Source: Escherichia coli | Lineage (GTDB): Bacteria; Pseudomonadota; Gammaproteobacteria; Enterobacterales; Enterobacteriaceae | Reading direction: 5' to 3' (one strand) | Assembly: GCF_030013595.1 (NCBI RefSeq) | Contig: NZ_CP122768.1 | DNA length: 64,000 bases | Shown: positions 1 to 64,000 of the stretch, one piece after another | How the letters are laid out: each line of letters opens with the position of its first letter | Position numbering within the stretch: the stretch's first letter is position 1 | Program-made: the position numbers and the translations under genes | The notes under the pieces: generated by a model | What the model saw: the letters and a program-made list of their open reading frames with translations, nothing else | Told to the model about the DNA's origin: nothing | Databases searched by the model: none

Positions 1-59
1 GTCACTAGCGAAAGGGGAGTTAGGTCACCATTACCGCTTCGGCTGGCTGGAGGGGAACA

Positions 60-923
60 ATGGCAAATCGTAAACGTGACGCCGGGCGCGAGGCGCTGGA
101 GAAAAAAGGCTGGTGGCGCAGCCACCGTTGGCTGGTGTTACGTCGCCTTTGTCAGTTCTTCGTGCTGGGGATGTTTTTGAGCGGTCCGTGGTTTGGTGTG
201 TGGATCTTGCACGGCAACTACAGCAGTAGCCTGTTATTCGACACCGTTCCGCTGACCGATCCGCTGATGACGCTGCAAAGTCTTGCCAGCGGTCATCTGC
301 CTGCCACGGTGGCGTTGACCGGTGCGGTAATTATCACCGTGCTCTACGCGCTGGCAGGAAAGCGATTATTTTGCAGCTGGGTCTGCCCGCTGAACCCGAT
401 TACCGACTTAGCGAACTGGTTACGCAGGCGCTTTGACCTCAATCAGTCTGCGACGATCCCTCGCCACATTCGCTACGTGCTGTTGGTGGTCATTCTGCTG
501 GGATCGGCCTTAACCGGCACGCTCATCTGGGAATGGATCAACCCCGTTTCCCTGATGGGGCGCAGTCTGGTAATGGGATTCGGCAGCGGCGCGCTGCTTA
601 TTCTCGCGCTGTTTTTATTTGATCTACTGGTCGTTGAACACGGCTGGTGCGGGCACATTTGTCCGGTTGGCGCGCTGTATGGCGTGCTGGGTAGCAAAGG
701 TGTCATTACCGTTGCGGCCACCGATCGGCAGAAATGTAACCGCTGTATGGATTGTTTTCATGTTTGCCCGGAACCGCATGTGCTACGTGCCCCGGTGCTG
801 GATGAACAAAGCCCGGTGCAGGTCACCAGCCGCGATTGCATGACGTGCGGTCGCTGCGTGGATGTCTGTTCTGAGGATGTATTTACAATAACTACACGAT
901 GGAGTTCGGGAGCGAAATCATGA
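60..923 (+). CDS. napH: Ferredoxin-type quinol dehydrogenase subunit NapH (periplasmic nitrate reductase system)
   Basis: 287-aa ORF with C-terminal paired 4Fe-4S cysteine clusters (CxxCxxCxxxCP) and predicted TM helices; sits directly upstream of napB-napC-ccm. Bases 1-59 are probably the 3' end of napG. Confidence 0.9.
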   Translation: MANRKRDAGREALEKKGWWRSHRWLVLRRLCQFFVLGMFLSGPWFGVWILHGNYSSSLLFDTVPLTDPLMTLQSLASGHLPATVALTGAVIITVLYALAGKRLFCSWVCPLNPITDLANWLRRRFDLNQSATIPRHIRYVLLVVILLGSALTGTLIWEWINPVSLMGRSLVMGFGSGALLILALFLFDLLVVEHGWCGHICPVGALYGVLGSKGVITVAATDRQKCNRCMDCFHVCPEPHVLRAPVLDEQSPVQVTSRDCMTCGRCVDVCSEDVFTITTRWSSGAKS

Positions 924-1369
924 AAAGCCATGACCTGAAGAAAGCGCTGTGTCAATGGACGGCGATGCTGGCCCTGGTGGTGAGCGGCGCGGTTTGGGCG
1001 GCTAATGGCGTCGATTTTAGCCAGTCGCCGGAAGTATCCGGGACGCAGGAAGGGGCCATTCGGATGCCAAAAGAGCAGGATCGGATGCCGCTGAACTATG
1101 TGAATCAGCCGCCAATGATCCCGCATAGCGTTGAAGGTTATCAGGTAACGACCAATACCAACCGCTGCTTGCAGTGCCACGGTGTCGAAAGCTATCGCAC
1201 CACTGGCGCGCCGCGCATCAGTCCTACTCACTTTATGGACAGCGACGGCAAAGTGGGCGCGGAAGTGGCTCCGCGTCGTTATTTCTGTCTGCAATGTCAC
1301 GTACCGCAGGCCGATACCGCGCCAATCGTGGGGAATACCTTTACCCCGTCAAAAGGTTACGGGAAATAA
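920..1369 (+). CDS. napB: Periplasmic nitrate reductase dihaem cytochrome c subunit NapB
   Basis: Signal peptide, two CxxCH haem motifs (CLQCH, CLQCH); start trimmed to MKSHDLKK (149 aa) inside the 899..1369 ORF. Confidence 0.9.
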   Translation: MKSHDLKKALCQWTAMLALVVSGAVWAANGVDFSQSPEVSGTQEGAIRMPKEQDRMPLNYVNQPPMIPHSVEGYQVTTNTNRCLQCHGVESYRTTGAPRISPTHFMDSDGKVGAEVAPRRYFCLQCHVPQADTAPIVGNTFTPSKGYGK

Positions 1370-1378
1370 GAGGTTATT

Positions 1379-1981
1379 ATGGGAAATTCTGACCGTAAGC
1401 CTGGTCTGATTAAGCGCCTGTGGAAATGGTGGCGTACTCCCAGCCGTCTGGCGCTGGGGACGCTGCTGTTGATCGGCTTTGTTGGCGGCATCGTCTTCTG
1501 GGGCGGCTTTAACACCGGGATGGAAAAAGCCAATACCGAAGAGTTCTGCATTAGCTGCCACGAAATGCGTAACACGGTGTATCAGGAATACATGGATTCC
1601 GTGCACTACAACAACCGTAGCGGCGTTCGTGCGACCTGTCCGGATTGTCACGTTCCGCACGAGTTTGTGCCGAAGATGATACGCAAGCTCAAAGCAAGTA
1701 AAGAGCTGTATGGTAAAATTTTTGGCGTTATTGACACGCCGCAGAAATTTGAAGCTCATCGCCTGACGATGGCACAGAATGAGTGGCGGCGCATGAAGGA
1801 CAATAACTCGCAGGAGTGCCGTAACTGTCACAACTTCGAGTATATGGATACAACCGCCCAGAAATCGGTTGCCGCGAAGATGCATGACCAGGCGGTGAAA
1901 GATGGGCAAACCTGTATTGATTGCCATAAAGGGATAGCGCACAAGCTGCCCGATATGCGCGAAGTCGAGCCAGGTTTTTAA
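1379..1981 (+). CDS. napC: Tetrahaem cytochrome c quinol dehydrogenase NapC (NapC/NirT family)
   Basis: 200-aa ORF, N-terminal TM anchor, four CxxCH motifs (CISCH, CPDCH, CRNCH, CIDCH). Confidence 0.9.
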   Translation: MGNSDRKPGLIKRLWKWWRTPSRLALGTLLLIGFVGGIVFWGGFNTGMEKANTEEFCISCHEMRNTVYQEYMDSVHYNNRSGVRATCPDCHVPHEFVPKMIRKLKASKELYGKIFGVIDTPQKFEAHRLTMAQNEWRRMKDNNSQECRNCHNFEYMDTTAQKSVAAKMHDQAVKDGQTCIDCHKGIAHKLPDMREVEPGF

Positions 1982-1993
1982 CAGGGTTATTGC

Positions 1994-2617
1994 GTGGGTA
2001 TGCTTGAAGCCAGAGAGTTACTTTGCGAGCGGGATGAACGAACCTTATTTAGTGGCTTGTCATTTACGCTGAACGCAGGAGAGTGGGTACAAATCACCGG
2101 TAGCAACGGCGCGGGGAAGACAACGCTTCTCCGTTTGCTGACGGGGTTGTCTCGCCCTGATGCGGGTGACGTTCTCTGGCAAGGGCAGCCCTTGCATCAG
2201 GTACGCGACAGCTACCATCAAAACCTGTTATGGATAGGCCATCAGCCGGGGATCAAAACCCGGCTGACGGCGTTAGAAAATCTGCACTTTTATCATCGCG
2301 ATGGCGATACCGCACAATGTCTGGAAGCCCTGGCGCAGGCCGGGCTTGCCGGATTCGAAGATATTCCGGTAAATCAACTTTCTGCCGGGCAACAACGCCG
2401 CGTCGCTTTAGCGCGTCTGTGGCTAACCCGTGCCACGTTATGGATCCTCGACGAGCCTTTTACCGCGATTGACGTTAACGGCGTCGATCGTCTGACCCAG
2501 CGTATGGCGCAGCATACGGAGCAGGGGGGGATTGTGATTCTGACTACCCACCAGCCGCTCAACGTTGCTGAAAGTAAAATTCGCCGCATTTCACTGACGC
2601 AAACGAGGGCCGCATGA
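1994..2617 (+). CDS. ccmA: Haem exporter ATP-binding protein CcmA
   Basis: 207 aa, Walker [13 protein letters not shown] signature LSAGQQRR; first gene of the ccm cluster. Confidence 0.9.
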
Positions 2618-3276
2618 TGTTCTGGCGCATTTTCCGTCTTGAGCTGCGCGTAGCGTTTCGCCATAGCGCCGAAATCGCCAACCCGCTGTGGTTCTTCCTG
2701 ATTGTCATTACCCTTTTTCCGCTCAGTATCGGTCCGGAGCCGCAACTGCTGGCGCGTATTGCGCCGGGCATTATCTGGGTTGCTGCGCTGCTTTCATCCT
2801 TGCTGGCACTGGAGCGTCTGTTCCGTGACGATTTGCAGGACGGCAGTCTTGAACAATTGATGTTGTTGCCGTTACCCTTGCCCGCCGTTGTGCTGGCGAA
2901 GGTGATGGCGCACTGGATGGTAACCGGTCTGCCGTTACTTATCCTTTCGCCCCTGGTAGCAATGCTACTGGGAATGGATGTTTATGGCTGGCAAGTGATG
3001 GCGCTGACGCTACTGCTGGGAACGCCTACGCTTGGCTTTCTCGGAGCACCGGGCGTGGCGCTGACAGTGGGACTTAAGCGCGGTGGTGTGCTGCTCAGCA
3101 TTCTCGTATTACCGCTGACTATCCCATTACTCATCTTTGCCACCGCCGCGATGGACGCGGCTTCTATGCATTTGCCCGTTGATGGGTATCTGGCAATTTT
3201 AGGCGCGTTGCTGGCAGGCACCGCGACATTAAGTCCTTTTGCGACGGCGGCAGCGTTACGAATCAGCATTCAATAA
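2614..3276 (+). CDS. ccmB: Haem exporter membrane protein CcmB
   Basis: 220-aa polytopic membrane protein, start overlaps ccmA stop; cluster order. Confidence 0.9.
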
Positions 3277-3317
3277 CGCTGGATTACTGATTTTTGTTCG
3301 AGTCTGGTATCGAAACT

Positions 3318-4055
3318 ATGTGGAAAACACTGCATCAACTGGCGATCCCACCACGGCTGTATCAAATCTGTGGCTGGTTTATACCGTGGCTGGCAATTGC
3401 CAGTGTGGTCGTGCTTACCGTCGGCTGGATCTGGGGATTCGGCTTTGCTCCGGCTGATTATCAGCAGGGAAATAGCTACCGCATTATCTACCTGCATGTG
3501 CCTGCGGCGATCTGGTCGATGGGCATTTATGCATCAATGGCGGTGGCGGCTTTTATTGGCCTTGTCTGGCAGATGAAAATGGCCAACCTGGCGGTGGCGG
3601 CGATGGCCCCCATTGGTGCCGTGTTTACCTTTATTGCCCTGGTTACCGGCTCTGCATGGGGAAAACCGATGTGGGGCACCTGGTGGGTATGGGATGCACG
3701 CCTGACTTCTGAACTGGTGCTGCTGTTTCTGTATGTTGGTGTAATTGCCCTGTGGCACGCCTTCGACGACCGCCGTCTGGCGGGCCGTGCGGCAGGTATT
3801 CTGGTGCTGATTGGCGTGGTGAATCTGCCGATTATTCATTACTCCGTGGAGTGGTGGAACACCCTGCATCAGGGATCAACGCGGATGCAGCAAAGTATCG
3901 ATCCGGCGATGCGTTCGCCGCTGCGCTGGTCGATTTTTGGCTTCCTGCTGCTGTCTGCCACGCTGACGCTGATGCGGATGCGTAATTTAATTTTGCTGAT
4001 GGAAAAACGCCGTCCGTGGGTGAGTGAACTGATACTGAAAAGAGGCCGTAAATGA
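3318..4055 (+). CDS. ccmC: Haem exporter protein CcmC
   Basis: Membrane protein with WGxxWxWD tryptophan-rich motif (WGTWWVWDARL); start trimmed to MWKTLHQ. Confidence 0.9.
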   Translation: MWKTLHQLAIPPRLYQICGWFIPWLAIASVVVLTVGWIWGFGFAPADYQQGNSYRIIYLHVPAAIWSMGIYASMAVAAFIGLVWQMKMANLAVAAMAPIGAVFTFIALVTGSAWGKPMWGTWWVWDARLTSELVLLFLYVGVIALWHAFDDRRLAGRAAGILVLIGVVNLPIIHYSVEWWNTLHQGSTRMQQSIDPAMRSPLRWSIFGFLLLSATLTLMRMRNLILLMEKRRPWVSELILKRGRK

Positions 4056-4261
4056 CCCCTGCATTTGCTTCCTGGAATGAATTTTTCGCAATGGGCGGTT
4101 ACGCCTTTTTTGTCTGGCTGGCGGTGGTGATGACCGTTATTCCGCTGGTGGTTTTGGTCGTGCACTCGGTGATGCAGCATCGCACAATTCTGCGTGGTGT
4201 GGCGCAACAGCGGGCGCGTGAGGCGCGTTTACGTGCTGCGCAACAGCAGGAGGCTGCATGA
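4052..4261 (+). CDS. ccmD: Haem exporter protein CcmD
   Basis: 69-aa single-TM protein, overlapping starts and stops within the ccm operon. Confidence 0.85.
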
Positions 4262-4737
4262 ATATTCGCCGTAAAAACCGCTTGTGGATTGCCTGTGCTG
4301 TGTTGGCAGGTTTGGCGCTGACCATCGGTCTGGTGCTGTATGCGCTGCGCTCGAATATCGATCTCTTTTATACGCCGGGGGAAATTCTCTACGGCAAGCG
4401 TGAAACTCAGCAGATGCCGGAAGTCGGTCAGCGTCTGCGCGTTGGCGGGATGGTGATGCCGGGTAGCGTGCAGCGCGATCCCAATTCGCTGAAAGTGACC
4501 TTCACCATTTACGATGCTGAAGGCTCAGTGGATGTTTCTTACGAAGGCATTTTGCCGGATCTGTTCCGTGAAGGGCAGGGCGTTGTGGTGCAGGGCGAGC
4601 TGGAAAAAGGCAATCATATCCTCGCGAAAGAAGTGCTGGCGAAACATGATGAAAACTACACGCCGCCAGAAGTTGAGAAAGCGATGGAAGCTAACCACCG
4701 TCGCCCGGCGAGTGTTTATAAGGACCCAGCATCATGA
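4258..4737 (+). CDS. ccmE: Cytochrome c-type biogenesis haem chaperone CcmE
   Basis: 159 aa, N-terminal TM anchor, OB-fold haem chaperone; operon position. Confidence 0.9.
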
Positions 4738-6677
4738 TGCCAGAAATTGGTAACGGGCTGCTGTGCCTGGCGTTAGGGATTGCGCTGCTGCTGTCCGTGT
4801 ATCCGCTATGGGGCGTGGCGCGCGGAGATGCGCGCATGATGGCGTCTTCCCGCTTGTTTGCCTGGCTGCTGTTTATGTCTGTGGCTGGCGCATTTCTGGT
4901 ACTGGTCAATGCCTTCGTGGTCAACGACTTTACCGTCACCTATGTTGCCAGCAACTCCAATACCCAGCTTCCGGTGTGGTATCGCGTGGCGGCTACCTGG
5001 GGCGCGCATGAAGGCTCGCTCCTGCTGTGGGTGCTGCTGATGAGCGGCTGGACCTTTGCGGTGGCGATTTTTAGTCAGCGTATTCCGCTGGATATTGTGG
5101 CCCGTGTATTGGCGATAATGGGGATGGTCAGTGTCGGCTTTTTGCTGTTCATTCTCTTTACCTCTAACCCGTTCTCACGCACGTTGCCGAACTTCCCGAT
5201 TGAAGGTCGCGATCTTAACCCGCTGTTGCAGGATCCGGGCCTGATCTTCCATCCGCCTCTGCTCTATATGGGGTACGTCGGTTTCTCGGTGGCGTTTGCT
5301 TTCGCCATTGCTTCTTTGTTGAGTGGGCGTCTGGACAGCACCTATGCGCGTTTTACCCGCCCGTGGACGCTGGCGGCGTGGATCTTCCTGACGCTCGGCA
5401 TCGTGCTCGGTTCCGCATGGGCCTATTACGAACTCGGCTGGGGTGGCTGGTGGTTCTGGGATCCGGTAGAAAACGCCTCGTTTATGCCGTGGCTGGTGGG
5501 GACTGCGCTGATGCACTCACTGGCGGTCACTGAACAACGCGCCAGCTTCAAAGCGTGGACATTACTGCTGGCAATCAGTGCCTTCTCGTTGTGTCTGTTG
5601 GGGACTTTCCTCGTGCGTTCCGGCGTGCTGGTATCGGTACACGCGTTTGCGTCTGATCCGGCGCGCGGTATGTTTATCCTCGCCTTTATGGTGCTGGTGA
5701 TTGGTGGTTCGCTGCTGCTGTTTGCCGCGCGTGGACACAAAGTTCGCTCACGCGTAAACAATGCGCTGTGGTCGCGGGAATCTCTGCTGTTAGCGAACAA
5801 CGTTTTGCTGGTCGCCGCGATGCTGGTGGTATTACTGGGGACGCTGCTGCCGCTGGTGCACAAGCAACTGGGACTGGGCAGTATTTCGATTGGCGAACCG
5901 TTCTTCAACACCATGTTTACCTGGCTGATGGTGCCGTTTGCGCTGCTGCTTGGTGTCGGTCCTCTGGTGCGCTGGGGGCGCGATCGCCCACGTAAAATCC
6001 GCAATTTATTGATTATCGCCTTCATCTCAACGCTGGTGCTGTCGCTGCTGCTGCCGTGGCTGTTTGAAAGCAAAGTTGTGGCGATGACGGTGCTCGGCCT
6101 GGCAATGGCCTGCTGGATTGCGGTGCTGGCAATTGCGGAAGCTGCGCTGCGTATTTCACGTGGCACGAAAACCACCTTCAGTTATTGGGGAATGGTGGCG
6201 GCTCACCTGGGGCTGGCAGTGACAATTGTTGGTATTGCCTTTAGCCAGAACTATAGCGTTGAGCGTGATGTGCGCATGAAGTCCGGCGATAGTGTCGATA
6301 TTCATGAATATCGCTTCACCTTCCGTGATGTCAAAGAGGTGACTGGCCCGAACTGGCGTGGCGGTGTGGCGACTATCGGCGTAACGCGCGATGGCAAGCC
6401 GGAAACGGTGCTGTATGCGGAAAAACGTTATTACAACACTGCCGGGTCGATGATGACCGAAGCGGCGATTGACGGTGGCATCACGCGTGACCTGTACGCC
6501 GCGCTCGGTGAAGAGCTGGAAAACGGCGCGTGGGCCGTGCGTCTTTACTACAAACCATTTGTTCGCTGGATTTGGGCGGGCGGGCTGATGATGGCGTTGG
6601 GCGGACTGCTGTGTCTGTTTGATCCTCGCTATCGTAAGCGCGTGAGCCCGCAAAAAACTGCGCCGGAGGCTGTATGA
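4734..6677 (+). CDS. ccmF: Cytochrome c-type biogenesis haem lyase subunit CcmF
   Basis: 647-aa polytopic membrane protein with tryptophan-rich [12 protein letters not shown] motif. Confidence 0.9.
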
Positions 6678-7231
6678 AGCGCAAAGTATTGTTAATTCCG
6701 TTGATTATCTTCCTGGCGATTGCCGCGGCGCTGCTGTGGCAGCTGGCGCGTAATGCCGAAGGGGATGATCCGACCAATCTGGAATCGGCGCTCATTGGCA
6801 AGCCGGTGCCGAAGTTTCGCCTCGAATCACTGGACAATCCGGGGCAGTTTTATCAGGCGGATGTGCTGACTCAGGGCAAACCAGTGCTGCTTAACGTCTG
6901 GGCGACCTGGTGTCCGACCTGCCGTGCGGAACATCAATATCTGAATCAGCTTTCTGCGCAGGGCATCCGCGTGGTCGGCATGAACTATAAAGACGATCGC
7001 CAGAAGGCAATCAGCTGGCTGAAAGAGCTGGGCAATCCTTACGCGCTAAGCCTGTTTGATGGCGATGGCATGTTAGGGCTGGATCTCGGTGTCTATGGCG
7101 CGCCGGAAACGTTCCTCATCGACGGCAACGGCATCATTCGCTATCGCCATGCGGGCGATCTCAATCCTCGCGTCTGGGAAGAAGAGATCAAGCCGCTATG
7201 GGAGAAATACAGTAAGGAGGCCGCACAATGA
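6674..7231 (+). CDS. ccmG: Thiol:disulfide interchange protein CcmG/DsbE
   Basis: 185 aa, thioredoxin-fold active site WCPTC, membrane anchor. Confidence 0.9.
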   Translation: MKRKVLLIPLIIFLAIAAALLWQLARNAEGDDPTNLESALIGKPVPKFRLESLDNPGQFYQADVLTQGKPVLLNVWATWCPTCRAEHQYLNQLSAQGIRVVGMNYKDDRQKAISWLKELGNPYALSLFDGDGMLGLDLGVYGAPETFLIDGNGIIRYRHAGDLNPRVWEEEIKPLWEKYSKEAAQ

Positions 7232-8280
7232 GGTTTTTATTGGGCGTGCTGATGCTGATGATCTCCGGCTCAGCGCTGGCGACCATCGACGTGTTGCAGT
7301 TTAAGGATGAAGCGCAGGAGCAGCAGTTCCGCCAACTCACTGAAGAACTGCGCTGCCCGAAATGCCAGAACAACAGCATTGCCGATTCCAACTCGATGAT
7401 TGCCACCGACCTGCGCCAGAAAGTGTACGAACTGATGCAGGAAGGTAAAAGTAAGAAAGAGATTGTCGATTATATGGTGGCGCGTTACGGCAACTTCGTC
7501 ACTTACGATCCGCCGTTAACGCCGCTGACCGTGCTGCTGTGGGTACTTCCGGTAGTGGCTATTGGCATTGGCGGTTGGGTCATTTACGCCCGTTCGCGGC
7601 GTCGGGTACGCGTGGTGCCGGACGTGTTTCCTGAACAAAGCGTGCCGGAAGGCAAGCGTGCCGGATATGTTGTTTATCTGCCGGGTATTGTGGTGGCGTT
7701 AATTGTGGCTGGCGTCAGCTACTACCAGACGGGCAATTATCAGCAGGTGAAAATCTGGCAGCGGGCCACGGCACAGGCTCCGGCGTTACTGGACAGGGCG
7801 CTGGATCCGAAAGCCGATCCGCTCAACGAAGAAGAGATGTCGCGCCTGGCGCTGGGGATGCGTACTCAACTGCAAAAAAATCCGGGAGATATAGAAGGCT
7901 GGATTATGTTGGGCCGCGTTGGCCTGGCGCTGGGTAACGCCAGTATCGCCACCGATGCATACGCTACTGCGTATCGCCTCGATCCGAAAAACAGCGATGC
8001 TGCACTGGGATACGCTGAAGCGTTGACACGTTCATCTGATCCCAACGACAACCGCCTCGGCGGTGAACTGCTACGTCAGCTGGTGAGAACGGATCATAGT
8101 AATATCCGTGTGTTAAGCATGTATGCGTTTAATGCCTTTGAGCAGCAGCGATTTGGCGAAGCCGTTGCCGCGTGGGAGATGATGTTGAAACTCTTACCTG
8201 CCAACGATACTCGCCGTGCGGTGATTGAACGTAGTATCGCGCAGGCGATGCAACATTTGTCGCCGCAGGAGAGTAAATAA
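7228..8280 (+). CDS. ccmH: Cytochrome c-type biogenesis protein CcmH (fused CcmH/CcmI, TPR C-terminal domain)
   Basis: 350 aa, N-terminal LRCPKCQ motif, C-terminal TPR-like repeats. Confidence 0.9.
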   Translation: MRFLLGVLMLMISGSALATIDVLQFKDEAQEQQFRQLTEELRCPKCQNNSIADSNSMIATDLRQKVYELMQEGKSKKEIVDYMVARYGNFVTYDPPLTPLTVLLWVLPVVAIGIGGWVIYARSRRRVRVVPDVFPEQSVPEGKRAGYVVYLPGIVVALIVAGVSYYQTGNYQQVKIWQRATAQAPALLDRALDPKADPLNEEEMSRLALGMRTQLQKNPGDIEGWIMLGRVGLALGNASIATDAYATAYRLDPKNSDAALGYAEALTRSSDPNDNRLGGELLRQLVRTDHSNIRVLSMYAFNAFEQQRFGEAVAAWEMMLKLLPANDTRRAVIERSIAQAMQHLSPQESK

Positions 8281-8284
8281 TAAG

Positions 8285-8318
8285 AGGCCCGATGGTGATG
8301 CCATCGGGCTATTTTTAT
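8285..8318. terminator. Bidirectional rho-independent terminator between convergent ccmH and narP
   Basis: Hairpin GCCCGATGG...CCATCGGGC followed by a T-run. Confidence 0.6.
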
Positions 8319-8962
8319 TGTGCCCCGCGTTGTTGCAGGAACAGAATGGTGGCCGCCACGCGTGAGCGGACATTGAGTTTACGCAGCAGATTGCGAATGT
8401 GTACTTTTACTGTCTGCTCGGAAATATTCAACACCGAGGCAATCTGTTTATTTGACAGCCCCTGTGCCAGCTCGTGCAGAACATCCAGCTCGCGCTCCGT
8501 CAGCACGCTGAAGGGATCTTCTTCTGCTCCAAACATTTCACGTTCACGTAAGTACTGATTGACGCGTTCGCTAAAGACTTTGCTGCCTTTCGCTCCGGCA
8601 CGAATCGCTTCCAGCAACACTTCCGGGTCGCTATCTTTCAACAGATAACCGTCTGCGCCTGCGTCTATCAGCGCAAAGACATCGCTGGAGGCATCTGATA
8701 CGGTCAGGATAATAATTTGCGCGGTAACGCCATCCCTGCGCAAGGCATTGAGGGTATCCAGGCCACTCATACCTTTCATATTGAGATCCAGCAAGATCAC
8801 GTCGATATCCAGTCTATTCGCCAGATCGATCGCGCTCGCGCCGTCGCCCGCTTCGGCGACCACTTCAAAGCCAGGATCAAGCTCCAGTAACTGACGAACA
8901 CCGCGTCGCATAAGTGGATGATCATCCACAATCATCACCTGAAAAGGCGTTGCTTCAGGCAT
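8315..8962 (-). CDS. narP: Nitrate/nitrite response regulator NarP (LuxR/FixJ family)
   Basis: Receiver domain (MIVDDHPLMRRG) plus C-terminal LuxR-type HTH; start trimmed to MPEATPF (215 aa). Confidence 0.9.
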   Translation of the reverse strand: MPEATPFQVMIVDDHPLMRRGVRQLLELDPGFEVVAEAGDGASAIDLANRLDIDVILLDLNMKGMSGLDTLNALRRDGVTAQIIILTVSDASSDVFALIDAGADGYLLKDSDPEVLLEAIRAGAKGSKVFSERVNQYLREREMFGAEEDPFSVLTERELDVLHELAQGLSNKQIASVLNISEQTVKVHIRNLLRKLNVRSRVAATILFLQQRGAQ

Positions 8963-9281
8963 AGTAGTCTCCTGAGGTTTTATTAGAATCATTATGTTTG
9001 AGCGTAGCGTTGGTAACGCTACCAGGCGCGTGAATGTTACCCCATTTTATGTATGGACATGTAGCGAAAACTACAACCTTGTCGTTCGCTTTGGCATCAC
9101 TTTCATTATAAAGACGGAATTTTGCATCAGCTTCTCATCAAGAAAAACAACTAAAAAATCAATCACAATACTTGTGCATTTCTTTAAACAGTTTTTAAAA
9201 ACTGACTCCGGGTATGGAGCTATGGGTATTTTCTCTACCCAATGCTTTTAACAGCAATTAATTTCATAGGATGAAAGCTCA

Positions 9282-11873
9282 ATGCATCAATCTGGTTCTG
9301 TTTCTCTTTGTCGTTCCGCAATATCTGTTCTGGTGGCTACAGCGTTATATTCACCCATAGCATTGGCATCAACAGTTGAGTATGGTGAGACAGTTGATGG
9401 TGTTGTCCTGGAAAAAGATATCCAGCTGGTTTATGGGACCGCCAATAATACGAAAATCAATCCTGGCGGAGAACAGCATATAAAAGAATTTGGTGTAAGT
9501 AGTAATACTGAAATTAACGGAGGGTATCAGTACATTGAAATGAATGGCACCGCAGAATACTCAGTATTAAATGACGGTTATCAAATTGTTCAAATGGGTG
9601 GCGCGGCAAACCAGACTACCCTCAATAATGGTGTGCTACAGGTTTATGGCGCAGCGAATGATACTACCATTAAAGGCGGGCGCTTAATTATTGAAAAAGA
9701 TGGGATTACCGTCTTTGCCGCTATCGAAAAGGGAGGATTACTGGAGGTTAAAGAGGGGGGATTAGCATTTGCGGTAGATCAGAAAGCAGGCGGTGCGATT
9801 AAAACAACCACGCGGGCCATGGAGGTATTCGGAACAAACCGTCTCGGTCAGTTCGATATCAAGGATGGTATTGCTAATAATATGCTGTTGGAAAACGGCG
9901 GAAGTTTGCGAGTTGAAGAAAATGACTTCGCTTATAATACCACTGTGGATAGTGGCGGCTTACTGGAGGTTATGGATGGCGGGACTGCAACTGGCGTTGA
10001 TAAAAAAGCAGGCGGAAAATTAATTGTCTCAACGAATGCGCTGGAAGTGAGTGGTACAAACAGTAAAGGCCAATTTAGTATAAAAGATGGTGTGTCAAAA
10101 AATTATGAACTGGATGATGGTTCCGGGCTCATTGTTATGGAGGACACGCAGGCCATTGATACTATCCTTGATGAGCATGCCACTATGCAATCGCTGGGAA
10201 AGGATACTGGTACGAGAGTGCAGGCAAATGCGGTATATGATCTCGGTCGATCAGATCAGAATGGAAGTATCACGTATTCCTCTAAAGCCATCTCTGAAAA
10301 TATGGTTATCAACAATGGCCGCGCTAATGTCTGGGCTGGCACAATGGTTAACGTTTCAGTCAGAGGGAATGATGGCATTCTTGAGGTCATGAAGCCGCAA
10401 ATAAATTATGCACCCGCTATGTTGGTGGGTAAGGTAGTGGTTTCTGAGGGCGCTTCTTTTAGAACGCATGGTGCCGTGGATACCAGCAAAGCGGATGTTT
10501 CGCTCGAAAATAGCGCATGGACCATCATTGCCGATATCACTACGACGAACCAAAACACTCGCCTCAACTTAGCCAACCTTGCGATGTCTGGCGCAAATGT
10601 GATTATGATGGCTGAGCCAGTGACTCGTTCATCTGTGACGGCAAGTGCGGAAAATTTCACTACGTTGACCACCAATACCCTATCGGGAAACGGCAATTTT
10701 TATATGCGTACTGATATGGCTAATCATCAGAGCGATCAGCTCAACGTGACCGGTCAGGCAACAGGTGATTTCAAAATATTTGTGACGGACACAGGGGCCA
10801 GCCCGGCAGCAGGTGATAGCCTTACACTGGTAACAACGGGCGGCGGTGATGCTGCATTTACGTTGGGCAATGCCGGAGGCGTTGTTGATATCGGTACGTA
10901 TGAATATACCTTGCTGGATAATGGCAACCATAGCTGGAGTCTGGCAGAGAATCGCGCGCAAATTACCCCTTCAACCACTGATGTGCTGAATATGGCGGCA
11001 GCACAACCGCTGGTATTTGATGCAGAACTGGACACCGTGCGTGAGCGTCTTGGTAGCGTAAAAGGCGTTAGTTACGATACGGCGATGTGGAGTTCGGCAA
11101 TTAACACCCGCAACAACGTGACCACTGATGCGGGAGCTGGCTTTGAGCAAACATTGACGGGCCTGACGCTCGGTATCGATAGCCGTTTCTCCCGTGAAGA
11201 AAGCAGTACAATTCGCGGCTTGTTCTTTGGTTACTCTCATTCTGATATTGGTTTTGATCGCGGCGGCAAAGGCAATGTCGATAGCTATACCCTGGGGGCT
11301 TATGCCGGTTGGGAGCATCAGAACGGTGCCTATGTTGATGGGGTGGTGAAAGTTGACCGTTTTGCCAACACCATCCATGGCAAGATGAGTAATGGGGCAA
11401 CAGCGTTTGGCGATTACAATAGTAACGGCGCGGGTGCTCATGTCGAGAGCGGGTTCCGTTGGGTTGACGGATTGTGGAGTGTTAGACCTTATCTGGCCTT
11501 TACCGGCTTTACCACAGATGGTCAGGACTACACGTTATCAAACGGCATGCGTGCGGATGTGGGAAATACCCACATATTACGCGCTGAAGCGGGAACGGCG
11601 GTAAGCTATCACATGGACCTGCAAAACGGTACGACGCTGGAACCCTGGCTGAAAGCCGCCGTACGTCAGGAATACGCCGATTCTAACCAGGTGAAAGTTA
11701 ATGACGATGGCAAATTTAATAATGATGTGGCTGGAACCCGTGGCGTTTATCAGGCTGGGATAAGGTCATCGTTTACCCCGACGTTAAGCGGTCATTTGTC
11801 TGTCAGCTATGGCAATGGCGCAGGGGTAGAATCACCGTGGAATACTCAGGCGGGTGTGGTCTGGTCGTTCTGA
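9282..11873 (+). CDS. yejO: AIDA-I-type autotransporter adhesin YejO, intact
   Basis: 863-aa uninterrupted ORF: signal peptide, passenger domain with internal GG-L-EV repeats, C-terminal beta-barrel ending VVWSF. Confidence 0.8.
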   Translation: MHQSGSVSLCRSAISVLVATALYSPIALASTVEYGETVDGVVLEKDIQLVYGTANNTKINPGGEQHIKEFGVSSNTEINGGYQYIEMNGTAEYSVLNDGYQIVQMGGAANQTTLNNGVLQVYGAANDTTIKGGRLIIEKDGITVFAAIEKGGLLEVKEGGLAFAVDQKAGGAIKTTTRAMEVFGTNRLGQFDIKDGIANNMLLENGGSLRVEENDFAYNTTVDSGGLLEVMDGGTATGVDKKAGGKLIVSTNALEVSGTNSKGQFSIKDGVSKNYELDDGSGLIVMEDTQAIDTILDEHATMQSLGKDTGTRVQANAVYDLGRSDQNGSITYSSKAISENMVINNGRANVWAGTMVNVSVRGNDGILEVMKPQINYAPAMLVGKVVVSEGASFRTHGAVDTSKADVSLENSAWTIIADITTTNQNTRLNLANLAMSGANVIMMAEPVTRSSVTASAENFTTLTTNTLSGNGNFYMRTDMANHQSDQLNVTGQATGDFKIFVTDTGASPAAGDSLTLVTTGGGDAAFTLGNAGGVVDIGTYEYTLLDNGNHSWSLAENRAQITPSTTDVLNMAAAQPLVFDAELDTVRERLGSVKGVSYDTAMWSSAINTRNNVTTDAGAGFEQTLTGLTLGIDSRFSREESSTIRGLFFGYSHSDIGFDRGGKGNVDSYTLGAYAGWEHQNGAYVDGVVKVDRFANTIHGKMSNGATAFGDYNSNGAGAHVESGFRWVDGLWSVRPYLAFTGFTTDGQDYTLSNGMRADVGNTHILRAEAGTAVSYHMDLQNGTTLEPWLKAAVRQEYADSNQVKVNDDGKFNNDVAGTRGVYQAGIRSSFTPTLSGHLSVSYGNGAGVESPWNTQAGVVWSF

Positions 11874-11933
11874 TAACAGACAATAAACAGGCCGTGATGT
11901 GTCGCGGTCTGTTTATCGAATTAAATGCAGATA

Positions 11934-11968
11934 TAAAAAAACCAACCTTTACGGTTGGTTTTTTTGGG
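11934..11968 (+). terminator. Rho-independent terminator of yejO
   Basis: AAACCAACC-TTTA-CGGTTGGTTT hairpin followed by TTTTTTT. Confidence 0.7.
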
Positions 11969-12044
11969 ATTTTTGGTCACGAGAGTATTCAAAACACGCC
12001 AATAACCTCTTGATTCAATTGAAGTCGAAAATTTTAAGTCAAAA

Positions 12045-12085
12045 ATCGTATAGCTTAACGTGTAGCTAAAAATGTTTGCTGCAAA
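12045..12085. repeat. Island-terminal repeat CGTATAGCTTAACGTGTAGCTAAAAA, matching the int-proximal end
   Basis: Near-identical to GTATAGCTAAACGTGTAGCTAAAAAA at about 22035-22060; candidate integrase arm-type sites. Confidence 0.5.
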
Positions 12086-12622
12086 AGTATACAATTTTAA
12101 CCGTTATGACTCCCTGTTATCCGTTATCAAGCTGGTGGATGATCATGGATAACCCGTTATGGGAATCCCCATATCGGCATCAGGCCCATGCCATAACAAA
12201 AACCCCATATTCGTGGGTTTTCTGTGTTGTGGCTATTCTGCCGTTGCCGTGCTGGTGGATATTTCCGGTATGTGGCTCACCATATCGGCATCACGCCCAC
12301 CAGCGCGACGCATTTTTTTAATTTCGCGGGTGTAAAAATTTGACGGGGCGGGCGGTCCTATAAGCAATGGGGGGTAGGGATTTCGATCCCCCCTCCTGAA
12401 TGCAATTTTCCGTATGTGGCTGTGCGGCAATCATACTCGTCACATGTTTTTGACAATAAAAGGCCCGACCGTGAGACTCACAAACAAAAAAGTTACGGAG
12501 AAACAGGGGATCGGGCTCGGTTGCCGCTAAATCTATTCAATTAAAAGAAGATGTCAATAGGGAAAACGAAAAAAAACAATGCTGATATTGTCATAATTTG
12601 AACAAAACCACTATATGTAGTT

Positions 12623-12853
12623 TTAGTTCATGAGGTTAGTCGCTACCAGATGCGTCAATAGTTTTTTGCTATTAATAATCCCTCTTTTTCCATCGGGAGC
12701 TTTGCACTTGTCACTACCTGGTAACTCCTGGTGGCGTTCCTGTTGCAGCACAACGGAAACAGGCGCTGAACACCTGTTAATTTTGCTTGCAGGTTGTTTG
12801 ATTTCGGCAATGCTGCGGATCATCTCCAGCATATCGGCTTCGGTGATGGTCAT
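12623..12853 (-). CDS. Hypothetical small protein (76 aa) at the distal end of the island
   Basis: ORF with AAGGTG ribosome-binding site 6 nt upstream of the ATG; no recognisable motif. Confidence 0.3.
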   Translation of the reverse strand: MTITEADMLEMIRSIAEIKQPASKINRCSAPVSVVLQQERHQELPGSDKCKAPDGKRGIINSKKLLTHLVATNLMN

Positions 12854-12883
12854 GATTTACACCTTAGGAAATCTTAGGGGCTG

Positions 12884-13137
12884 GTTGACACTTTCCGGCT
12901 TAAGACCTTAACAAATCTTAACATCGCAGGTTGACACACTTGACACTTTTTCGCGAAAAACCTTATCAAACCTTAGCATTTCTAAGCATGGCAACTTGAC
13001 ACTTTTCGCGATTTTTTCGGCTTTTTGACGTGGTAAATCTGGCGCAAAGCCAGTAACGGCGGGGTTTACAGCGAGGTTGACACTTTTTCGCGTTCAGAGT
13101 GTAAAGTGTCAACCTGGCAAGCTGCTCAACTTGACAC
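12884..13137. repeat. Array of at least 7 copies of GGTTGACAC(TTTTTCGCG) in both orientations, interspersed with CTTA(A/G)CA short repeats
   Basis: Copies at about 12884, 12929, 12940, 12996, 13075, 13105 (inverted) and 13131; lies immediately downstream of the TerS-like gene. Confidence 0.6.
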
Positions 13138-13146
13138 TTTTTGAGG

Positions 13147-13674
13147 TCATTGATGGCCTGATTTTTCCCACTCAGCCAGGGCGTTTAGTCCGGCTTCACT
13201 CCAGTTATCCAGCTCATCGGGACAATCACCTGCAACATAGCAGAGCTCACAACGCAGCATACGAATTGCCAGCCTGGCATTTTCCCGAAAATCATACTGC
13301 TCAAAGTAATATTGCCCAGCATAATCCTCAAGGCAGATAGCACCATCATCAAGAAATTGCACTTCACAGCATAGTTCCCCGGCTGCATCCTGTACACGCT
13401 GCTGTATGTCATTGTCCGTTACTGGTGCAGGGATTTTACCGTCTCTGGCCTTAACTGCTTTCCAGAACTCGCCCCACGTCATTTCCAGCGTTCTCTCTGG
13501 CCACATTTCAGAAACGGTATCTTTTCCCTGTGCTGGTGGGCTGTTCCGCTGCTCTGTCGCTTCCACATCGATTTTTTTACCGGACATGACCACTTCGCCT
13601 TTCTCGATCCAGTCGTAAACTGTCTGGCGGCTTACGCCTTTGTGTTTGGCATATTCTGCCTTGCTCATAAACAT
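13147..13674 (-). CDS. Small terminase-like winged-HTH protein (Rpp-like packaging-redirection candidate)
   Basis: 175 aa; N-terminal MSKAEYAKHKGVSRQTVYDWIEKG resembles the Nu1/TerS-type HTH; acidic cysteine-containing C-terminus; GAGGGGA ribosome-binding site. Confidence 0.5.
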   Translation of the reverse strand: MFMSKAEYAKHKGVSRQTVYDWIEKGEVVMSGKKIDVEATEQRNSPPAQGKDTVSEMWPERTLEMTWGEFWKAVKARDGKIPAPVTDNDIQQRVQDAAGELCCEVQFLDDGAICLEDYAGQYYFEQYDFRENARLAIRMLRCELCYVAGDCPDELDNWSEAGLNALAEWEKSGHQ

Positions 13675-13844
13675 GACACTTCCCCTCAGACTGTATTAAT
13701 GCGCCGGAAAGCGCGTGTATTTAAATCATCCCAGGAACCGTTGAGCACCAATTAGTTGCGCGAAGTAATCGGCACCAGCGTTCCGAACAATTTCCAACTT
13801 AACGTTCTGATCATTGTTTCCTGCTGCAGGGACAATCCCACGAT

Positions 13845-14498
13845 TCATAGCCAGCGCCCGGATATTTCTTCCAGTTTTTCCAGAGCTGGCTTGCAGGCCG
13901 CATCAATAACTTCACGGACCATTCCGGCGAGCTGTTCTTCTTCTGTCGGCGTTGTTACTTCCACACCTGATGGTTTCCCGCCCTTATCCCATACGCCCAA
14001 CGGTACGAGCGCAACGTGATCGATAAGAAATGGCGTACCCTCAATGAAAAAATTGTCCTCGCCCATTACATCAGGAACTTCTGCCCCACCGGACGCACCA
14101 CAAAACACAACCGACGGGCTGGTGGATACCTCCCCCCGTGCTTTCTGGATGTAATCGATGATTTCCTGCCCGTAAATCCGGCATACGCCCCACACCTCGT
14201 CACCGCGAATATACGGCAACATGACGGTGCCAATAATGCGCGACCGTTCGCCCACGTCTTCAAGGGTTTTGCTTTCGGGATGGTCGATAATGACGGGTAC
14301 TCCGGCGCAACGTTCCAGGAACTGCGGATTGAGATAAGTTTGCGGTGAACGCCAGACAAATTCTTTTTCTTCGGCGCGATAGGCCATTCCGGTTCCTGTG
14401 ATACGCAGGTTAATCAGCCACATGTTGGAAAACTGATAAGGCGACGGTAGCTGACCGTCCCGAATCTGCTTTGCCGCCTCAATTTCTGTTAAAAGCAT
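13845..14498 (-). CDS. Hypothetical protein (217 aa), island cargo of unknown function
   Basis: ORF in the same transcriptional orientation as the packaging module; no motif I can assign. Confidence 0.5.
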   Translation of the reverse strand: MLLTEIEAAKQIRDGQLPSPYQFSNMWLINLRITGTGMAYRAEEKEFVWRSPQTYLNPQFLERCAGVPVIIDHPESKTLEDVGERSRIIGTVMLPYIRGDEVWGVCRIYGQEIIDYIQKARGEVSTSPSVVFCGASGGAEVPDVMGEDNFFIEGTPFLIDHVALVPLGVWDKGGKPSGVEVTTPTEEEQLAGMVREVIDAACKPALEKLEEISGRWL

Positions 14499-14562
14499 AA
14501 TGTCCCCCGGTTATAAGCAATAAGCCCCACCAAATCCGGCAGGGCTGAAATCAGCACGTTTT

Positions 14563-15156
14563 TCATGCCCCCGCGAGGCTTGCAACGTTAATTTTAACCA
14601 GGCGACGGGGAGGGATTTTGAAAGCACTAAGCCAGTTATTCGGATCCCCCTGATATTCAGTAATCCGCCGTCCGGCTTCATCCATTCTTACGGTTTTACG
14701 CAAATAGCCCGGCGTATTTTCCACAGCCCACTGAACACTGTCTTTTGCAGCCTGGTAAATCTGATCTTCCAGCACCGCCAGCGTTGCAGAATCTGAAACG
14801 GAACGAATATCCACATCACTGAATTTTTTAGCCAGCTTCTGTGCACCAATTAATGCACGCTTGCGGTAATCCATCGACTTTTCACCAGCAAACGGGGCTG
14901 GAGCGCGACGGCCCATATTGCTGTATGCGGAATCCGCTTTAGCCTGGGCTTCTGCCAGTGAGGATTCATCTTCGACTGACGCGACGATGTTTTTATTCGC
15001 GTCATCCTCGTCCGCTTTTGTGAAATCCTGTGCGGGGATCGCATTCAGAATTTCGATAATCTCCTGCGGAGTGCTGCCCTGCGACTCTGACAGAGCGTTA
15101 ACCACCTCCATCAGTTTTAATCGCAAATCTTCTTTGCTTGCTGGCATTTTTACCAC
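14563..15156 (-). CDS. Hypothetical protein (197 aa), acidic and Ala/Lys-rich, predicted largely helical
   Basis: ORF adjacent to the 217-aa ORF; composition resembles scaffold or decoration-like proteins, but this is unverified. Confidence 0.5.
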   Translation of the reverse strand: MVKMPASKEDLRLKLMEVVNALSESQGSTPQEIIEILNAIPAQDFTKADEDDANKNIVASVEDESSLAEAQAKADSAYSNMGRRAPAPFAGEKSMDYRKRALIGAQKLAKKFSDVDIRSVSDSATLAVLEDQIYQAAKDSVQWAVENTPGYLRKTVRMDEAGRRITEYQGDPNNWLSAFKIPPRRLVKINVASLAGA

Positions 15157-15186
15157 CTCTCTTTTTTCACCAAAAAATCACGACCA

Positions 15187-15366
15187 TCAGGCCGGACGTT
15201 CTACGGGATAAAGCGCCCGCTGCATTAAACGCCGGGCGACCTCATGAATGCTCGGAGCAATCCCCAGCGGAGAATTGCGGCGTTCCTCGTCCTGGATGCG
15301 CTGTAATGCTTCAATCTGATCACGAGCGAGTAAAACGGGTTTCACGCTGGCTTTTCTCATAGTCAT
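15187..15366 (-). CDS. Hypothetical small basic protein (59 aa), possible DNA-binding regulator
   Basis: AGGAG ribosome-binding site upstream of ATGACTATG; first gene after tandem terminators, so it probably heads its own transcription unit. Confidence 0.4.
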   Translation of the reverse strand: MTMRKASVKPVLLARDQIEALQRIQDEERRNSPLGIAPSIHEVARRLMQRALYPVERPA

Positions 15367-15489
15367 ATCTCCTGAACAAAACAATGATTATGATTGCACA
15401 AACTGAAATAACGATCTACATCATTGCAATTTATGAAACAATAACGCATGATGATCGCGTTCTTCCCATTGACTTCAATCACCTGAAAA

Positions 15490-15560
15490 ACAAAGCCCGC
15501 AACACTTCTGGCTGCGGGTTTTTTACTGGCACAAAAAAGCCGGGAAAAATCCCGGCCTCC
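15490..15560 (-). terminator. Tandem rho-independent terminators downstream of the PerC-like gene
   Basis: Two hairpins (GCCGGGA...TCCCGGC and CCCGCA...TGCGGG), each followed by a T-run on the minus strand. Confidence 0.55.
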
Positions 15561-15561
15561 G

Positions 15562-15849
15562 TCACTGACTGCAATTTTTCGATCCAGGGTATTTCCTGAA
15601 TGCCTTACCATTGGGCTGATGTAATCCCATCCCGGCATGTGCCCGGCTGATGGTTTCGCGCATTTCCCCGAAATTATCCTGCCTTGCTGGTGGGCGTGCT
15701 GCCTTGCGGATACATTCCGCGCGACGTTTTGCCGCCTGTTCCCGTGCCTTGTCATCATTCGCCAGCATGATGACCTCAGCCCACCGCGCCGCCGCTCTCC
15801 GGTACAGACCACGCGCTTCCAGTGCTTCCGCTTTGCTGTCGTGAATCAT
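15562..15849 (-). CDS. PerC-family transcriptional regulator-like protein
   Basis: 95 aa; N-terminus MIHDSKAEALEARGLYRRAAARW matches my memory of the PerC/Pch family; GGAGAA ribosome-binding site; 4-nt overlap with the upstream gene. Confidence 0.55.
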   Translation of the reverse strand: MIHDSKAEALEARGLYRRAAARWAEVIMLANDDKAREQAAKRRAECIRKAARPPARQDNFGEMRETISRAHAGMGLHQPNGKAFRKYPGSKNCSQ

Positions 15850-16388
15850 GCGCCTGTTTTCTCCTTTGCTGCCCGGCGCTGACGTTTGCGCTTCTCATTC
15901 AGCGCCACCAGCCGCGTTTCTGCGTCCTGTTGTTCCTGTGGTGTCACCTCGCCGCACGGCTGGCCTTTCAGGTCGTAGCGTACCCCACCAGCCATTAAGG
16001 CGCGGTAATAGCGCGGACACTGCGCATAAGATGCCAGCGTCGCACGCAATGCCCCTGGACCGAATGCCAGCCCCCTGACGGCGAGATCCTGCATCAGGTC
16101 GTCGAATATCCCCACCTTAAGCGGCTTCGGTGCTTCCCGGCTGAATAATTCAGGCCACAACTCAGTGAGGCGGTTAACGCGCCTGCGGTTTTTGCGCTGG
16201 CGTTTGGTCATATGCCGCCACGGTGTCGCCCCTGTGGGCTTCTGCTGCGCTTTCTGGTTACCGGGCATCACTTTATGCGCCGATGTGGTTTTATCCTGCT
16301 CCTGCGCCGCCTGCGTCGTTTTCTGCGGCGTGCCGTAAATGCCTTTCGGTTTTCTGTTAATGGTCAGCTTAGTCATGCTTTGCCCCAT
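15846..16388 (-). CDS. FinO/ProQ-family RNA-binding protein-like
   Basis: 180 aa; basic N-terminal region followed by LKVGIFDDL...YAQCPRYYRAL, resembling the FinO/ProQ fold. Confidence 0.5.
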   Translation of the reverse strand: MGQSMTKLTINRKPKGIYGTPQKTTQAAQEQDKTTSAHKVMPGNQKAQQKPTGATPWRHMTKRQRKNRRRVNRLTELWPELFSREAPKPLKVGIFDDLMQDLAVRGLAFGPGALRATLASYAQCPRYYRALMAGGVRYDLKGQPCGEVTPQEQQDAETRLVALNEKRKRQRRAAKEKTGA

Positions 16389-16439
16389 CGTTTTTACTGG
16401 TTGCTACGTTGCCCAACGGCACTGACACAACATTCTGTT

Positions 16440-16860
16440 TTCATTTTTAACATTCCTGATTTTTTAATTCCTCACCTGCTGCACAGTGAAAATTTATGAA
16501 GTTAATAACAATATGATTTTAAATGTATTTTTAAGTACTCACTTTTTAATCCTTATATATACGCAAAAGTGAGGTAAATAGTTAAGTTTTAGTTAATATC
16601 TTGCATGGTGTGTTTTTTAACCTACCTGTTATTTTTATTACCTCATTTCTATTAACTCACCATTCCTCACTTTTGTTCCTCACTTTTTATTATTCTTGTT
16701 CTGCTCCTCAGTCGTTTTCTTTATTGTTGTAATCTGTTGTTTTGCAATGTGTTTTTAACTCCTCACTTTTTGACCTATATACAGGTGAGAAAGTGAGGAG
16801 TGGCGTTGATTTTTTGTTAAATTACCCGCCATCCTCACTTTTGCTCCTCACTTTTTACAG
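16440..16860. repeat. Putative satellite replication origin: AT-rich region with CCTCACTTTT iterons
   Basis: At least 8 copies of CCTCACTTTT (direct and inverted) plus degenerate copies, immediately downstream of the RepA-like gene. Confidence 0.7.
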
Positions 16861-26066: not shown

Positions 26067-27827
26067 TTAACCGCGTAATTCGTGCGCCCGACGAAAACGA
26101 CCTTCGTAATCGAACACTTTTTCACGCACTTGCCAGTACTGACCTTTCATGCGGGCGACGACAAAATCCGGGTGTCGCAGTAATGCTTGCTGGGCGAGGA
26201 TATCGGCGGCGGTGATCCAGCGCAGAGGGATGCCCGGTGTGCGCGTATGCGGACGGATAAAAAGTTGTTCGAAGGCGGTACGCTGGGCGGGCGTTTGCAG
26301 ACGGAAACGCTCACTCACATCCGCGCCGTCTTCATCGTAATAGGTGATTTTCAACCATTCGCCTTTCTCGTCGTGCCCATGCTGCAAAGACATGCCGCTA
26401 CAGCGTAATACCAGCGCGTCTTTCAGTCGTAGCGCCGCTTTTAACATATCATCCGGATCAACCAGTACCGTGTCACATTCGCGGCAGCGGCGGGCGGCAA
26501 TATCGTTTTCCGCGTTACATTGCGGGCAATTTTTAAAACGGAAACGGAAGTCACATTGTTCGCGATGACCGTCGTCATCTTCAAACCATCCCTGACAGCG
26601 GCGACCAAAGTGTTCAATCAATGTCCCGTCAGCGGTCGTTTTCCCCCAAAAGGTGTTGGCAAAACCGCAGGCAGGGCAGAAAACCTGTACCGGGACGTTG
26701 TCACTTTTGCCTTTCGGTGTACCAACTTCCGGCGCGTAGAGATCGTGAGGATTACCCGCATAATCAAGAATTAAGCAATCAGTCTTGCCTGGAGCCAGAC
26801 GCAGACCGCGCCCGACAATTTGTTGGTAAAGACTCACCGATTCGGTAGGGCGCAGAATAGCAATAAGATCGACGTGTGGGGCGTCAAATCCGGTGGTCAG
26901 TACTGCGACGTTGACCAGATAGCGAAAACGCTGGGCTTTAAAATCTTCAATTAACACATCGCGCTCAGCGCCGGGTGTGTCGCCAGTAATCAGTGCTGCA
27001 TCTTCGGCAGGCAGCAGTCCCACTATCTCCTTGGCGTGTTCAACGGTGGCGGCGAAAATCATCACCCCTTTGCGCGTTGCAGCAAACTCCATAATCTGGC
27101 TGATGATGTGCGGGGTAATACGTTGTTGTTTTTTCAGCTCACGGTTGAGATCGGCTTCGCTGAACAGCCCGTTACTCTGTGCCTGCAAGCGGCTGAAATC
27201 GTATTGCACTACTGGCATATCCAGTCGTTCTGGCGGCGTCAGATAGCCGTGTTTAATCATATAACGCAGCGGCAGCTCATAAATGCAGTCACGGAAAAGG
27301 GCTTTCTCATCGCCGCGTACCATGCCGTGATAATGGAACTGGTAGATCCAGCCTTTGCCCAATCGAAAAGGCGTGGCAGTCAGCCCCAGCAGGCGTAAGT
27401 GGGGATTCACTTTTGTCAGGTGAGTGAGGATTTGCTGATACTGGCTCTCTTCATCGTCACCAATACGGTGACATTCATCGACAATCAACAGCGAAAATTC
27501 ACCCTGAAAGGCATCAAGATTACGGGCGACCGACTGCACGCTGCCAAATACCACTTTACCGTGGCTCTCTTTGCGCTTTAGCCCGGCGGCAAAAATATCG
27601 GCTTCCAGCCCCAGCGCCTGATATTTTGCATGGTTTTGCGCCACCAGTTCTTTAACGTGTGCCAGCACCAGCACGCGACCACGCGCCAGCCGCGCCAGTT
27701 CCGCTATCACCAGGCTTTTACCTGCACCGGTGGGCAGCACGATAACGGCAGGGGTTTTATGACGACGAAAATGGTTGAGCGTGGCATCCACGGCTTCTTG
27801 CTGATATGGGCGGAGTGTAAAAATCAT
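26067..27827 (-). CDS. yejH: ATP-dependent DNA helicase YejH/RadD (SF2)
   Basis: 586 aa, Walker A PTGAGKS, DECH box, C-terminal zinc-finger cysteines. Confidence 0.9.
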
Positions 27828-27976
27828 GGTCTCGCGTAGGTAGATTATTCTGCTAATAGTATGCCACGGATCTTTTTCCCTTGAGGGAAGTTATTAGACC
27901 GCTATACTGGGCAGACAACAGTTCAGATTTTCGGGTCATTACCCGACCTCCGTTTTTTACAGGCAAAATCACACAC

Positions 27977-28672
27977 ATGCGACTTGATAAATTTATCGCA
28001 CAGCAACTCGGCGTTAGCCGTGCTATTGCCGGGCGTGAAATCCGCGGCAATCGTGTCACCGTCGATGGTGAAATCGTCCGTAATGCAGCGTTCAAACTGC
28101 TCCCTGAACATGATGTCGCTTACGATGGCAACCCGCTGGTGCAGCAACACGGTCCACGTTACTTCATGCTCAATAAGCCTCAGGGCTATGTTTGCTCCAC
28201 GGACGACCCGGATCACCCAACGGTGCTTTATTTTCTTGATGAACCGGTAGCGTGGAAACTGCACGCTGCAGGGCGTCTGGATATCGATACCACCGGTCTG
28301 GTACTAATGACAGATGATGGTCAGTGGTCGCACCGCATTACTTCTCCGCGCCATCATTGTGAGAAGACCTATCTGGTGACGCTGGAATCACCCGTAGCTG
28401 ACGATACGGCAGAGCAATTTGCTAAAGGCGTGCAGCTGCATAACGAAAATGATCTCACTAAGCCGGCGGTGCTGGAAGTGATTACCCCAACGCAGGTTCG
28501 TTTGACCATCAGCGAAGGGCGTTATCATCAGGTGAAACGTATGTTCGCCGCCGTGGGTAACCATGTGGTTGAGCTGCATCGTGAACGTATTGGCGGCATT
28601 ACGCTGGATGCTGATTTAGCCCCCGGTGAATATCGTCCGTTAACTGAAGAAGAAATTGCCAGCGTCGTCTAA
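27977..28672 (+). CDS. rsuA: 16S rRNA pseudouridine(516) synthase RsuA
   Basis: 231 aa from [13 protein letters not shown]4 domain plus pseudouridine synthase core with catalytic GRLD motif. Confidence 0.9.
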
Positions 28673-28699
28673 CTTTTTAATGACTTTCAGGAGCCCGTT

Positions 28700-29890
28700 G
28701 TGACCACCCGACAGCATTCGTCGTTTGCTATTGTTTTTATCCTTGGCCTGCTGGCCATGTTGATGCCGCTGTCGATTGATATGTATCTGCCTGCGCTACC
28801 GGTAATTTCAGCGCAGTTTGGCGTACCGGCGGGCAGTACGCAGATGACCCTCAGTACTTATATTCTGGGCTTTGCGTTGGGGCAGTTAATCTACGGGCCG
28901 ATGGCAGACAGCTTCGGGCGTAAGCCGGTGGTTCTTGGCGGTACGCTGGTGTTTGCCGCCGCCGCGGTGGCGTGTGCGTTGGCACAAACTATCGAGCAGC
29001 TGATTGTGATGCGTTTCTTCCACGGACTGGCGGCTGCTGCGGCCAGCGTGGTTATCAACGCTTTAATGCGTGATATCTACCCGAAAGAAGAGTTCTCGCG
29101 GATGATGTCGTTTGTCATGCTGGTGACGACCATTGCACCGCTGATGGCACCGATAGTTGGCGGCTGGGTACTGGTGTGGCTGAGCTGGCATTACATCTTC
29201 TGGATCCTCGCCGTGGCGGCGATTCTGGCTTCGGCAATGATTTTCTTCCTGATTAAAGAAACGTTGCCGCCAGAGCGTCGTCAGCCATTTCACATTCGTA
29301 CCACTATTGGTAACTTTGCGGCGCTGTTCCGTCATAAGCGTGTCCTGAGTTATATGCTTGCCAGTGGTTTCAGCTTTGCCGGGATGTTCTCGTTCTTAAG
29401 CGCCGGACCGTTTGTCTACATTGAAATTAACCACGTCGCGCCGGAAAACTTTGGTTATTACTTTGCGCTAAACATTGTTTTCCTGTTCGTGATGACCATC
29501 TTTAACAGCCGCTTCGTCCGCCGAATTGGCGCGTTAAATATGTTCCGCTCGGGGTTGTGGATACAGTTTATTATGGCGGCGTGGATGGTCATCAGTGCGC
29601 TGCTGGGGCTGGGATTCTGGTCGCTGGTGGTTGGCGTTGCGGCGTTTGTGGGCTGCGTGTCGATGGTGTCATCTAATGCGATGGCGGTCATTCTTGATGA
29701 GTTTCCCCATATGGCGGGAACGGCATCTTCGCTGGCAGGAACCTTCCGTTTCGGCATAGGGGCAATTGTTGGCGCATTGCTTTCTCTTGCGACCTTTAAC
29801 TCTGCATGGCCGATGATTTGGTCAATTGCATTCTGCGCAACCAGCTCCATTCTCTTCTGTCTGTACGCCAGTCGGCCGAAAAAACGGTGA
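28700..29890 (+). CDS. bcr: MFS multidrug (bicyclomycin) efflux transporter Bcr
   Basis: 396 aa, 12-TM MFS topology, GTG start. Confidence 0.9.
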
Positions 29891-30222
29891 TCTATTGCAC
29901 AACGAGGAAGCTAAAAGGCTTCCTTTGTTGATGCATGTCAACCATAAATCCATCATTCCCCCGATATATGTTTATTTTATGTAAAATCAATTTATGTAAA
30001 AAGTCACATCATTGTAGTTAAAAAGGTTGAGTTAGATCGCAGAAACGGGTACATATAGCCCCGCAAACGTGACCACGCCCGCAGATATTATTTAAATCAG
30101 AGCCATAGAGGCCACGCTGGCGAGGCATCAATCTTTACGATCTGTATAAAGACGGATTGTTGATGATGTGTTAAAGTTGATGTAAACAAATTGTGAAGTA
30201 AATGTGCTTCCGGGGAAAATAA

Positions 30223-30567
30223 GTGACTTCATTACAACTCTCAATCGTCCATCGACTGCCGCAGAACTATCGCTGGTCTGCTGGTTTCGCAGGTTCGAAG
30301 GTTGAACCGATTCCGCAAAATGGACCGTGCGGTGACAACAGCCTGGTGGCGCTTAAATTGCTTAGCCCGGATGGCGATAATGCATGGTCGGTGATGTACA
30401 AACTCAGCCAGGCGTTAAGCGACATCGAAGTTCCATGCTCGGTACTGGAGTGTGAAGGTGAGCCGTGCCTGTTTGTAAATCGCCAGGACGAGTTTGCAGC
30501 AACATGCCGATTGAAAAATTTTGGTGTGGCAATTGCCGAACCCTTTTCAAACTACAATCCTTTTTAA
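30223..30567 (+). CDS. yejG: Uncharacterised protein YejG
   Basis: 114-aa ORF at the backbone position. Confidence 0.8.
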
Positions 30568-30570
30568 GCG

Positions 30571-32160
30571 TCAGCTCAACGCCAGTAGCTGACGCGTATA
30601 CTCCTGCTGCGGTGCGGCAAACACGCGCGCGCACGGTCCTTGTTCCACTACTTCCCCTTGTCGCAGTACGATAACCTGATGACATAACGCGCGGACAACG
30701 TGCAAATCGTGACTGATAAACAAATAGGCCAATTGATGCTTCTGTTGCAATGATTTCAATAGCGTCAATATTTGCGCCTGTACCGTTTTGTCGAGCGATG
30801 ATGTTGGTTCATCGAGTATGATCAGCGAGGGCTTAAGAATTAACGCCCTGGCAATCGCAATACGTTGCCGCTGACCACCAGAGAACTCCGCTGGATAACG
30901 GTGGCGTGTTTCAGGATCTAATCCCACTTCATGCATCACGGCTATCACTTGTTGTTCGCGTTGTACGGCAGAAAGCGTCGGCTGTTGAACCCGTAAGCCT
31001 TCCTCAATAATTTGCAAAACGTTGAGTCGTGGGTTGAGCGAGGAGTTTGGATCCTGAAATACCACCTGAATGCGATGACGAATAGGTAACAGCTGGCGGC
31101 GATTTAAATTTTGCAGTGGCTGACCGTCAAAGATAATGCTGCCCTGAGAATTAATCAGTCGCAGCAGCGCCAGTCCCGTCGTGCTTTTCCCGGAACCTGA
31201 CTCGCCTACTAAACCCAGTGTTTCACCCGCCCGTAGCGTAAAACTGATGTTTTTCACCACCACATTATGATCCACAATGCGCTTCAAAATCCCTTTGCGA
31301 ATGGGGAAGGCAACCTGAAGCTGTTCAACATCCAGCAACGTTGAGGCAGGTTCTGGCAATGGCACCGGGTCGCCTGACGGTTCACTGTTGAGTAGCCTTT
31401 GTGTGTAAGGATGAGTGGGTGAGGCAAATAGCGTAGCGGCGTTATTTTGCTCGACACAGCGACCGTTTTGCATTACCGCCACGCGGTGGGCTAGTTTTCT
31501 GACAATGCTGAGGTTATGAGTAATAAACAGCATGCCCATATTCAGCTCGCCTTGCAGTTCGCGCAACAGCTGTAAAATCTGCGCCTGGACAGAGACGTCC
31601 AGCGCGGTGGTCGGTTCATCGGCAATTAATAATTCCGGTCGCGTTAACAGCGCCATCGCAATCATCACCCGCTGGCGTTCGCCGCCGGAGAGCTGATGCG
31701 GATAATCTGTCAGCCGTTTTGCCGCCTGGCGGATACCGACGCGATCAAGGCAGTTAAGAATTTCGCCACGAGCCGCTTCCCGACGCATCCCGCGGTGGAG
31801 TGAAAGCACTTCATAAAGCTGTTTTTCCAGGGTATGCAATGGATTTAACGACACCATCGGTTCCTGAAAAATCATGGCAATCTTATTACCGCGTACACCG
31901 CGTAACGTTTGATCGCTGGCATGAAGCAGCGATTCGCCATGAAAACGAATATCGCCGGAGAGATATTCAACCGGCGGGGAAGGGAGCAGGCGTAAAATTG
32001 ACAGCGCGGTAACGCTCTTACCTGAACCAGACTCACCCACCAGCGCCAGCGTTTCGCCAGCCTCAATCTGAAGTGAAACATCATTGACTACTGTGCGTAC
32101 GGTTTGCTGATGGCGAAAACCCACCGACAAATTTTCAATCGCTAACAGAGTTTGCGTCAT
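30571..32160 (-). CDS. yejF: Oligopeptide/microcin C ABC transporter, fused double ATPase YejF
   Basis: 529 aa from [11 protein letters not shown], two Walker A motifs (GESGSGKS twice). Confidence 0.9.
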
Positions 32161-32161
32161 G

Positions 32162-33187
32162 CTACACCGCCTTATTAGGATCAAATGCGTCGCGGACGGC
32201 TTCACCAATAAAGATCAGCAAAGACAACAATATCGCCACCGACAAGAAGGCGGTGATCCCAAGCCACGGGGCCTGAAGGTTATTTTTCCCTTGTAACAGC
32301 AGTTCGCCGAGTGACGGTGAACCGAGCGGCAGACCGAAGCCGAGGAAATCGAGTGAGGTCAGGGTGGTTATCGAACTACATAAAATAAACGGTAAAAAGG
32401 TGAGGGTAGCGACCATGGCATTTGGCAACATATGACGCAGGATGATACTGCGATCGCTGACGCCAAGCGCCTGCGCCGCGCGGATGTAGTCGAAATTACG
32501 GGTACGTAAAAACTCCGCCCGCACCACGCCGACCAGACTCATCCAGCCAAACAAGACGGTAATTGCCAGCAGCCACCAGAAGTTAGGCTGTACGACGCTG
32601 GAAAGTAAAATAATCAAAAACAGCGTCGGCATCCCCGACCATACTTCAATAAAACGTTGCCCCCAGAGATCGACTTTACCGCCGTAATAGCCTTGTAGCG
32701 CCCCCGCCAGCACGCCCATCACGCTGGAGCAGAGGGTCAGCATCAGGCCAAACAGAACTGAGATCCGCGTGCCATAGAGAATACGTGCCAGCACATCGCC
32801 GCCATTGGCATCCGTTCCCAGCCAGTTTTGCCGGGAGGGTGGGGAGGGGAAGGGCTTGTCGGTAGAAAAGTTGATACTGGTAGCGCCAAAGCGAATCGGT
32901 GCCCACAGTACCCAGCCTTTATCTTCCAACCGCTGTTTCAGCCACGGGTCCTGATAATCAGCCTGGCTTGCCAGCGGGCCGCCAAAATCGCTTTCGCTGT
33001 AGTTTTTCAACAACGGGAAATACCAACTGCCGTCATAACGCACCAGCAACGGTTTATCGTTGGCGATCAGTTCAGAACACAAACTCAAACCAAACAAAAC
33101 GAGGAAAATCCATAACGACCAGTAGCCGCGACGGTTATGACGAAAACGCGCCCAACGGGCCTGATTGACGGGGCTGAGTCGCGACAT
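32162..33187 (-). CDS. yejE: ABC transporter permease YejE
   Basis: 341-aa polytopic permease. Confidence 0.9.
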   Translation of the reverse strand: MSRLSPVNQARWARFRHNRRGYWSLWIFLVLFGLSLCSELIANDKPLLVRYDGSWYFPLLKNYSESDFGGPLASQADYQDPWLKQRLEDKGWVLWAPIRFGATSINFSTDKPFPSPPSRQNWLGTDANGGDVLARILYGTRISVLFGLMLTLCSSVMGVLAGALQGYYGGKVDLWGQRFIEVWSGMPTLFLIILLSSVVQPNFWWLLAITVLFGWMSLVGVVRAEFLRTRNFDYIRAAQALGVSDRSIILRHMLPNAMVATLTFLPFILCSSITTLTSLDFLGFGLPLGSPSLGELLLQGKNNLQAPWLGITAFLSVAILLSLLIFIGEAVRDAFDPNKAV

Positions 33188-34281
33188 TAACGTCCCTCAA
33201 AATCTATACGCGGATCGACCAGCGTATAGCTGATATCACTGACAATATTCAGCAGCAGGCCAATCAGGGTGAAAATATACAAGGTACCAAACATTACAGG
33301 ATAATCGCGCGAGACGGTCGCTTCGTAGCCCAGTAAGCCAAGACCATTGAGTGAAAACATCACCTCAATCAGCAGCGAGCCGGTAAAAAACATGCTGATA
33401 AACGTCGCCGGAAAACCGGCAATCACCAGCAGCATGGCGTTGCGGAACACATGTTTCCAGAGAATATTTTTTTCACTTACCCCTTTCGCACGGGCGGTCA
33501 CCACGTATTGCTTGCGCACTTCATCAAGGAATGAGTTTTTTGTCAGCATGGTCAGCGCCGCAAAGCCGCCAATCACTGTCGCCAGCACCGGCAGCGTGAT
33601 ATGCCACAGATAATCGGTGATTTTCTGATACCACGGCAGCGAATCAAAGTTAGCGGAAACCAGGCCGCGTAGAGGGAACAGGTCGAAATAGCTGCCGCCT
33701 GCGAAGAAGACAATCAGCAGGATGGCAAACAAAAAGGCCGGAATGGCGTAGCCGATGATGATAAATGCGCTACTCCAGACGTCAAAGCGGCTACCATTAT
33801 AAACAGCTTTGCGAATGCCTAACGGAATCGACACCAGATAGATAATCAGCGTGCTCCACAATCCGAGGGTGATGGAAACCGGCAGACTGTCTTTAATCAG
33901 CGTCAGCACTGAGGCGCTGCGAAACAGGCTATCGCCAAAATCAAAGCGGATGTAGTCCCAGAGCATTTTGAAGTAACGTTCGTGGATCGGCTTATCGAAA
34001 CCGTAGCGATGAGTGATCTCGGCGATCACTTCTGGATCTAATCCGCGTCCGCCACGGTAATTACTGTCGCTGATATTACCGACGCCCGTTTGCGCATGGC
34101 TGGCGCGAACACCTTCACCGCCTGCGCCGGGTAATACTCCGGCATTACCAAACTCAATGGCGGCGATGGCCTGGTCGACCGGACCGCCAGGCGCAATTTG
34201 CACGATGAAAAAGTTGATAGTGATAATCGCCCATAACGTTGGGATCACCAGCAACAGACGGCGAATCAGATAAGCGCCCAT
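33187..34281 (-). CDS. yejB: ABC transporter permease YejB
   Basis: 364-aa polytopic permease. Confidence 0.9.
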
Positions 34282-36096
34282 CTACTCTCCCTGTTGTCTG
34301 GCTGACGGCAGTTTGGCCGCTTTATTAACGTCATACCACCAGGTATCGATACCCAGGCTGTAAACAGGGCGTACAGCGGGTTGGGAGAATTTATCCCACC
34401 AGGCGAGACGGTCTTCTGCCATATACCACATTGGCAGCATGTAATAATTCCACGTTAATACGCGATCCAGTGCTCGCCCCAACGGCAGTAATTTTTCTTT
34501 ATTTCCCTGCGCGGCAATAATTTGGTTGATCAGCGAGTCGATAACCGGGCTTTGCACGCCGGGGGCATTATAAGTGGAATTGATATATTCCGATGACCAG
34601 GAAATCTGTAAATCGGAACTGGGCCACGGCATCGCCCGCCATACGCGCGGCATCATGTCATAGTCGCGACTGCGCATGCGGTTGGTGATTTGCGAGTTAT
34701 CCACTTTGCGAATGTCCATGTTGATACCCAGCCGTTGCAGGCTGTGCTGGAACGGCAATACCCACTGACTATTGCTGCTCGAAGGTAGCAATAACTCAAA
34801 GCTGAGCGGCTGACCCGTTGTGGCATTTACGCGTTGCTGACCCTTCAGCACCCAGCCCGCTTCGTTGAGAAGTTTGTCGGCTTTTAACAGGTTGTCACGA
34901 TCGTAGCCATCGCCTTTGGATACCGGCGGCTGGTAGATTTGTGTGAAGACTTCTGGCGGTAGATCTTTTTTCATTGGTGCCAGAAGCAGCAGCTCCGCGG
35001 CGTCGGGGTAATTTCTGGCCGCGTATTCGGTATTCTGAAAATAACTGTTCGTGCGACTCCAGGCATTGTAAAACAACGCTTTGTTCATCCATTCAAAGTC
35101 AAAGGCGAGAGTGATCGCTTCCCGCACCCGGCGATCGCTGAATACCGGACGTTGGATATTAAACGCCAGCCAGCGCGTATCCTGGGCTGATTCGTTCTTT
35201 TGCTCATCTTTGATGATGTATTTCTTATCGAAATTTTTACCGGTATAGCGCGTGGCCCAGTTTTTGGCGTCGTTTTCCATACGCAAATCAAAGGCACCGG
35301 CTTTAAACGCTTCAAAGGCGACATTATCATCGAGGTAATAATCGTAGCGAATGGTGTCGAAATTCCAGCGTCCACGGTTTACCGGTAAGTTTGCTGCCCA
35401 GTAATCTTTCACGCGGGAATAGACAATATTTTGCCCCATTTTCCAGGACGTAATTCGGTACGGACCACTGGCAAGCGGAGGCGTGGCGAGCGGGTCGCTA
35501 AGTTTGTGATTCTTCCAGTACTTTTCTGGAAACACCGGCAGCGAAAACAGACTCAGCATATCTTCTTTGCCGGGTTTAGCTAACTCAATGCGCACGGTTA
35601 ACGGCGCAATGGCTTTGACGGTGGTGCCTTTGTAGACCAGACGAAATTGCGGCACGCCTTCGGTCATAAATTTTTGAAAAGTAAACTCTACATCGCGGGC
35701 AGTAATGGGCGAACCATCATGAAAACGGGCGAGCGGATTAATAGCGACCTCCACCCAGGAATAATCGTCAGCATAGCGTGCACTTTCAGCAATCAGCGGG
35801 TAATAACTGCCTGGTTCGTCATCGGAAGTCGTAAATAGCGTGTCGTACAGCTGCTCGGTGCGTGCGCCCGGGTTGCCGCGCAGTGCATAGCGGTTGAAAT
35901 TATCGAAGGTGCCGAGGGCTGACAACGTTATCTGCCCCCCTTTTGGCGCGGCGGGGTTCACATAATCAAAATGGTTGAAATTAAACGCGTACCGGGGTTC
36001 GCCCAGCACGGCAAAGGCATAGCTTTCCTTGATAGCCTGCGCCTGCGCACCAAAGGTGAACAGAGCGATAAACAGCAGCAGTATGCGCACAATCAT
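34282..36096 (-). CDS. yejA: ABC transporter periplasmic substrate-binding protein YejA
   Basis: 604 aa with signal peptide, family 5 solute-binding protein. Confidence 0.9.
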
Positions 36097-36177
36097 CTGC
36101 AACGGATTTCCTTTTACTCATCATTAGCCGCAATCCGGCATGCTTTCACTATGAATAATAAGGGACGTAAGCACACC

Positions 36178-37734
36178 TTACCACTGCGGCGTATACGGTT
36201 TCTTCAGCCAGCGGACAAAATCGTCCAGCGGTAACGGGCGACTAATCCAGTAGCCTTGCATGAAATTAACGCCGCGTTCGCTTAGCCATCGCGCCTGTTC
36301 CGGCGTTTCGACCCCTTCAGCAACCGTCAGCATATTGAGACGTTTCGCCAGCGTCAGCACCGCGTCAAGTACGGGTGAAGTGATCGTTTCCGTACCGATG
36401 GCGTTGATAAATCCACGGTCAATTTTCAGATAATCGAGCGTAAAACGCTCAAGGTAGATAAGCGCGCTGTGCCCGGTACCGAAGTCATCAATAGCAATTT
36501 CTACGCCGACCGAGTGTAGCCAGGCAAAGAGTTGCGTGGCTTCTTGCTCTTTCAGCATATCGCGCTCGGTAATTTCCAGCACAATCTGGAAATGGTGTGC
36601 GGGCAGGGAAGTGAGCAGTTTCTGGATATCTGCTTTAAAGCTTTCGCTGTGCAGATGGTCCGGCGCAATGTTAATGCCAAATTTGACGCCTACCGGCAGT
36701 ACTTTTTCTAATTCTGCGGTATCGCGGGCAATTAACTCAAACAGGTGCTGAGTCAGCGGCACAATCATCTTTTGCGATTCGGCAAAGTTAATGAAGGCAT
36801 CCGGGGGAATTTCTCCCGCTACAGGATGCCGCCAGCGTAGCAGTACTTCCAGGCCCGTTACCCGCAAAGCTTGTGTATCCACCACCGGTTGATACGCCAC
36901 GTAAAATTGTTCGCGCTTGATGGCGGTCATGATTTCTCTGCCGGGGCGCATACGTACGCTCATCAGGTAATAGCAAAGCAGGCCAACGACAGTTCCACTC
37001 ATGCCGCCCAGTAAAAATGCGTACCACACATCGTTCCATGTCCAGTCATCCGCATAAAGCCGAACGGTCAGAGGAATGCCCGCAATTTTAGTTTCACGGA
37101 CCGGCATGTCGGTTAATTCATTAACATTCATCAAACGTGACGAAAAGGTAGATAGCGCAGTATTGCCAATAATGAGGGCGACGCCATCGTAATCTTCCTG
37201 CCGTGAACTATAAAAGAGTGAAGGCGTCAGGTTGAGATTCAGCGCGGCAAAGACGCCGCTATTTTTCAACAACGGGTTGCGATACCAAATGACGATTGCG
37301 GGTTTGTTCGGCACCATCGGCGTGCCGGGTAAGATCGCCATATCGACGTTTTTATTAATGTCGAGCGCCGGAATCAATTCATTGAGTGGAATGTCCATCT
37401 CACCGGTCGCAGATGAACAGAATGTTTTTTTATCTTTTACCAGCACAAACGTACGGACATTCATGCTAAACGCCGCGCGGGCAGTCAGTTCGGGGTTAGC
37501 CTGCTGGCAGGTATCTAAGGTCAGCGGCTGGAGCCGGTCAGTAGTGGATTTCAGGTCGGCAAAATAGGTATCGAGATACTTTTGTACGTCGGTAATCAGT
37601 GTGTCGTATTTGACTTCGTGCTTATGCCAGGCCACTAAAAACTGAAGGCAGCTCACCAGTATCGCAATCATCACGCCTGCAACAATGCAGGTAAGCAGGA
37701 GCTTACGTCCAGAATTGGGAGCGCGTATGAACAT
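36178..37734 (-). CDS. rtn: Membrane-anchored EAL-domain c-di-GMP phosphodiesterase Rtn
   Basis: 518 aa, N-terminal TM plus periplasmic domain, C-terminal EAL domain (EVLLRW). Confidence 0.85.
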   Translation of the reverse strand: MFIRAPNSGRKLLLTCIVAGVMIAILVSCLQFLVAWHKHEVKYDTLITDVQKYLDTYFADLKSTTDRLQPLTLDTCQQANPELTARAAFSMNVRTFVLVKDKKTFCSSATGEMDIPLNELIPALDINKNVDMAILPGTPMVPNKPAIVIWYRNPLLKNSGVFAALNLNLTPSLFYSSRQEDYDGVALIIGNTALSTFSSRLMNVNELTDMPVRETKIAGIPLTVRLYADDWTWNDVWYAFLLGGMSGTVVGLLCYYLMSVRMRPGREIMTAIKREQFYVAYQPVVDTQALRVTGLEVLLRWRHPVAGEIPPDAFINFAESQKMIVPLTQHLFELIARDTAELEKVLPVGVKFGINIAPDHLHSESFKADIQKLLTSLPAHHFQIVLEITERDMLKEQEATQLFAWLHSVGVEIAIDDFGTGHSALIYLERFTLDYLKIDRGFINAIGTETITSPVLDAVLTLAKRLNMLTVAEGVETPEQARWLSERGVNFMQGYWISRPLPLDDFVRWLKKPYTPQW

Positions 37735-37914
37735 GATTCCGTTAATTTCCTGAAATTACGACAACATTTAAAAGATAACAATGACCGGACTATAGCCTGG
37801 ATCAAGACGCGGAAACATCATTTTCTCTGATGAATGAAAACAAAAAAGCACTGCCTAAGCAGTGCTTTCAGTTAACTCGTCAGGATAGCCAAGGGATTGC
37901 ATCCAAACGGTTTA

Positions 37915-38481
37915 TTAGCTGCGGCTGAGAACCCGGCGTGCTTCGTTGTAACGCTTCTTCCAGTACGGTTCATTCATGCTGGAAATAATAACACCACTGC
38001 TGGTGGAAGCATGGACAAACTGATTGTTGCCGATATAAATACCGACATGGCGTCCTGTTGAACCGGCACGGAACAGAACTAAATCACCCGTACGCAAATT
38101 ACTGCGGGAAACAGATTTACCCATTTCCTGCTGTTCGTAAGTCGAACGCGGAAGTTCTAAGCCAAATTGCTCACGGAATGTACGCTGTACGAAACCAGAA
38201 CAATCGATACCTTTTTTAGTGCTGCCGCCCAGACGATAGCGTACGCCTTTCCAGTCAGCATACTGATCCATAATTCGCGATTTTACGTCGACATTACGAA
38301 CCAGGTTTTCAAATTCATCCTGAGAAGCTTGCAGTGATGATGTTTCACTACCCACTGCACGTGTCTCAGGATGCATATTCTTTGCGGTGTTATTTGCACT
38401 ACATGCAGAAAGCAGAACCGCTACTGCAATCGCGGGGATCCCGCGCAAGATATATCTCAAAATCGGTTGAGATTTGACCAT
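37915..38481 (-). CDS. mepS: Murein DD-endopeptidase MepS (Spr), NlpC/P60 lipoprotein
   Basis: 188 aa, lipobox LSAC, catalytic Cys in GIDCSGFV. Confidence 0.9.
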
Positions 38482-38892
38482 GTTGTTTGTTTTCCCTTGA
38501 AGTCCTTAACGACAAATATCGTTATAAAAAAATGCCAAGCGACACGAGACTAATTACCTGGGCATGTTGAAACAATTCCTTAAGGCCAAATCTGTGGACT
38601 AACGCACAAAATTATATGCTGTGAGGATAATCTACCGCCGAGGCAAAACGAGTTCGAGATTACCCGATTGGTGCGGTCTTGGCGAGCGGTTTTACATGAT
38701 TTTTTATAAGAAAAAGTGATACAGAAAGTTAATAAACGGGATTGGTCAATTAAAGTACGATTGAGTGAAACGCATGCAATCCATTCATTTACTTAGAGAA
38801 TGATTTTTGCGCGCGATGGATGAAAGCACGGTGCGCATCATCAGGATTATCCTCACTATAAAAATAACCCTGATGATGTTAATTACTGTGAG

Positions 38893-39606
38893 TTATTTGT
38901 TTTGGAAATGTTTGTTTTTTCCCGGTAGTGATTTGTCAAAAAAGGTGATTAATCGATCACTTAATGGCGTCAGCAACACCCAGGGCAAACCGATCAATAT
39001 CACGGTCATCGAACCGACAATGATGTCAGTAAACCAGTGTGCGCCAATCATTACTCTGGGAAACGCAAAAACCACAAAAATAATAAGGGCGATAAGGCCT
39101 GCAACTTTGCCGAAATAACGCCACATGAATGCCGAAAAAATAAGCAGCATCATACCATGATCGCCGGGAAAGCTATCTCGTGAGGCATCTTTAGTGGGAA
39201 CAGAGAGCAGTTCGCTGACGCGGTTAATATCGGTAAAAGTCAATGTTGGGCTGGCCCGTTTTACAGGAATTAATGCCTGACCCAGCTGGTTTAATACCAC
39301 TGCAGTTAATAGCATGACCAGACCAATAATCACGATACGTCGTCTGCCTGGGGCGTTTTCTTTCAGCCAGAAACTCAGCATCAACATTCCCATCGCCAGC
39401 AGTGAACAACCGTCGAAAGCGCGATTGTTGGTCAATGCAACCAGCCACAAAAAGGCCTTACTTTCGACCAGTTTCTGATTAAAAAAATAAAAAATATCCG
39501 CATCAATCGGCAACCAGAATCCATGATTAACGGGAATATACCAGGAAAGAAACAGCGCGAGGCCGACAATATTCAACAACACTATTTGCGGCAAATTTTT
39601 AATCAT
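38893..39606 (-). CDS. lpxT: Lipid A 1-diphosphate synthase LpxT (PAP2 family)
   Basis: 237 aa from MIKNLPQIVLLN; PAP2 phosphatase motifs. Confidence 0.85.
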   Translation of the reverse strand: MIKNLPQIVLLNIVGLALFLSWYIPVNHGFWLPIDADIFYFFNQKLVESKAFLWLVALTNNRAFDGCSLLAMGMLMLSFWLKENAPGRRRIVIIGLVMLLTAVVLNQLGQALIPVKRASPTLTFTDINRVSELLSVPTKDASRDSFPGDHGMMLLIFSAFMWRYFGKVAGLIALIIFVVFAFPRVMIGAHWFTDIIVGSMTVILIGLPWVLLTPLSDRLITFFDKSLPGKNKHFQNK

Positions 39607-39644
39607 ATTTTCTCTAATTATCTTACTGAAAAACGCAGGCAACC

Positions 39645-40631
39645 TTACGCGGTAGTCGCTAAACGAAGCTTCAACAGCGCGCTCTGCAAGGCATTCCAGT
39701 CAGCTTCGCTGCTGGAAATCAGCTCAATACGACTGTCCGGTGGCGCAACGTTTTGCGTTTCAATGTGCAGGTCATCGCCCTGACGGTTGATTCGCACCAG
39801 CCCTTCGGGAATACGCATCACGCCTTTGACGCGTTCTACCGGTGCAAGTCGCGCCCATTCCAGAATGCCAATGGTGTCGAATACCGTATCAGCGTCGAAT
39901 ATCCAGCCACAGGCCTGATATCCTTGCCCGCTGTTCAGACTGCGACGCCAGCGTTGATGCTCTGGCAGGCTTAACGCTGCTAACCCTTTTTTCACGCCAT
40001 GCTGATGAGAATGCGCGGCGCTGGCGGGCAACTCGGCTAAATTGCGACGCGGCAAATCCAGAAGATGACCGTCAACTTTCCCATGCTCACTGTGAATTAA
40101 TTGCCGATCGCCACCATTTTGCTGCCACCAGCGCTGTAGAGCTTGCTCGCTTTCAGGCGTCGCACGGTCGGATTTATTGGCGACAATGATGTCTGCGGCA
40201 GCCAGCTGGTCACGGAAGTTTTCATTGCTGGCGCTTTTTTCGTCCAGCAGCAGGCGTGGATCGAGAATGCACAAGGTGGCGCGCAGATCTATCCACGGTT
40301 CATAGACTGGCGCGGTTAAGAGATCGAGGATCTGTTTCGGATGGCCCAGCCCGGTCGGCTCTATCAACAAGCGGTCTGGTTTTCCCTGACGCAGTAAGGT
40401 ATTCAACCCTACCTGCATAGGTAAACCATTAACGCAGCACATGCAGCCGCCGGGGATCTCTTTCAGCAATGCGCCGCTATCGGCGAGCAAAGCACCATCA
40501 ATTCCGACTTCCCCAAATTCATTAACCAGTACCGCCCATTTTTCGTTGGGATCTTTATGGGCTAACAGATGAAGAATCGACGTAGTTTTCCCGCTGCCGA
40601 GAAAACCGGTGATGAGGTTGGTCCTGGTCAC
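39645..40631 (-). CDS. yeiR: CobW/COG0523-family GTPase YeiR
   Basis: 328 aa, Walker A GFLGSGKTT, CxCC motif. Confidence 0.85.
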   Translation of the reverse strand: MTRTNLITGFLGSGKTTSILHLLAHKDPNEKWAVLVNEFGEVGIDGALLADSGALLKEIPGGCMCCVNGLPMQVGLNTLLRQGKPDRLLIEPTGLGHPKQILDLLTAPVYEPWIDLRATLCILDPRLLLDEKSASNENFRDQLAAADIIVANKSDRATPESEQALQRWWQQNGGDRQLIHSEHGKVDGHLLDLPRRNLAELPASAAHSHQHGVKKGLAALSLPEHQRWRRSLNSGQGYQACGWIFDADTVFDTIGILEWARLAPVERVKGVMRIPEGLVRINRQGDDLHIETQNVAPPDSRIELISSSEADWNALQSALLKLRLATTA

Positions 40632-40747
40632 AACGGCTCCGCAATACTCTTAAAAGTTAACTGAGCGTTAATCCTGGCTAAAAAAGGCAGAAAAGAGAAG
40701 GGGGAGCGGACGAAGGCGAGCTTCATCCACTTTAACCGCAGAAATCG

Positions 40748-42214
40748 TTAAATTTTGAGGGTGTTTAATAGCGCCTGATGCGCGCCGAATTGTGCGATTT
40801 GTTGCCAGGCTTGTTCGATAGCCTGCACAAAATGCGGGTTATCTGGCAGATCATCACCGAAAACTTCACGCAGGGAAAGCAGGGTGGTTACGCGTTGTTC
40901 ACTGCTACTGCCAGCAACAAGTTCGCGAATTTTATCGCTAAGCGGATCGCGAACATCAATGGCATTTCCGGCATCATCAACGCCGCTGACGTAACGCATC
41001 CAGCCTGCAACTCCTAATGCCAGCAACGACCAGTCCGTTTCGCGCGCCAGATGTATGCGAATACCTGCCAGCATACGTTGCGGTAATTTCTGGCTACCAT
41101 CCATTGCGATTTGCCAGGTCTTATGTTTCAGCGCCGAGTTAGCAAAACGTGCAATTAACTTATCCGCATATTGTGTTAAATCGACATCTTTAATTCGCAG
41201 TGTCGGCGCTTGCTCATCCAGCATTAATGTTCTGGCGGCATGGCGAAATGCGCGATCCTGCATGCAATCACTGATGTGGGCGAATCCTGAGAGGTAACCC
41301 AGATAAGCGAGAAAAGAGTGGCTGCCATTAAGCATCCGCAGTTTCATCTCTTCCCATGGCAGGACATCATTCACCATTTGTACACCTGCGACTTCCCAGG
41401 CAGGACGCCCAGCGACGAAGTTATCTTCCACCACCCACTGGATAAACGGTTCGCAGCTAATCGCGCAGGGATCATTTACCCCCAGATGCTGGCTGATTTC
41501 CGCCAGTGATTCGTCGGTTGCTGCCGGAACAATGCGGTCGACCATAGTTCCCGGAAAACTGACGTGCTCTTTTATCCACCCGGCGAGTTCTGGCGAACGT
41601 TTTTCTGCCATTCCCAGCACCGCGTTTTTCACCACATGGCCATTGTCGGGAATATTGTCGCAGGAGAGCACGGTAAACGGTGTAAGGCCGCGCTCACGGC
41701 GGCGTTTCAGTGCTTCGACGAGAATACCCGGTGCGGAGTGAGGTTCTTCAGGGGTTTGTAGATCGTGAATAATCCGCGGATTGCTGGTGTCGAGTGCACC
41801 GGTGGCCGGGTCAATACAATAGCCTTTTTCGGTAATCGTCAGGGAAACAATTGCCACCTGTGGCTCGCAAAACTTCTCAATAATTGCCGCTAAGGAATCC
41901 AGTTTTGCATTAAGGCATTCGTGAACGGCACCGACAATTATCGCCTGATTGCCGTCTGCACCTTTCTCCAGCACGGTATATAAATGGTTCTGTGCGCGGA
42001 GCTGGCTCATCAGTTGATCGCCGCTGAACAAGCTGATCTCACAGATCCCCCAGTCGCCGCCCTGGGCATTCAGCACACGATCGGTCAGTAACGCCTGATG
42101 AGCGCGGTGAAAGGCTCCAAAGCCAAAATGAACGATACGTGATTGCAACTGCTGGCGATCGTAGCGTGGAGCGTGTACATGATGCGGGAGCGTAGCGGAG
42201 GCGATTGTATTCAT
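40748..42214 (-). CDS. yeiQ: Mannitol dehydrogenase-family oxidoreductase YeiQ
   Basis: 488 aa; long-chain mannitol dehydrogenase family. Confidence 0.85.
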   Translation of the reverse strand: MNTIASATLPHHVHAPRYDRQQLQSRIVHFGFGAFHRAHQALLTDRVLNAQGGDWGICEISLFSGDQLMSQLRAQNHLYTVLEKGADGNQAIIVGAVHECLNAKLDSLAAIIEKFCEPQVAIVSLTITEKGYCIDPATGALDTSNPRIIHDLQTPEEPHSAPGILVEALKRRRERGLTPFTVLSCDNIPDNGHVVKNAVLGMAEKRSPELAGWIKEHVSFPGTMVDRIVPAATDESLAEISQHLGVNDPCAISCEPFIQWVVEDNFVAGRPAWEVAGVQMVNDVLPWEEMKLRMLNGSHSFLAYLGYLSGFAHISDCMQDRAFRHAARTLMLDEQAPTLRIKDVDLTQYADKLIARFANSALKHKTWQIAMDGSQKLPQRMLAGIRIHLARETDWSLLALGVAGWMRYVSGVDDAGNAIDVRDPLSDKIRELVAGSSSEQRVTTLLSLREVFGDDLPDNPHFVQAIEQAWQQIAQFGAHQALLNTLKI

Positions 42215-42436
42215 AGGAGTCACGTCTTAGTAACGATTGATTAACAATGACAGTGTAAAGTTATATGACAGCAATTGAAATTGGTCTGGATTGTTAATGC
42301 GATGAAGTGTGAGGGCGATCAATGAACTGGTGAATATTACGGGAGAACTATATTCAGGAAGCGCAAAATAGAAGATTGGTATAATAAATTAAAAAAGGGA
42401 CAGCCTGAGCTATCCCTTTTCTGCATGCGGCTGAAG

Positions 42437-43009
42437 TTAGTCAGCACGACCCATATAACGGCGTTCTTCGATATGGATACGAATTTTTTCGCCCGGGCTT
42501 AAGTATTCTGGTACCTGAATCACCAGACCAGTGCTCAATGTCGCCGGTTTGTTACGGGCGCTGGCAGATGCCCCTTTGATGCCTGGTGCGGTTTCAACGA
42601 TTTCCAGATCAACGGTCTGCGGCAGCTCAAGCGCCAGCAGTTGACCGTCCCAGGTCAGCACCTGCATGTCCGGCATGCCGCCCTCAGGCATAAACAGCAA
42701 CTCTTCTTCAATCTGATCTTTGGTGAAGGTATACGGGGTATAGTCTTCTTTATCCATAAAGACATATTCGTTGCCATCGACATAGGAGAAGTCAACGTAA
42801 CGGCGGGTCAGCGTCACGGTGTCAACGATATCATCTCCTTTGAAACGCTCTTCTACTTTCAGCCCGGTACGGACATCAGAAAAACGCATTTTGTACAGCG
42901 TAGCGGCACCGCGGGCAGTGGGCGACTGAATATCAATGTCCTTAACCAGCAGCAGTTTGCCGTTGTAATTCAGTACCATACCTTTTTTAATTTCGTTCGC
43001 TCTTGGCAT
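42437..43009 (-). CDS. yeiP: Elongation factor P-like protein YeiP
   Basis: 190 aa from [16 protein letters not shown] fold; start trimmed within the 275-aa ORF. Confidence 0.9.
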
Positions 43010-43163
43010 CGAAAAATTCCTGTAGTCGAAAATGTCAAAAATATCGCGACAAAGTACTCGCGACGGGCCTTTCGGGCAAGTGGTATTCGCACTTTTGCTG
43101 GTGCAAAAAAGGTGGTACTGTGCGCGCTCATCAATCCGGTGGTTAACCTTAAGAGAACAACGT

Positions 43164-43418
43164 ATGGAATGCCGTCCGGGTTGCGGGGCGTGTTGCACCG
43201 CCCCTTCAATTTCCAGCCCTATTCCCGGTATGCCAGATGGCAAGCCCGCCAATACGCCCTGCATTCAGCTTGATGAACAGCAACGCTGTAAAATTTTCAC
43301 CTCGCCACTGCGACCGAAAGTCTGTGCAGGCTTACAAGCCAGCGCTGAAATGTGCGGTAACTCGCGTCAGCAGGCAATGACCTGGCTTATCGATCTGGAA
43401 ATGCTGACCGCGCCTTAA
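43164..43418 (+). CDS. yeiW: UPF0153 cysteine-cluster protein YeiW
   Basis: 84 aa from [11 protein letters not shown]. Confidence 0.75.
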
Positions 43419-44596
43419 ACATCTTTAATCCGCAGTAAGCAAAACAGAGTGGCGATAATCATCACCATCGCAAACCAGAACACAGCGTGATAATTCCAGA
43501 TCTCGGCGACGATGCCCGCCACTGATCCTGCGATGATCCAGCCCACGCGCGACGTGTTGGTATAGAGCGTGGTGGCTGAACCTGCCTGACCGGGCATCAA
43601 ATCCTGAAAATAGAGCATCCCGATGCCACCCAGAATGCCAATAAAAATAGCATTTAGCAGCTGCAAGCCCAACAGAATGGCAGGTGAATGCGCCATCAGC
43701 ATTCCTGCGTAAAAACAGACGCCACCCACGGCAGCAACGCGCATTAAGAAGCGCTTACCCAGACGTTTGGCGAAATATCCGGCAATCAACATGGTCGGGA
43801 TTTCCAGCCCGGCGGCGGTCCCCATCATCACACCGGCCAGTTTCTCGGGAAGATGCAGTTCGTTGATAATAAATAGCGGCATGTTGATGATGTACAGGCT
43901 GTTCGAGCCCCACATCAATGTACAAATGACAAACAGCAGCAGCGTATCGCGACGGTTACGGCGCGGCGCTTCAACCGTGCCGGTCGCCAGCGGAAGTACT
44001 TTTTGCATTGACGGTAAAAACAGCCACACCATCACGCCGCAAACAATAAACGCTACCGCTGCGCTCAGATACATTACCGTAAAGCTGAAACCCATCGCTA
44101 AGGCATAAGCCAGCGGCGGGCCAATGACCCATGCCAGTGAAACCTGAGCACGTAAAAAAGAGCTGAACATCACCGCTTCACGTCCGGTTTTGTCAGCATG
44201 TTCACGGGCAAGGGCAAACATTTGCGGGTTAGCGGTCGAGCCAAAGCTGCTAAGAAAGACGCCAACGAATAGCAAAACAAAGTAGTTGCGATTCCAGGCA
44301 AAAAGGGTGCAGGCCAGCACGCCTAACAGGCAGCAAAAGACAATCAGCGATTTGCGATCGCCGCGCTTATCAGAGCGCCCGGCGAGAAACTGACTTACCA
44401 GAATCCCAATGACAGCGCTGCCGGTAAAGAAGAATCCCACCATCGCTGGACGGGCATGTACTTCATCGGTAAGAAAAATGCTGAGTGTCGGGGTTTGCAG
44501 AGCGCCCGCAATACCGGTGAGAAAAGCAACGATTAAAAACGCCGTCGAGGTCAGGTCAAACGATTTCGCGCTGGAGACTGCGGGGGAGTTATGCAT
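43415..44596 (-). CDS. setB: Sugar efflux MFS transporter SetB
   Basis: 393-aa 12-TM protein. Confidence 0.9.
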
Positions 44597-44861
44597 GCTG
44601 GTCGATCACTGGAAGAGGAAGACGCGGAGTTTACGCTGCTTGTCAGAAAATAAACAGACAGCGAAATCAAAAGCGCCACGAATAATCAAAATGCCATTTC
44701 ACTGTTGCTGATTGGCTGCTGACGCTGCTGAAATGAAATTGCTGATAACGGATTTTCCCATCAGCAATTAGGAAAAATGACAAAAAATTGTGCAGCACAT
44801 CAAACTTTTGCTCATAACTTTACGGCTTTCCTTGCGTGCTGAAACAGAAGTATTATGCTTT

Positions 44862-44949
44862 CTTGAAACGTTTCAGCGCGATCTTGTCTTTAACCCTAAG
44901 CCAGGTTGGCGCTTTTTTTCTCATAGAAGCTGAATCGTTTCAATTCAGC
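44862..44949. promoter_or_regulatory. fruBKA promoter region with two Cra (FruR) operator palindromes
   Basis: TGAAACGTTTCA at 44864-44875 and GCTGAATCGTTTCAATTCAGC at 44929-44949. Confidence 0.8.
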
Positions 44950-44963
44950 AAGAGAGGAGAACT

Positions 44964-46094
44964 ATGTTCCAGTTATCCGTACAGGACATCCATCCGGGCG
45001 AAAAGGCCGGAGACAAAGAAGAGGCGATTCGCCAGGTCGCTGCGGCGCTGGTGCAGGCCGGTAATGTAGCTGAAGGCTACGTCAATGGCATGCTGGCGCG
45101 CGAACAGCAAACCTCTACGTTCCTCGGCAATGGTATTGCTATTCCACACGGCACTACCGACACCCGCGATCAGGTGCTGAAAACCGGCGTTCAGGTATTT
45201 CAGTTCCGGGAAGGCGTCACCTGGGGTGACGGCCAGGTAGCGTACGTGGCGATCGGTATTGCTGCCAGCTCGGATGAACATCTGGGCCTGCTACGCCAGC
45301 TGACCCACGTACTGAGCGATGATTCCGTTGCTGAACAACTGAAGTCAGCAACAACAGCAGAAGAACTTCGCGCATTGCTGATGGGCGAAAAGCAGAGTGA
45401 GCAGCTGAAGCTCGACAACGAAATGCTGACGCTGGATATCGTCGCCAGCGATCTGCTGACTCTTCAGGCGCTGAACGCTGCACGTCTGAAAGAAGCGGGG
45501 GCAGTTGACGCCACTTTCGTCACCAAAGCCATCAATGAACAACCGCTGAACCTCGGACAGGGTATCTGGCTGAGCGATAGCGCCGAAGGCAATCTGCGTA
45601 GCGCGATTGCGGTAAGCCGTGCGGCAAATGCTTTTGATGTGGACGGCGAAACGGCAGCCATGCTGGTGAGTGTGGCGATGAATGACGATCAGCCCATTGC
45701 GGTTCTTAAGCGTCTCGCCGATTTGTTGCTCGATAATAAAGCTGACCGCTTGCTGAAAGCGGATGCGGCAACGTTGCTGGCGCTGCTGACCAGCGATGAT
45801 GCGCCGACCGACGATGTGTTAAGCGCGGAGTTTGTGGTGCGCAATGAACACGGCCTGCATGCTCGTCCAGGTACCATGCTGGTCAATACCATTAAACAAT
45901 TTAACAGTGATATTACCGTGACAAACCTTGATGGCACCGGCAAACCGGCAAACGGACGTAGTCTGATGAAAGTTGTGGCACTTGGCGTTAAGAAAGGTCA
46001 TCGCCTACGCTTTACCGCCCAGGGTGCAGATGCTGAACAGGCGCTGAAAGCCATTGGCGACGCTATCGCTGCTGGTCTTGGGGAGGGCGCATAA
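44964..46094 (+). CDS. fruB: Fructose PTS multiphosphoryl transfer protein FruB (EIIA-FPr)
   Basis: 376 aa, EIIA domain plus C-terminal HPr-like domain. Confidence 0.9.
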
Positions 46095-47032
46095 TGAGCA
46101 GACGTGTTGCTACTATCACCCTTAATCCGGCTTATGACCTTGTTGGTTTCTGCCCGGAAATTGAACGCGGCGAAGTGAACCTGGTGAAAACCACCGGTCT
46201 GCATGCGGCGGGTAAAGGCATCAACGTGGCCAAAGTATTAAAAGACCTGGGAATTGATGTCACCGTTGGCGGCTTCCTCGGTAAAGACAATCAGGATGGT
46301 TTTCAGCAACTGTTCAGCGAGCTGGGCATTGCCAACCGTTTCCAGGTTGTACAGGGGCGCACCCGAATTAACGTTAAGCTGACGGAAAAAGACGGCGAAG
46401 TGACCGACTTCAACTTCTCGGGTTTTGAAGTCACCCCCGCCGACTGGGAACGCTTTGTGACTGATTCTCTGAGCTGGCTCGGTCAGTTCGATATGGTCTG
46501 TGTCAGCGGAAGCTTACCGTCAGGCGTCAGCCCGGAAGCGTTCACCGACTGGATGACTCGCCTGCGTAGTCAGTGTCCTTGCATTATCTTTGATAGTAGC
46601 CGTGAAGCGTTAGTAGCAGGTTTGAAAGCGGCACCGTGGCTGGTGAAACCTAACCGCCGCGAGCTGGAAATCTGGGCAGGCCGTAAACTGCCTGAAATGA
46701 AAGATGTGATTGAAGCTGCACATGCGCTGCGTGAACAAGGTATTGCGCATGTTGTTATTTCACTGGGTGCCGAAGGCGCGCTTTGGGTTAATGCCTCCGG
46801 CGAATGGATCGCCAAACCACCGTCAGTCGATGTCGTAAGCACCGTTGGCGCAGGGGATTCTATGGTTGGCGGCCTGATTTATGGCTTGCTGATGCGTGAA
46901 TCCAGTGAACACACACTGCGTCTGGCGACAGCTGTTGCAGCCCTGGCGGTAAGTCAAAGCAATGTGGGTATTACCGATCGTCCGCAGTTGGCCGCAATGA
47001 TGGCGCGCGTCGATTTACAACCTTTTAACTGA
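46094..47032 (+). CDS. fruK: 1-phosphofructokinase FruK
   Basis: 312 aa, PfkB family (GAGDS motif). Confidence 0.9.
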   Translation: MSRRVATITLNPAYDLVGFCPEIERGEVNLVKTTGLHAAGKGINVAKVLKDLGIDVTVGGFLGKDNQDGFQQLFSELGIANRFQVVQGRTRINVKLTEKDGEVTDFNFSGFEVTPADWERFVTDSLSWLGQFDMVCVSGSLPSGVSPEAFTDWMTRLRSQCPCIIFDSSREALVAGLKAAPWLVKPNRRELEIWAGRKLPEMKDVIEAAHALREQGIAHVVISLGAEGALWVNASGEWIAKPPSVDVVSTVGAGDSMVGGLIYGLLMRESSEHTLRLATAVAALAVSQSNVGITDRPQLAAMMARVDLQPFN

Positions 47033-47048
47033 CAGCAGGAGAGGCATA

Positions 47049-48740
47049 ATGAAAACGCTGCTGATTATTGACGCTAATCTCGGTCAGGCACGCGCCTATA
47101 TGGCGAAGACCCTGCTGGGCGCGGCGGCGCGAAAAGCAAAACTGGAAATCATCGACAATCCGAACGACGCTGAAATGGCGATTGTTCTCGGTGATTCCAT
47201 CCCGAACGACAGCGCGCTGAACGGTAAAAATGTCTGGCTGGGCGATATTTCCCGGGCAGTTGCGCACCCTGAGCTGTTCCTGAGTGAAGCCAAAGGCCAT
47301 GCGAAACCTTACACTGCGCCGGTCGCTGCGACAGCACCGGTTGCCGCCAGCGGTCCGAAACGCGTAGTTGCGGTGACTGCTTGCCCGACTGGCGTAGCAC
47401 ACACCTTTATGGCGGCTGAAGCCATTGAAACCGAAGCGAAAAAACGTGGCTGGTGGGTGAAAGTTGAAACCCGTGGTTCGGTTGGCGCGGGTAATGCAAT
47501 CACCCCTGAAGAAGTAGCCGCAGCGGATCTGGTGATTGTGGCGGCAGATATTGAAGTGGATCTGGCGAAATTTGCTGGTAAACCGATGTATCGCACCTCT
47601 ACCGGTCTGGCGCTGAAGAAAACCGCGCAGGAACTGGATAAAGCGGTTGCTGAAGCAACGCCGTATGAACCGGCGGGCAAAACTCAAACAGCGACCACTG
47701 AAGGTAAGAAAGAGAGTGCAGGCGCTTACCGTCACTTGCTGACGGGCGTTTCTTACATGCTGCCGATGGTCGTTGCAGGTGGTCTGTGTATCGCGCTTTC
47801 TTTTGCTTTTGGTATCGAAGCGTTTAAAGAGCCGGGTACGTTGGCAGCGGCGCTGATGCAGATTGGTGGTGGTTCAGCCTTTGCGCTGATGGTGCCGGTA
47901 CTGGCAGGTTATATTGCCTTCTCCATTGCCGATCGTCCGGGTCTCACGCCGGGTCTGATTGGCGGTATGCTGGCGGTCAGCACTGGTTCTGGCTTCATTG
48001 GCGGTATTATTGCGGGCTTCCTGGCTGGTTACATTGCGAAGTTAATCAGTACGCAATTGAAACTACCACAGAGTATGGAGGCGCTGAAACCGATCCTGAT
48101 CATTCCGCTAATTTCCAGTCTGGTGGTCGGTCTGGCGATGATCTACCTGATCGGTAAACCGGTTGCTGGCATTCTCGAAGGGTTGACTCACTGGCTGCAG
48201 ACCATGGGGACTGCGAATGCGGTTCTGCTGGGGGCGATCCTCGGTGGCATGATGTGTACTGACATGGGCGGTCCGGTAAACAAAGCAGCGTACGCGTTCG
48301 GTGTGGGTCTGCTGAGTACTCAAACCTATGGCCCGATGGCGGCGATTATGGCGGCAGGTATGGTGCCACCGCTGGCAATGGGCCTGGCAACAATGGTGGC
48401 GCGTCGCAAATTCGACAAAGCGCAGCAGGAAGGGGGCAAAGCCGCTCTGGTACTGGGACTGTGCTTTATTTCGGAAGGTGCAATTCCGTTTGCTGCCCGT
48501 GATCCGATGCGAGTGCTGCCGTGCTGTATCGTGGGTGGGGCGCTGACTGGCGCAATCTCAATGGCGATTGGTGCGAAACTGATGGCACCGCACGGTGGTC
48601 TGTTTGTTCTGCTGATCCCTGGCGCGATTACGCCGGTATTGGGTTACCTGGTAGCCATTATTGCCGGTACGCTGGTGGCGGGTTTGGCCTATGCCTTCCT
48701 GAAACGTCCGGAAGTGGACGCAGTTGCGAAAGCAGCGTAA
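47049..48740 (+). CDS. fruA: Fructose PTS EIIB'BC component FruA
   Basis: 563 aa, EIIB domains with CPTG cysteine, membrane EIIC domain. Confidence 0.9.
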   Translation: MKTLLIIDANLGQARAYMAKTLLGAAARKAKLEIIDNPNDAEMAIVLGDSIPNDSALNGKNVWLGDISRAVAHPELFLSEAKGHAKPYTAPVAATAPVAASGPKRVVAVTACPTGVAHTFMAAEAIETEAKKRGWWVKVETRGSVGAGNAITPEEVAAADLVIVAADIEVDLAKFAGKPMYRTSTGLALKKTAQELDKAVAEATPYEPAGKTQTATTEGKKESAGAYRHLLTGVSYMLPMVVAGGLCIALSFAFGIEAFKEPGTLAAALMQIGGGSAFALMVPVLAGYIAFSIADRPGLTPGLIGGMLAVSTGSGFIGGIIAGFLAGYIAKLISTQLKLPQSMEALKPILIIPLISSLVVGLAMIYLIGKPVAGILEGLTHWLQTMGTANAVLLGAILGGMMCTDMGGPVNKAAYAFGVGLLSTQTYGPMAAIMAAGMVPPLAMGLATMVARRKFDKAQQEGGKAALVLGLCFISEGAIPFAARDPMRVLPCCIVGGALTGAISMAIGAKLMAPHGGLFVLLIPGAITPVLGYLVAIIAGTLVAGLAYAFLKRPEVDAVAKAA

Positions 48741-48896
48741 TAAAAGGTGTGTTGCAGGGCAGAAATTTTCTGCCCTGCAACATTTGATGCGCGCAAAGAG
48801 AATGACCGGTTTGTGAATGTAATTTTATGAATTTAAATGGTTTTATCTTTTAGTAGAAACCTGAAACTTTCATCAAACACTAAGGTTATTTCCTCA

Positions 48897-48926
48897 AGGG
48901 CAGATTAATTTCTGCCCTTTTTTATT
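48897..48926 (+). terminator. Rho-independent terminator downstream of fruA
   Basis: AGGGCAGATTAATTTCTGCCCT hairpin followed by TTTTTATT; an additional palindrome at 48754-48778. Confidence 0.6.
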
Positions 48927-49163
48927 GTTCCTGTTCTGTGCATCCCGTCACAAATTCCCCGTTTTTATAATTCAGGCATTTAATCGCGTTTTGTGAGCCT
49001 GCTCAAATCTGCCCATTTTGCCTCTCTGGCGGTAATTTACTTTACGTAAAACATGCATACTATGAGCACATGTTTAAATATGAACACATGTTTAAACCGT
49101 CTTTGCAGTATCTATATTCTTGTGGATTGACAGGATTGGTAATTTTTTACCAGAGGACGTGCT

Positions 49164-50105
49164 ATGCGCGAAAAGGATTATGTCGTAATTATAGGTTCGG
49201 CGAATATTGATGTCGCCGGATATTCACATGAATCATTAAATTATGCGGATTCAAATCCAGGTAAAATAAAGTTTACGCCTGGTGGAGTCGGGCGCAATAT
49301 TGCACAAAACCTGGCGTTGCTGGGGAATAAAGCCTGGCTACTGAGCGCAGTAGGCAGTGATTTTTATGGTCAATCGTTGCTAACGCAAACCAATCAATCT
49401 GGTGTTTATGTCGATAAATGCCTGATTGTGCCGGGAGAAAATACGTCGAGCTATTTATCATTACTCGATAATACCGGTGAAATGCTGGTTGCTATAAATG
49501 ACATGAATATTAGCAACGCTATTACAGCTGAATATCTCGCACAGCACCGTGAATTTATTCAGAGGGCAAAGGTCATTGTCGCAGACTGTAATATCAGTGA
49601 AGAGGCACTGGCATGGATTCTGGATAATGCCGCCAATGTACCTGTATTTGTCGATCCGGTTTCGGCATGGAAATGTGTCAAAGTGCGCGACCGTCTAAAT
49701 CAGATCCACACCCTGAAGCCAAACCGCCTTGAAGCGGAAACCCTGAGTGGGATTGCTTTGTCAGGGCGTGAAGATGTGGCAAAAGTTGCTGCCTGGTTCC
49801 ATCAACATGGCCTGAACCGACTGGTATTGAGCATGGGCGGCGACGGCGTTTATTACAGTGATATCAGCGGTGAAAGTGGTTGGTCTGCGCCGATCAAAAC
49901 CAATGTCATTAATGTTACCGGAGCGGGCGATGCCATGATGGCTGGACTTGCTTCGTGTTGGGTAGACGGAATGCCGTTTGCCGAATCTGTTCGTTTCGCA
50001 CAGGGATGTTCGTCAATGGCGCTCTCCTGTGAATACACCAATAACCCCGATTTATCGATTGCCAACGTTATATCGTTAGTGGAGAACGCAGAATGTCTGA
50101 ATTAA
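49164..50105 (+). CDS. psuK: Pseudouridine kinase PsuK (YeiC)
   Basis: 313 aa, PfkB-family kinase. Confidence 0.85.
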   Translation: MREKDYVVIIGSANIDVAGYSHESLNYADSNPGKIKFTPGGVGRNIAQNLALLGNKAWLLSAVGSDFYGQSLLTQTNQSGVYVDKCLIVPGENTSSYLSLLDNTGEMLVAINDMNISNAITAEYLAQHREFIQRAKVIVADCNISEEALAWILDNAANVPVFVDPVSAWKCVKVRDRLNQIHTLKPNRLEAETLSGIALSGREDVAKVAAWFHQHGLNRLVLSMGGDGVYYSDISGESGWSAPIKTNVINVTGAGDAMMAGLASCWVDGMPFAESVRFAQGCSSMALSCEYTNNPDLSIANVISLVENAECLN

Positions 50106-51031
50106 AAATTTCCCCTGAATTATTACAAATTTCCCCGGAAGTGCAGGACGCTTTAAAAAACAAAAAACCGGTTGTGGCGCTGGAATCGACCATTATTTCT
50201 CACGGGATGCCGTTCCCACAAAATGCCCAGACCGCAATTGAAGTTGAAGAAACTATTCGTAAACAGGGCGCTGTACCTGCCACTATCGCCATTATTGGCG
50301 GCGTGATGAAAGTGGGTTTAAGCAAAGAAGAAATTGAATTGCTGGGTCGTGAAGGGCATAACGTGACCAAAGTTAGTCGTCGCGATTTACCTTTTGTTGT
50401 TGCCGCCGGAAAAAATGGCGCAACTACCGTTGCTTCAACGATGATTATTGCGGCGCTTGCCGGAATTAAAGTATTTGCCACTGGGGGAATTGGTGGTGTG
50501 CATCGCGGGGCGGAACATACCTTCGATATTTCTGCCGATTTGCAAGAACTGGCGCACACCAATGTCACCGTCGTTTGTGCCGGGGCGAAATCTATTCTCG
50601 ATTTAGGCTTAACTACCGAATATTTAGAAACTTTCGGTGTACCGCTAATTGGCTATCAGACCAAAGCGCTGCCTGCGTTTTTCTGCCGCACCAGCCCGTT
50701 TGAAGTCAGTATTCGCCTTGATAGTGCCACGGAAATCGCTCGTGCAATGGCGGTGAAATGGCAAAGCGGGCTGAACGGTGGCCTCGTGGTAGCGAACCCG
50801 ATCCCGGAACAGTTTGCTATGCCGGAACACACTATCAATGCGGCGATCGATCAGGCGGTAGCTGAAGCTGAAGCGCAGGGTGTTATTGGTAAAGAAAGTA
50901 CGCCATTCCTGCTGGCGCGCGTTGCTGAGCTGACCGGCGGTGACAGCCTGAAATCCAACATCCAGCTGGTGTTCAACAACGCCATTCTGGCGAGCGAAAT
51001 TGCCAAAGAATATCAGCGTCTCGCGGGTTAA
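50093..51031 (+). CDS. psuG: Pseudouridine-5'-phosphate glycosidase PsuG (YeiN)
   Basis: 312-aa ORF overlapping the psuK stop. Confidence 0.85.
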   Translation: MSELKISPELLQISPEVQDALKNKKPVVALESTIISHGMPFPQNAQTAIEVEETIRKQGAVPATIAIIGGVMKVGLSKEEIELLGREGHNVTKVSRRDLPFVVAAGKNGATTVASTMIIAALAGIKVFATGGIGGVHRGAEHTFDISADLQELAHTNVTVVCAGAKSILDLGLTTEYLETFGVPLIGYQTKALPAFFCRTSPFEVSIRLDSATEIARAMAVKWQSGLNGGLVVANPIPEQFAMPEHTINAAIDQAVAEAEAQGVIGKESTPFLLARVAELTGGDSLKSNIQLVFNNAILASEIAKEYQRLAG

Positions 51032-51124
51032 TTTCTGACGGGCAGAAAGCCGTCGCCCGTACTCATCAAGCATACCAAAACCTGGCGCTGACGCCGGGTT
51101 TACTGGCATGAAGGGAAAATCATT

Positions 51125-52375
51125 ATGGATATAATGAGAAGTGTTGTGGGGATGGTGGTGTTACTGGCAATAGCATTTCTGTTGTCAGTGAATAAAAAGG
51201 GCATCAGTTTGCGCACGGTTGGAGCCGCACTGCTGCTGCAAATCGCTATTGGTGGCATCATGCTCTACTTCCCACCGGGAAAATGGGCAGTAGAACAGGC
51301 GGCATTAGGCGTTCATAAAGTGATGTCTTACAGTGATGCCGGTAGTGCCTTTATTTTTGGTTCATTGGTCGGGCCGAAAATGGATGTCCTGTTTGATGGC
51401 GCGGGCTTTATCTTCGCCTTTCGCGTACTCCCGGCGATTATCTTCGTCACTGCGCTCATCAGCCTGCTGTACTACATTGGCGTGATGGGGCTGCTAATCC
51501 GCATTCTTGGCAGTATTTTTCAGAAAGCCCTCAACATCAGCAAAATCGAATCTTTTGTTGCGGTTACCACTATTTTCCTCGGGCAAAATGAGATCCCGGC
51601 GATCGTAAAACCGTTTATCGATCGCATGAATCGCAACGAGCTATTTACGGCAATTTGTAGCGGGATGGCGTCCATTGCCGGTTCGATGATGATTGGTTAT
51701 GCCGGAATGGGCGTACCAATTGACTACCTGTTAGCGGCATCGCTGATGGCGATCCCTGGTGGTATTTTGTTTGCACGTATTCTTAGCCCGGCAACCGAGC
51801 CTTCGCAGGTGACATTTGAAAATCTGTCGTTCAGCGAAACGCCGCCAAAAGGCTTTATCGAAGCGGCGGCGAGCGGTGCGATGACCGGGCTGAAAATCGC
51901 CGCTGGTGTGGCGACGGTGGTAATGGCGTTTGTCGCAATTATTGCGCTGATCAACGGCATTATCGGCGGAATTGGCGGCTGGTTTGGTTTCGCCAATGCC
52001 TCTCTGGAAAGTATTTTTGGCTATGTGCTGGCACCGCTGGCGTGGATTATGGGCGTGGACTGGAGTGATGCCAACCTTGCGGGTAGCCTGATTGGGCAGA
52101 AACTGGCGATTAACGAATTCGTCGCTTACCTGAGTTTCTCCCCATACCTGCAAACGGGCGGCACGCTGGAAGTGAAAACCATTGCGATTATCTCCTTTGC
52201 GCTTTGTGGTTTTGCTAACTTTGGTTCTATCGGTGTTGTCGTTGGCGCATTTTCGGCTATTTCGCCAAAACGCGCGCCGGAAATCGCCCAGCTTGGTTTA
52301 CGGGCGCTGGCAGCAGCAACGCTTTCCAACCTGATGAGCGCGACCATTGCCGGGTTCTTTATTGGTTTAGCTTGA
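51125..52375 (+). CDS. psuT: NupC-family nucleoside transporter PsuT (YeiM)
   Basis: 416-aa polytopic membrane protein, paralogous to the nupX product in this window. Confidence 0.85.
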   Translation: MDIMRSVVGMVVLLAIAFLLSVNKKGISLRTVGAALLLQIAIGGIMLYFPPGKWAVEQAALGVHKVMSYSDAGSAFIFGSLVGPKMDVLFDGAGFIFAFRVLPAIIFVTALISLLYYIGVMGLLIRILGSIFQKALNISKIESFVAVTTIFLGQNEIPAIVKPFIDRMNRNELFTAICSGMASIAGSMMIGYAGMGVPIDYLLAASLMAIPGGILFARILSPATEPSQVTFENLSFSETPPKGFIEAAASGAMTGLKIAAGVATVVMAFVAIIALINGIIGGIGGWFGFANASLESIFGYVLAPLAWIMGVDWSDANLAGSLIGQKLAINEFVAYLSFSPYLQTGGTLEVKTIAIISFALCGFANFGSIGVVVGAFSAISPKRAPEIAQLGLRALAAATLSNLMSATIAGFFIGLA

Positions 52376-52442
52376 GTTTCATTGCCGGATGTACGCCTTA
52401 TTAAGCGTTGCATCCGGCAATCGCGCTATTGCAGATTATTTT

Positions 52443-53102
52443 TTACTGCATCATCCCGGAGAATTTATTCTCCGGGTCCATCTCCAGCGCCAGTCCTGAC
52501 AACTGCTTTCTGTTTTTAATTAAATACCCTTTCTTACTTTTAATTAATAAACCGTCGTGAATGAGTTGAGCGATCACATATAGCAAGTGACGATAAGTAA
52601 CACCTAAATACTCTGCTGCCTGGGTATGTTTTTCGTGATAAAGATCACCTTCTTGTGAGAGTAATATAAAAGCTGCCAGGCGATTCACTAACGGAAATGA
52701 TTGATTCTGAGTTAAAGAAACAATATTGCGATAATTTTTATGGCTTAAACTAACGCAGAGTTTTCGTAAAAATAGTGTGTCGTTTAATAACAGCGGACGG
52801 TAATGTTTCATAGGGAGCGCAAGGCACCAACACTCTTCAATAGCCTGCACCGCACGCGGTTCATGGTCTTTATCTATTAACTCAATCTCACCAATAAAAC
52901 AGGGGGCGGCAAAGAAATCGATCAGCGACACGCGACCATTAGCAAGCGTGGCGTAAAGCCTGGCGCGGCCTCGCGTCAGGTAAAACAGCCAGGACGGCTG
53001 TTGCCCTTCCTGCACAATGTAGTCACGCGCTAAAAAATGAAACAGCCGCGTATCGGCTGAAACATCCGTTGAAAAGCAATCCTTAAACGCGGATTCACTC
53101 AT
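52443..53102 (-). CDS. yeiL: CRP/FNR-family transcriptional regulator YeiL
   Basis: 219 aa from [10 protein letters not shown]; cNMP-binding-like domain plus C-terminal HTH. Confidence 0.8.
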
Positions 53103-53270
53103 CAATTGCTGCTTAAGATCATTATTGTGGATTTCTTTCACGATGTTTATCCGCTATGAGATTTCTCATATTTAGCATACTTACGCTGTTGTTAAGATTC
53201 AATCATCGGCCCGGTCGAATTTTCTTTGCTGTAGAAAAAATAACGCAACTGGAAACAGAGGAAATAAACA

Positions 53271-54212
53271 ATGGAAAAGAGAAGAATTATTCTGGATTGT
53301 GATCCGGGTCATGATGATGCTATTGCAATGATGATGGCAGCGAAACATCCGGCAATAGATTTATTAGGCATCACCATTGTGGCGGGTAATCAAACCCTCG
53401 ATAAAACATTAATTAATGGCCTGAATGTTTGCCAGAAACTGGAGATTAATGTTCCGGTTTATGCGGGTATGCCACAGCCCATTATGCGTCAACAAATTGT
53501 TGCCGATAATATTCACGGTGAAACCGGACTGGATGGCCCGGTATTCGAGCCGCTAACCCGCCAGGCAGAAAACACTCATGCGGTGAAATATATCATCGAT
53601 ACCCTGATGGCAAGCGATGGCGATATCACTCTGGTGCCGGTTGGTCCGTTGTCAAACATCGCGGTGGCAATGCGCATGCAACCCGCAATCCTGCCCAAAA
53701 TCCGTGAAATTGTACTGATGGGCGGCGCTTATGGTACTGGCAACTTCACGCCATCTGCCGAGTTCAACATCTTTGCGGACCCGGAAGCGGCGCGAGTGGT
53801 GTTCACCTCCGGCGTTCCATTAGTGATGATGGGCCTCGATCTCACCAACCAGACCGTTTGCACCCCGGACGTGATTGCACGGATGGAAAGGGCAGGCGGC
53901 CCCGCCGGAGAGCTGTTCAGCGACATCATGAACTTCACTCTCAAAACGCAGTTCGAAAACTACGGCCTTGCTGGCGGCCCGGTGCATGACGCCACCTGCA
54001 TCGGTTATCTGATTAACCCTGATGGCATTAAAACCCAGGAGATGTACGTCGACGTGGACGTTAACAGTGGCCCTTGCTATGGGCGTACCGTCTGCGACGA
54101 GCTGGGCGTTCTTGGCAAGCCCGCCAATACCAAAGTCGGCATCACTATTGATACTGACTGGTTCTGGGGATTAGTCGAAGAGTGCGTGCGCGGCTACATC
54201 AAAACCCATTAA
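53271..54212 (+). CDS. rihB: Pyrimidine-specific ribonucleoside hydrolase RihB
   Basis: 313 aa, N-terminal DCDPGHDDA nucleoside hydrolase motif. Confidence 0.9.
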
Positions 54213-54311
54213 GTGTTGATAACAAGCCGGGTCAGTATCGCAAGATGCAGGCCCGGCTATTTCTGATGGGCAGAAAGCCGTCGCCCAAAATGACATGAAG
54301 AGATAATAACT

Positions 54312-55562
54312 ATGGATGTCATGAGAAGTGTTCTGGGAATGGTGGTATTGCTGGCAATTGCGTTTTTGCTGTCAGTAAACAAGAAGAAGATCAGCCTGCG
54401 TACCGTTGGCGCGGCGTTAGTGTTACAGGTCGTGATTGGCGGCATTATGCTTTGGTTACCGCCAGGGCGTTGGGTCGCTGAAAAAGTCGCTTTTGGCGTG
54501 CATAAAGTGATGGCGTACAGCGACGCGGGTAGCGCATTTATCTTTGGTTCTCTGGTCGGACCGAAAATGGACACCTTATTTGATGGCGCAGGATTTATCT
54601 TTGGTTTCAGGGTATTACCGGCAATTATCTTCGTTACAGCACTGGTGAGTATTCTCTACTACATCGGTGTGATGGGGATCTTAATTCGCATTCTCGGCGG
54701 TATATTCCAGAAAGCATTGAATATCAGCAAGATTGAGTCATTCGTCGCTGTCACTACCATTTTCCTCGGGCAAAACGAAATTCCGGCAATCGTCAAACCC
54801 TTTATCGATCGTCTGAATCGCAATGAATTATTTACGGCTATTTGTAGTGGCATGGCCTCGATTGCTGGTTCGACAATGATTGGTTACGCCGCACTGGGCG
54901 TGCCTGTGGAATATCTGCTAGCGGCATCGTTAATGGCGATCCCCGGCGGGATCTTGTTTGCCCGCCTGTTAAGCCCGGCTACCGAATCTTCGCAGGTTTC
55001 CTTTAATAACCTCTCTTTCACCGAAACACCGCCAAAAAGCATTATTGAAGCCGCCGCTACAGGGGCAATGACCGGGCTGAAAATCGCCGCAGGTGTAGCG
55101 ACAGTAGTGATGGCATTTGTCGCCATCATTGCGTTAATTAACGGTATTATCGGCGGCGTTGGCGGCTGGTTTGGTTTTGAACATGCCTCGCTGGAGTCCA
55201 TTTTAGGTTACCTGCTGGCCCCGCTGGCGTGGGTGATGGGGGTTGACTGGAGTGATGCGAATCTTGCCGGGAGTTTGATTGGACAGAAACTGGCGATTAA
55301 TGAATTTGTCGCTTACCTCAATTTCTCACCTTATCTGCAAACAGCTGGCACTCTGGATGCTAAAACCGTGGCGATTATTTCCTTCGCGTTGTGCGGTTTC
55401 GCTAACTTTGGTTCTATCGGGGTGGTGGTGGGGGCGTTTTCTGCGGTTGCGCCACACCGTGCGCCGGAAATCGCCCAGCTTGGTTTACGCGCGCTGGCGG
55501 CGGCGACACTTTCTAACCTGATGAGTGCCACCATTGCAGGATTCTTTATTGGCTTAGCGTAG
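54312..55562 (+). CDS. nupX: NupC-family nucleoside transporter NupX (YeiJ)
   Basis: 416-aa polytopic membrane protein. Confidence 0.85.
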   Translation: MDVMRSVLGMVVLLAIAFLLSVNKKKISLRTVGAALVLQVVIGGIMLWLPPGRWVAEKVAFGVHKVMAYSDAGSAFIFGSLVGPKMDTLFDGAGFIFGFRVLPAIIFVTALVSILYYIGVMGILIRILGGIFQKALNISKIESFVAVTTIFLGQNEIPAIVKPFIDRLNRNELFTAICSGMASIAGSTMIGYAALGVPVEYLLAASLMAIPGGILFARLLSPATESSQVSFNNLSFTETPPKSIIEAAATGAMTGLKIAAGVATVVMAFVAIIALINGIIGGVGGWFGFEHASLESILGYLLAPLAWVMGVDWSDANLAGSLIGQKLAINEFVAYLNFSPYLQTAGTLDAKTVAIISFALCGFANFGSIGVVVGAFSAVAPHRAPEIAQLGLRALAAATLSNLMSATIAGFFIGLA

Positions 55563-55617
55563 TGCGCGATTTATGAGCCGGATAAGACGCGGTCAAGCGT
55601 CGAATCCGGCAACATTG

Positions 55618-56706
55618 TTACACCATCGGCACTAATGAAAGCGCGTTATCGGCAGACAGGGTAGGGTTGTTTAAGCTGCCGCTGGCGCGTGAAATTGCCG
55701 CGCAGGCCATCGCAAAACGGGCGCTGTCACGGAAATTGTTTCCCTCCAGAAAGCTATATACCAGGCCCGCCATAAAACCATCGTCAGCACCAAAACTGTC
55801 TACTGTCGTATGCGCTGGCGCTGTCAGCAAAAATTGCTCTCCATTCTTTTCGCTGCAATAAACTGACTCATCGGGCAAATAAACAAACAGTTGCTGAACG
55901 CCTTGCTGATGCAACGCATTCACTGCGGCATTACGGTCAGCATCGCTGGTGATCGCCTGTCCCCATAAAATTTCCAGCTCCGGTAAAGTGGGTTTCAGGG
56001 TGTGAATATGCGCCAGCCAGTGTTTGATTTTGCCCGCTTTGAATTCTGAAACGGTATCGACAAACACCGGGATTTCATCAGCGAGGGTAAAGACCCACTC
56101 CAGCGCCTCGGCTGTCAGGTTGCAATCAGCAAGTACCACGCCCGCATGACGAAGTAAATCGCGCGACCCGTTCAGTAGTTGCGGTGTCAACTGATCCAGC
56201 AGATGGGTATCGTTAATCGCCAGCACGGTTTGATCATCTCGATTGGCAATTGCCAGATACGTCGATGTGCTTTGACCATGTAAACGAACGCAGCCGGAGA
56301 CATTCACGCCGGCGCGGCGCGTTTCTTCCAGGAGCATTTCGCCATAAAAGTCATCGCCAATCACTGAAAGCAAATGGACGTCGCGGCCTAACAGCGCCAG
56401 ATTGTGGGCGATATTGCGTCCCACGCCGCCCGCCGAGCAATGAATTGTACCGGGATGAGAAGCCGCTTGTGGGTAACGGATATCCGCCATCCCGCGAATA
56501 TCCATATTGATTGTCCCAACCACTACGCAGTATTCCTGCTCGGTGAGAATGTAACCTTTGCCTTTAATCCGGCCTTTGCGCATTAAATCCATAATATGCG
56601 CCGCAACGCGCGAACGGCTGATTTGCAGCATGTCCGCAATTTCGTTCTGCTGAATCAGCGGGTTACGCCGTAAAATTGCAAGGATCTCCTTTTCCCGGTT
56701 ATTCAT
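55618..56706 (-). CDS. yeiI: HTH-containing PfkB-family sugar kinase YeiI
   Basis: 362 aa, N-terminal HTH plus PfkB kinase domain. Confidence 0.85.
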   Translation of the reverse strand: MNNREKEILAILRRNPLIQQNEIADMLQISRSRVAAHIMDLMRKGRIKGKGYILTEQEYCVVVGTINMDIRGMADIRYPQAASHPGTIHCSAGGVGRNIAHNLALLGRDVHLLSVIGDDFYGEMLLEETRRAGVNVSGCVRLHGQSTSTYLAIANRDDQTVLAINDTHLLDQLTPQLLNGSRDLLRHAGVVLADCNLTAEALEWVFTLADEIPVFVDTVSEFKAGKIKHWLAHIHTLKPTLPELEILWGQAITSDADRNAAVNALHQQGVQQLFVYLPDESVYCSEKNGEQFLLTAPAHTTVDSFGADDGFMAGLVYSFLEGNNFRDSARFAMACAAISRASGSLNNPTLSADNALSLVPMV

Positions 56707-56708
56707 CT

Positions 56709-57566
56709 TCAGGCTACCGCTTTTTCAGTTTGTTGCGCTTTCAGCCAGGCGATCTCTTCTGCCCAGATATCCGGGTTGATGGTTTCAAGGATCAGCGGAA
56801 TGCCGTCGAAGCGGTCGTCCTGCATGATCCAGCGGAACGCATCATGACCGATATTGCCTTCACCGAGGCTATGATGGCGGTCAACGCGGCTGCCAAAGGT
56901 GCTTTTCGCATCGTTAAGGTGCATCCCGCGCAGATACTTAAAGCCGACAATACGGGCAAAATCCGCGAACGTTTTCTCGCATTCGGCTGGAGTACGCAAA
57001 TCATACCCGGCAGCGAAAGCATGGCAGGTATCAATGCAGACGCCGACGCGGGATTTATCTTCCACGCCGTCGATAATCGCCGCGAGATGTTCGAATTTAA
57101 ACCCTAAGTTACTGCCCTGACCGGCGGTGTTTTCAATCACCGCGGTTACACCTTGAGTTTTATCCAGCGCAATGTTGATGGATTCGGCAATACGCGCAAG
57201 GCAATCCTCTTCTGAAATCTGCATCAGATGGCTGCCAGGGTGGAAGTTGAGCAAAGAAAGCCCCAGCTGTTCGCAACGCTGCATTTCATCTATAAACGCA
57301 TCGCGCGATTTTTCCAGAGCTTCAGCGACCGGATGTCCGAGGTTAATCAGATAACTGTCGTGGGGAAGAATTTGCGCCGATGTGTAGTGATATTTTTCAC
57401 AGGCGGCTTTGAATTCATCGATGGTTTGCGTCGTGAGCGGTGCGGCACGCCACTGACGTTGGTTTTTGGTGAACAAGGCAAACGCGGTTGCGTCGATTTC
57501 GGCGGCGCGAATTGCGGCATTTGCCAGACCGCCAGCAGCACTAACGTGCGCTCCAATGTATTTCAT
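56709..57566 (-). CDS. nfo: Endonuclease IV
   Basis: 285 aa, AP endonuclease family 2 (xylose-isomerase-like TIM barrel). Confidence 0.9.
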
Positions 57567-57639
57567 GCGAGGACTCCTGTTAAACCCGCTGGAGGAAAAC
57601 GGTAATGATAGCGGGTTAACAGGAGCAAGATGTAGTGGT

Positions 57640-58689
57640 TTATGCGATGACGCTTTGAATCACATAGTTAATCGCACCACCACCAACAATCAGCCAGGCA
57701 AACAGTACCAGTGCCATCAGCAGAGGTTTCGCCCCGGCTTTTTTCAGCGCGCTGACGTGAGTGGTCAGACCCAGCGCCGCCATCGCCATTGCCAGCAGGA
57801 AGGTATCCAGCGTTACCAGCATGTTCACCACGCTCTGCGGTAACAGGTGGAACGAGTTAAAGATGGCAACTACGATGAACAAGATGGCAAACCACGGAAT
57901 AGTGATTTTGCTTTTCTCGCCGCTGTTCGCCCCAGACAGCTGTTTAACACGCGCCGCCAGCAGGATGAGGAACGGAGCCAGCATCATCACGCGCAGCATT
58001 TTGGAAATAACTGCTGCGTTTTCCGCATCCGGGCTGATGGCATGACCTGCCGCCACCACCTGCGCCACTTCGTGCACAGTAGAACCAATGTAGATACCGA
58101 AAGTTTCTGGACTAAACCATTGAGACATCAGCGGATATATCGCCGGGTAGAGGAAAATCGCCACGGTCCCGAAGATAACAACGGTTGCAACAGCCACGGT
58201 TACTTTACTGGCTTCCGCTTTCACTACCGGCTCAGTCGCCAGTACCGCGGCAGCACCACAGATACTGCTACCGGCACCGATCAACCAGCTGGTGTGCTTA
58301 TCCAGACCAAACACTTTCTGCCCCAGGAAGCAAGCCAGCAGGAAGGTACTGGACAGCGTCAGCACGTCAATGATGATCCCACTGATACCGACATCGGCAA
58401 TTTGCGAGAACGTCAGACGGAAGCCATAAAGAATGATACCCAGACGTAATAAATATTGCTTGGCAAACAGCACACCACCGTCACAGCTTTTCCAGATGTG
58501 CGGATAGATGGTGTTGCCTAAAACCATCCCCAACAAGATTGCGAGGGTGAGGGCACTAAACCCGGCACCCGCAACCGCGGGAATGGAACCACCCCACAGG
58601 GCGACCCCGGTGATAACTGCACTCAGGGCTAACCCCGGAATAAAATGCCACAGTGTACGATGTTGTTTCTGTAAGGTGATATTCGTCAT
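57640..58689 (-). CDS. yeiH: PSE-family inner membrane protein YeiH
   Basis: 349-aa polytopic membrane protein divergent from yeiE. Confidence 0.85.
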
Positions 58690-58787
58690 AACCCTCTCCT
58701 TTAACCGGGCATAAGGTTACGACTAACTGGTTTAAAAATAAAATTGATTATATATTTATAATTAATCTTTATAAGTGGTAAGCGACT

Positions 58788-59669
58788 ATGCACATCACCC
58801 TCCGGCAGTTGGAAGTTTTTGCAGAAGTATTGAAAAGTGGATCAACCACCCAGGCGTCGGTGATGCTGGCGTTGTCGCAATCAGCAGTGAGCGCAGCCTT
58901 GACCGACCTGGAAGGGCAGCTTGGCGTGCAACTGTTTGATCGCGTGGGGAAAAGACTGGTTGTTAATGAACACGGGCGGCTGCTCTATCCGCGCGCGTTG
59001 GCACTGCTTGAACAGGCGGTTGAAATCGAACAACTGTTTCGCGAAGACAACGGCGCGATTCGTATCTATGCCAGTAGTACCATCGGTAACTACATTCTGC
59101 CTGCAGTTATCGCCCGTTATCGCCATGATTATCCGCAGTTGCCGATTGAACTTAGCGTTGGGAACAGCCAGGACGTGATGCAAGCGGTGCTGGATTTCCG
59201 CGTTGATATTGGCTTTATTGAAGGACCGTGCCACAGCACTGAAATCATCTCTGAACCGTGGCTGGAAGACGAGCTGGTGGTTTTCGCCGCGCCGACTTCG
59301 CCGTTGGCTCGTGGTCCGGTCACCTTAGAACAGCTGGCCGCTGCGCCGTGGATCCTGCGTGAACGCGGCTCCGGCACGCGGGAGATTGTCGATTATCTGT
59401 TGCTGTCACATTTACCGAAGTTTGAGATGGCGATGGAATTAGGTAACTCCGAGGCAATCAAACATGCGGTGCGTCATGGGTTGGGAATTAGTTGCCTGTC
59501 GCGGCGGGTGATTGAAGATCAATTGCAGGCAGGCACATTAAGTGAAGTTGCGGTCCCTCTGCCGCGCCTGATGCGTACGTTGTGGCGTATACATCATCGG
59601 CAAAAACACCTTTCCAACGCGCTACGGCGCTTTCTGGACTATTGCGATCCCGCGAATGTACCGCGTTAA
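58788..59669 (+). CDS. yeiE: LysR-family transcriptional regulator YeiE
   Basis: 293 aa, N-terminal LysR HTH, C-terminal substrate-binding domain. Confidence 0.85.
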
Positions 59670-59873
59670 GTTGCTGTACAAGAACATGCTGGTGCTGTGT
59701 CGATTTCGTGACGCAGCGCCCTCAGCATGCATTCGCCAGAAAAGAGATTGGCTGCTTTACTTATAATCCCTGGGCGATCATGAAGGTGTCTTATAACCGT
59801 GTATTTCTGCCGGAAGGATTGCCAATCGTCTGCTACAATCGCGCCTCATTTTTAAGATGGATAGCATTTTTGT

Positions 59874-61343
59874 ATGGGTTCCGAAACTAAAACTACAGAA
59901 GCGCCGGGCTTACGCCGTGAATTAAAGGCGCGTCACCTGACGATGATTGCCATTGGCGGTTCCATCGGTACAGGTCTTTTTGTTGCCTCTGGCGCAACGA
60001 TTTCTCAGGCAGGTCCGGGCGGGGCATTGCTCTCGTATATGTTGATTGGCCTGATGGTTTACTTCCTGATGACCAGTCTCGGTGAACTGGCTGCATATAT
60101 GCCGGTTTCCGGTTCGTTTGCCACTTACGGTCAGAACTATGTTGAAGAAGGCTTTGGCTTCGCGCTGGGCTGGAACTACTGGTACAACTGGGCGGTGACT
60201 ATCGCCGTTGACCTGGTTGCAGCTCAGCTGGTCATGAGCTGGTGGTTCCCGGATACACCGGGCTGGATCTGGAGTGCGCTGTTCCTCGGCGTTATCTTCC
60301 TGCTGAACTACATCTCAGTTCGTGGCTTTGGTGAAGCGGAATACTGGTTCTCACTGATCAAAGTCACGACAGTTATTGTCTTTATCATCGTTGGCGTGCT
60401 GATGATTATCGGTATCTTCAAAGGCGCGCAGCCTGCGGGCTGGAGCAACTGGACAATCGGCGAAGCGCCGTTTGCTGGTGGTTTTGCGGCGATGATCGGC
60501 GTAGCTATGATTGTCGGCTTCTCTTTCCAGGGAACCGAGCTGATCGGTATTGCTGCAGGCGAGTCCGAAGATCCGGCGAAAAACATTCCACGCGCGGTAC
60601 ATCAGGTGTTCTGGCGAATCCTGTTGTTCTATGTGTTCGCGATCCTGATTATCAGCCTGATTATTCCGTACACCGATCCGAGCCTGCTGCGTAACGATGT
60701 TAAAGACATCAGCGTCAGTCCGTTCACCCTGGTATTCCAGCACGCGGGTCTGCTCTCTGCGGCGGCGGTGATGAACGCAGTTATTCTGACGGCGGTGCTG
60801 TCAGCGGGTAACTCCGGTATGTATGCGTCTACTCGTATGCTGTACACCCTGGCGTGTGACGGTAAAGCGCCGCGCATTTTCGCTAAACTGTCGCGTGGTG
60901 GCGTGCCGCGTAATGCGCTGTATGCGACGACGGTGATTGCCGGTCTGTGCTTCCTGACCTCCATGTTTGGCAACCAGACGGTATACCTGTGGCTGCTGAA
61001 CACCTCCGGGATGACCGGTTTTATCGCCTGGCTGGGGATTGCCATTAGCCACTATCGCTTCCGTCGCGGTTACGTATTGCAGGGACACGACATTAACGAT
61101 CTGCCGTACCGTTCAGGTTTCTTCCCATTGGGGCCGATCTTCGCATTCATTCTGTGTCTGATTATCACTTTGGGCCAGAACTACGAAGCGTTCCTGAAAG
61201 ATACCATTGACTGGGGCGGCGTAGCGGCAACGTATATTGGTATCCCGCTGTTCCTGATTATTTGGTTCGGCTACAAGCTGATTAAAGGAACTCACTTTGT
61301 ACGCTACAGCGAAATGAAGTTCCCGCAGAACGATAAGAAATAA
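59874..61343 (+). CDS. lysP: Lysine-specific permease LysP (APC family)
   Basis: 489-aa 12-TM amino-acid permease. Confidence 0.9.
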   Translation: MGSETKTTEAPGLRRELKARHLTMIAIGGSIGTGLFVASGATISQAGPGGALLSYMLIGLMVYFLMTSLGELAAYMPVSGSFATYGQNYVEEGFGFALGWNYWYNWAVTIAVDLVAAQLVMSWWFPDTPGWIWSALFLGVIFLLNYISVRGFGEAEYWFSLIKVTTVIVFIIVGVLMIIGIFKGAQPAGWSNWTIGEAPFAGGFAAMIGVAMIVGFSFQGTELIGIAAGESEDPAKNIPRAVHQVFWRILLFYVFAILIISLIIPYTDPSLLRNDVKDISVSPFTLVFQHAGLLSAAAVMNAVILTAVLSAGNSGMYASTRMLYTLACDGKAPRIFAKLSRGGVPRNALYATTVIAGLCFLTSMFGNQTVYLWLLNTSGMTGFIAWLGIAISHYRFRRGYVLQGHDINDLPYRSGFFPLGPIFAFILCLIITLGQNYEAFLKDTIDWGGVAATYIGIPLFLIIWFGYKLIKGTHFVRYSEMKFPQNDKK

Positions 61344-61365
61344 GTTTCCTCCCTTCCTTGCTAAG

Positions 61366-61390
61366 TCCTCTCAACCGAGAGGGCTTTTTC
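61366..61390 (+). terminator. Rho-independent terminator of lysP
   Basis: CCTCTCAACCGAGAGGG hairpin followed by CTTTTTC. Confidence 0.6.
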
Positions 61391-61419
61391 AATTCTATTT
61401 CCCTGACAAATCATGCGGA

Positions 61420-61467
61420 TATAAAATTTATCATTTGGATTGATAATTGTTATCGTTTGCATTATCG
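61420..61467. promoter_or_regulatory. Fur box(es) in the cirA promoter
   Basis: GATAATTGTTATCGTTTGCATTATC and an upstream AT-rich ATAAAATTTATCATTT element, both resembling the Fur consensus GATAATGATAATCATTATC. Confidence 0.7.
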
Positions 61468-61636
61468 TTACGCCGCAATCAAAAAAAGGCTGACAAATCA
61501 GAGGCTGTTCCGGCTTTCTGGGATGATCACCTGCATACAAATAAGTCCACCGCGATGCTGCCGTACGCAAGGGGACGTGAAGAAGATGTGAGCGATAACC
61601 CATTTTATTTTCGTAGTTACCTCATGGAGATATGGA

Positions 61637-63628
61637 ATGTTTAGGTTGAACCCTTTCGTACGGGTCGGGCTGTGTTTGTCCGCTATTTCTTGTGCATGGC
61701 CTGTGTTAGCGGTCGATGATGATGGCGAAACGATGGTTGTCACTGCATCTTCCGTTGAACAAAACCTTAAAGATGCACCCGCCAGTATCAGCGTCATTAC
61801 CCAGGAAGACCTGCAGCGAAAACCGGTACAGAATCTGAAGGATGTCCTCAAAGAAGTGCCTGGCGTACAACTGACGAACGAAGGGGATAACCGTAAGGGC
61901 GTTAGTATTCGTGGTCTGGACAGCAGCTACACCCTGATTCTCGTCGACGGTAAACGCGTTAACTCCCGCAATGCCGTCTTCCGCCACAATGATTTCGATC
62001 TGAACTGGATCCCGGTCGATTCCATCGAACGTATTGAAGTGGTCCGTGGCCCGATGTCGTCGCTGTACGGTTCCGATGCGCTCGGCGGTGTAGTGAATAT
62101 CATCACCAAAAAAATCGGTCAGAAATGGTCGGGTACCGTTACCGTCGATACCACCATTCAGGAACATCGCGATCGCGGTGATACCTATAACGGTCAGTTC
62201 TTTACCAGCGGACCATTAATTGATGGTGTGCTGGGAATGAAAGCTTACGGCAGCCTGGCAAAACGTGAAAAGGATGACCCGCAAAACTCAACGACCACCG
62301 ATACCGGAGAAACGCCGCGTATTGAAGGATTCTCCAGCCGCGACGGCAATGTGGAATTTGCCTGGACACCGAATCAAAATCACGATTTTACTGCCGGATA
62401 CGGTTTCGACCGTCAGGATCGTGATTCCGACTCGCTGGACAAAAACCGCCTGGAACGCCAGAACTACTCCGTCAGCCATAATGGTCGTTGGGATTACGGC
62501 ACCAGCGAACTGAAATACTACGGTGAGAAAGTCGAGAACAAAAACCCTGGCAACAGCAGCCCGATAACTTCCGAAAGCAATACGGTCGACGGCAAATACA
62601 CGTTGCCGCTGACGGCGATTAATCAGTTTCTCACGGTTGGCGGTGAATGGCGTCACGACAAACTTAGCGATGCGGTGAACCTGACCGGGGGAACCAGCTC
62701 CAAAACATCTGCCAGCCAGTACGCGCTATTTGTTGAAGATGAATGGCGGATCTTCGAGCCGCTGGCGCTGACGACCGGCGTGCGTATGGACGATCACGAA
62801 ACCTACGGTGAACACTGGAGTCCGCGTGCCTACCTGGTTTATAACGCCACCGACACCGTAACGGTGAAAGGGGGCTGGGCGACGGCATTTAAAGCACCTT
62901 CTCTGTTGCAACTTAGCCCTGACTGGACGAGCAATTCCTGCCGTGGCGCATGTAAGATTGTGGGTAGCCCGGATCTGAAACCAGAAACCAGCGAAAGTTG
63001 GGAACTGGGGCTTTACTACATGGGCGAAGACGGCTGGCTGGAAGGGGTGGAGTCCAGCGTTACCGTTTTCCGTAACGATGTGAAAGATCGCATCAGCATC
63101 AGCCGTACGTCTGACGTCAATGCTGCACCGGGCTACCAAAACTTTGTCGGTTTTGAGACGGGCGCTAACGGACGGCGCATACCGGTATTCAGCTACTACA
63201 ACGTTAACAAAGCTCGTATTCAGGGCGTGGAAACCGAACTGAAAATTCCGTTCAACGATGAATGGAAACTGTCGATCAACTACACCTACAACGATGGTCG
63301 TGATGTCAGCAACGGCGAAAACAAACCGCTATCCGATCTGCCGTTCCATACTGCTAACGGTACGCTGGACTGGAAACCGCTGGCACTGGAAGACTGGTCA
63401 TTCTATGTTTCCGGACACTATACCGGGCAGAAACGCGCCGACAGCGCGACGGCTAAAACACCGGGCGGTTATACCATCTGGAATACCGGTGCGGCCTGGC
63501 AGGTGACTAAAGACGTCAAACTGCGCGCAGGCGTGCTGAACCTTGGCGACAAGGATCTCAGTCGTGACGACTACAGCTATAACGAAGACGGACGTCGTTA
63601 CTTTATGGCAGTGGATTATCGCTTCTGA
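61637..63628 (+). CDS. cirA: TonB-dependent catecholate siderophore / colicin I receptor CirA
   Basis: 663 aa, signal peptide, TonB box (ETMVVTAS), C-terminal beta-barrel ending in F. Confidence 0.9.
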
Positions 63629-63659
63629 TGAGAAGATGCCCGGCGAACCGGGCGGACTT

Positions 63660-64000
<341 letters not shown>

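Follow-up and report, generated by a model that had tools for sequence, protein, structure and literature searches.

In Escherichia coli K-12, yejO is annotated as a pseudogene, and the question raised by the locus described here is whether a strain in which this gene reads through without interruption is exceptional, and whether it may be expected to display a further adhesin. The window, by which we mean the whole stretch of 64,000 nucleotides that was analysed (contig NZ_CP122768.1), carries such a copy, and a first-pass annotation made from the sequence alone had proposed that it may express a functional adhesin next to an island insertion site. In our judgement the open reading frame is very probably an intact allele of this core-region gene, coding for a type Va autotransporter of the AIDA-I/Ag43 type whose most likely role would be in adhesion or aggregation.

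The yejO locus and the K-12 lesion

The ORF listing gives, on the plus strand, a single frame of 863 codons plus a stop codon, which begins with ATG and is free of internal stops, just as the first-pass annotation had described it, and re-inspection brought to light neither a frameshift nor a premature stop. A Shine-Dalgarno sequence (AGGA, 9270–9273) lies 8 nt 5' of the ATG. The gene order is ccmH-narP-yejO-tRNA-Pro-yejM, with ccmH/dsbE and narP forming the left flank; the position between narP and tRNA-Pro(GGG)/yejM is that of the K-12 order narP-yejO-proL-yejM, here with a 10.2-kb island between yejO and the tRNA gene, and this synteny, together with 97.3% identity to the K-12 gene freed of its insertion sequence (see below), identifies the gene as yejO. 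The locus was matched in 5424 of 5426 complete E. coli genomes. The features are collected in Table 1; an Rfam search over the whole window returned only tRNA-Pro and an L25 leader, with no match at yejO.

UniRef and NCBI already list the exact 863-aa protein, under the name "autotransporter YejO [Escherichia coli]"; it occurs on 89 contigs and, at 90% identity, falls into a cluster of 16,859 members. In this protein, 840 to 855 of the 863 residues are identical in four other strains. That the continuous frame might be an assembly or consensus artefact masking a frameshift or a stop is a generic possibility for which no supporting evidence was found, and one so improbable that it can be set aside, since the identical protein occurs on 89 independent public contigs, the reading frame is the same throughout in closely related strains, and the ORF has no homopolymer run of 7 or longer.

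Table 1. Features of the yejO locus and of the adjoining island, in window coordinates.
Feature	Position	Strand	Basis
narP-yejO divergent intergenic region	8993..9281		289 bp, 37% GC, AT-rich
yejO ORF, intact	9282..11873	+	ORF listing, Pfam/TIGR01414, K-12 alignment, exact NCBI protein
Predicted Sec signal peptide, aa 1-29, ALA|ST	9282..9368	+	Heuristic; AF2 low-confidence N-terminus, helix 14-21
TTAT, K-12 IS5 target (duplicated in K-12), uninterrupted here	9345..9348	+	Alignment with MG1655
Passenger, aa 30-561, right-handed beta-helix, AIDA-I/Ag43 type	9369..10964	+	Pfam AIDA x2, TIGR04415, PDB sequence matches, AF2, Foldseek
Two tandem ~74-aa repeat units, aa 168-241 and 242-315	9783..10226	+	Self-comparison
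Pertactin-like domain, aa 431-555, C-terminal end of passenger	10572..10946	+	PF03212; PDB matches pertactin, Vag8
Alpha-helical linker, aa 563-592	10968..11057	+	AF2 model
12-strand outer-membrane beta-barrel, aa 600-863	11079..11870	+	Pfam, TIGR01414, AF2, Foldseek BrkA 3qq2
Codon 789, TGG (Trp) in window, TGA in widespread nonsense allele	11646..11648	+	Strain alignment, allele probes
Terminator-like hairpin 3' of yejO	11934..11966	+	Conserved in K-12
Imperfect partial tRNA-Pro 3'-end copy TGGTCACGAGAGTATT, att remnant at left island boundary	11974..11989		Sequence comparison
Island, ~10.2 kb, between yejO and tRNA-Pro	11990..22171	-	Limit of homology to island-free genomes at 11989
tRNA-Pro (GGG), proL, integration target	22172..22248	-	Rfam/tRNA detection

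The statement in the first-pass annotation that the K-12 gene is disrupted by an insertion sequence is borne out by alignment of the two loci. In MG1655, an IS5 of 1195 bp lies after codon 22 (codon 22/23), within the predicted signal peptide, and is flanked by a duplication of TTAT (positions 2846–2849 and 4045–4048 of the MG1655 locus, L001); the RefSeq annotation of this strain accordingly comprises a 23-codon N-terminal fragment, the IS5 transposase and a yejO pseudogene "missing N-terminus". When the IS5 and one TTAT are removed in silico, an ORF of 863 codons is restored, 97.3% identical in its product to the window protein, so that IS5 is the sole lesion of K-12 yejO and the K-12 copy is dead only through this lineage-specific insertion in the signal-peptide codons. 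The split of K-12 yejO by IS5 has also been stated in the literature (PMC11005336), and in BW25113 the IS5 copy 8 sits in yejO in direct orientation (PMC11677980). The examples of IS5 insertion sites given in the latter paper are CTAA and CTAG, neither of which is matched by the TTAT of yejO.

Apart from the IS5, the differences between the window protein and other YejO alleles are substitutions of 8 to 25 aa. Identity to YejO of O157:H7 is 98%, and neither the IS5, nor the nonsense codon at position 789 (W789*), nor the deletion of a 74-aa repeat found in other strains is present: codon 789 is TGG, no IS interrupts the gene and both repeats are kept. The window strain is thus free of the K-12 IS5 and of the other common yejO lesions tested.

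Retention, loss and expression across E. coli

Intact counterparts of the K-12 pseudogene b2190, at the same locus and of the same length, exist in O157:H7, in the laboratory strain T7 Express and in many other strains, both commensal and diarrhoeagenic. Annotation was inspected in a sample of 12 loci. Uninterrupted copies of 863 codons were found in O157:H7 F7349, T7Express, 1424KP, ETEC4079, 1428, CT29 and 2015-01-466, all of which except CT29, to which a later start is assigned, are annotated by PGAP as full-length with no pseudogene flag.

The frequency of the K-12 lesion was estimated with a 120-nt probe across the yejO/IS5 junction, searched by megablast against 5426 complete E. coli genomes and fully matched in 357 of them (6.6%); full-length matches, among the matches listed, are ER1709, DH5a and K-12 MG1655, all three of them laboratory strains. 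Intactness is therefore not unusual, given intact copies in many strains and the K-12 lesion in 357 of 5426 genomes. A second lesion, TGG to TGA at codon 789, is common to three of the sampled strains; it falls in strand 9 of the barrel in the AlphaFold2 (AF2) model and truncates the barrel from there. Allele-specific 36-nt megablast probes, designed so that the opposite allele is unable to seed a match, detected TGA in 1158 of the 5426 genomes (21%), an O111:H8 strain among them, which makes this nonsense allele far more frequent than the IS5 insertion, and TGG in 2970, a count that takes in the K-12 strains. Around 1300 genomes (~24%) were matched by neither probe, i.e., lack a match to this barrel-coding part, and may typically hold a remnant like that of the ST131 strain JJ1886, where only 0.9 kb of frameshifted yejO is left; a remnant is also seen in rows of the whole-locus search with 36–45% coverage. 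The JJ1886 remnant agrees with a report that yejO is "missing from ST131" (PMC5654935). As relayed in PMC3426408, Wells et al. (2010) found yejO in all commensal and diarrhoeagenic genomes, and truncated in all UPEC genomes, that they compared.

Other lesions were met in single strains, namely insertions of IS2 or IS3, and in UK_Dog_Liverpool an in-frame deletion removes exactly the first 74-aa repeat (9783–10004, aa 168–241), leaving a protein of 789 aa, annotated as functional, so that repeat loss is a source of variation in the length of the passenger. Subtraction of the K-12 junction matches from the TGG count puts the share of complete genomes with an intact yejO at (2970 – 357)/5426, or ~48%, at most, a ceiling derived from junction- and allele-specific probes of 36–120 nt rather than from ORF calls genome by genome; since RefSeq sampling is biased, all these percentages are descriptive only. 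The figures portray a dispensable surface protein that has repeatedly been lost, and the window yejO as an unremarkable allele, its gene named and its protein already deposited. The contrast with K-12 belongs to textbook knowledge of the strains. The gene, its IS5 lesion in K-12 and its presence or truncation across pathotypes are likewise already known from the literature and from RefSeq annotation.

From the recurrent natural loss it follows that yejO is dispensable and could be cryptic, and the alternative that retains most weight is that the gene is intact but silenced, for example by H-NS, and drifting to loss, so that no functional adhesin would be made under ordinary conditions. We consider this a substantial possibility, though somewhat less probable than its opposite. 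Several other autotransporter genes of E. coli are repressed by H-NS, and the region upstream of yejO has a low GC content (37%); in a simple sigma-70 scan (8993–9281) no consensus promoter was found, a result that is uninformative rather than negative. A Dam/OxyR-type switch is also absent, with no GATC site in the 289 bp of the intergenic region, and inactivation has been both recurrent and independent in many lineages. In addition, transcription in K-12 is very rare, yejO being detected in 106 of 3376 RNA-seq sets and ranking among the least often expressed genes, a figure confounded by the IS5 (PMC10392735).

Against silencing and drift stands the pattern of substitution, as comparison of the window allele with 11 others gives dN/dS values of 0.10–0.24, which indicates past purifying selection and speaks for long-term constraint. 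Roughly half the genomes, at most, may moreover have kept the full-length ORF, and the gene still has its terminator and a good Shine-Dalgarno sequence. Recombinant YejO was recognised by 51.8% of sera from 141 healthy people (PMC11242715), which is compatible with expression in vivo, although cross-reaction with other AIDA-type autotransporters is possible. A functional study of YejO was not found in the searchable literature; most of the matching papers use K-12 ΔyejO as a neutral "wild-type" control.

The coexistence of purifying selection where the gene is intact with several kinds of lesion (IS5, W789*, the remnant or UPEC truncation, IS2/IS3) leads to a further idea, that intact and null yejO are a maintained, niche-dependent polymorphism rather than stages of neutral decay. 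We regard this as speculative and unlikely; if it were true, YejO at the surface, recognised by about half of the healthy human sera, could help in gut colonisation and be costly elsewhere, as a target for immunity, phages or competitors. In any case, the window strain is able to encode one further surface autotransporter, which may bear on studies of adhesion, biofilm and serology.

Architecture and relatives of YejO

The first-pass annotation had ascribed to the protein a signal peptide, a repeat-containing passenger and a complete C-terminal barrel, of which the passenger and the barrel are recovered by profile and structure comparisons. The N-terminus, with R11, a hydrophobic core at aa 12–22 and A-L-A at 27–29, fits the n/h/c pattern of a Sec-type signal peptide, plausible on this heuristic reading. 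In the passenger, Pfam finds two stretches of AIDA (PF16168, E=1.6e-51) and NCBIfam the strand-loop-strand repeats of TIGR04415; a diverged tandem repeat of ~74 aa occupies aa 168–313, with 30 of 72 residues identical between aa 168–239 and 242–313. The Pertactin profile (PF03212, E=7.5e-45) covers aa 431–555, and this pertactin-like domain probably acts as an autochaperone region. The barrel is complete, as judged from the Autotransporter beta-domain (PF03797, aa 602–841, profile positions 1–254 of 255) and from TIGR01414 (aa 456–863, positions 2–432 of 432), and the protein ends in VVWSF, with an aromatic last residue (F) as in the beta-signal for BAM.

The AF2 model was built with 103 diverse homologues as input and has a mean pLDDT of 82.5. 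It predicts a beta-solenoid at about aa 29–561, with weaker confidence at 252–290 and 410–454, a long helix at 563–592, expected to occupy the barrel lumen, and twelve long beta-strands at 600–862, with pLDDT above 90. Foldseek comparison with the PDB matched the passenger with Ag43 (7koh, E=3.7e-17, and 7ko9), TibA (4q1q) and pertactin, and the barrel with BrkA (3qq2), EspP, Hbp, NalP and the AIDA-I transport unit (4mee); a sequence search of the PDB returns the same set of structures, including Ag43, TibA, pertactin and Vag8. With a full barrel, a linker helix, a beta-helical passenger and a terminal F, YejO is, by sequence and model, a classical (type Va) autotransporter.

In type Va secretion, it is well known that the protein is routed through Sec, that BAM inserts the barrel and that the passenger is translocated from its C-terminus to its N-terminus. 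By analogy with the family, the 29-residue signal peptide of YejO would route the protein through Sec, the C-terminal 12-strand barrel would be put into the outer membrane by BAM, and the linker helix and passenger would be threaded outward in the C-to-N direction. Folding of the passenger would nucleate at its pertactin-like C-terminal end and give rise to a surface beta-helix of ~530 residues, which most likely would mediate adhesion or cell-cell aggregation. The "functional adhesin" of the first-pass annotation is in this sense a homology-based reading.

Antigen 43 (Flu/Cah), a self-associating autotransporter, provides the best match of the passenger to a solved structure (7koh, phmmer E=3.2e-37), and the type Va architecture is common to both proteins; YejO, however, scores 143 bits on the NCBIfam equivalog model for Ag43, whose cut-off is 1200, lies at a different chromosomal locus and lacks upstream switch sites of the GATC/OxyR type. 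A phase switch through Dam and OxyR, like that of Ag43, was considered and rejected, as GATC is absent upstream and the ORF has no homopolymer tract. With the glycosylated AIDA-type adhesins AIDA-I and TibA, YejO has in common the AIDA repeat domain and the TIGR04415 repeats, a TibA fragment (55–350) superposes on the model with a TM of 0.74 and an rmsd of 2.1 Å, and the AIDA-I transport unit matches the barrel. Here too there are differences: on the AIDA-I equivalog model, whose cut-off is 1200, YejO reaches 72 bits, its passenger is much shorter, and no heptosyltransferase (aah/tibC type) or other glycosyltransferase ORF adjoins the gene, its neighbours being narP and the att site with the island.

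More distant likenesses are found in Bordetella, where the BrkA beta-domain (3qq2) superposes on the YejO barrel with a TM of 0.89–0.90, pertactin has its domain likewise at the junction of passenger and barrel, and Vag8 aligns with aa 384–862 of YejO, whereas the genus is different, the N-terminal passengers are unrelated and identity is ~22%. On the equivalog scores, YejO is a relative of the Ag43/AIDA-I adhesins and a member of neither family.

Passengers of autotransporters are functionally diverse and YejO is without an experimental phenotype, so that a non-adhesive passenger, such as a protease, an esterase or a toxin, is conceivable. We think this quite improbable, given that only AIDA-type, pertactin-like and barrel domains, and no catalytic domain, are found by Pfam and NCBIfam, and that the best structural matches are the adhesins Ag43 and TibA together with pertactin. 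A role in adhesion or aggregation is, for these reasons, the reading that we prefer.

The island at tRNA-Pro

The placement of yejO beside an island insertion site, also put forward in the first-pass annotation, proved correct, as the gene is separated by ~100 bp from the left boundary of the tRNA-Pro island, which has left the yejO ORF and terminator unchanged and hence the gene undamaged. The left boundary is marked by the att remnant (Table 1), the counterpart of which in the tRNA gene itself reads TGGTCGGCACGAGAGGATT. The tRNA-Pro beside yejO is a known integration site (PMC4924310), and in ETEC strains from pigs it is occupied by a larger island, related to the present one and likewise next to an intact yejO.

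Among the products of the island are an integrase (20721–21962), adjoining tRNA-Pro, a RepA-like helicase/primase (16855–18270), a repressor-like protein, DUF2213-like proteins and a small-terminase-like protein. By this gene content, the island appears closer to phage satellites of the PICI or P4-like kind than to a complete prophage. Its sole match in a phage collection is a stretch of 82 bp (12315–12396) with 85.7% identity to what is annotated as the cos site in the Stx phage phiP27, and this cos-like site suggests that a helper phage of the cos type might package the island. Beyond the right end, the L25 ribosomal-protein leader is found at 25964–25989 on the minus strand, as expected upstream of rplY, and its presence confirms the ordinary yejM-yejL-yejK-rplY context on that side.

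Follow-up and report, generated by a model that had tools for sequence, protein, structure and literature searches.

A GC-rich element near the integrase-distal end of a PICI-like island of Escherichia coli is probably a copy of a phiP27/HK97-type cos site

The window, i.e., the whole 64,000-nucleotide stretch of Escherichia coli chromosome analysed here, has the gene order nap-ccm-narP-yejO ... proL-yejM and is closest to porcine ETEC strains. Comparison with the empty site of K-12, in which the yejO terminator is joined directly to the 3' end of the tRNA, delimits an island of 10,182 bp (∼11990–22171) between yejO and tRNA-Pro(GGG)/yejM. The boundaries and principal features of this island are as follows.

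11975–11998, unstranded: attL, a degenerate copy of the tRNA-Pro 3' end (TGGTCACGAGAGTATTCAAAAC), located from the K-12 empty site
12050–12072, and again at 22028–22053, unstranded: repeat TATAGCTTAACGTGTAGCTAAAAA, with 16 nt repeated exactly; probable integrase arm-type sites
12885–13146, unstranded: four iterons, TTGACACTTTTTCGCG; candidate origin or operator
13147–13674, minus strand: 175-aa protein with an N-terminal winged helix-turn-helix (PHROG TerS N terminus, 5e-7; AlphaFold pLDDT, 89)
16855–18270, minus strand: RepA-family helicase, the island replication protein (Pfam AAA_25, 2e-44; PHROG primase/helicase families)
19987–20193, minus strand: AlpA-family regulator (Pfam PF05930, E = 4.5e-8)
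20721–21962, minus strand: tyrosine integrase (Pfam Phage_integrase and Arm-DNA-bind_3)
22172–22248, minus strand: tRNA-Pro(GGG) gene proL, the 3' end of which is attR (ARAGORN, Rfam and K-12 comparison)

The repeat at 12050–12072 and 22028–22053 (16 to 24 nt) was considered as the att core and rejected: no genome gave a contiguous match to an empty site constructed from it, and it cannot be the core because both of its copies fall within the island boundaries set by the K-12 empty site. Related (G/T/A)TAGCTA sequences are repeated several times upstream of int, and the two copies are a probable pair of integrase arm-type sites. The iterons may serve as the origin of replication.

The remaining island genes encode an Icd-like protein, a DUF4222 protein, a ProQ/FinO protein, a PerC protein and a DUF2213 protease-like protein. 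Scans of ORFs, Pfam and PHROG detected no capsid, tail, lysis or terminase module in the island, apart from the DUF2213 protease-like gene, and tblastn with the TerS and TerL of cf-PICIs and the TerS, TerL, HNH and portal proteins of phiP27 gave no match in the 64-kb window. The island has a terminal integrase with att sites, AlpA beside int, a replication module and a size within ∼10 to 15 kb, and the combination of integrase, AlpA and replication genes is that of Gram-negative PICI-type satellites (PMC6092414). By its gene content and boundaries, the island is a phage satellite of PICI-like type, with its insertion point in the 3' end of tRNA-Pro.

An ORF-poor stretch (11874–12622) lies downstream of the yejO autotransporter gene. 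The original prediction had noticed in it a GC-rich palindromic element, with duplicated motifs nearby, and had proposed either a cos site or the remnant of an attachment site. All of the strings that it named were found by direct look-up close to where it had placed them. The first, GACGGGGCGGGCGGTCC, occupies 12342–12358 and is the only copy in the window (chance expectation, 0.04 at ≤2 mismatches); the palindrome, GGGGGGTAGGGATTTCGATCCCCCC, occupies 12369–12393; and CCATATCGGCATCA has exactly two copies, at 12169–12182 and 12280–12293. The other duplicated motif, CCGTATGTGGCT, is present at 12410–12421, but its partner at 12265–12277 is CCGGTATGTGGCT, which is 1 base longer, and is therefore not an exact duplicate. 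The element is indeed GC rich (64% GC at 12342–12397, compared with 42% in the ORF-poor stretch). The surrounding non-coding region, described as 1.1 kb, measures ∼0.75 kb to a small ORF or ∼1.27 kb to the first solid gene (at 13147). The element lies ∼350 nt inside the integrase-distal end of the island, and the features that we distinguish in and around it are the following.

12121–12188, unstranded: satellite-specific repeat unit, copy 1, holding CCATATCGGCATCA and CCGTTAT repeats
12204–12217, plus strand: terminator-like hairpin between the repeat units, conserved in the cf-PICI L006
12241–12299, unstranded: satellite-specific repeat unit, copy 2, abutting the left half of the cos
12315–12344, unstranded: terminase-proximal cos half, TTTTTAATTTCGCGGGTGTAAAAATTTGAC (+1 to +30 in phage numbering); candidate TerS recognition site
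12345–12354, unstranded: cosN core, GGGGCGGGCG; predicted 10-nt cohesive end, equivalent to the phiP27 misc_feature "cos-site" (21806–21815)
12355–12375, unstranded: spacer from core to motif, comprising GTCC and a lineage-specific near-dyad, CCTATAAGCAATGGG
12376–12396, unstranded: right-hand cos motif, AGGGATTTCGATCCCCCCTCC, overlapping the right-hand 18 nt of the palindrome (12376–12393)

Positions 12100–12620 were searched by BLAST against 50,697 phage records. The best match was the Stx2e phage phiP27, in which the alignment falls precisely on the feature annotated as "cos-site" (E = 5e-14 and 7e-15), so that the sequence of the element is well above chance (5e-14 against 2.3 Gb of phage DNA). 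The comparison with phage cos sites, which the original prediction had proposed to make with helpers in the same genome and which was made here with phage records, thus returned a cos site. In phiP27 (AJ298298), the position of which is taken from the GenBank feature annotation, the cos-site is flanked by an HNH gene and by a TerS gene of the Terminase_4 (P27) family, with the terS start ∼45 nt from the core, whereas the island has no packaging genes. Positions 12315–12358 are identical to the phiP27 cos region at 44 of 44 nucleotides; phiP27 and its relatives (e14, SfV, SfI and ST64B) have this 44-nt block, with the core CGCCCGCCCC identical in phiP27. The AGGGATTT..CCCCTCC motif of phiP27 stands at the same distance as that of the island, while the far-left flank of the island consists, unlike that of phiP27, of satellite repeat units, and the 20 nt to the right of GTCC are satellite specific. 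In IMG/VR, a scan for the pattern recovered the block from 57 viral contigs, of E. coli P27/e14-like phages and many Burkholderia phages, and it is located directly upstream of terS in all reference phages and prophages whose annotation was examined.

Several lines of evidence fix the register of the predicted cut. First, the ends of the records of the Burkholderia phages phiE125 and phi1026b correspond to 12344/12345 and 12354/12355, bracketing the decamer exactly. Second, the ends of HK97 fall in the same register, i.e., ...AAATTCAAAC/TTTGGCGGCG/GTCA... in HK97 and ...AAATTTGAC/GGGGCGGGCG/GTCC... in the island. Third, the 10-nt cohesive end of Shigella phage SfI, TGCCCGCCCC, determined by sequencing of virion DNA ends (PMC3636060), resembles the core of the island, and SfI belongs to the same packaging group. 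HK97 is further like the island in that its core is rich in G and runs into GTC, its terS side has an A/T tract, and GATTT(C)GATCCCCCC stands at a distance of exactly 24 nt from the core; it differs in the sequence of the left half and in having a TerS without detectable similarity to P27-family TerS. The register with mapped phage ends and the conserved parts of the site are established, and from them we infer that the island would be cut and packaged here.

The GC-rich element is therefore best read as a copy of a cos (cohesive-end packaging) site of the phiP27/HK97 type carried by a PICI-like satellite, which we regard as probable. In the island it does not lie between HNH and terS/terL genes, and the absence of HNH, TerS and TerL neighbors, as expected of a satellite copy, is why it was classified as a borrowed cos. 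Homology to annotated and end-mapped cos sites thus decides the question posed by the original prediction in favor of cos and against an att or tRNA scar.

The likeness to the lambdoid cohesive end, GGGCGGCGACCT, which had drawn attention to the element, holds as a generic resemblance but does not extend to class. Neither the lambda cosN, GGGCGGCGACCT, nor a P2-type cos was found in the island, and a lambda-type cos (cosN with R-site cosB) was rejected, the best homologues being sites of the HK97/P27 class. By homology, the cos belongs not to the lambda class but to the HK97/P27 class, in which the overhangs are 3' and 10 nt long and an HNH endonuclease is associated. HK97 cleavage yields 10-nt 3' overhangs and is stimulated by, or needs, the HNH protein gp74 (PMC11331095, PMC9410871).

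This class distinguishes the island from PICIs of the EcCICFT073 type in E. coli, which carry a lambda/phi80 cosN and Rpp (PMC6092414, PMC6739421). EcCICFT073 resembles the island in its int, AlpA and replication module and in having a helper-type cosN near the int-distal end with nonphage sequence beyond, but its cos is of the lambda class, with a 12-nt 5' overhang. Rpp is a protein of 139 to 154 aa with a winged helix-turn-helix and dimerization helices, encoded next to the cos in EcCICFT073 (PMC6092414, PMC6739421); the island has no Rpp homologue by sequence or fold and, unlike EcCICFT073, copies the presumed TerS site itself intact. The 175-aa winged helix-turn-helix protein was considered as an Rpp-like packaging redirector and rejected: it had no PDB sequence match to RppC at E ≤ 1, Foldseek recovered only Xis/BldC-like winged helix-turn-helix folds (E = 0.5) and no RppC, and the protein also occurs in island relatives without this cos.

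The terminase-proximal half of the site (12315–12344) is identical to phiP27 and e14-like prophages at 30 of 30 positions and is conserved in Burkholderia and Pseudomonas phages with P27-family TerS. On this side, the identity between island and phiP27 ends exactly at +30 (where 12344 is +1 and 12315 is +30). The TerS of HK97 binds +15 to +29 from the cut (PMC11331095, PMC9410871), and by analogy 12315–12344 is likely to be the docking site for a small terminase of the phiP27/e14 type; the analogy is positional only, because HK97 and P27-family TerS are not detectably similar, and among the HK97/P27-class phages compared the TerS site has been mapped experimentally in HK97 alone.

E. coli prophages with P27-family TerS provide a natural comparison of the two halves. 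They fall into two types, A and B, with HNH proteins that are 98% identical and the same right flank, but with only 19% identity in TerS and 38% in TerL and with different cos left halves; the break in DNA similarity between the types falls inside the cos core. Since the types differ in TerS, TerL and left half and not in HNH or right flank, the left half tracks TerS and TerL. The left half of the island is of type A (phiP27/e14). Satellites were found with either type, and the type B left half is present in satellites with genes for a Nu1-like TerS and for capsid and decoration proteins.

To the right of the core, GTCC is conserved in P27-type phages and satellites (GTCA in HK97), and the next ∼20 nt of spacer differ between phage-type and satellite-type sites, with local dyad symmetry in several lineages. 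Beyond the spacer, the motif AGGGATTT..CCCCCCTCC is separated from the core by 24 nt in the window, in phiP27 and in HK97 and by about 22 to 25 nt elsewhere. This motif (AGRGATTT..C-tract, on the HNH side) is defined by the present comparison and not taken from the literature; the papers cited here on these cos sites assign no function to it. It is carried by ∼10 lineages, including phiP27, e14-like prophages, Salmonella F1055, Pseudomonas PARCL1pr and SC_8, Burkholderia phages and HK97, in the versions AGGGATTTGACCCGCCCCTCCCC (phiP27 and e14-like), AGACTTTTTCACCCCCCTCCCC (Burkholderia phages) and GATTTGATCCCCCCCCCTG (HK97). Local alignment of the motif against shuffled sequences gave p values of ∼0.001 for HK97, 0.001 for phiP27 and 0.007 for phiE125. 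HK97 and phiP27 have homologous TerL (E = 1e-23) and HNH (E = 2e-10) proteins and no detectable similarity in TerS, and as they share TerL and HNH but not TerS, the motif is probably read by TerL and/or HNH or acts at termination like the cosQ of lambda.

The palindrome owes its appearance to this motif, and what had been described as a weak T-arm-like look is a conserved cos-flank motif and not tRNA. Its sequence is conserved among relatives but, to judge from the alignments, its hairpin is not. As a significant hairpin the palindrome was rejected: its energy is unexceptional (DNA fold, −7.2 kcal/mol; z = −0.77 against shuffled sequences), and only this island lineage has the outer arms, G6/C6, in place of which other satellite lineages have AGGTTG, GGGTTG or GAGGTG. 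These features also bear on the idea that the element is an old att scar, a tRNA (T-arm) fragment or a terminator or small-RNA hairpin. The palindrome can pair GGGAT with ATCCC around a TTCG loop, and the island does adjoin a tRNA gene. Against this, the tRNA prediction that had been suggested for 12330–12400 gave nothing there: ARAGORN finds only proL (22172–22248), and Rfam has no hit at E ≤ 1. The tRNA-derived att copy, as defined by the K-12 empty site, maps ∼350 nt to the left (∼11975–11998), and the palindrome is followed by no T-run and receives no terminator call. An att scar or tRNA relic is the wrong reading of the element, and the whole group of scar and hairpin explanations is very improbable.

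To the left of the cos lie satellite-specific repeats. Both CCATATCGGCATCA copies belong to a unit of ∼60 to 70 nt, the two copies of which are 80 to 83% identical. Of 5426 complete E. coli genomes, 396 have the unit, at numerous loci, whereas the phages compared lack it. The unrelated satellites L006, L008, L048 and L071 have it at their distal ends; its satellite carriers comprise cf-PICIs, Nu1-TerS satellites and a thrW island without this cos. A near-identical sequence to copy 2 occupies the same position in the cf-PICI L006, and its cos-proximal part is present in L048 and L088. The unit may serve satellites as a site of their own for packaging or specificity. The islands of ETEC6335 and ETEC4090, which are closely related, keep the second CCGTATGTGGCT copy as (T/C)CGTATGTGGC; this copy is missing in other satellite lineages, which have TCGTATATATA.

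The closest architectural parallels are the cf-PICIs (EcCIEDL933 family), which share the repeat unit, the cos and its orientation and a small conserved ORF at the distal end and, in some members, have 91 to 92% identity over the cos region, with variable cores; they differ in possessing their own capsid, portal, protease, HNH, TerS and TerL genes, which the island lacks. A link to the experimentally studied EcCIEDL933 was sought without success, as the cf-PICI next to phoQ in O157:H7 has no P27-type core in its distal 850 nt. The parallels raise the question of whether the island is packaged, into cf-PICI heads, by the terminase and HNH protein of a co-resident cf-PICI and not of a phage, i.e., whether it is a satellite that parasitizes another satellite. 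Beyond the 44-nt block, the sequences on either side match the cos regions of the cf-PICIs L006, L048 and L088 (91 to 92% identity over 136 to 185 nt) and not those of phages; the whole module (repeat unit, left half, core and satellite right flank with its C-tract) is cf-PICI borne; and in ETEC4090 the island, with this cos, coexists with a cf-PICI. However, cf-PICIs with 98 to 100% identical TerS, TerL and HNH proteins, including the one co-resident in ETEC4090, have quite different cores and left halves, and the 44-nt block of the island is exactly of phage type. Moreover, unrelated Nu1-TerS satellites have the satellite-type right flank as well, a distribution suggestive of common ancestry and not of common machinery, and the 10.2-kb island is only about 66% of the ∼15.4-kb cf-PICI genome. 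Packaging by a cf-PICI is accordingly considered quite unlikely.

Parts of the island family match 1845 of the 5426 complete E. coli genomes, with the closest copies in porcine ETEC. This cos is absent from close relatives of the island in UMNF18 (at the same site) and in A17 and ARS-C101 (elsewhere), so the cos is an exchangeable module and not a fixed part of the family. Homology with the ETEC6335 island stops at 12426 and resumes near 12725, and the small gene beside the cos has had its C terminus replaced. Some satellite copies of the cos have altered or 9-nt cores. The cos could be a recent and unused acquisition, and the variable distal module, the copies without cos, the broken homology and the altered neighboring gene would suit an inert relic, namely, a piece of the packaging region of a phage or cf-PICI that recombination brought into the distal end, as would the lack of a visible helper, either in the window or as a full type A module in ETEC6335. 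We consider an inert relic of such a source improbable, although less so than a cf-PICI-packaged island. The 44-nt block is intact and identical to that of a live phage, while both flanks have diverged; at least 16 satellite-sized contigs, and several genomes, have the same cos architecture, orientation and integrase-distal position; and satellites need a packaging site, for which no other candidate was found in the island.

If the element is a functional cos, as we think probable, its use may be envisaged as follows. A helper phage with TerS, TerL and HNH proteins of the phiP27/e14 type would induce the island, which would excise by means of its own integrase and replicate by means of the RepA helicase. 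The helper terminase would bind 12315–12344 and cut at the core (12344/12355) to leave 10-nt 3' cohesive ends, and packaging would proceed leftward from 12344, through the junction of the circle, until the next cos. As the island has no capsid genes, it would enter either helper heads, as multimers, or remodelled heads: four units (4 × 10.18 kb = 40.7 kb) amount to 96% of the 42.6 kb of phiP27, which makes multimers plausible, and the DUF2213 protease-like gene is the reason for retaining remodelled capsids as an alternative. The identity of the helper, and the assignment of each part of the cos to the protein that reads it, are proposed on the basis of sequence comparison. The 64-kb window contains no packaging genes of a helper. 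The full type A terS-cos-HNH module occurs in 18 complete E. coli genomes, among which ETEC6335, the closest complete genome with both island and cos, is not included. UMNF18, ETEC4090 and STEC379 contain the island family together with P27-family prophages, which are of type B in UMNF18 and ETEC4090, the two that were checked.

That a satellite carries the cos of its helper is a well-established principle. Satellite phage P4 carries the cos of P2, by the same principle and with an unrelated sequence. As cited in a cf-PICI preprint, staphylococcal cos PICIs of the SaPIbov5 type carry the helper cos and need a helper terminase that requires HNH; these capsid-gene-poor islands of hosts in another phylum, which have no sequence relation to the present one, follow the same principle, a likeness that is literature based. 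What is new here is only modest, namely, the presence of a cos of the HNH-associated HK97/P27 class in an E. coli island without a capsid and the modularity of the two cos halves. We predict that the island is mobilized by phages with a terminase and HNH protein of the phiP27/e14 type and that its packaged ends lie at 12344/12355. The right-hand motif may be an unrecognized third subsite, read by TerL or HNH, that the HNH-dependent cos sites of phages as different as HK97 and those of Burkholderia have in common. The comparison of phages and satellites shows, at the level of sequence, that cos sites of the HK97/P27 type are built of exchangeable halves, the left tracking TerS and TerL and the right tracking HNH, and satellites appear to join a left half of helper type to a right flank of their own. 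Such modularity would be useful for pairing helpers and satellites by sequence and for the design of cos-based transfer vectors.

Among E. coli P27-TerS prophages there are two types of cos site (L007 5001-5044 versus the prophage loci L072 3470-3520 and L099 ~880-960), and the recombination junction between them lies within the 10-nt core. On the HNH side of the core, the right flank is held in common and HNH is 98% identical between the types; on the other side, the left halves of cos are unrelated, and TerS and TerL are 19% and 38% identical, respectively. A satellite-specific right flank, CCCATAAGCAAT..GTAGGGATTTC(G/T)ATCCCCC, is common to 16 IMG/VR contigs (L080-L094, L048, and L008), all of satellite size (4 to 15 kb, mostly 9.5 to 13.5 kb). 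In these contigs it is adjoined by either a type A left half (phiP27/e14-type, as carried by the island) or the alternative type B left half, and some have altered cores (GGGGCGGGCA, GGGGTGGGCA, GAGGCGTGCG, and a 9-nt variant).

The phage cos sites of Burkholderia (L004 3045-3060; other loci in the range L010-L065) have an inverted repeat immediately after GTCC, with a DNA fold z of −4.4 and arms that covary (GAAGGC/GCCTTC, GGAGGC/GCCTCC, and GAGGGC/GCCCTC).

In every satellite examined, the int-distal module is adjoined by a small conserved protein. The features of the island in this region are as follows (window coordinates).

11975-11998: int-distal att copy, a degenerate tRNA 3' end
12623-12853, minus strand: small conserved satellite protein, MTxTEAxxLxMIRxIAGI...YQWKKPERLRR
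12885-13146: iteron TTGACACTTTTTCGCG, four copies, and a second repeat family (ACCTTA..AATCTTA)
13845-14498, minus strand: first gene of a phrog_6216-matching pair
14563-15156, minus strand: second gene of the pair

Counterparts of the small protein are encoded at L006 7400-7681, L008 5130-5411, L048 1304-1597, and L073 957-1241; in the window copy, the C terminus is replaced where homology with the island relatives breaks (~12728). The iteron array, flanked by the small open reading frame (ORF) and a 175-aa wHTH gene, is a candidate origin or operator array of the island. Separate portions of a single 545-aa PHROG (phrog_6216) are matched by the two neighboring genes, whose order is swapped relative to it. 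The first gene has further matches to DUF2213 and a head maturation protease family, and the pair may be capsid interference genes.

The island copy of E. coli UMNF18 (L073), at the same proL site, has kept the repeat unit and lacks the P27-type cos. In place of cos, it has the small ORF in an additional copy, together with repeats also present in the distal regions of capsid-forming PICIs (cf-PICIs). The att copy at 11975-11998, which has lost 2 nt and carries several substitutions, recalls the damaged tRNA-derived att fragment reported to be left after PICI integration (PMC10111431).

In E. coli ETEC4090, the TerL gene of a type B prophage is annotated as two pieces ~150 kb apart (L097 614-1357 and L099 1-341), one of which is directly adjoined by a cf-PICI. 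This arrangement resembles that of helper-embedded PICIs as reported for Terminase_1 targets (PMC10111431); a rearrangement may have followed.

No P27-type cos core was visible in the distal 850 nt of the EcCIEDL933-like O157:H7 cf-PICI beside phoQ (L096 1980-2860), where repeated "TATCAACCAGTTACCGCGCC..." units were present instead. The cos regions of three cf-PICI loci were compared.

L006 ~7090-7160: cf-PICI cos region
L097 ~1500-1620: cf-PICI cos region
L048 254-350: cf-PICI cos region

Cores and left halves were strongly divergent among cf-PICIs whose TerS, TerL, and HNH proteins are 98 to 100% identical. Since cos differs despite near-identical packaging proteins, TerS sequence alone does not explain the packaging specificity of these cf-PICIs.

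Follow-up and report, generated by a model that had tools for sequence, protein, structure and literature searches.

A contiguous set of three open reading frames of 217, 197 and 59 aa lies upstream of a terminase small subunit-like (TerS-like) gene in Escherichia coli contig NZ_CP122768.1, and an earlier note, made from the letters alone, had described them as cargo. What do these genes encode, where did they come from, and what could they contribute to the element that carries them? We addressed these questions within a 64,000-nucleotide stretch of this contig (hereafter "the window", to which all positions refer) and by comparison with related islands, phages and complete genomes.

A PICI-type satellite at proL

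The element holding the three ORFs is a PICI-type phage satellite of ~10 kb located between yejO and proL. It is bracketed by the core genes yejO and proL/yejM, and 26-nt direct repeats at 12047 and 22028, 10 kb apart, adjoin tRNA-Pro. The island encodes an integrase (phrog_1, E 2e-73), an AlpA-like regulator (phrog_66, E 6e-9) and a RepA-type helicase (phrog_2850). This combination of integrase, AlpA-type regulator, replication protein, TerS-like gene and att repeats, along with a size in the ~10–15 kb range and the absence of capsid, tail, and lysis genes, is that of a PICI, and bears out the satellite previously proposed at proL.

The TerS-like gene (13147–13674, minus strand) encodes a 175-aa protein with an N-terminal helix-turn-helix, and follows the 217-aa ORF in all variants compared. 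Its match to the phrog_57 terminase small subunit (E 5e-7) is restricted to residues 1–42. The label of "packaging-redirection gene" given to it earlier is an analogy only: similarity to RppA/B/C was looked for by phmmer in the full set of PDB chains, the solved RppC structure (PMC6739421) presumably among them, and nothing was returned at E up to 1. Rpp packaging-redirection proteins are 144–153 aa long, compared to 175 aa here. The protein did not match the helper TerS either.

Three conserved genes in a single transcription unit

All three ORFs are encoded on the minus strand. Homologues of conserved length were identified in Escherichia, Salmonella, Citrobacter, Enterobacter, Pantoea, and Klebsiella, and the ORFs are under purifying selection (dN/dS 0–0.24), confirming that they are genuine genes. 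Upstream, tandem intrinsic terminators (15486–15560, minus strand), each consisting of a hairpin and a U-run, directly follow a PerC-family gene with its stop at 15562, and part this gene from the operon. Folding energies (terminator 1 at ~15533–15560: −18.3 kcal/mol, z −3.0; terminator 2 at 15486–15518: −14.2 kcal/mol, z −2.4) uphold the terminators originally read from the sequence. At the other end, compact relatives have 6 nt between the stop codon of the protease gene and the start of the TerS-like gene, which fits a single operon ending in the TerS-like gene, as the earlier note had suggested.

The intergenic region at 15367–15490 (minus strand), read by eye, is a candidate activator-dependent promoter region. 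It includes a −10-like CATAAT at 15392–15387 without a −35, a 7-bp inverted repeat (CAATGAT/ATCATTG, 15426–15420 and 15388–15382), and direct TGCAAT repeats 30 nt apart. An inverted-repeat-containing promoter region had been proposed here previously. A consensus scan of the region yielded no sigma-70 promoter, and a weak hairpin at 15443–15461 folded no better than shuffled sequence. A promoter upstream of the operon is plausible but unproven on this reading. Between the second and third genes, a further hairpin (14523–14546, minus strand; −16.9 kcal/mol, z −0.7, without a U-run) was rejected as an attenuator since it folds no better than shuffles, although it could conceivably modulate expression.

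The first gene of the operon (15187–15366, minus strand) is small and conserved. Annotated at 59 aa, it probably encodes 57 aa from a second ATG at 15360, which is better spaced to AGGAG and corresponds to the RefSeq start. Its homologues in Enterobacteriaceae are 54–60 aa long, with zero synonymous differences among five islands, and it precedes every variant of the adjacent gene slot, including islands lacking the two larger genes. It has no match in Pfam, PHROG, NCBIfam, PADLOC, or the PDB; NCBIfam gave nothing for the two larger proteins either.

A predicted protease and a scaffold-like protein

The 217-aa protein (13845–14498, minus strand), to which no motif had been assigned, matches Pfam DUF2213 (PF09979; i-Evalue 4e-6, score 27.3, residues 39–168), and identical proteins in RefSeq are titled DUF2213 domain-containing. 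Its fold resembles that of assemblin and T4 gp21, as for assemblin-like prohead proteases, a group that also includes HK97 gp4. Sequence identity to T4 gp21 and assemblin is 9–16% with no profile-level match; T4 gp21 and herpesvirus assemblin belong to a Pfam family other than DUF2213. Since a protease-only alignment profile found no solved protease among PDB sequences, it is the fold and not the sequence that supports the protease assignment. A profile of the full alignment retrieved NUDIX matches only, which derive from a fused domain in distant homologues. Residues H73, S125, S127, E153, and D160 are invariant among 16–26 island and phage homologues, with H161 in at least 90% of them. Mapped by conservation only, these positions are candidates for the catalytic His and Ser, and the third His or acidic residue, of assemblin-like proteases. 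Pairwise dN/dS of this gene among five islands is 0–0.125. Beyond the protease domain, residues 186–216 form a helix homologous to the one that follows the protease domain in a phage fusion protein (see below), and the C-terminal domain of that phage protein is absent. The 217-aa protein is, from its modelled fold, a predicted stand-alone capsid (prohead) maturation protease of the assemblin type in which the conserved His, Ser, and acidic residues are intact.

The middle gene (14563–15156, minus strand) was called at 197 aa from a GTG, and probably encodes 194 aa from an ATG at 15147, which is preceded by GAGAGGTGG and is the RefSeq start in identical islands. Based on phrog_6216, an alignment of homologues (A3) and an AF2 model, we designate its product a scaffold-like protein. 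It comprises an island-specific helical N-terminus (~1–40), a short acidic linker, and a C-terminal domain (~60–194). It matches phrog_6216 positions 405–544 with an E of 8e-47, and residues 63–191 (~130 residues) share 64% identity with the domain at the C-terminus of the Rac-SA53 protein. The AF2 model is mostly helical with one beta-hairpin, and has a pLDDT of ~90 over residues 60–140. With a pI of 5.2 and 14% Ala, the protein is indeed acidic, Ala-rich, and largely helical, as had been noted, but Lys accounts for only 7% of residues. Pairwise dN/dS among five islands is 0.13–0.24.

An acidic, largely helical protein without an enzymatic domain, here with no Pfam domain, is what would be expected of an internal scaffold, even though neither a Pfam family, a specific fold match, nor a match to any characterised scaffold was obtained. 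The scaffold or capsid-interacting role guessed in the earlier note fits, given that the last 130 residues share homology with the domain at the C-terminal end of a phage head-module protein. As judged from sequence, the 194-aa protein lacks the protease and joins this phage domain to a helical N-terminus that is new and shorter. On the basis of where the gene lies, of its composition, and of its architecture, the C-terminal domain would be the part binding the procapsid interior, as a scaffold or targeting domain. Two other readings of the protein found no support. That its N-terminus copies the phage post-protease helix, which would favour an origin by tandem duplication, is no more than an idea, as the hhalign match (E 0.064 over 13 columns) lacks significance. 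The RefSeq name of the 192–194-aa proteins, NUDIX hydrolase, is not matched by any NUDIX similarity, the N-terminal NUDIX belonging instead to longer phage fusions.

A shared origin in a phage fusion gene

The two island proteins match a single PHROG, phrog_6216, at positions 115–315 and 405–544, respectively, and to single genes in 14 phage records; these 14 fused versions were the only ones found in the phage collection. In Rac-SA53 and Chronis, the gene order is terminase, portal, MuF-like, fusion gene, phrog_6268, and major head protein, so that the phage homologues sit between the portal and major capsid genes, where a prohead protease and scaffold would be expected. In the island, the protease and C-terminal domain are instead two genes, in reversed order (scaffold-like then protease) and within the packaging operon, and this split architecture is retained down to 56% identity in other genera.

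Fused or nested protease–scaffold genes are found in lambda (C/Nu3), Mu (I/Z), and P2 (gpO). The phage relative similarly encodes a protease and an assembly domain in one frame with a conserved internal start, yet no sequence homology is known between the lambda, Mu, and P2 proteins and those of the phage and island, and the island has separate genes. Just past the protease domain, two distant phages have a conserved ATG in frame, accompanied by a Shine-Dalgarno-like sequence, making it plausible that a separate scaffold product could be made from an internal start of the phage fusion gene. Across the best 147 representatives of the C-terminal-domain family, this domain is always found at the extreme C-terminus, and 51 of the proteins, 201–350 aa in length, have no protease motifs, being made up of a coiled coil rich in Lys, Ala, and Glu followed by the C-terminal domain.

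Sequence comparisons thus place the origin of the module in a single protease plus C-terminal-domain gene of Rac-SA53-type temperate myoviruses. The remote-homology and structure searches recommended at the outset led both larger proteins to a phage head-assembly gene and uncovered the protease fold; the pair is accordingly not cargo, but morphogenesis genes derived from the protease–scaffold gene of a probable helper. We consider it very likely that the 217-aa protein is a protease taken from the helper, and the 194-aa protein a procapsid-binding or scaffold protein of the same origin.

Retention of the pair next to a deletion scar

The window copy of the module borders a deletion. The 217-aa ORF is a slightly clipped form of a 223-aa protein, the last ~7 codons of which are replaced by "..ISGRWL" and a stop at the deletion junction (13851–13863). 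This junction, together with a relic of the 3′ end of a gene for a 679-aa SLT/tape-measure-like protein, spans 13726–13863 (minus strand). Relative to STEC005-type islands, a 2614-bp deletion eliminated a tail gene of 205 aa along with most of the SLT gene: window positions 13139–13863 correspond to 4662–5386 of one such sequence (L008), and 13851–15600 to 8001–9744, while a 40-aa relic ORF is 98% identical to the C-terminus of the L008 679-aa protein. Two independent deletions took neighbouring tail genes and left the protease–scaffold pair.

This proximity to a scar and a relic ORF, as well as the existence of mosaic contigs (L030), could indicate that the pair is itself a non-functional remnant of recombination with a helper prophage, passively carried. 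We regard this as highly improbable because the frames are intact with good ribosome-binding sites and dN/dS of 0–0.24, length and gene order are kept across genera to 56% identity, and the pair survived both deletions.

Variants of the slot

Related islands harbor a single unrelated 90-aa gene in the slot occupied here by the protease–scaffold pair, so the island family can do without the pair. Other slot variants contain tail chaperone-like, SLT/tape-measure-like, or baseplate-hub-like genes of helper type. SIR2, SieB, and other variable non-virion genes are found in relatives as well, downstream of the TerS-like gene. The slot had been suggested as a site of accessory immune functions, and PICIs are known to carry defence systems, to which a protease could in principle contribute as an abortive-infection effector. 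Anti-phage immunity is nevertheless an extremely improbable role for the pair: PADLOC provided no match for any of the three proteins, both larger proteins are homologous to a head-assembly gene, and SIR2 and SieB, the recognisable defence genes of the relatives, lie past the TerS-like gene.

Rac-SA53-type myoviruses as probable helpers

Across 5426 complete E. coli genomes, the module was detected in 33 and the phage head genes in 80. Both co-occurred in at least 19 genomes, compared to 0.5 expected (hypergeometric P ~1e-27, strains counted as independent). A full copy of the candidate helper was not seen in at least 14 of the 33 module-bearing genomes, among the matches listed (79 of 87). 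Five IMG genomes similarly hold both island and prophage, and a scan of IMG/VR returned close relatives only. In addition, extended variants of the island carry a tail gene 82% identical to that of the prophage. Taken together, these results designate Rac-SA53-type temperate myoviruses as probable helpers of the satellite, by which the island may be induced and transferred at high frequency. Enterotoxin genes occur in the candidate helpers: LT-IIa, or else an ADP-ribosyltransferase together with a B subunit of the AB5 type.

Potential roles in helper procapsid assembly

How might a protease and a scaffold-like protein serve a satellite? We lean towards the two proteins acting on helper procapsid assembly to the benefit of the satellite. 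Upon induction, the operon would be turned on from the candidate activator-dependent promoter. The 194-aa protein would then serve as a second kind of internal scaffold, competing with or replacing the helper protease–scaffold on the major capsid protein of the helper. The untethered 217-aa protease, which keeps the first post-protease helix, would co-assemble and remove the scaffold, allowing the shell to mature, and the TerS-like protein would steer satellite DNA into the resulting shells. A shorter scaffold may in turn set smaller capsids, shutting out the ~50-kb helper genome, and such capsid-size redirection is a tentative proposal for the outcome.

A close parallel is CpmB of SaPI1 (acting with CpmA), likewise a helical satellite protein whose C-terminus resembles that of the helper scaffold and which competes for the capsid protein (PMC5644958). 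It is also encoded in an operon ending with a satellite small-terminase-type gene. CpmB is however 72 aa long and comes without a protease, whereas the 194-aa protein is accompanied by a protease encoded apart from it, the two having been split from one ancestral gene. The 194-aa protein is also clearly homologous to the helper protein (64% over 130 residues), and would be only a candidate for setting small capsids. SaPIbov5 Ccm and P4 Sid are other satellite proteins redirecting helper capsid size (PMC8569155, PMC7552001). Ccm, similarly a diverged copy of a helper head gene, is homologous to the capsid protein, and Sid acts as an external scaffold; neither is a protease or internal scaffold homologue.

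Enterobacterial cf-PICIs resemble the island in their left arm and in carrying phage-derived head genes including a prohead protease (10.1101/2022.09.08.507074; PMC10085698). Their set of head genes is complete (capsid, portal, head-tail connectors, TerL), whereas the island encodes only protease, scaffold-like, and TerS-like proteins, and must therefore use the capsid protein and portal of its helper. EcCICFT073, which has been studied more than any other E. coli PICI, also combines homologues of helper head genes with a packaging-redirection gene, RppA (PMC6092414, PMC6739421). Its homologues are, however, capsid-like (c1499) and decoration-like (c1500) rather than a protease and scaffold, and its helpers are lambda-like siphoviruses. 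Deleting c1499 or c1500 singly left normal lambda plaque formation unrestored, and its capsids are phage-sized (PMC6092414, PMC6739421), which we counted against an action of the pair on helper procapsid assembly.

EcCICFT073, in which capsid- and decoration-like genes bring no size change (PMC6092414), is also a precedent for a pair that would supplement the helper, with extra protease and scaffold speeding or securing the formation of heads from helper capsid protein at unchanged capsid size. This could widen the range of usable helpers or offset limiting helper late proteins, and the helper-type virion genes of other slot variants look like a tendency to keep parts of the virion as spares or variants. 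The helper already produces both proteins in the right ratio, though, and an altered function is a better fit than mere extra supply for a 194-aa protein with an island-specific N-terminus and a shortened linker, making this scenario quite unlikely. Alternatively, the pair could act as a decoy, the 194-aa protein filling the scaffold or protease docking sites on the helper capsid protein, leaving helper shells to form without their fused protease, and the untargeted 217-aa protease cleaving helper head proteins early, which would lower the helper burst without yielding a new capsid. A protease uncoupled from its targeting domain has the look of a dominant-negative pair, helper interference is common among satellites (PMC6739421, PMC6092414), and 54–64% identity to the helper protein is close enough for competition. 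We still view pure interference as unlikely, since satellite transfer needs mature helper shells, and since the His, Ser, and acidic residues of the protease are strictly conserved and dN/dS is near 0, which suggests a precise job as opposed to mere damage.

Returning to an action on procapsid assembly that benefits the satellite, its most far-reaching form would be a capsid hijack so far undescribed in Gram-negative satellites, in which the fused gene of the helper was split into a private short scaffold and an untethered protease, and shells of satellite size are built with the capsid protein that toxin-converting Rac-SA53-type myoviruses provide. The SLT/tape-measure or baseplate-hub genes of sister islands would extend this logic to the tail. 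We offer this extended reading as a speculative and rather doubtful one. If true, satellites would remodel both virion ends of a contractile-tailed helper, and modulate the spread of LT-II/AB5 toxin phages in livestock E. coli.

Implications

Our literature searches returned no description of a protease plus scaffold-like module. The genes by which Gram-negative PICIs manipulate helper capsids are largely unknown, and those responsible in the small-capsid island PmCI172 were not identified (PMC6092414); the pair described here provides two candidates with a clear evolutionary origin. The analysis also corrects misleading database names ("NUDIX hydrolase", "TolA", "glycosyl transferase") for a family of thousands of proteins, and defines a previously unnamed C-terminal domain accompanying DUF2213 proteases. 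Finally, the candidate helper is a myovirus and not a lambda-like phage, and a satellite parasitising such toxin phages could affect toxin-gene mobility in livestock-associated E. coli.

Genomic setting and transcription unit

The three ORFs lie in an island of ~10 kb, flanked on one side by yejO, a core autotransporter gene, and on the other by tRNA-Pro/yejM; outside it, the window is ordinary chromosome. This island is bracketed by 26-nt direct repeats (12047-12072 and 22028-22053; 25/26 identical, 9981 bp apart) that are probably its attachment sites; the right-hand copy is found between the integrase gene and tRNA-Pro, outside the tRNA itself. The island has genes for an integrase, an AlpA-like and a PerC-family regulator, a RepA-type helicase, and a ProQ/FinO-like protein. 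With no capsid, tail, or lysis genes among them, it is organised like a phage-inducible chromosomal island (PICI; PMC6092414, PMC10085698).

The operon starts on the minus strand with a small gene (15187-15366, 59 aa), followed by a scaffold-like gene (14563-15156, 197 aa) and a protease gene (13845-14498, 217 aa), after which comes a 175-aa gene whose product resembles a small terminase at its N-terminus (13147-13674, hereafter TerS-like). Ribosome-binding sites in the sequence and RefSeq annotation of identical islands better support starts at 15360 and 15147, which reduce the first two products to 57 and 194 aa. Immediately ahead of the operon, the gene for the PerC-family protein ends at 15562, and two hairpin-plus-U-run terminators (-18.3 and -14.2 kcal/mol) come after it, in line with the tandem terminators of the earlier note. 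That note also placed an inverted-repeat promoter region at 15367-15490: short inverted as well as direct repeats are indeed present there, but a promoter scan of this intergenic stretch identified no consensus sigma-70 site, and inspection by eye yielded a -10-like CATAAT without a -35. The region looks like a candidate activator-dependent promoter.

The small first gene is conserved at 54-60 aa in Enterobacteriaceae and stands ahead of every variant of the slot between it and the TerS-like gene. No family or solved relative was detected for its product, and the short strand and two helices of the 57-aa protein give only an impression of ribbon-helix-helix regulators. Among five islands, this gene (15187-15360) showed zero synonymous differences, compared to a dS of 0.05-0.16 for adjacent genes; a recent sweep through the constant region is one possible cause, nucleotide-level constraint another.

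A probable capsid protease and a scaffold-like protein encoded by separate genes

The 217-aa protein, previously thought to lack any assignable motif, matches Pfam DUF2213 (E 4e-6) and phrog_6216 (E 2e-79), and more weakly phrog_530, a head maturation protease family. Across island and phage homologues, His73, Ser125-Thr-Ser127, Glu153, and Asp160 are invariant and His161 nearly so; no solved protease was matched at the sequence level. This protein is very probably a capsid maturation protease, and likely a catalytically competent one.

Residues 50-190 of the 194-aa protein match positions 405-544 of phrog_6216 (E 8e-47), and over residues 63-191 it shares 64% identity with the C-terminus of a protein of Rac-SA53, a temperate myovirus. 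Structure and Pfam searches returned no informative match, and the predicted model is helical with one beta-hairpin (confident at residues 60-140), in agreement with the helical protein anticipated earlier. Based on alignment, the first ~40 residues are found in island versions only.

In 14 phage records, including Escherichia Rac-SA53, Klebsiella Chronis, RothC, and RothD, Pantoea PdC23, and Yersinia vB_YenM phages, the protease and this C-terminal domain are instead encoded by one single gene, in some cases with an extra N-terminal NUDIX domain. In the phages, terminase and portal genes are followed by those for the MuF-like head morphogenesis protein, the fused protein, phrog_6268, and the major head protein, so that the fused gene sits where lambda, Mu, and P2 place fused or nested genes for protease and scaffold. 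An in-frame ATG preceded by a Shine-Dalgarno-like sequence occurs just past the protease domain in Rac-SA53 and likewise in the distant Chronis. More broadly, the C-terminal-domain profile matched 2213 clusters in a library of 1.84 billion proteins, invariably at the extreme C-terminus and with DUF2213 and NUDIX as the only recurrent Pfam partners. Among the best 147 representatives, 75 had protease motifs (mostly >350 aa), while another 51, of 201-350 aa, had only a Lys/Ala/Glu-rich coiled coil ahead of the domain. Since the internal ATG is complemented by these protease-free, stand-alone members, a separate scaffold-type product is plausible in phages too. Gene position and family architecture lead us to infer that the shared domain is the procapsid-binding (scaffold or targeting) part.

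The island gene order is reversed compared to phages, with the scaffold-like gene first and the protease second. Tandem duplication followed by reciprocal truncation would yield this order, and the sole test run of such an origin was not significant (hhalign E 0.064). The island protease retains the first post-protease-domain helix of the phage protein (hhalign E 9e-6), and in the window its C-terminus reads "ISGRWL" instead of "ISGRL(A/D)QLEK..". In databases, the 192-194-aa protein is commonly named "NUDIX hydrolase", and protease or fusion homologues "TolA", "glycosyl transferase", or "IF-2"; none of the domains implied by these names is present in the island proteins, and the names thus appear mis-propagated.

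Conservation of the pair and variation around it

These two genes could be a passive remnant. This is unlikely: across five islands, the protease gene has a dN/dS of 0-0.125 and the scaffold-like gene one of 0.13-0.24, and the split architecture is kept at identities as low as 56-60% in Citrobacter, Enterobacter, Pantoea, Klebsiella, and Salmonella (221-229-aa protease, 187-199-aa scaffold-like protein), which together indicate that both genes are functional. The module is hosted by islands with varied integrases and insertion sites, including proL (window), abgR-smrA, tRNA-Gly, near dinD, and near pao.

The slot holds nothing but the pair in 10 of 17 IMG/VR loci and in loci L004, L006, and L007. 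Elsewhere, the pair is joined by a 205-aa tail gene and a 679-aa SLT/tape-measure-like gene (L008, the STEC005-type extended island, and L018, L020, L021, and L029), whose products are 82% (tail-chaperone-like) and 49% identical to those of the candidate helper prophage. In two IMG/VR islands, L019 (6152-7524) and L022, a phrog_196 baseplate-hub-like gene and a small phrog_8737 gene follow the protease, so satellites of this family have genes for the tail tip in addition to those for the head. In L009 and L010, the slot is occupied by just one gene, unrelated and of 90 aa. On a 58-kb IMG/VR contig (L030:4531-8764), an island-type module (57, 190, and 225 aa) has SLT and baseplate-hub genes ahead of it and, after it, a genuine TerS (phrog_370) and a major capsid gene truncated at its 5' end; this contig appears to be a satellite/phage mosaic or recombinant.

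The island in the window derives by deletion from the extended type carrying tail and SLT genes (stretches concerned: window 13726-13863; L008:5249-7970; L093:2818-3072). Window positions 13139-13863 and 13851-15600 align to L008 4662-5386 and 8001-9744, respectively, hence 2614 bp are missing, and a 40-aa ORF at 13726-13848 is what is left of the SLT gene, namely its 3' end. A different deletion removed the same genes in E. coli strain ETEC6335, so there were at least two losses of the tail genes, both of which spared the pair.

Within the TerS-like protein, small-terminase profile matches are limited to the first 42 residues, and no similarity was detected to the solved RppC chain or the candidate helper's TerS; it may thus represent a separate family of packaging-redirection proteins. 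Just downstream (12913-13146) are three to four copies of TTGACACTTTTT(CGCG) within 39-nt imperfect repeats, a candidate packaging-recognition site for this protein. The ORFs had also been suggested as a site of immune functions. Such cargo is unlikely here: PADLOC returned no match for any of the three proteins, and the defence-type or variable non-virion genes of relatives, encoding a SIR2 protein with its partner, a DUF3800 protein, and SieB, sit beyond the TerS-like gene (L009:1758-4476, L006:5411-6603, L004:6010-6555), where the window's island has no genes of either kind.

A probable helper phage

Across 5426 complete E. coli genomes, the module was detected in 33 and Rac-SA53-type head genes in 80. 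Of the 33 genomes with the module, at least 19 also have the phage head genes (among the 79 of 87 phage-positive genomes listed), compared to ~0.5 expected by chance (hypergeometric P ~1e-27, a statistic that ignores strain relatedness). Similarly, in five IMG/VR genomes the module is found on a contig of island size and the phage version on another of 26-50 kb. The ETEC6335 island, at the same site as the window's and 99.9% identical over the module, coexists with a Rac-SA53-type prophage whose tail sheath gene identifies it as a myovirus. Taken together, Rac-SA53-type phages are the probable helper of this satellite.

In several genomes, including cq9 (L003:198-1650), STEC005, STEC719, ETEC1732, and RM9088, an island at abgR-smrA lies 8-45 kb from a Rac-type prophage at ttcA with related head genes, making satellite and candidate helper near neighbours on the chromosome. 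Candidate helpers have toxin genes adjoining their lysis genes (L005:1-1172, L001:1210-2350): Rac-SA53 encodes LT-IIa, and the ETEC6335 prophage a scabin-related ADP-ribosyltransferase together with an AB5 B subunit.

Proposed role in capsid assembly

We propose that the 194-aa protein would bind the helper capsid protein as an alternative internal scaffold, that the protease would be co-assembled and then clear this scaffold, and that the TerS-like protein would load island DNA into the resulting shells. This model builds on a helper-related protease without the C-terminal domain alongside a second protein in which this domain follows a new N-terminus and a shortened linker, as well as on selection on both genes, linkage to the TerS-like gene, and co-occurrence with the phage family. 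As the island is 10-13 kb vs. 45-52 kb for the helper, capsid-size redirection as in SaPI1 (CpmB) or P4 would make sense. Rival explanations are that the pair acts as decoy proteins interfering with the helper, or as a simple supplement of head-assembly proteins. The E. coli PICI EcCICFT073, like the window's island, carries homologues of head genes, yet its capsids are phage-sized, and lambda plating did not return to normal when these homologues were deleted (PMC6092414, PMC6739421).

We found no description in the literature of a DUF2213 protease paired with a split scaffold domain, nor of a Rac-SA53-type myovirus as a PICI helper. Diverged versions of helper head genes are already known from satellites, including Ccm, CpmB, cf-PICIs, and the capsid-morphogenesis component of SatelliteFinder (PMC10085698), and the present finding would weigh more should small capsids or the tail-gene variants turn out to be functional.

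Follow-up and report, generated by a model that had tools for sequence, protein, structure and literature searches.

In the immI region of bacteriophage P22, the promoter Pant is followed by arc and ant, and Arc, the product of the first gene, shuts off the operon to which it belongs; Arc at Pant is the classic case of autorepression by a ribbon-helix-helix protein. Where an operon begins with the gene of a small ribbon-helix-helix protein, that protein commonly acts on repeated sites to repress the promoter it is expressed from. The late operon of satellite P4 has separate promoters, Psid and PLL, which have a weak −35 and are activated by P2 Ogr or P4 Delta. In staphylococcal islands, SaPI operon I is a packaging and interference operon controlled by LexA (Ubeda 2007, as reported in PMC6092414). 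For Gram-negative PICIs, the published work that we read deals only with the AlpA switch and with Rpp-mediated packaging, and leaves aside the manner and timing of expression of the interference and packaging genes.

We analysed the gap between two gene blocks of a PICI-type island in a 64-kb stretch of Escherichia coli DNA (the window). As at Pant, a small gene whose product models as a ribbon-helix-helix protein would stand first, at its own promoter; however, there is no sequence similarity to Pant–arc, the window has a pair of boxes spaced at 30 bp but lacks a −35, and its downstream genes are those of morphogenesis and packaging, not of an antirepressor. With SaPI operon I, as described in the source above, the locus would share the plan of a separately controlled late satellite operon of capsid, packaging and interference genes, and LexA boxes occur in relatives of the window promoter. 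The window promoter itself, in contrast, has no LexA box, there is no sequence homology, and the two-box element is not known to have a counterpart in SaPIs. As in P4, a late satellite operon would be served by a separate promoter with a poor −35, but the Ogr/Delta site TGT-N12-ACA is absent from the gap (both strands of 15361-15561) and the island is of the PICI type, not P4.

The island, its terminators and the downstream unit

The island belongs to the known family of Gram-negative PICIs. Its integrase gene lies at one end with tRNA-Pro(ggg) nearby, alpA and the rep module are co-oriented, the full phage structural and lysis set is missing, and the gene order agrees with that of annotated E. 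coli islands (Table 1). The ends may be marked by a direct repeat of 16 bp (22038 and 12057), which we infer to be the att site; this would give the island a size of about 10 kb. We found no lambda-type cosN in the island; the best match, at 20380, has two mismatches. In the identical island of strain cq9, the stretch from perC to the 194-aa gene is 100% identical over 801 bases; RefSeq calls the perC-like gene there a PerC family regulator and the small genes 'hypothetical'.

Table 1. Features of the island and of the gap ahead of the downstream unit (positions in the window)
Feature	Position	Strand	Description
PICI-type satellite			about 10 kb; genes on minus strand; adjoins tRNA-Pro(ggg) at 22172-22248
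Integrase	20721-21962		open reading frame; equivalent gene in related cq9 island annotated tyrosine recombinase
AlpA	19987-20193		PF05930, E = 4.5e-8
DUF4222 gene			between AlpA and the AAA_25 RepA-like gene
AAA_25 RepA-like replication protein	16855-18270		E = 2e-44
ProQ/FinO-like gene	15846-16388
perC-like gene	15562-15849	−	Pfam PF06069 (PerC), E = 2.2e-32; closes upstream rep-finO-perC block
Terminator T1	15533-15556	−	GCCGGGA-tttt-TCCCGGC + U6; belongs to perC module
Terminator T2	15486-15518	−	CCCGCAG...TGCGGG + CTTTGTTTTT; travels with downstream module
Box 1, distal operator (predicted)	15423-15438	−	TTTCATAAATTGCAAT; about −58 to −43; 23.8 bits, best matrix match in 64 kb
Box 2, proximal operator (predicted)	15393-15408	−	TTTCAGTTTGTGCAAT; about −28 to −13; abuts −10; 19.7 bits, second-best matrix match
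−10 hexamer (predicted)	15387-15392	−	CATAAT; position conserved in relatives
Transcription start (predicted)	15379-15382	−	inferred, about 7 nt past −10
Shine-Dalgarno	15369-15373	−	AGGAG; 8 nt before ATG at 15360, only 2 nt from first ATG
First gene, 57-aa protein	15187-15360	−	candidate box-binding autoregulator, ribbon-helix-helix model
Third box-like site	14783-14798	−	TTTCAGATTCTGCAAC; inside 194-aa gene; 13.9 bits; kept in diverged class A loci
194-aa gene	14563-15147	−	matches C-terminal part of phrog_6216, PHROG E = 8.4e-47
DUF2213 gene, 217 aa	13845-14498	−	Pfam PF09979, E = 2.2e-6; phrog_6216, E = 2.3e-79; phrog_530
175-aa gene, last of unit	13147-13674	−	N-terminal helix-turn-helix, TerS/Rpp-like; phrog_57 terminase small subunit, E = 5.4e-7

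The sequence-only reading placed tandem terminators at the end of the rep-finO-perC transcript, and this was borne out. T1 and T2 each consist of a GC-rich hairpin followed by a U-tract, as rho-independent terminators do, and both hairpins form when the stretch is folded as RNA (−35.1 kcal/mol, z = −2.7). A search of Rfam gave only weak, sub-threshold matches, located on the terminators. T2 is preceded by an A-tract and can thus be read as a terminator in the plus orientation too. The perC side is similar to that of over 150 other E. coli islands, a similarity that covers T1 and ends near 15531; the downstream side is common to a smaller set, 33 genomes at 98-100% identity, with diverged versions at 83% and about 68%. 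The break in similarity thus falls between T1 and T2: each module has its own terminator, and the junction lies between them. T2 is retained together with the boxes in class A and WP2 islands, and T1 alone is left, with a degraded U-tract, in class C islands. A terminator-like hairpin within 130 nt upstream of box 1 was found in 38 of 69 distinct regions, from many lineages.

The first gene of the downstream unit had been read as a 59-aa ORF. The gene stands, but its product is more likely 57 aa long, from the second ATG: this start has the suitable 8-nt spacing from AGGAG, and RefSeq annotates the 57-aa form. Among the genes that follow, the DUF2213 protein resembles, by its sequence matches, a head-maturation protease. 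The TerS/Rpp-like protein at the end of the unit matches Pfam HTH_17 below threshold (20.8 bits; cut-off 27 bits), and similarity between it and RppA of EcCICFT073 could not be detected. The four genes may not all share one transcript, given that a hairpin lies at 14546-14523 and that 170 bp (13675-13844) separate the TerS-like gene from the gene before it.

Two direct boxes and a predicted promoter

The gap had been described as carrying inverted ATTGCA repeats. The words are there, on the plus strand, as GATTGCA (15392-15398) and CATTGCAAT (15422-15430), and as 6-mers they are unremarkable. The inverted layout did not survive alignment of relatives, in which the words are the TGCAAT right halves of two direct 16-bp boxes; they had looked inverted because ATTGCAAT is self-complementary. 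The box, TTTCANNNNNTGCAAT (TTTCA-N5-TGCAAT), occurs twice in direct orientation on the coding strand, 30 bp from start to start. The pattern has two exact matches in the window, both in the gap, versus 0.06 expected from shuffles. The form of the box across the family, TTKCA-N5-TGMAA, is imperfectly palindromic; its centre is rich in A/T, and one helical turn separates the half-sites. When the rest of the island was scanned with the family position-weight matrix, nothing comparable emerged, not even in the promoter regions of alpA and int.

The hexamer that abuts box 2, CATAAT, has the A in second and the T in sixth place that are expected of a sigma-70 −10 element. We found no −35 hexamer 16-18 bp upstream of it; the sequences at hand, ATCGTT (17-bp spacing) and TCGTTA, have 1-3 of 6 matches, and because the −35 is missing a simple sigma-70 scan calls no promoter in the gap. 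The gap also has no CII site (TTGC-N6-TTGC) and, on either strand, no sigma-54 motif TGG-N9-TGC; the boxes read TTTCA at the GG element.

A retrieval from IMG/VR that started from the small protein instead of the DNA motif yielded 80 loci, which fall into 8 protein clusters at 70% identity. The succession box 1, 14 bp, box 2, hexamer, Shine-Dalgarno, ATG was present in every locus except one incomplete contig, and the two boxes lie 30 bp apart in each of the 8 small-protein lineages. In about five of the eight a −10-like hexamer (TATAAT, TAAAAT or CATAAT) abuts box 2; TATAAT is the commonest among lineages and CATAAT is that of the window lineage. No −10-like hexamer follows box 2 in classes B (strain 55989 type) and C (ABU 83972 type), and a good −35 was found in none of the 8 lineages. 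When five diverged islands were aligned, the gap was conserved only at the two boxes and the ribosome-binding region, with the 14-bp spacer between the boxes and the flanks varying among relatives.

The distance from the end of box 2 to the ATG is 28-42 nt in the IMG/VR loci, with the exception of L086, where a 65-aa ORF lies between. In this locus the cassette stands one gene further upstream (terminator, TTGCATGGACTGCAAC, 14 bp, TTGCAATTTATGCAAT, CATAAT), and there are two double-box promoters, one before the operon of the 65-aa ORF and the ribbon-helix-helix gene, and one before a tape-measure-like gene of the tail module. This is the pattern expected of a trans-acting regulator with a small regulon.

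The same layout is found in genome records of Serratia oryzae, Pectobacterium zantedeschiae and Pluralibacter gergoviae, and the small-protein family also appears under the source names Citrobacter, Enterobacter, Lelliottia and Salmonella. A scan of genome contigs with a degenerate pattern returned mostly chance matches; among the matches listed, the real ones were those of Serratia, Pectobacterium and Pluralibacter and locus L262. Double boxes of another kind ('class E') were seen in Klebsiella phages of the Webervirus type, with neither an adjacent −10 nor a ribbon-helix-helix homolog nearby.

Taken with the two terminators and the similarity break near 15531, the conserved layout makes it probable that the gap is an independent promoter-operator cassette. 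The earlier proposal of an independently controlled unit thus holds as far as a control region of its own is concerned; the regulators it named fared worse, as described below. Early transcription of alpA-rep-finO-perC would stop at T1 and T2. About 50 bp past the terminators, a sigma-70-type promoter with the −10 CATAAT and no −35 would start transcripts near 15380, and the gap (15361-15490) would head the unit of the small gene, the 194-aa gene, the DUF2213 gene and the TerS/Rpp-like gene.

It is also conceivable that there is no independent start, that RNA polymerase reads through T1 and T2, for instance after modification by AlpA, and that the boxes have nothing to do with initiation. AlpA of Pseudomonas aeruginosa, of the same Pfam family as the window protein (PF05930), is a processive antiterminator (PMC7969949, PMC9371919); the genes of the island all point one way, and class C islands have just T1 left, with its U-tract degraded. 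Read-through, however, leaves unexplained why the −10 keeps a fixed distance to box 2 and to the start codon in diverged lineages. In addition, the cassette is also found behind unrelated upstream genes and behind other terminators, and the LexA boxes that lie exactly over the predicted start in relatives (see below) make sense only at a promoter. We therefore regard read-through as very improbable.

The product of the first gene

Structure prediction gave the 57-aa protein the strand-helix-helix order of the ribbon-helix-helix fold, and it models as a DNA binder of this kind. In a model of a linked dimer the strands lie at 6-12 and 83-89 (residues 6-12 of each copy), as would be expected for a paired ribbon, and the folded parts have a pLDDT of 83-90. 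Within the small-protein family, conservation is highest in VKPVLL, the predicted strand. The protein had no sequence match in Pfam, PHROG or the PDB; the family (20 members) matched no Pfam family at E up to 10, and hhalign against CopG returned a probability of 0.2%. NikR, CopG-type antitoxins, AmrZ and omega were considered alongside it.

The ribbon-helix-helix domain of E. coli PutA presumably reads GTTGCA, the reverse complement of the box half-site TGCAAC; a literature search on this operator gave nothing usable. PutA (PDB 2rbf) is, however, a large host enzyme-repressor, and the boxes of the window read ATTGCA, not GTTGCA; the resemblance thus means only that the ribbon-helix-helix fold can read such a site. 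Among relatives the box half-sites barely co-vary with the strand of the protein. One lineage is suggestive, with the strand KVVPVLL and the half-sites TCCCA/TTTTA.

The 57-aa protein is, judging from gene position, conserved layout and predicted fold, the leading candidate for a box binder, and we give this reading slightly less than an even chance. It would sit on each box as a dimer of dimers, with one dimer per TTGCA-like half-site. Box 2 would fill the spacer and the −35 region of the promoter, with box 1 exactly 30 bp upstream, and RNA polymerase would be blocked once box 2 is filled, resulting in negative autoregulation like that by Arc at P22 Pant. For the reading as a whole, a self-contained cassette in which the 57-aa protein binds the boxes and represses its own synthesis, we consider the chances to be about even. 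A cassette with a ribbon-helix-helix gene of this type appears undescribed for these islands, although the kind of mechanism is ordinary.

EcCICFT073 and LexA boxes in relatives

EcCICFT073, the model Gram-negative PICI, has the same succession of elements as the window: perC, two terminators, TTTCATAATTTGCAAC, 14 bp, TTGCTCAAAATGCAAT, a small first gene, morphogenesis genes and an rpp gene. After the first gene its unit comprises a capsid-like gene, a decoration gene and rppA. The two loci differ in that TATAAT stands 7 nt beyond box 2 of EcCICFT073 instead of abutting it, and is followed by a perfect LexA palindrome and a longer 5′ leader. The first-gene product (68 aa) has no demonstrable relation to the 57-aa protein (hhalign probability 2.7%), and the Rpp is of a family different from that of the 175-aa protein of the window. 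For c1500/c1501 of CFT073 we found no usable expression data in the literature.

EcCICFT073 also bears on the possibility that the boxes are not transcriptional elements, but serve in packaging (as cosB or pac, recognised by the TerS/Rpp-like protein) or in replication (as iterons). At 16 bp the boxes are as long as the lambda R elements, the unit ends with a TerS/Rpp-like DNA-binding protein, and PICIs are known to have a cosB unlike that of the phage (PMC6739421). In EcCICFT073, however, the two cosN sites (17559-17570 and 18298-18309 of locus L068) flank rppA, about 2 kb from the boxes, which rules out the boxes as cosB. Moreover, the boxes always stand at a fixed distance from the −10, the Shine-Dalgarno sequence and the ATG, and the replication genes sit in the upstream module. 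We thus find a packaging or replication role scarcely credible.

Canonical LexA boxes overlie the predicted start in several relatives, EcCICFT073 included. With a matrix built from E. coli LexA sites, the sites just after the −10 scored 21.3 bits at the EcCICFT073 promoter (AACTGGATGAACATCCAGTT), 17.7 bits in L133 (GACTGTATATAAAACCAGCC), 17.1 bits in L132 (GACTGTTGTTTTATACAGTT), 16.7 bits in Serratia oryzae (L172; ACCTGTATGAACATACAGAG) and 14.6 bits in L138 (TACTGTATAAATATCATGTA). In the largest lineage (class D, L128) the site, CTGTATAAATATCAGG, is one base short and scored 7.2-7.5 bits. Classes B and C have no site and negative scores. The window, as class A, has none either: the gap contains no CTG-N10-CAG and the best score at the window promoter was −6.6 bits, by which a LexA box was ruled out there. 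In the PICI literature that we searched, the two-box promoter and its possible control by LexA are not described.

The missing −35 means that the promoter may need an activator, not a repressor. In that case a positive factor (a helper protein, PerC, AlpA or a host regulator) would bind the boxes and make up for the absent −35, and the unit would be turned on in trans. Consistent with this, a usable −35 is found in no lineage, the LexA box over the predicted start in relatives would provide layered control, and EcCICFT073 keeps the boxes despite its different first gene, which fits a shared trans factor. In addition, helper phages induce alpA, whose product is known to activate genes of EcCICFT073 (PMC6092414). 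For an activator, however, binding around a centre near −20 would be unusual, and each of the named proteins meets with difficulties.

The sequence-only reading favoured the PerC-like protein of the island or a late activator of the helper, and passed over the product of the first gene, the most obvious candidate. A PerC-like protein could be detected in the 4 kb upstream at just 44 of the 80 protein-anchored loci, whereas all but one have the boxes, and this co-occurrence weakens PerC as the box binder. AlpA was rejected as the binder, as its own promoter has no boxes: none lies near the alpA or int promoters, either in the window island or in EcCICFT073. As for the helper, lambda is a proven helper of EcCICFT073 (PMC6092414), but neither lambda nor the stretch of lambdoid prophage of CFT073 has a double box, and among 50,697 phage records blastn found no match to the gap better than E = 1. 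On these grounds we also dropped the idea that the boxes mimic a promoter or operator of the helper. The absence of Ogr/Delta, CII and sigma-54 motifs from the gap likewise argues against a late activator. Activation by a positive factor is, overall, unlikely in our view, and autoregulation by the 57-aa protein remains our preferred reading.

A broader suggestion, which we hold to be distinctly doubtful, is that enterobacterial PICIs have a second dedicated switch, through which late genes are controlled apart from the AlpA switch for excision and replication, and which is doubly locked by LexA in many islands, among them EcCICFT073, and perhaps released by a helper antirepressor that acts on the small protein. 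If true, such a switch would gate the interference, capsid and packaging genes, and the satellite would read the SOS status of its host directly, like SaPI operon I. The comparison offers a cis-element that is conserved (two boxes and a −10, often joined by a LexA box) and a candidate trans factor, which can be tested in the genetically tractable EcCICFT073. In Escherichia, Serratia, Pectobacterium and Pluralibacter the late module begins with the cassette, which could aid the annotation of satellites and the design of engineered PICIs.

LexA-like sites

We searched the 64-kb window with a LexA matrix (built from E. coli sites) and found a single match that scored more than 12 bits. As can be seen from the Table, this strong LexA-box-like site (19.5 bits) directly follows the integrase gene. 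Its presence suggests that the early side of the island receives SOS input. The predicted site ahead of alpA stands in contrast to EcCICFT073, where induction of alpA was reported to be SOS-independent. EcCICFT073, the model island, has a TATAAT and, following it, a perfect LexA palindrome, scoring 21.3 bits with the same matrix; they lie after both boxes (the 16-bp pseudo-palindromic promoter sites) and before the gene that opens the capsid-rppA block. We found no mention of the palindrome of this block in the PICI literature searched.

Coordinates of the features discussed (L numbers denote compared loci or contigs)
Feature	Locus	Coordinates	Placement
LexA-box-like site TACTGGTTTTTTGTACAGTT	window	20703-20722	directly after integrase stop codon; ahead of 80-aa ORF and alpA
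TATAAT	window	near 20672	~30 nt downstream of TACTGGTTTTTTGTACAGTT
TATAAT and LexA palindrome AACTGGATGAACATCCAGTT	L068 (EcCICFT073 region)	15402-15429	E. coli CFT073 NC_004431.1, about 1385401-1385428
Module junction	window	15523-15534	between T1 and T2
phrog_6216 region	window	13845-15147	
Non-coding gap, 170 bp	window	13675-13844	directly upstream of TerS/Rpp-like gene
Double-box promoters	L086	405-450; 3707-3758	
Two-box units	L029; L128	2196-8113; 3923-7298	
Webervirus-type pair	L007, L014, L017, L050, L052, L053, L060, L061	e.g. L060 1181-1225	long intergenic region
Third box match	window	14783-14798 (minus)	within 194-aa gene
Class B promoters	L100, L054; L002	L002 6103-6165	
66-aa ORF	L002 (strain 55989)	6102-6302 (plus)	spans box region
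71-aa ORF	window	15384-15599 (plus)	passes through terminators
Inverted repeat	window	15443-15461	between T2 and box 1
GATC	window	15413-15416	

The double-box cassette and its genes

A module junction separates the two terminators that lie between the perC-like gene and the boxes: over 150 genomes have T1 together with perC, and T2 stays linked to the boxes and small gene. Further downstream, the 194-aa and DUF2213 proteins correspond to different parts of one 545-position PHROG profile, phrog_6216, namely the C-terminal (405-544) and the central (115-315) part, respectively. They resemble the two pieces of a divided phage protein, with the order of the coding segments exchanged. The non-coding gap that follows occupies the position equivalent to that of the cos site of EcCICFT073; a lambda-type cosN was not found anywhere in the window island.

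The promoter also occurs in other elements. One 58-kb IMG/VR contig (L086) has two double-box promoters, whose boxes are perfect palindromes (TTGCA-N5-TGCAA); one lies ahead of a tape-measure-like gene, and the other leads into a 65-aa ORF, a ribbon-helix-helix gene, P194-like (194-aa type) and DUF2213-like genes and two TerS-like genes.

In L029 and L128, which represent other lineages, the two-box cassette heads far larger units with tail-type genes, including one for a 667-901-aa SLT/tape-measure-like protein. The L029 unit also contains baseplate-like ORFs (assigned by reading translations only) and ends with a TerS/Rpp-like gene. These elements would be satellites carrying tail-module genes.

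Virulent Klebsiella phages of the Webervirus type, about 51 kb in size, contain a closely similar pair, TTTCATTCTGTGCAAT-N14-TTTCATGATGTGCAAC, next to which neither an adjoining -10 nor a nearby ribbon-helix-helix homolog was found.

Sequence features near the boxes

Box 2 is followed, ~610 bp downstream, by a third exact TTTCA-N5-TGCAA match in identical orientation, which is retained in diverged loci of class A (the promoter lineage of the window). This site may serve as an auxiliary operator; alternatively, it may be fortuitous and maintained by the coding sequence around it.

Promoters of class B, another lineage, have no -10 at the usual position. In these promoters an additional overlapping box-like copy, TGCAATAATTGCAAT, follows box 2, and some have a further 9-bp tandem duplication, AATTGCAAT.

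In strain 55989, RefSeq annotates a 66-aa 'hypothetical protein' across the box region, and the window has a similar 71-aa ORF; both probably represent false gene calls in regulatory DNA.

A short inverted repeat, AACGC-gatcatcat-GCGTT, was confined to class A. Several lineages, including that of the window, have Dam GATC sites next to the boxes (gtaGATCgtta, aatGATCa, acGATCGaat), and control may possibly be methylation-sensitive.

Follow-up and report, generated by a model that had tools for sequence, protein, structure and literature searches.

What do two small, overlapping genes accomplish between the replication origin and the packaging genes of a phage satellite? Such a pair is found in a window of 64,000 nt, the whole stretch of DNA that was analysed, from Escherichia coli (contig NZ_CP122768.1, RefSeq assembly GCF_030013595.1). 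An earlier reading made from the letters of the window (hereafter, the sequence-only reading) had placed at 15562-16388 a FinO/ProQ-like RNA-binding protein and a PerC-like regulator, coupled by a 4-nt overlap and following the origin, and had proposed that they could rewire host or helper gene expression rather than serve the island life cycle alone. This location matches exactly two minus-strand ORFs (15846..16388 and 15562..15849). FinO/ProQ proteins constitute one of the three main bacterial RNA chaperone families and, to our knowledge, every characterised member carried by a mobile element (FinO, FopA) acts via a single antisense RNA on the transfer or replication of the element that carries it.

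Table 1. Features of the island and its surroundings (positions in the window; a dot indicates no assigned strand).
Feature	Position	Strand	Basis or remark
Whole PICI-type island, ~10 kb	12047..22053	.	Bounded by a 26-nt direct repeat (repeat D7, 96% identical)
Packaging/interference module	13147..15360	-	57-aa RHH-like, 197-aa, DUF2213 prohead-protease-like and TerS-like HTH ORFs
Conserved promoter-like block	15385..15495	-	TTTCATAAATTGCAAT-N24-TGCAATCATAAT; between terminators and packaging operon
Tandem intrinsic-terminator hairpins	15486..15556	-	Begin 5 nt past the PerC-like stop codon
T1	15556..15533	-	GCCGGGA-UUU-UCCCGGC + U6
T2	15518..~15486	-	CCCGCAGCC...GUUGCGGG + U-rich tail
PerC/Pch-family small regulator gene, 95 aa	15562..15849	-	Pfam PF06069
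Translational-coupling junction	15846..15866	-	AAGGAG (15866..15861), 11 nt, ATGA (15849..15846)
FinO/ProQ-domain RNA-binding protein gene, 176 aa	15846..16376	-	Pfam PF04352, fold and RefSeq start
Satellite replication origin	16389..16854	.	Two CCTCACTTT iteron sets flank an AT-rich core
RepA-type replicative helicase/initiator (AAA_25)	16855..18270	-	Pfam PF13481, E 2e-44
DUF4222 protein, RgdR homologue	18267..18566	-	Pfam PF13973, E 2.7e-24; overlaps repA start
AlpA-like gene	19987..20193		tRNA-Pro end of island
Integrase	20721..21962		tRNA-Pro end of island
tRNA-Pro	22172-22248		

The pair belongs to an island inserted beside tRNA-Pro(GGG), between yejO and yejM (Table 1). Its integrase, AlpA-like gene, replicase followed by an iteron-bearing, AT-rich origin, own att site, size within ~10-15 kb and lack of tail or lysis genes place it among the Gram-negative PICIs; by gene content, it is a PICI-type phage satellite, with helper dependence predicted. 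The layout agrees with that of EcCICFT073, and the traits just listed, the 10-kb size and dedicated att site included, are shared with EcCICFT073, EcCIEDL933 and EcCIMP1, as are the packaging/interference module and the gene for DUF4222/RgdR (RgdR is a DUF4222 protein; PMC10877973, PMC3378721). The present island differs in carrying a RepA-type helicase in place of a D5-type primase, and in having the FinO-like gene and no SSB. Near-identical islands are present in porcine ETEC-designated strains, and the ETEC6335 island, for which RefSeq annotation is available, is 98.5% identical.

That the pair follows the origin proved correct in the direction of transcription. The origin, directly downstream of the RepA-type helicase gene (product named 'helicase RepA family protein' in RefSeq), is AT-rich (29.7% GC at 16400-16699) and contains at least 10 CCTCACTTT iterons in both orientations (repeat families D1, D2 and D5 and many inverted pairs), reproducing the PICI origin layout of PMC6092414. 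A candidate operon promoter with operator-like inverted repeats was located at 19463..19434, in a divergent region, and no sigma-70 promoter was found between the origin and the FinO-like gene or upstream of the packaging operon. We infer that repA precedes the FinO-like gene within the same operon, and that the pair constitutes the last genes of this replication operon, the promoter and operon assignments being based on consensus matches that occur at no more than chance frequency.

The assignment of the first protein to the FinO fold was upheld by profile, sequence and structure comparisons. Its longest ORF (15846..16388) encodes 180 aa; the start is most likely the second ATG, at 16376, since most homologues and the RefSeq annotation begin at MTKL. 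Against PF04352 (ProQ/FinO; curated gathering cut-off, 27 bits) the protein scored 84.1 bits (E 8e-24; profile positions 5-108 of 109), and among solved structures its sequence matched the ProQ N-terminal domain (5nb9, 6e-12), FinO (1dvo, 2e-10), NMB1681 and RocC. With the AF2 model (pLDDT ~90 for residues 50-170), the best PDB match in Foldseek was FinO (1dvo, E 1.7e-6, rmsd 2.0 A over 102 columns), and the top 26 PDB matches were all FinO, NMB1681, RocC or Lpp1663 (E 1.7e-6 to 6.7e-5). The protein consists of a disordered basic tail (residues 1-49), a FinO domain (~58-145) and a C-terminal basic helix, stopping ~30 residues past the domain without the ProQ-type C-terminal domain; its architecture is FinO-type. 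This minimal organization, the fold, the basic disordered N-terminal extension and the carriage on mobile elements are common to FinO of F-like plasmids and FopA of the IncI1 plasmid pCol1B9, although identity over the domain is only ~30-37%, and those genes are plasmid-borne whereas the present one resides on a chromosomal phage satellite. The FinO domain is also shared with E. coli ProQ, Legionella RocC and Neisseria NMB1681, but ProQ has a linker and a Tudor-like C-terminal domain, both of which are absent here. The NCBIfam models for FinO proper (NF010317, 64.6 vs 136 bits) and for the ProQ proper equivalog (NF003434, 57.8 vs 127 bits) gave scores below their cut-offs.

In E. coli ProQ, residues K35, R58, R69, Y70, R80 and D82 touch the 3' end of terminator hairpins. 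Their equivalents are kept in the aligned FinO-like protein; across 27 family members, that of K35 is invariant, those of Y70, R80 and D82 reach a conservation of at least 90%, and those of R58 and R69 are found in 24 and 23 members, respectively. A basic and aromatic 3'-end pocket (equivalents of ProQ Y70, R80, R58 and K35) therefore appears in the alignment, and RNA binding or chaperone activity is predicted. FinO-domain proteins bind terminator hairpins with 3' U tails (RocC structure 7rgu; review PMC9977716); RocC, one of the Foldseek matches, was crystallised on a terminator hairpin (7rgu), and by analogy its manner of hairpin recognition is likely to be that of the FinO-like protein. Third-position variation is uniform along the gene, and an RNA or DNA element embedded within it was rejected on this ground.

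The second protein reached 111.6 bits against PF06069 (PerC; gathering cut-off, 22.6 bits; E 2e-32), with residues 1-89 on profile positions 1-89 of 90, and both products thus stand above the curated cut-offs of the families to which the sequence-only reading had ascribed them. The PerC-like protein aligns with pMAR7 PerC (~44% identity) and Sakai PchE (51%), and is 53% identical to the EcCICFT073 PerC homologue; full-length membership in this Pfam family, with the invariant motif YRRAAxRW, is common to PerC (EPEC pEAF/pMAR7), EHEC Pch and EcCIMP1_025. Prediction renders it all-helical and without a helix-turn-helix (AF2 pLDDT 78), and no significant PDB fold match was obtained (none better than E 3.8), which leaves no solved structure from which to derive a mechanism; it is a small helical member of the PerC/Pch family without a recognisable DNA-binding fold. 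Membership in the ANR (AraC negative regulator) family was rejected (NF033650, 14.4 bits vs a cut-off of 32, E 0.024); the resemblance is no more than weak, as Pick et al. noted too. No second copy of either gene was found elsewhere in the window.

The overlap between the genes was confirmed as well. The plus strand reads tcat at 15846-15849, i.e., ATGA on the minus strand, where the ATG of the PerC-like gene and the TGA of the upstream FinO-like gene share 4 nt, and the AAGGAG Shine-Dalgarno of the former lies within the latter. Among ProQ-then-PerC pairs from other islands, the ATGA overlap and the AAGGAG are kept in 48 of 53, and both genes are under purifying selection (dN/dS of 0.25 for the FinO-like and 0.30 for the PerC-like gene); with such conservation, the pair is not attributable to chance. 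Judged by their sequences, the two ORFs are real, conserved and translationally coupled genes.

Of 5426 complete E. coli genomes, 1158 (21%) carry this FinO-type gene, at up to nine places per genome, none of them on plasmids; 50,697 phage records yielded 6 weak FinO-like matches and 1 PerC match, and the genes appear to be satellite-specific. Proteins identical to both products were already in RefSeq, and the pair is common and annotated as such in databases. The FinO-like clade is narrow and enterobacterial (8 representatives at E<=1e-30 among 2214 superfamily matches), and related pairs also occur in Salmonella and Citrobacter. All 81 FinO-gene loci display the order DUF4222, primase or RepA, (ori), (hyp85), (SSB), ProQ, the post-origin slot of related islands holding a variable set of 85-aa ORF, SSB, FinO-like and PerC-like genes. 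EcCICFT073 and O157 Sp7 carry PerC without a FinO gene, capsid-forming PICIs (cf-PICIs) carry a FinO gene without PerC, and the gene order is reversed in some islands; across the islands compared, the pairing is frequent and not obligatory, and the two genes do not form a fixed functional unit. An 82-aa ORF in the PerC place of cf-PICIs was rejected as a distant PerC (hhalign probability 0.1%). The genes for PchE (ECs1588, Sp7/OI-51) and for the EcCICFT073 homologue are likewise located in the post-ori slot of a PICI and are followed by the same terminator type, but they come after SSB, whereas the present PerC-like gene is coupled to a FinO-domain gene. Given that EcCICFT073 and EcCIEDL933/Sp7, which have been experimentally mobilised, lack the FinO gene, this gene is dispensable for PICI function generally.

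Variable slot content is expected of cargo, and the pair may be host-directed 'moron' cargo that mainly rewires chromosomal expression, to the advantage of the lysogen and not of the island life cycle, with the PerC-like protein acting on virulence or H-NS-silenced loci and the FinO-like protein on host sRNAs and the ProQ regulon. In keeping with the sequence-only reading, mobile-element PerC homologues are known to affect the virulence locus LEE: PerC/Pch proteins regulate LEE1, EPEC PerC as an activator, and the PICI protein EcCIMP1_025 represses it, as measured with LEE1-lux in Citrobacter rodentium (PMC11773190). Furthermore, PerC alleles are listed as PICI cargo in Fillol-Salom 2018 (PMC6092414), the PICI regulator RgdR, a homologue of which is encoded here, controls type III secretion and motility (PMC3378721), and foreign RNAs can be adopted by FinO-domain proteins (PMC9977716). 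Nonetheless, published PerC relatives activate, repress or are inactive at LEE1 (PMC11773190), and the EcCIEDL933 and EcCICFT073 homologues, which share 51-53% of their residues with the present protein, reportedly have no effect on LEE1 according to the passage of PMC11773190 that cites Porter 2005. Moreover, the pair is also found in Salmonella, Citrobacter and ETEC-designated strains, a distribution for which a LEE-specific role is unlikely to account. The genes belong to a presumably inducible operon and are placed between the modules for replication and packaging, whereas PICI accessory genes are usually at the island ends (PMC6092414), and no promoter of their own was detected. We regard host-directed cargo as rather unlikely; the conserved slot, which closes the replication operon and precedes the packaging operon, is no less compatible with a function in the life cycle of the satellite.

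Such a role could concern replication, as with FopA-Inc/repZ or FinO-RepX, the FinO-like protein being the chaperone of an antisense RNA that times or limits the replicase. The gene adjoins the origin and replicase, and often an SSB gene; FopA and FinO govern plasmid replication or transfer via antisense RNAs (PMC9977716), and episomal Vibrio satellites have a ProQ/FinO-like regulator next to repA and parA (PMC13230959). However, the FinO gene co-occurs with three unrelated replicases (D5-type primase, DUF927 and RepA/AAA_25), which makes a replicase-specific antisense partner unlikely, and the gene is absent from many PICIs that replicate. The search for a conserved antisense promoter-terminator unit was negative, and no partners like FinP/Inc were identified for the island: Rfam searches (E-value mode) of the whole island, and of the alpA-icd leader alone, retrieved only tRNA-Pro and no C4/CI-like, ctRNA or sRNA family, and antisense terminator-like matches were at chance level (5 found vs 2.8 expected). 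The plus-strand matches at 16168-16184, 16327-16343 and 18222-18243 were rejected as evidence of an antisense RNA to the FinO gene or to repA: their frequency is that of chance, they coincide with A-rich codons for conserved basic motifs, and other replicases do not conserve them. Opposite the 5' end of repA, the candidate at 18222-18252 is weak, and the stretch behind its T-run shows no conservation in the N-terminus of the EcCICFT073 primase. Taken together, copy-number control is improbable.

Alternatively, the pair could interfere with the helper phage or serve in anti-phage defence, targeting helper RNAs or late transcription in favour of the satellite or the host. In PICIs, interference genes are usually found downstream of the origin (PMC6739421), and many prophage RNAs are bound by ProQ-type proteins (PMC9977716). 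In contrast, PADLOC gave no match for the FinO-like gene, the PerC-like gene or their neighbours, and membership in a defence system was rejected on this basis; the pairing is inconsistent across packaging-module types; and among the EcCICFT073 post-ori genes expressed singly, only rppA blocked lambda (PMC6739421), the cloned region including the PerC homologue according to the gene order examined here. We consider this possibility very improbable. The lack of a phage-interference phenotype for the single post-ori genes other than rppA (PMC6739421) also speaks against the explanation favoured below.

Downstream of the pair, the terminator region displays an MFE z-score of -4.3, and the module is likewise followed by equivalent terminators (GCCGG...CCGGC-T-run) in EcCICFT073, in Sakai Sp7 and in further islands, including some without a FinO gene. 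No terminator follows the FinO gene where other ORFs come next (cf-PICIs; L002 type), and hence binding to its own 3' end cannot be a universal role of the FinO-like protein. The promoter-like block beyond the terminators was recovered from 23 of 40 distinct post-PerC regions, the background being 0.003 per 350 nt, these sequences being homologous and thus not independent events; it is non-consensus and a candidate target of an island regulator. In the packaging module, PHROG matches comprised phrog_6216, phrog_530 (head maturation protease) and phrog_57 (terminase small subunit); the TerS-like 175-aa ORF was rejected as an Rpp homologue, with no sequence match to solved chains including RppC.

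The explanation that we favour, with a probability somewhat above even, is that of an early-operon pair in which the FinO-like protein binds hairpin and U-tail 3' ends and the PerC-like protein co-regulates transcription. The Icd-like ORF, DUF4222/RgdR, repA, the origin and the pair would constitute, in this order, one early operon, switched on upon derepression of the island by a helper phage; the putative repressor maps to 19486..19704. The FinO-like protein would then bind RNAs with hairpin-plus-U-tail 3' ends, the obvious candidates being island early transcripts ending at T1/T2 and possibly helper or host RNAs, and would shield them from 3' decay or aid antisense pairing. The PerC-like protein would act at the protein level as a transcription co-regulator, its nearest candidate target being the promoter block just downstream, which would drive the packaging operon; an action on host loci is possible, as a secondary one. 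The analysis of the island identified neither an RNA partner of the FinO-like protein nor a target promoter of the PerC-like protein. More speculatively, and with a low probability, satellite FinO-domain proteins may constitute a class of RNA chaperones that is on only upon helper derepression, competing with or adding to ProQ at terminator hairpins and reprogramming post-transcriptional control of helper or host (e.g., by keeping satellite early mRNAs stable, or by withdrawing antisense or late-leader RNAs of the helper), while the co-translated PerC-like protein sets the packaging-operon switch.

The gene pair was correctly read and had previously been annotated; it is a reasonable lead and no surprise. 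Its PerC-like half is of lesser importance, as PICI PerC alleles are known and their relatives activate, repress or are inert at LEE. The FinO-like half represents a distinct FinO/ProQ clade, borne by phage satellites of 21% of the complete E. coli genomes, for which no experimental work was found, our literature search having returned no functional study of any PICI FinO-domain protein. If a dedicated RNA partner exists, it would be the first layer of post-transcriptional control to be described in Gram-negative PICIs.

The sequence-only reading had placed a FinO-like and a PerC-like gene in the island, coupled by a 4-nt overlap and following the origin, and its account of the gene pair proved accurate. 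Two minus-strand ORFs match its positions, and nucleotides 15846-15849, tcat on the plus strand, read ATGA on the minus strand, so that the PerC-like ATG overlaps the TGA of the FinO-like gene. An AAGGAG motif (15866..15861) lies 11 nt 5' of the PerC-like ATG. The FinO-like start codon is probably the second ATG (16376), which would give a protein of 176 aa; MTKL is the N-terminus in RefSeq and in nearly all homologues. Upstream with respect to transcription lies the AT-rich, iteron-bearing origin region, right after the RepA-type helicase gene.

Features of the island and of the FinO-PerC gene pair
Feature	Position	Strand	Description
Direct repeat CGTATAGCT(T/A)AACGTGTAGCTAAAAA	12047-12072 and 22028-22053		26 nt, 96% identical, 9981 nt spacing
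TTGACACTTTTT(CGCG) repeats	12913-13146		3-5 copies
TerS-like HTH ORF	13147..13674	-	
57-aa ORF	15190-15360	-	first ORF of packaging operon
Block TTTCATWAWTTGCAAY-N24-TGCAAT	15385-15495	-	conserved, bipartite; between post-PerC terminators and packaging operon
PerC-like gene	15562..15849	-	95 aa
FinO-like gene, longest ORF	15846..16388	-	180 aa
Origin region	16389-16854		upstream of FinO-like gene; 29.7% GC; at least 10 CCTCACTTT iterons, both orientations
DUF4222 ORF	18267-18566	-	overlaps repA start
Divergent regulatory region	19400-19710		GTGTAAGACA inverted repeats around promoter-like site
TTGACG-18-TACATT	19463..19434	-	promoter-like site among GTGTAAGACA inverted repeats
YlcI/YnfO-like small ORF	19486..19704	+	59-72 aa; faces TTGACG-18-TACATT site
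Hairpin with T-run	19928-19955	+	strong, 12 bp
tRNA-Pro(GGG)	22172-22248		

The island (~10.0 kb) adjoins tRNA-Pro(GGG), between yejO and yejM, and is flanked by a 26-nt direct repeat that probably marks its att sites; this repeat lies ~120 nt past the 3' end of the tRNA gene, not within it. Minus-strand throughout, the island runs from the integrase and AlpA-like HTH genes through a divergent regulatory region, an Icd-like ORF and two small ORFs to DUF4222, RepA helicase and the origin; the FinO-like and PerC-like genes come next, then two terminators, and last a 57-aa ORF, a 197-aa ORF, a DUF2213/prohead-protease-like ORF and a TerS-like HTH ORF. It has no tail or lysis genes, and its layout is that of Gram-negative PICIs such as EcCICFT073 (PMC6092414). 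The 1.6-kb region recurs with 100% identity in strain cq9, and ETEC6335 has a 98.5%-identical island; in both, RefSeq names the FinO-like product 'ProQ/FINO family protein' (WP_063102546.1) and the PerC-like product 'PerC family transcriptional regulator' (WP_000581049.1). Just 3' of the TerS-like ORF, the TTGACACTTTTT(CGCG) repeats may constitute a pac/cos or terminase-binding site; similar AAAGTGTCAA motifs follow PerC in the Salmonella island L009.

Profile searches placed both proteins in the families proposed, with Pfam scores above the cut-offs. The FinO-like protein belongs to ProQ/FinO PF04352 (E 8.2e-24, 84 bits vs cut-off 27), and its sequence matches to solved structures include the ProQ N-terminal domain (5nb9, 6e-12), FinO (1dvo, 2e-10), NMB1681 and RocC. 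In an AlphaFold model, for which 27 family members were used, residues ~50-170 have a pLDDT of about 90 and residues 1-49 are disordered; the model's 26 best Foldseek PDB matches were all FinO-domain structures, including a RocC-terminator complex, with FinO at the top (E 1.7e-6, rmsd 2.0 A). Equivalents of ProQ K35, R58, R69, Y70, R80 and D82, which from the ProQ and RocC literature we take to be RNA contacts, are conserved in the alignment with solved structures; among the 27 family members that of K35 never varies, conservation is 90% or more for those of Y70, R80 and D82, and those of R58 and R69 occur in most. The architecture, a basic disordered N-terminal tail, a FinO domain and a basic C-terminal helix, is that of FinO/FopA and lacks the C-terminal domain of ProQ. 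Nevertheless, plasmid FinO proteins share only 30-37% identity with it, it fails the NCBIfam FinO (64.6 vs cut-off 136) and ProQ (57.8 vs cut-off 127) models, and an exhaustive phmmer search returned 2214 cluster representatives at E<=1e-3, only 8 of them at E<=1e-30. The protein represents a narrow clade inside a large superfamily. Automated annotation names the gene correctly; our literature search found no paper on a PICI-borne FinO-domain protein.

The PerC-like protein belongs to PerC PF06069 (E 2.2e-32, 112 bits vs 22.6) and aligns end to end with pMAR7 PerC (~44% identity), Sakai PchE/ECs1588 (51%) and the EcCICFT073 homologue (53%), with Y16, R17, R18, A19, R22, W23 and C46 invariant. 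Its model is helical (5-13, 16-29 and 33-50; 60-73 less confident) and matches no PDB fold significantly (best E 3.8), hence no recognisable DNA-binding domain; a weak match to the ANR family (14.4 bits vs cut-off 32) agrees with a resemblance remarked by Pick et al. (PMC11773190). PerC homologues on PICIs have been published (PMC6092414, PMC11773190), and the activity of one of them, EcCIMP1_025, together with that of RgdR, an OI-51/PICI regulator of type III secretion and motility (PMC3378721), makes it plausible for the PerC side that the pair is cargo rewiring host genes. Three points weaken this reading: the reported inactivity of the EcCIEDL933 and EcCICFT073 homologues on the LEE1 promoter, the presence of the pair in Salmonella, Citrobacter and ETEC-designated strains as well, and the location of both genes within a putative inducible operon. 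The DUF4222 ORF is itself an RgdR homologue; its residues 20-22 are P-G-D, those of active RgdR R-G-D, and the identity of residue 20 has been shown to determine activity (PMC3378721).

Clustered at 90% identity, the FinO-type gene falls into 205 clusters, which come from Escherichia, Shigella, Salmonella and Citrobacter. Among 5426 complete E. coli genomes, blastn finds it in 1158, with as many as 9 places in one genome and none on the plasmids of these genomes; it is nearly absent from 50,697 phage records (6 weak matches, and 1 for PerC). The best PLSDB 'plasmid' match of the protein, NZ_OL790696.1 (79% identity), has a length of 4.8 Mb and is presumably a misfiled chromosome. At 81 loci the gene always follows DUF4222, a replicase, [ori], [85-aa ORF] and [SSB]. 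Its position beside origin and SSB, and a passing note on Vibrio episomal satellites (PMC13230959), suggest replication control via antisense RNA, against which the gene accompanies three unrelated types of replicase.

PerC lies directly downstream of the FinO gene in 51 of these loci and directly upstream in 6, persists only as a remnant 481 nt downstream in 8, and is absent from 16. Reciprocally, the gene directly upstream of PerC, scored at 68 distinct loci, is FinO-like in 40, SSB in 21, the 85-aa ORF in 2 and another gene in 5. EcCICFT073 and Sakai Sp7/OI-51 have the 85-aa ORF, SSB and PerC with no FinO gene. Capsid-forming PICIs have an unrelated 82-aa ORF after the FinO gene, ahead of capsid, protease and portal genes. 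This 82-aa ORF (L047, 8534-8782 (+), and related loci) overlaps the FinO gene by 10 nt and showed no Pfam match or similarity to PerC. A role of the pair in interference or defence finds no PADLOC match, and among the genes after the EcCICFT073 origin only rppA blocked lambda (PMC6739421).

Where PerC follows, 48 of 53 pairs retain both the ATGA overlap and the AAGGAG. The FinO-like gene has a median dN/dS of 0.25 and PerC one of 0.30, whereas median dS over the same loci (L015-L088, in other islands, vs the window pair) is 0.25 and 0.86, respectively; by this measure the PerC alleles are much older than the adjacent FinO genes. The dS gap speaks for a mosaic junction and against a co-evolving unit; recombination breakpoints would lie at the ATGA overlap or close to it. 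Together with the linkage surveys, this gap indicates that the two genes share a slot and are often co-translated, yet separable.

A strong hairpin with a U6 tail starts 5 nt after the module, and a second terminator comes next. Behind the module, EcCICFT073, Sp7 and other divergent islands have equivalent GCCGG...CCGGC-T-run terminators. Of 40 distinct post-PerC regions, 23 contain the TTTCATWAWTTGCAAY-N24-TGCAAT block, for which the expectation is 0.003 per 350 nt; these are homologous sequences and thus not independent events. Divergent PICIs that have the block include L014 (14330-14440), L008 and L089. No consensus sigma-70 promoter was found at the block ahead of the packaging operon; in EcCICFT073 a LexA-box-like CTG-N10-CAG palindrome (AACTGGATGAACATCCAGTT) follows the block, and the window version of the block has none. 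The 57-aa ORF, which begins MRKASVKPVLLARDQIEALQRI and by eye is ribbon-helix-helix-like, had no Pfam, PHROG or PADLOC match and, among the surveyed loci, occurs only in PerC-carrying islands. The divergent regulatory region is likely a repressor/operator switch of the island; a 286-aa GTG ORF (19122..19982) is probably spurious except for its Icd-like C-terminus. The hairpin between the small plus-strand ORF and the end of the alpA-like gene is probably the terminator of the leftward (repressor) transcript.

No RNA partner of the FinO-like protein was found, antisense signals were at chance level, FinO genes followed by other ORFs have no terminator after them, and functional PICIs without a FinO gene exist, all of which count against the following scheme, in which we infer every step beyond the sequence features themselves. 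The FinO-PerC pair would close a derepressible early operon of the island. Targets of the FinO-like protein would be hairpin/U-tail 3' ends, with the island's own early transcripts as the nearest candidates and helper or host RNAs also possible. The PerC-like protein would serve as a co-regulator, and the late promoter next to the pair may be where it acts. The pair constitutes a modest experimental lead.

Follow-up and report, generated by a model that had tools for sequence, protein, structure and literature searches.

In the replicon described here, a single residue of the RepA protein, position 447, covaries with a single base, the seventh, of the iterons that follow its gene: Asn accompanies A, and His accompanies G. 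We propose, tentatively and at just short of an even chance, that these two pairings define two origin-specificity classes of a replicon found in ~10% of complete E. coli genomes, in classical as well as capsid-forming PICIs, and that the island in our window (the whole 64-kb stretch of E. coli DNA that was analysed) is a natural mismatched chimera, either replication-dead through recombination with an island bearing a remnant repA, or an intermediate of relaxed specificity. That such an island should have an origin is as expected in a PICI, and this basic finding is ordinary; the interest lies mainly in the one-residue/one-base rule and in the window island as apparently its only natural exception. 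The features discussed below are summarized in Table 1.

Table 1. Features of the RepA-type replicon and its host island, in window coordinates
Feature	Position	Strand	Remarks
Host island, PICI of ~10 kb	12047..22053	-	between yejO and tRNA-Pro/yejM, E. coli chromosome
att repeats CGTATAGCTnAACGTGTAGCTAAAAA, 26 nt	12047-12072 and 22029-22053		
repA, predicted helicase-initiator, 471 aa	16855..18270	-	N-terminal domain, RecA-like AAA_25 ATPase (residues 152-320), C-terminal winged helix
Winged-helix coding part of repA	16858..17043	-	residues 410-471
Codon 447 of repA	16930..16932	-	CAC, His, read directly
Apparent recombination junction in repA	16940..16959		codons ~438-444
Exact copies of CCTCACTTTT (n = 6)	16665(+), 16678(+), 16761(+), 16833(+), 16846(+), 16565(-)		
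One-mismatch copies of CCTCACTTTT (n = 2)	16537(+), 16789(-)		ACTCACTTTT at 16537; CCTCACTTTC at 16789
Weaker repeat variants	16470, 16641, 16655, 16705, 16783		
Conserved core of the likely origin	16661..16857		always travels with repA; 322 E. coli genomes match the repA-proximal part only
Stop-proximal tandem iteron pair	16833..16855 (16833-16842 and 16846-16855)	+	13-bp period; offsets +3/+16 in all relatives
Inverted iteron pair	16761..16798 (16761-16770 +; 16789-16798 -)		conserved centre CCTATATACAGG; inverted repeat 86% complementary
A+T-rich spacer between iteron sets	16688..16760		27-37% G+C (30-bp windows); AT skew -0.26 to -0.44
Distal tandem iteron pair of the core	16665..16687 (16665-16674 and 16678-16687)	+	offsets +171/+184 conserved
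Diverged tandem duplicate of the core	16431..16596		one inverted iteron pair kept (16537-16546 +; 16565-16574 -) around TATATATA; tandem pair decayed

The host element has the properties of a Gram-negative phage-inducible chromosomal island (PICI), a kind of phage satellite. Its genes all lie on the minus strand and encode, in order, a tyrosine integrase, an AlpA/excisionase-like HTH protein of 68 aa, an icd-like product, a DUF4222 protein, RepA (followed by the origin), a ProQ/FinO-like protein, PerC, and capsid/packaging-related proteins (DUF2213 and TerS-like). An integrase, an alpA-type regulator, a rep gene, a single gene direction, a length of ~10 kb and a PICI attachment site are thus all present, and tail and lysis genes are absent. 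This layout matches the one published for Gram-negative PICIs (PMC6092414), in which yejM is a listed PICI attachment site (PMC6092414, Table S1). Although the att repeats, CGTATAGCT[T/A]AACGTGTAGCTAAAAA, are similar to the core published for PICIs at the yejM site, TTTGTAGTTATACGTTTGTAGTTATACGG, they are clearly distinct from it, and that published core is absent from the 64-kb window.

Several other features of the island were recorded along the way. Directly downstream of the origin lie the genes for the ProQ/FinO-domain protein, which has an RNA-chaperone fold (15846-16388, minus strand), and the PerC-family regulator (15562-15849, minus strand). An Rfam search of the intergenic region for an RNA partner found none; over 15800-17200, Rfam returned only sub-threshold miRNA-hairpin matches, which are explained by the inverted repeat at 16758-16801, and no RNA family fits. 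Two minus-strand ORFs (14563-15156 and 13845-14498) match parts 405-544 and 115-315, respectively, of the 545-aa PHROG 6216, in permuted order, and the latter also matches DUF2213 and a head-maturation protease family. The icd-like ORF (19122-19982, minus strand) encodes 286 aa in the window, compared to annotated lengths of 190 aa in ETEC6335 and 67 aa in cq9, and the Icd-like motif occupies its last 44 residues. Because the annotated length differs in those two strains, the long N-terminal extension may not be real.

The repeats occupy a non-coding gap of 466 bp (16389-16854) that separates the stop of repA (16855-16857, minus strand) from the beginning of the ProQ/FinO-like gene (16388, minus strand). 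G+C content in the gap is 25-34%, compared to 50-60% in the genes on either side, which agrees with the AT-rich non-coding region beside an initiator gene that the earlier note had described. Its count of at least eight direct and inverted copies likewise held, with 6 exact and 2 one-mismatch copies of CCTCACTTTT; weaker variants are listed in Table 1. Of the 12 matches to CCTCACTTTT (at most one mismatch) in the whole 64-kb window, where 3.75 are expected, 8 fall within 320 bp of this gap. Dinucleotide-preserving shuffles of the region itself (1000) contained a mean of 0.115 copies and a maximum of 2, compared to the 8 observed. The copies are ordered, not scattered: 16665/16678 and 16833/16846 are tandem pairs that repeat every 13 bp, and 16761/16789 and 16537/16565 are inverted pairs, each centred on TATATA. 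The copy at 16846-16855 shares one base with the repA stop codon. A scan of the region for DnaA boxes (at most one mismatch), IHF sites and GATC revealed nothing meaningful, the one DnaA-box match being poor, and over 16200-17000 a promoter/terminator scan detected no sigma-70-like promoter; its single terminator-like match was weak and lay within the ProQ-like gene.

We collected relatives by scanning IMG/VR with RepA (80 loci, 65-97% protein identity), by scanning IMG/VR a second time from the most divergent RepA, that of L076, which returned mostly the same loci and 13 new ones, and by adding several E. coli loci by hand. A pattern scan of species-representative genomes with TAAAAAGTGNGNNNNAAAAGTGNG gave 16 matches in unrelated taxa, adding no genera and no new iteron classes; since none was accompanied by a RepA homologue, we attribute these matches to chance. 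Among the ~95 full-length relatives (RepA 65-97% identical), six iteron sites lie at +3, +16, -59, +88, +171 and +184 from the repA stop, corresponding in the window to 16846, 16833, 16789(-), 16761, 16678 and 16665. Only three full-length cases depart from this layout: L010 and L056 have lost sites, and L012 has additional tandem copies. In the iteron cores and the central CCTGTATA, columns are at least 95% conserved, and the spacers are variable. The conserved offsets of the inverted pair, -59/+88, enclose an extra half-site, CTCACCTG. As in the window, the first iteron overlaps the repA stop in the ~95 relatives, placing the origin immediately 3' of rep, and two iteron sets (16761-16855 and 16665-16687) surround an AT-rich region. 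This spacer (16688-16760) is strand-biased, being T-rich on the plus strand, and would serve as the unwinding region.

The conserved unit is smaller than the region that had been proposed as the origin (16440-16860). The repA-proximal ~200 bp (16661-16857) stand as a conserved origin, and are the sole part to match the window in 322 E. coli genomes, regardless of which gene follows; the core remains with repA whether the next gene is ProQ/FinO, SSB or small ORFs. The distal half is instead a diverged duplicate of that core: 16431-16596 aligned locally to 16661-16820 with a score of 97, compared to 39 +/- 6 for shuffles, and this duplicate is present in only ~20 E. coli genomes. Iteron copy number also varies among relatives. 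L012 (from the repA stop at 4414 onward) and L116 (from 2105 onward) contain expanded tandem tracts with a 13-bp period, of six and five copies, respectively, compared to two in other loci. L010, from 4414, keeps the first two iterons and then continues into unrelated DNA, which is the look of a truly decayed origin.

The RepA protein itself matched a single Pfam family, AAA_25 (E 2e-44), and its residues 153-326 aligned with RSF1010 RepA (PDB 1g8y; E 0.005), the sole solved structure found by sequence. RefSeq names the product 'helicase RepA family protein', and PHROG 2850 matches it over its full length. The N-terminal domain (residues 3-135; window 17866-18262, minus strand) is without a Pfam match and matches phrog_864 'DNA primase' (E 4e-17), which may make it the vestige of a primase-type domain. 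Residues 111-137 form a variable linker. Because the AlphaFold2 model of full-length RepA was poor (pLDDT 58, shallow alignment), we used the model for the C-terminal domain only, in which it predicts a winged-helix fold composed of H1 (410-424), H2 (431-440), a recognition helix (~445-457) and a beta-hairpin wing (461-470). By analogy, RepA would be a helicase with its own origin-binding domain, of the self-loading type. We rejected the reading of RepA as a plasmid-style Rep_3 initiator: the protein has no Rep_3 match, and the region has no DnaA boxes.

We next consider how such a replicon might work. Induction of the island by a helper phage would lead to synthesis of RepA, a RecA-like (AAA_25) helicase that would be hexameric and equipped with its own C-terminal winged helix. 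The winged helices would bind the 9-bp iterons AAAGTGRGG, six of which stand at fixed positions in the 200 bp after the repA stop, in the order tandem pair, inverted pair around CCTGTATATA, 70-bp A+T-rich spacer, second tandem pair. The helicase would then open the A+T-rich DNA and load itself without DnaA. Binding, melting, self-loading and DnaA-independence are each proposed here by analogy to SaPI Reps (PMC9371898).

Evidence that RepA reads the repeats comes from their variation. The iterons fall into two classes, AAAGTGAGG (A class, that of the window) and AAAGTGGGG/C/T (G class, as in HNSQ2209); the class is uniform within an island, being shared by all six sites and by the weaker extra copies of a locus. 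Class is associated with residue 447, located in the recognition helix: Asn occurs with A in 23 of 24 unique sequences, and His with G in 31 of 31. The relative mutual information of residue 447 with class is 0.88, compared to at most 0.33 for any other RepA column. Cores beside a His447 RepA contain a mean of 9.2 GTGGG and 0.6 GTGAG, while those beside an Asn447 RepA contain 7.4 GTGAG and 0.4 GTGGG. The swap is seen on at least four different C-terminal backgrounds, and on a tree for which codon 447 and the iterons had been masked, and which recombination makes approximate, residue and iteron switch together four independent times, the window being the only discordant tip. The winged helices of L100 and L102 differ at residue 447 only, and their iteron classes are opposite. 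The 13 loci added by the second IMG/VR scan all obey the rule (13/13).

Since the distance between codon 447 and the first iteron is only 75 nt, linkage contributes to this association. As the whole explanation, simple linkage was rejected: residues 457-469 lie nearer to the origin than 447, yet their relative mutual information is at most 0.33, and iterons up to 390 bp from codon 447, including the distal pair, still follow the class. L101 and L102, two relatives of the G class, have a distal inverted pair that is of the G class too, and its AT-rich flanks are nearly identical to those of the window. The covariation of residue and class argues for RepA as the repeat-binding protein and for the region as its origin. 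Asn-adenine and His-guanine pairing fit the usual amino-acid-base preferences. Residue 447, at the start of the recognition helix, would contact iteron base 7 and set how it is read, Asn selecting A and His selecting G. Discrimination may not be strict, because one G-class site is tolerated in each of three Asn447 loci. Covariation was also observed at a second level, at RepA residues 443-453 (L049-L052, L067, L069-L071, L110-L120), where 'DTKHLKRWLA' occurs with AAAGTGGGC and 'EMKHFRRWLY' with AAAGTGGGG, which suggests that there are further specificity subclasses.

The window departs from this pattern. Its origin core is intact and of the A class, and stands beside His447, against the family rule of Asn447/A and His447/G; it is the only discordant full-length RepA among the ~95 relatives from IMG/VR and E. 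coli genomes. The RepA and the origin of the window thus appear to come from different specificity classes. A pattern search of IMG/VR for His447 together with an A-class first iteron found only a cq9-type island, compared to 12 matches for the control (Asn447 with an A-class first iteron). In cq9, only 136 aa of repA are left as a remnant, which follows a D5-like primase gene with a GGTAGAYA origin of its own. Among complete E. coli genomes, none matches the window over a stretch that includes both codon 447 and the first iterons. The closest is cq9, and Asn447 is present in the near matches that were read (L002, L083, L084).

Comparison to two strains suggests how the mismatch arose. Over 13860-16959 the window is identical to strain cq9, and the 277 nt that follow contain 66 differences. 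Over 16940-18400 it is identical to strain ETEC6335, whose repA allele carries Asn447 and equals the window allele with H447N. From ETEC6335 it differs at 9 sites in 15337-16939, all 9 common to cq9; were these nine spread evenly, the chance of finding none in the 1460-nt identical part would be ~0.03. To judge from these alignments, the window repA is probably a chimera with its junction at codons 438-444. One block, found elsewhere behind a dead repA, would then have brought in both His447 and the A-class origin. The arrangement in which that block is found was examined in E. coli cq9 (L001 9476-10200, identical to IMG/VR L085) and PapRG-04-4 (L101 2076-2800). In both, a D5-like 'DNA primase family' Rep with its own GGTAGAYA origin comes first, immediately followed by a C-terminal remnant of RepA (136 aa) and then by the RepA-type origin; the remnant pairs His447 with the G class in PapRG-04-4 and with the A class in cq9. 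This looks like the replacement of one replicon module by another, leaving an orphan origin behind.

Because its His447 disagrees with an A-class core, the ability of the window island to fire its own origin is in doubt, and we put the chance that it is impaired at about one half. The earlier note had taken the repeats as a sign that the island is probably replication-competent; this does not follow, given that the window holds the only His447/A-class discordance among ~95 full-length relatives. Full competence of the same origin, with His447 binding A-class iterons well enough, or with relaxed specificity, and normal replication after induction, is nevertheless quite possible, at somewhat under an even chance. 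The island has an intact repA ORF and six core iterons that are all called exact, and it retains the integrase, the alpA-like gene and both att repeats. Moreover, His447 with the A-class block occurs in two islands, those of the window and cq9, at two different attachment sites, from which it follows that the block has persisted and moved, and the Asn447 islands with one G-class site suggest some cross-tolerance. Against competence stand the singularity of the window among full-length relatives and the nature of the other His447/A-class case, a cq9-type remnant that is not under selection. The search of complete E. coli genomes, in which cq9 came closest and the near matches that were read carry Asn447, and the chimeric appearance of the window repA right beside codon 447 argue in the same direction.

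Two further readings would give the repeats another function altogether. They might act mainly as operators through which RepA or another regulator controls the ProQ/FinO-perC operon, or through which RepA regulates itself, and autoregulation via inverted iterons is common in iteron plasmids. The region does lie upstream of the ProQ/FinO-like gene, and both inverted pairs bracket TATATA-type sequences that are possible -10 elements. However, the core is anchored to the repA stop rather than to the downstream gene and persists when that gene differs, 16200-17000 contains no sigma-70-like promoter, and iteron sets around an AT-rich spacer are the layout of origins shown to work in other PICIs. 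We therefore consider a mainly regulatory function unlikely, although a secondary regulatory role of the distal pair is possible. A packaging site (cos or pac), or another site recognized by a helper-phage protein, is less probable still, to the point of being very hard to credit: every PICI needs a packaging signal, and a region of AT-rich repeats is able to provide it, but here the repeat class covaries with a RepA residue rather than with any packaging gene, and the same core is found in classical and capsid-forming PICIs, whose packaging modules differ. We consider it likely that the region is the RepA-dependent replication origin of a Gram-negative PICI. Of the proposal that it is an iteron-type origin of a satellite, the PICI layout, the position 3' of rep, the fixed offsets in ~95 relatives and the covariation of class with residue 447 uphold the essentials, with the amendment that it is not an origin of the plasmid-style Rep_3/DnaA-box kind.

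Taken together, covariation of Asn/His at position 447 with A/G in the iteron predicts, in a simple and falsifiable way, how the specificity of an origin is encoded. Such a code may explain how several PICIs coexist in one cell without cross-firing. The window island may fail to replicate because its helicase residue is wrong for its repeats; if the mismatched chimera is instead an intermediate of relaxed specificity, it may show how initiator-origin pairs change specificity. For annotation, an intact-looking iteron array together with an intact rep ORF is insufficient to call a satellite replication-competent.

Among known replicons, iteron-plasmid origins of the Rep_3/pi/RepE type were considered and rejected: these have WH1-WH2 initiators, 17-22-bp iterons and DnaA boxes, whereas the iterons of the window are 9-10 bp with a 13-bp period, and Rep_3 is missing. 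A full-text literature search for the iteron sequences returned unrelated primer matches only. RSF1010/IncQ RepA (1g8y) shares the ATPase core, as noted above, and Pfam AAA_25. In IncQ, however, RepC binds 20-bp iterons and RepB' primes, while the helicase of the window has its own winged helix; neither a RepC-like iteron-binding initiator nor a RepB primase was found in the island, so that the helicase core alone is related to IncQ.

The origin-binding domain of the alpha protein of satellite phage P4 is a C-terminal winged helix. Like the window island, P4 is a satellite of enterobacterial phages, and its alpha primase-helicase binds short direct and inverted repeats (PMC6092414). It differs in that alpha is SF3-type, a second site, crr, is needed, a plasmid state exists and the repeats are others; PICIs and P4 have been described as independent lineages (PMC6092414).

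SaPI Rep/ori (PMC9371898) resembles the replicon of the window in combining helicase and initiator in one protein with a C-terminal winged helix, and in having short iterons immediately after its own ORF. In SaPIs, 6-12 iterons are split by a central AT-rich region, and neither DnaA nor a loader is needed (PMC9371898). The SaPI Rep is an SF3/AAA+ helicase that moves 3'-5', whereas the ATPase of the window is RecA-like and related to RSF1010 RepA. SaPI iterons are 5-6 bp and face opposite directions on the two sides, while those of the window are 9 bp and the tandem sets face the same direction, the only opposed sites being one inverted pair on the rep-proximal side.

The closest counterpart is the pri-rep/ori of EcCICFT073 (Fillol-Salom et al. 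2018, PMC6092414). According to that study, Gram-negative PICIs have their origin directly 3' of rep, as an AT-rich stretch with a set of iterons on either side, and for EcCICFT073 cloned rep and ori kept a temperature-sensitive plasmid alive at the restrictive temperature, both being needed (PMC6092414). The window island shares with it int, alpA, rep, ori, perC, a length of ~10 kb and one gene direction, as well as the position and layout of the origin and an upstream DUF4222 gene. The initiators differ: the EcCICFT073 Rep is a D5_N/DUF5906/Pox_D5 (SF3-type) primase-helicase, whereas the RepA of the window matches AAA_25 only. The iterons differ as well, being GGTAGAYA in EcCICFT073 and AAAGTGRGG (AAAGTGAGG) in the window. 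The supplement of PMC6092414 does not contain the iteron sequences, which appear only in its Figure 2a; we found GGTAGAYA iterons directly after a D5-like Rep gene in L099 (19010-19238) and in cq9 (L001 9890-10186). The PICIs tested so far, EcCICFT073 and EcCIEDL933, use a D5-like Rep, and the EcCIEDL933 rep is reported to be identical to that of EcCICFT073. PICI replicons tested to date thus have SF3-type initiators, while the widespread E. coli replicon described here has a RecA-like RepA helicase fused to a winged helix and a very regular origin of six sites.
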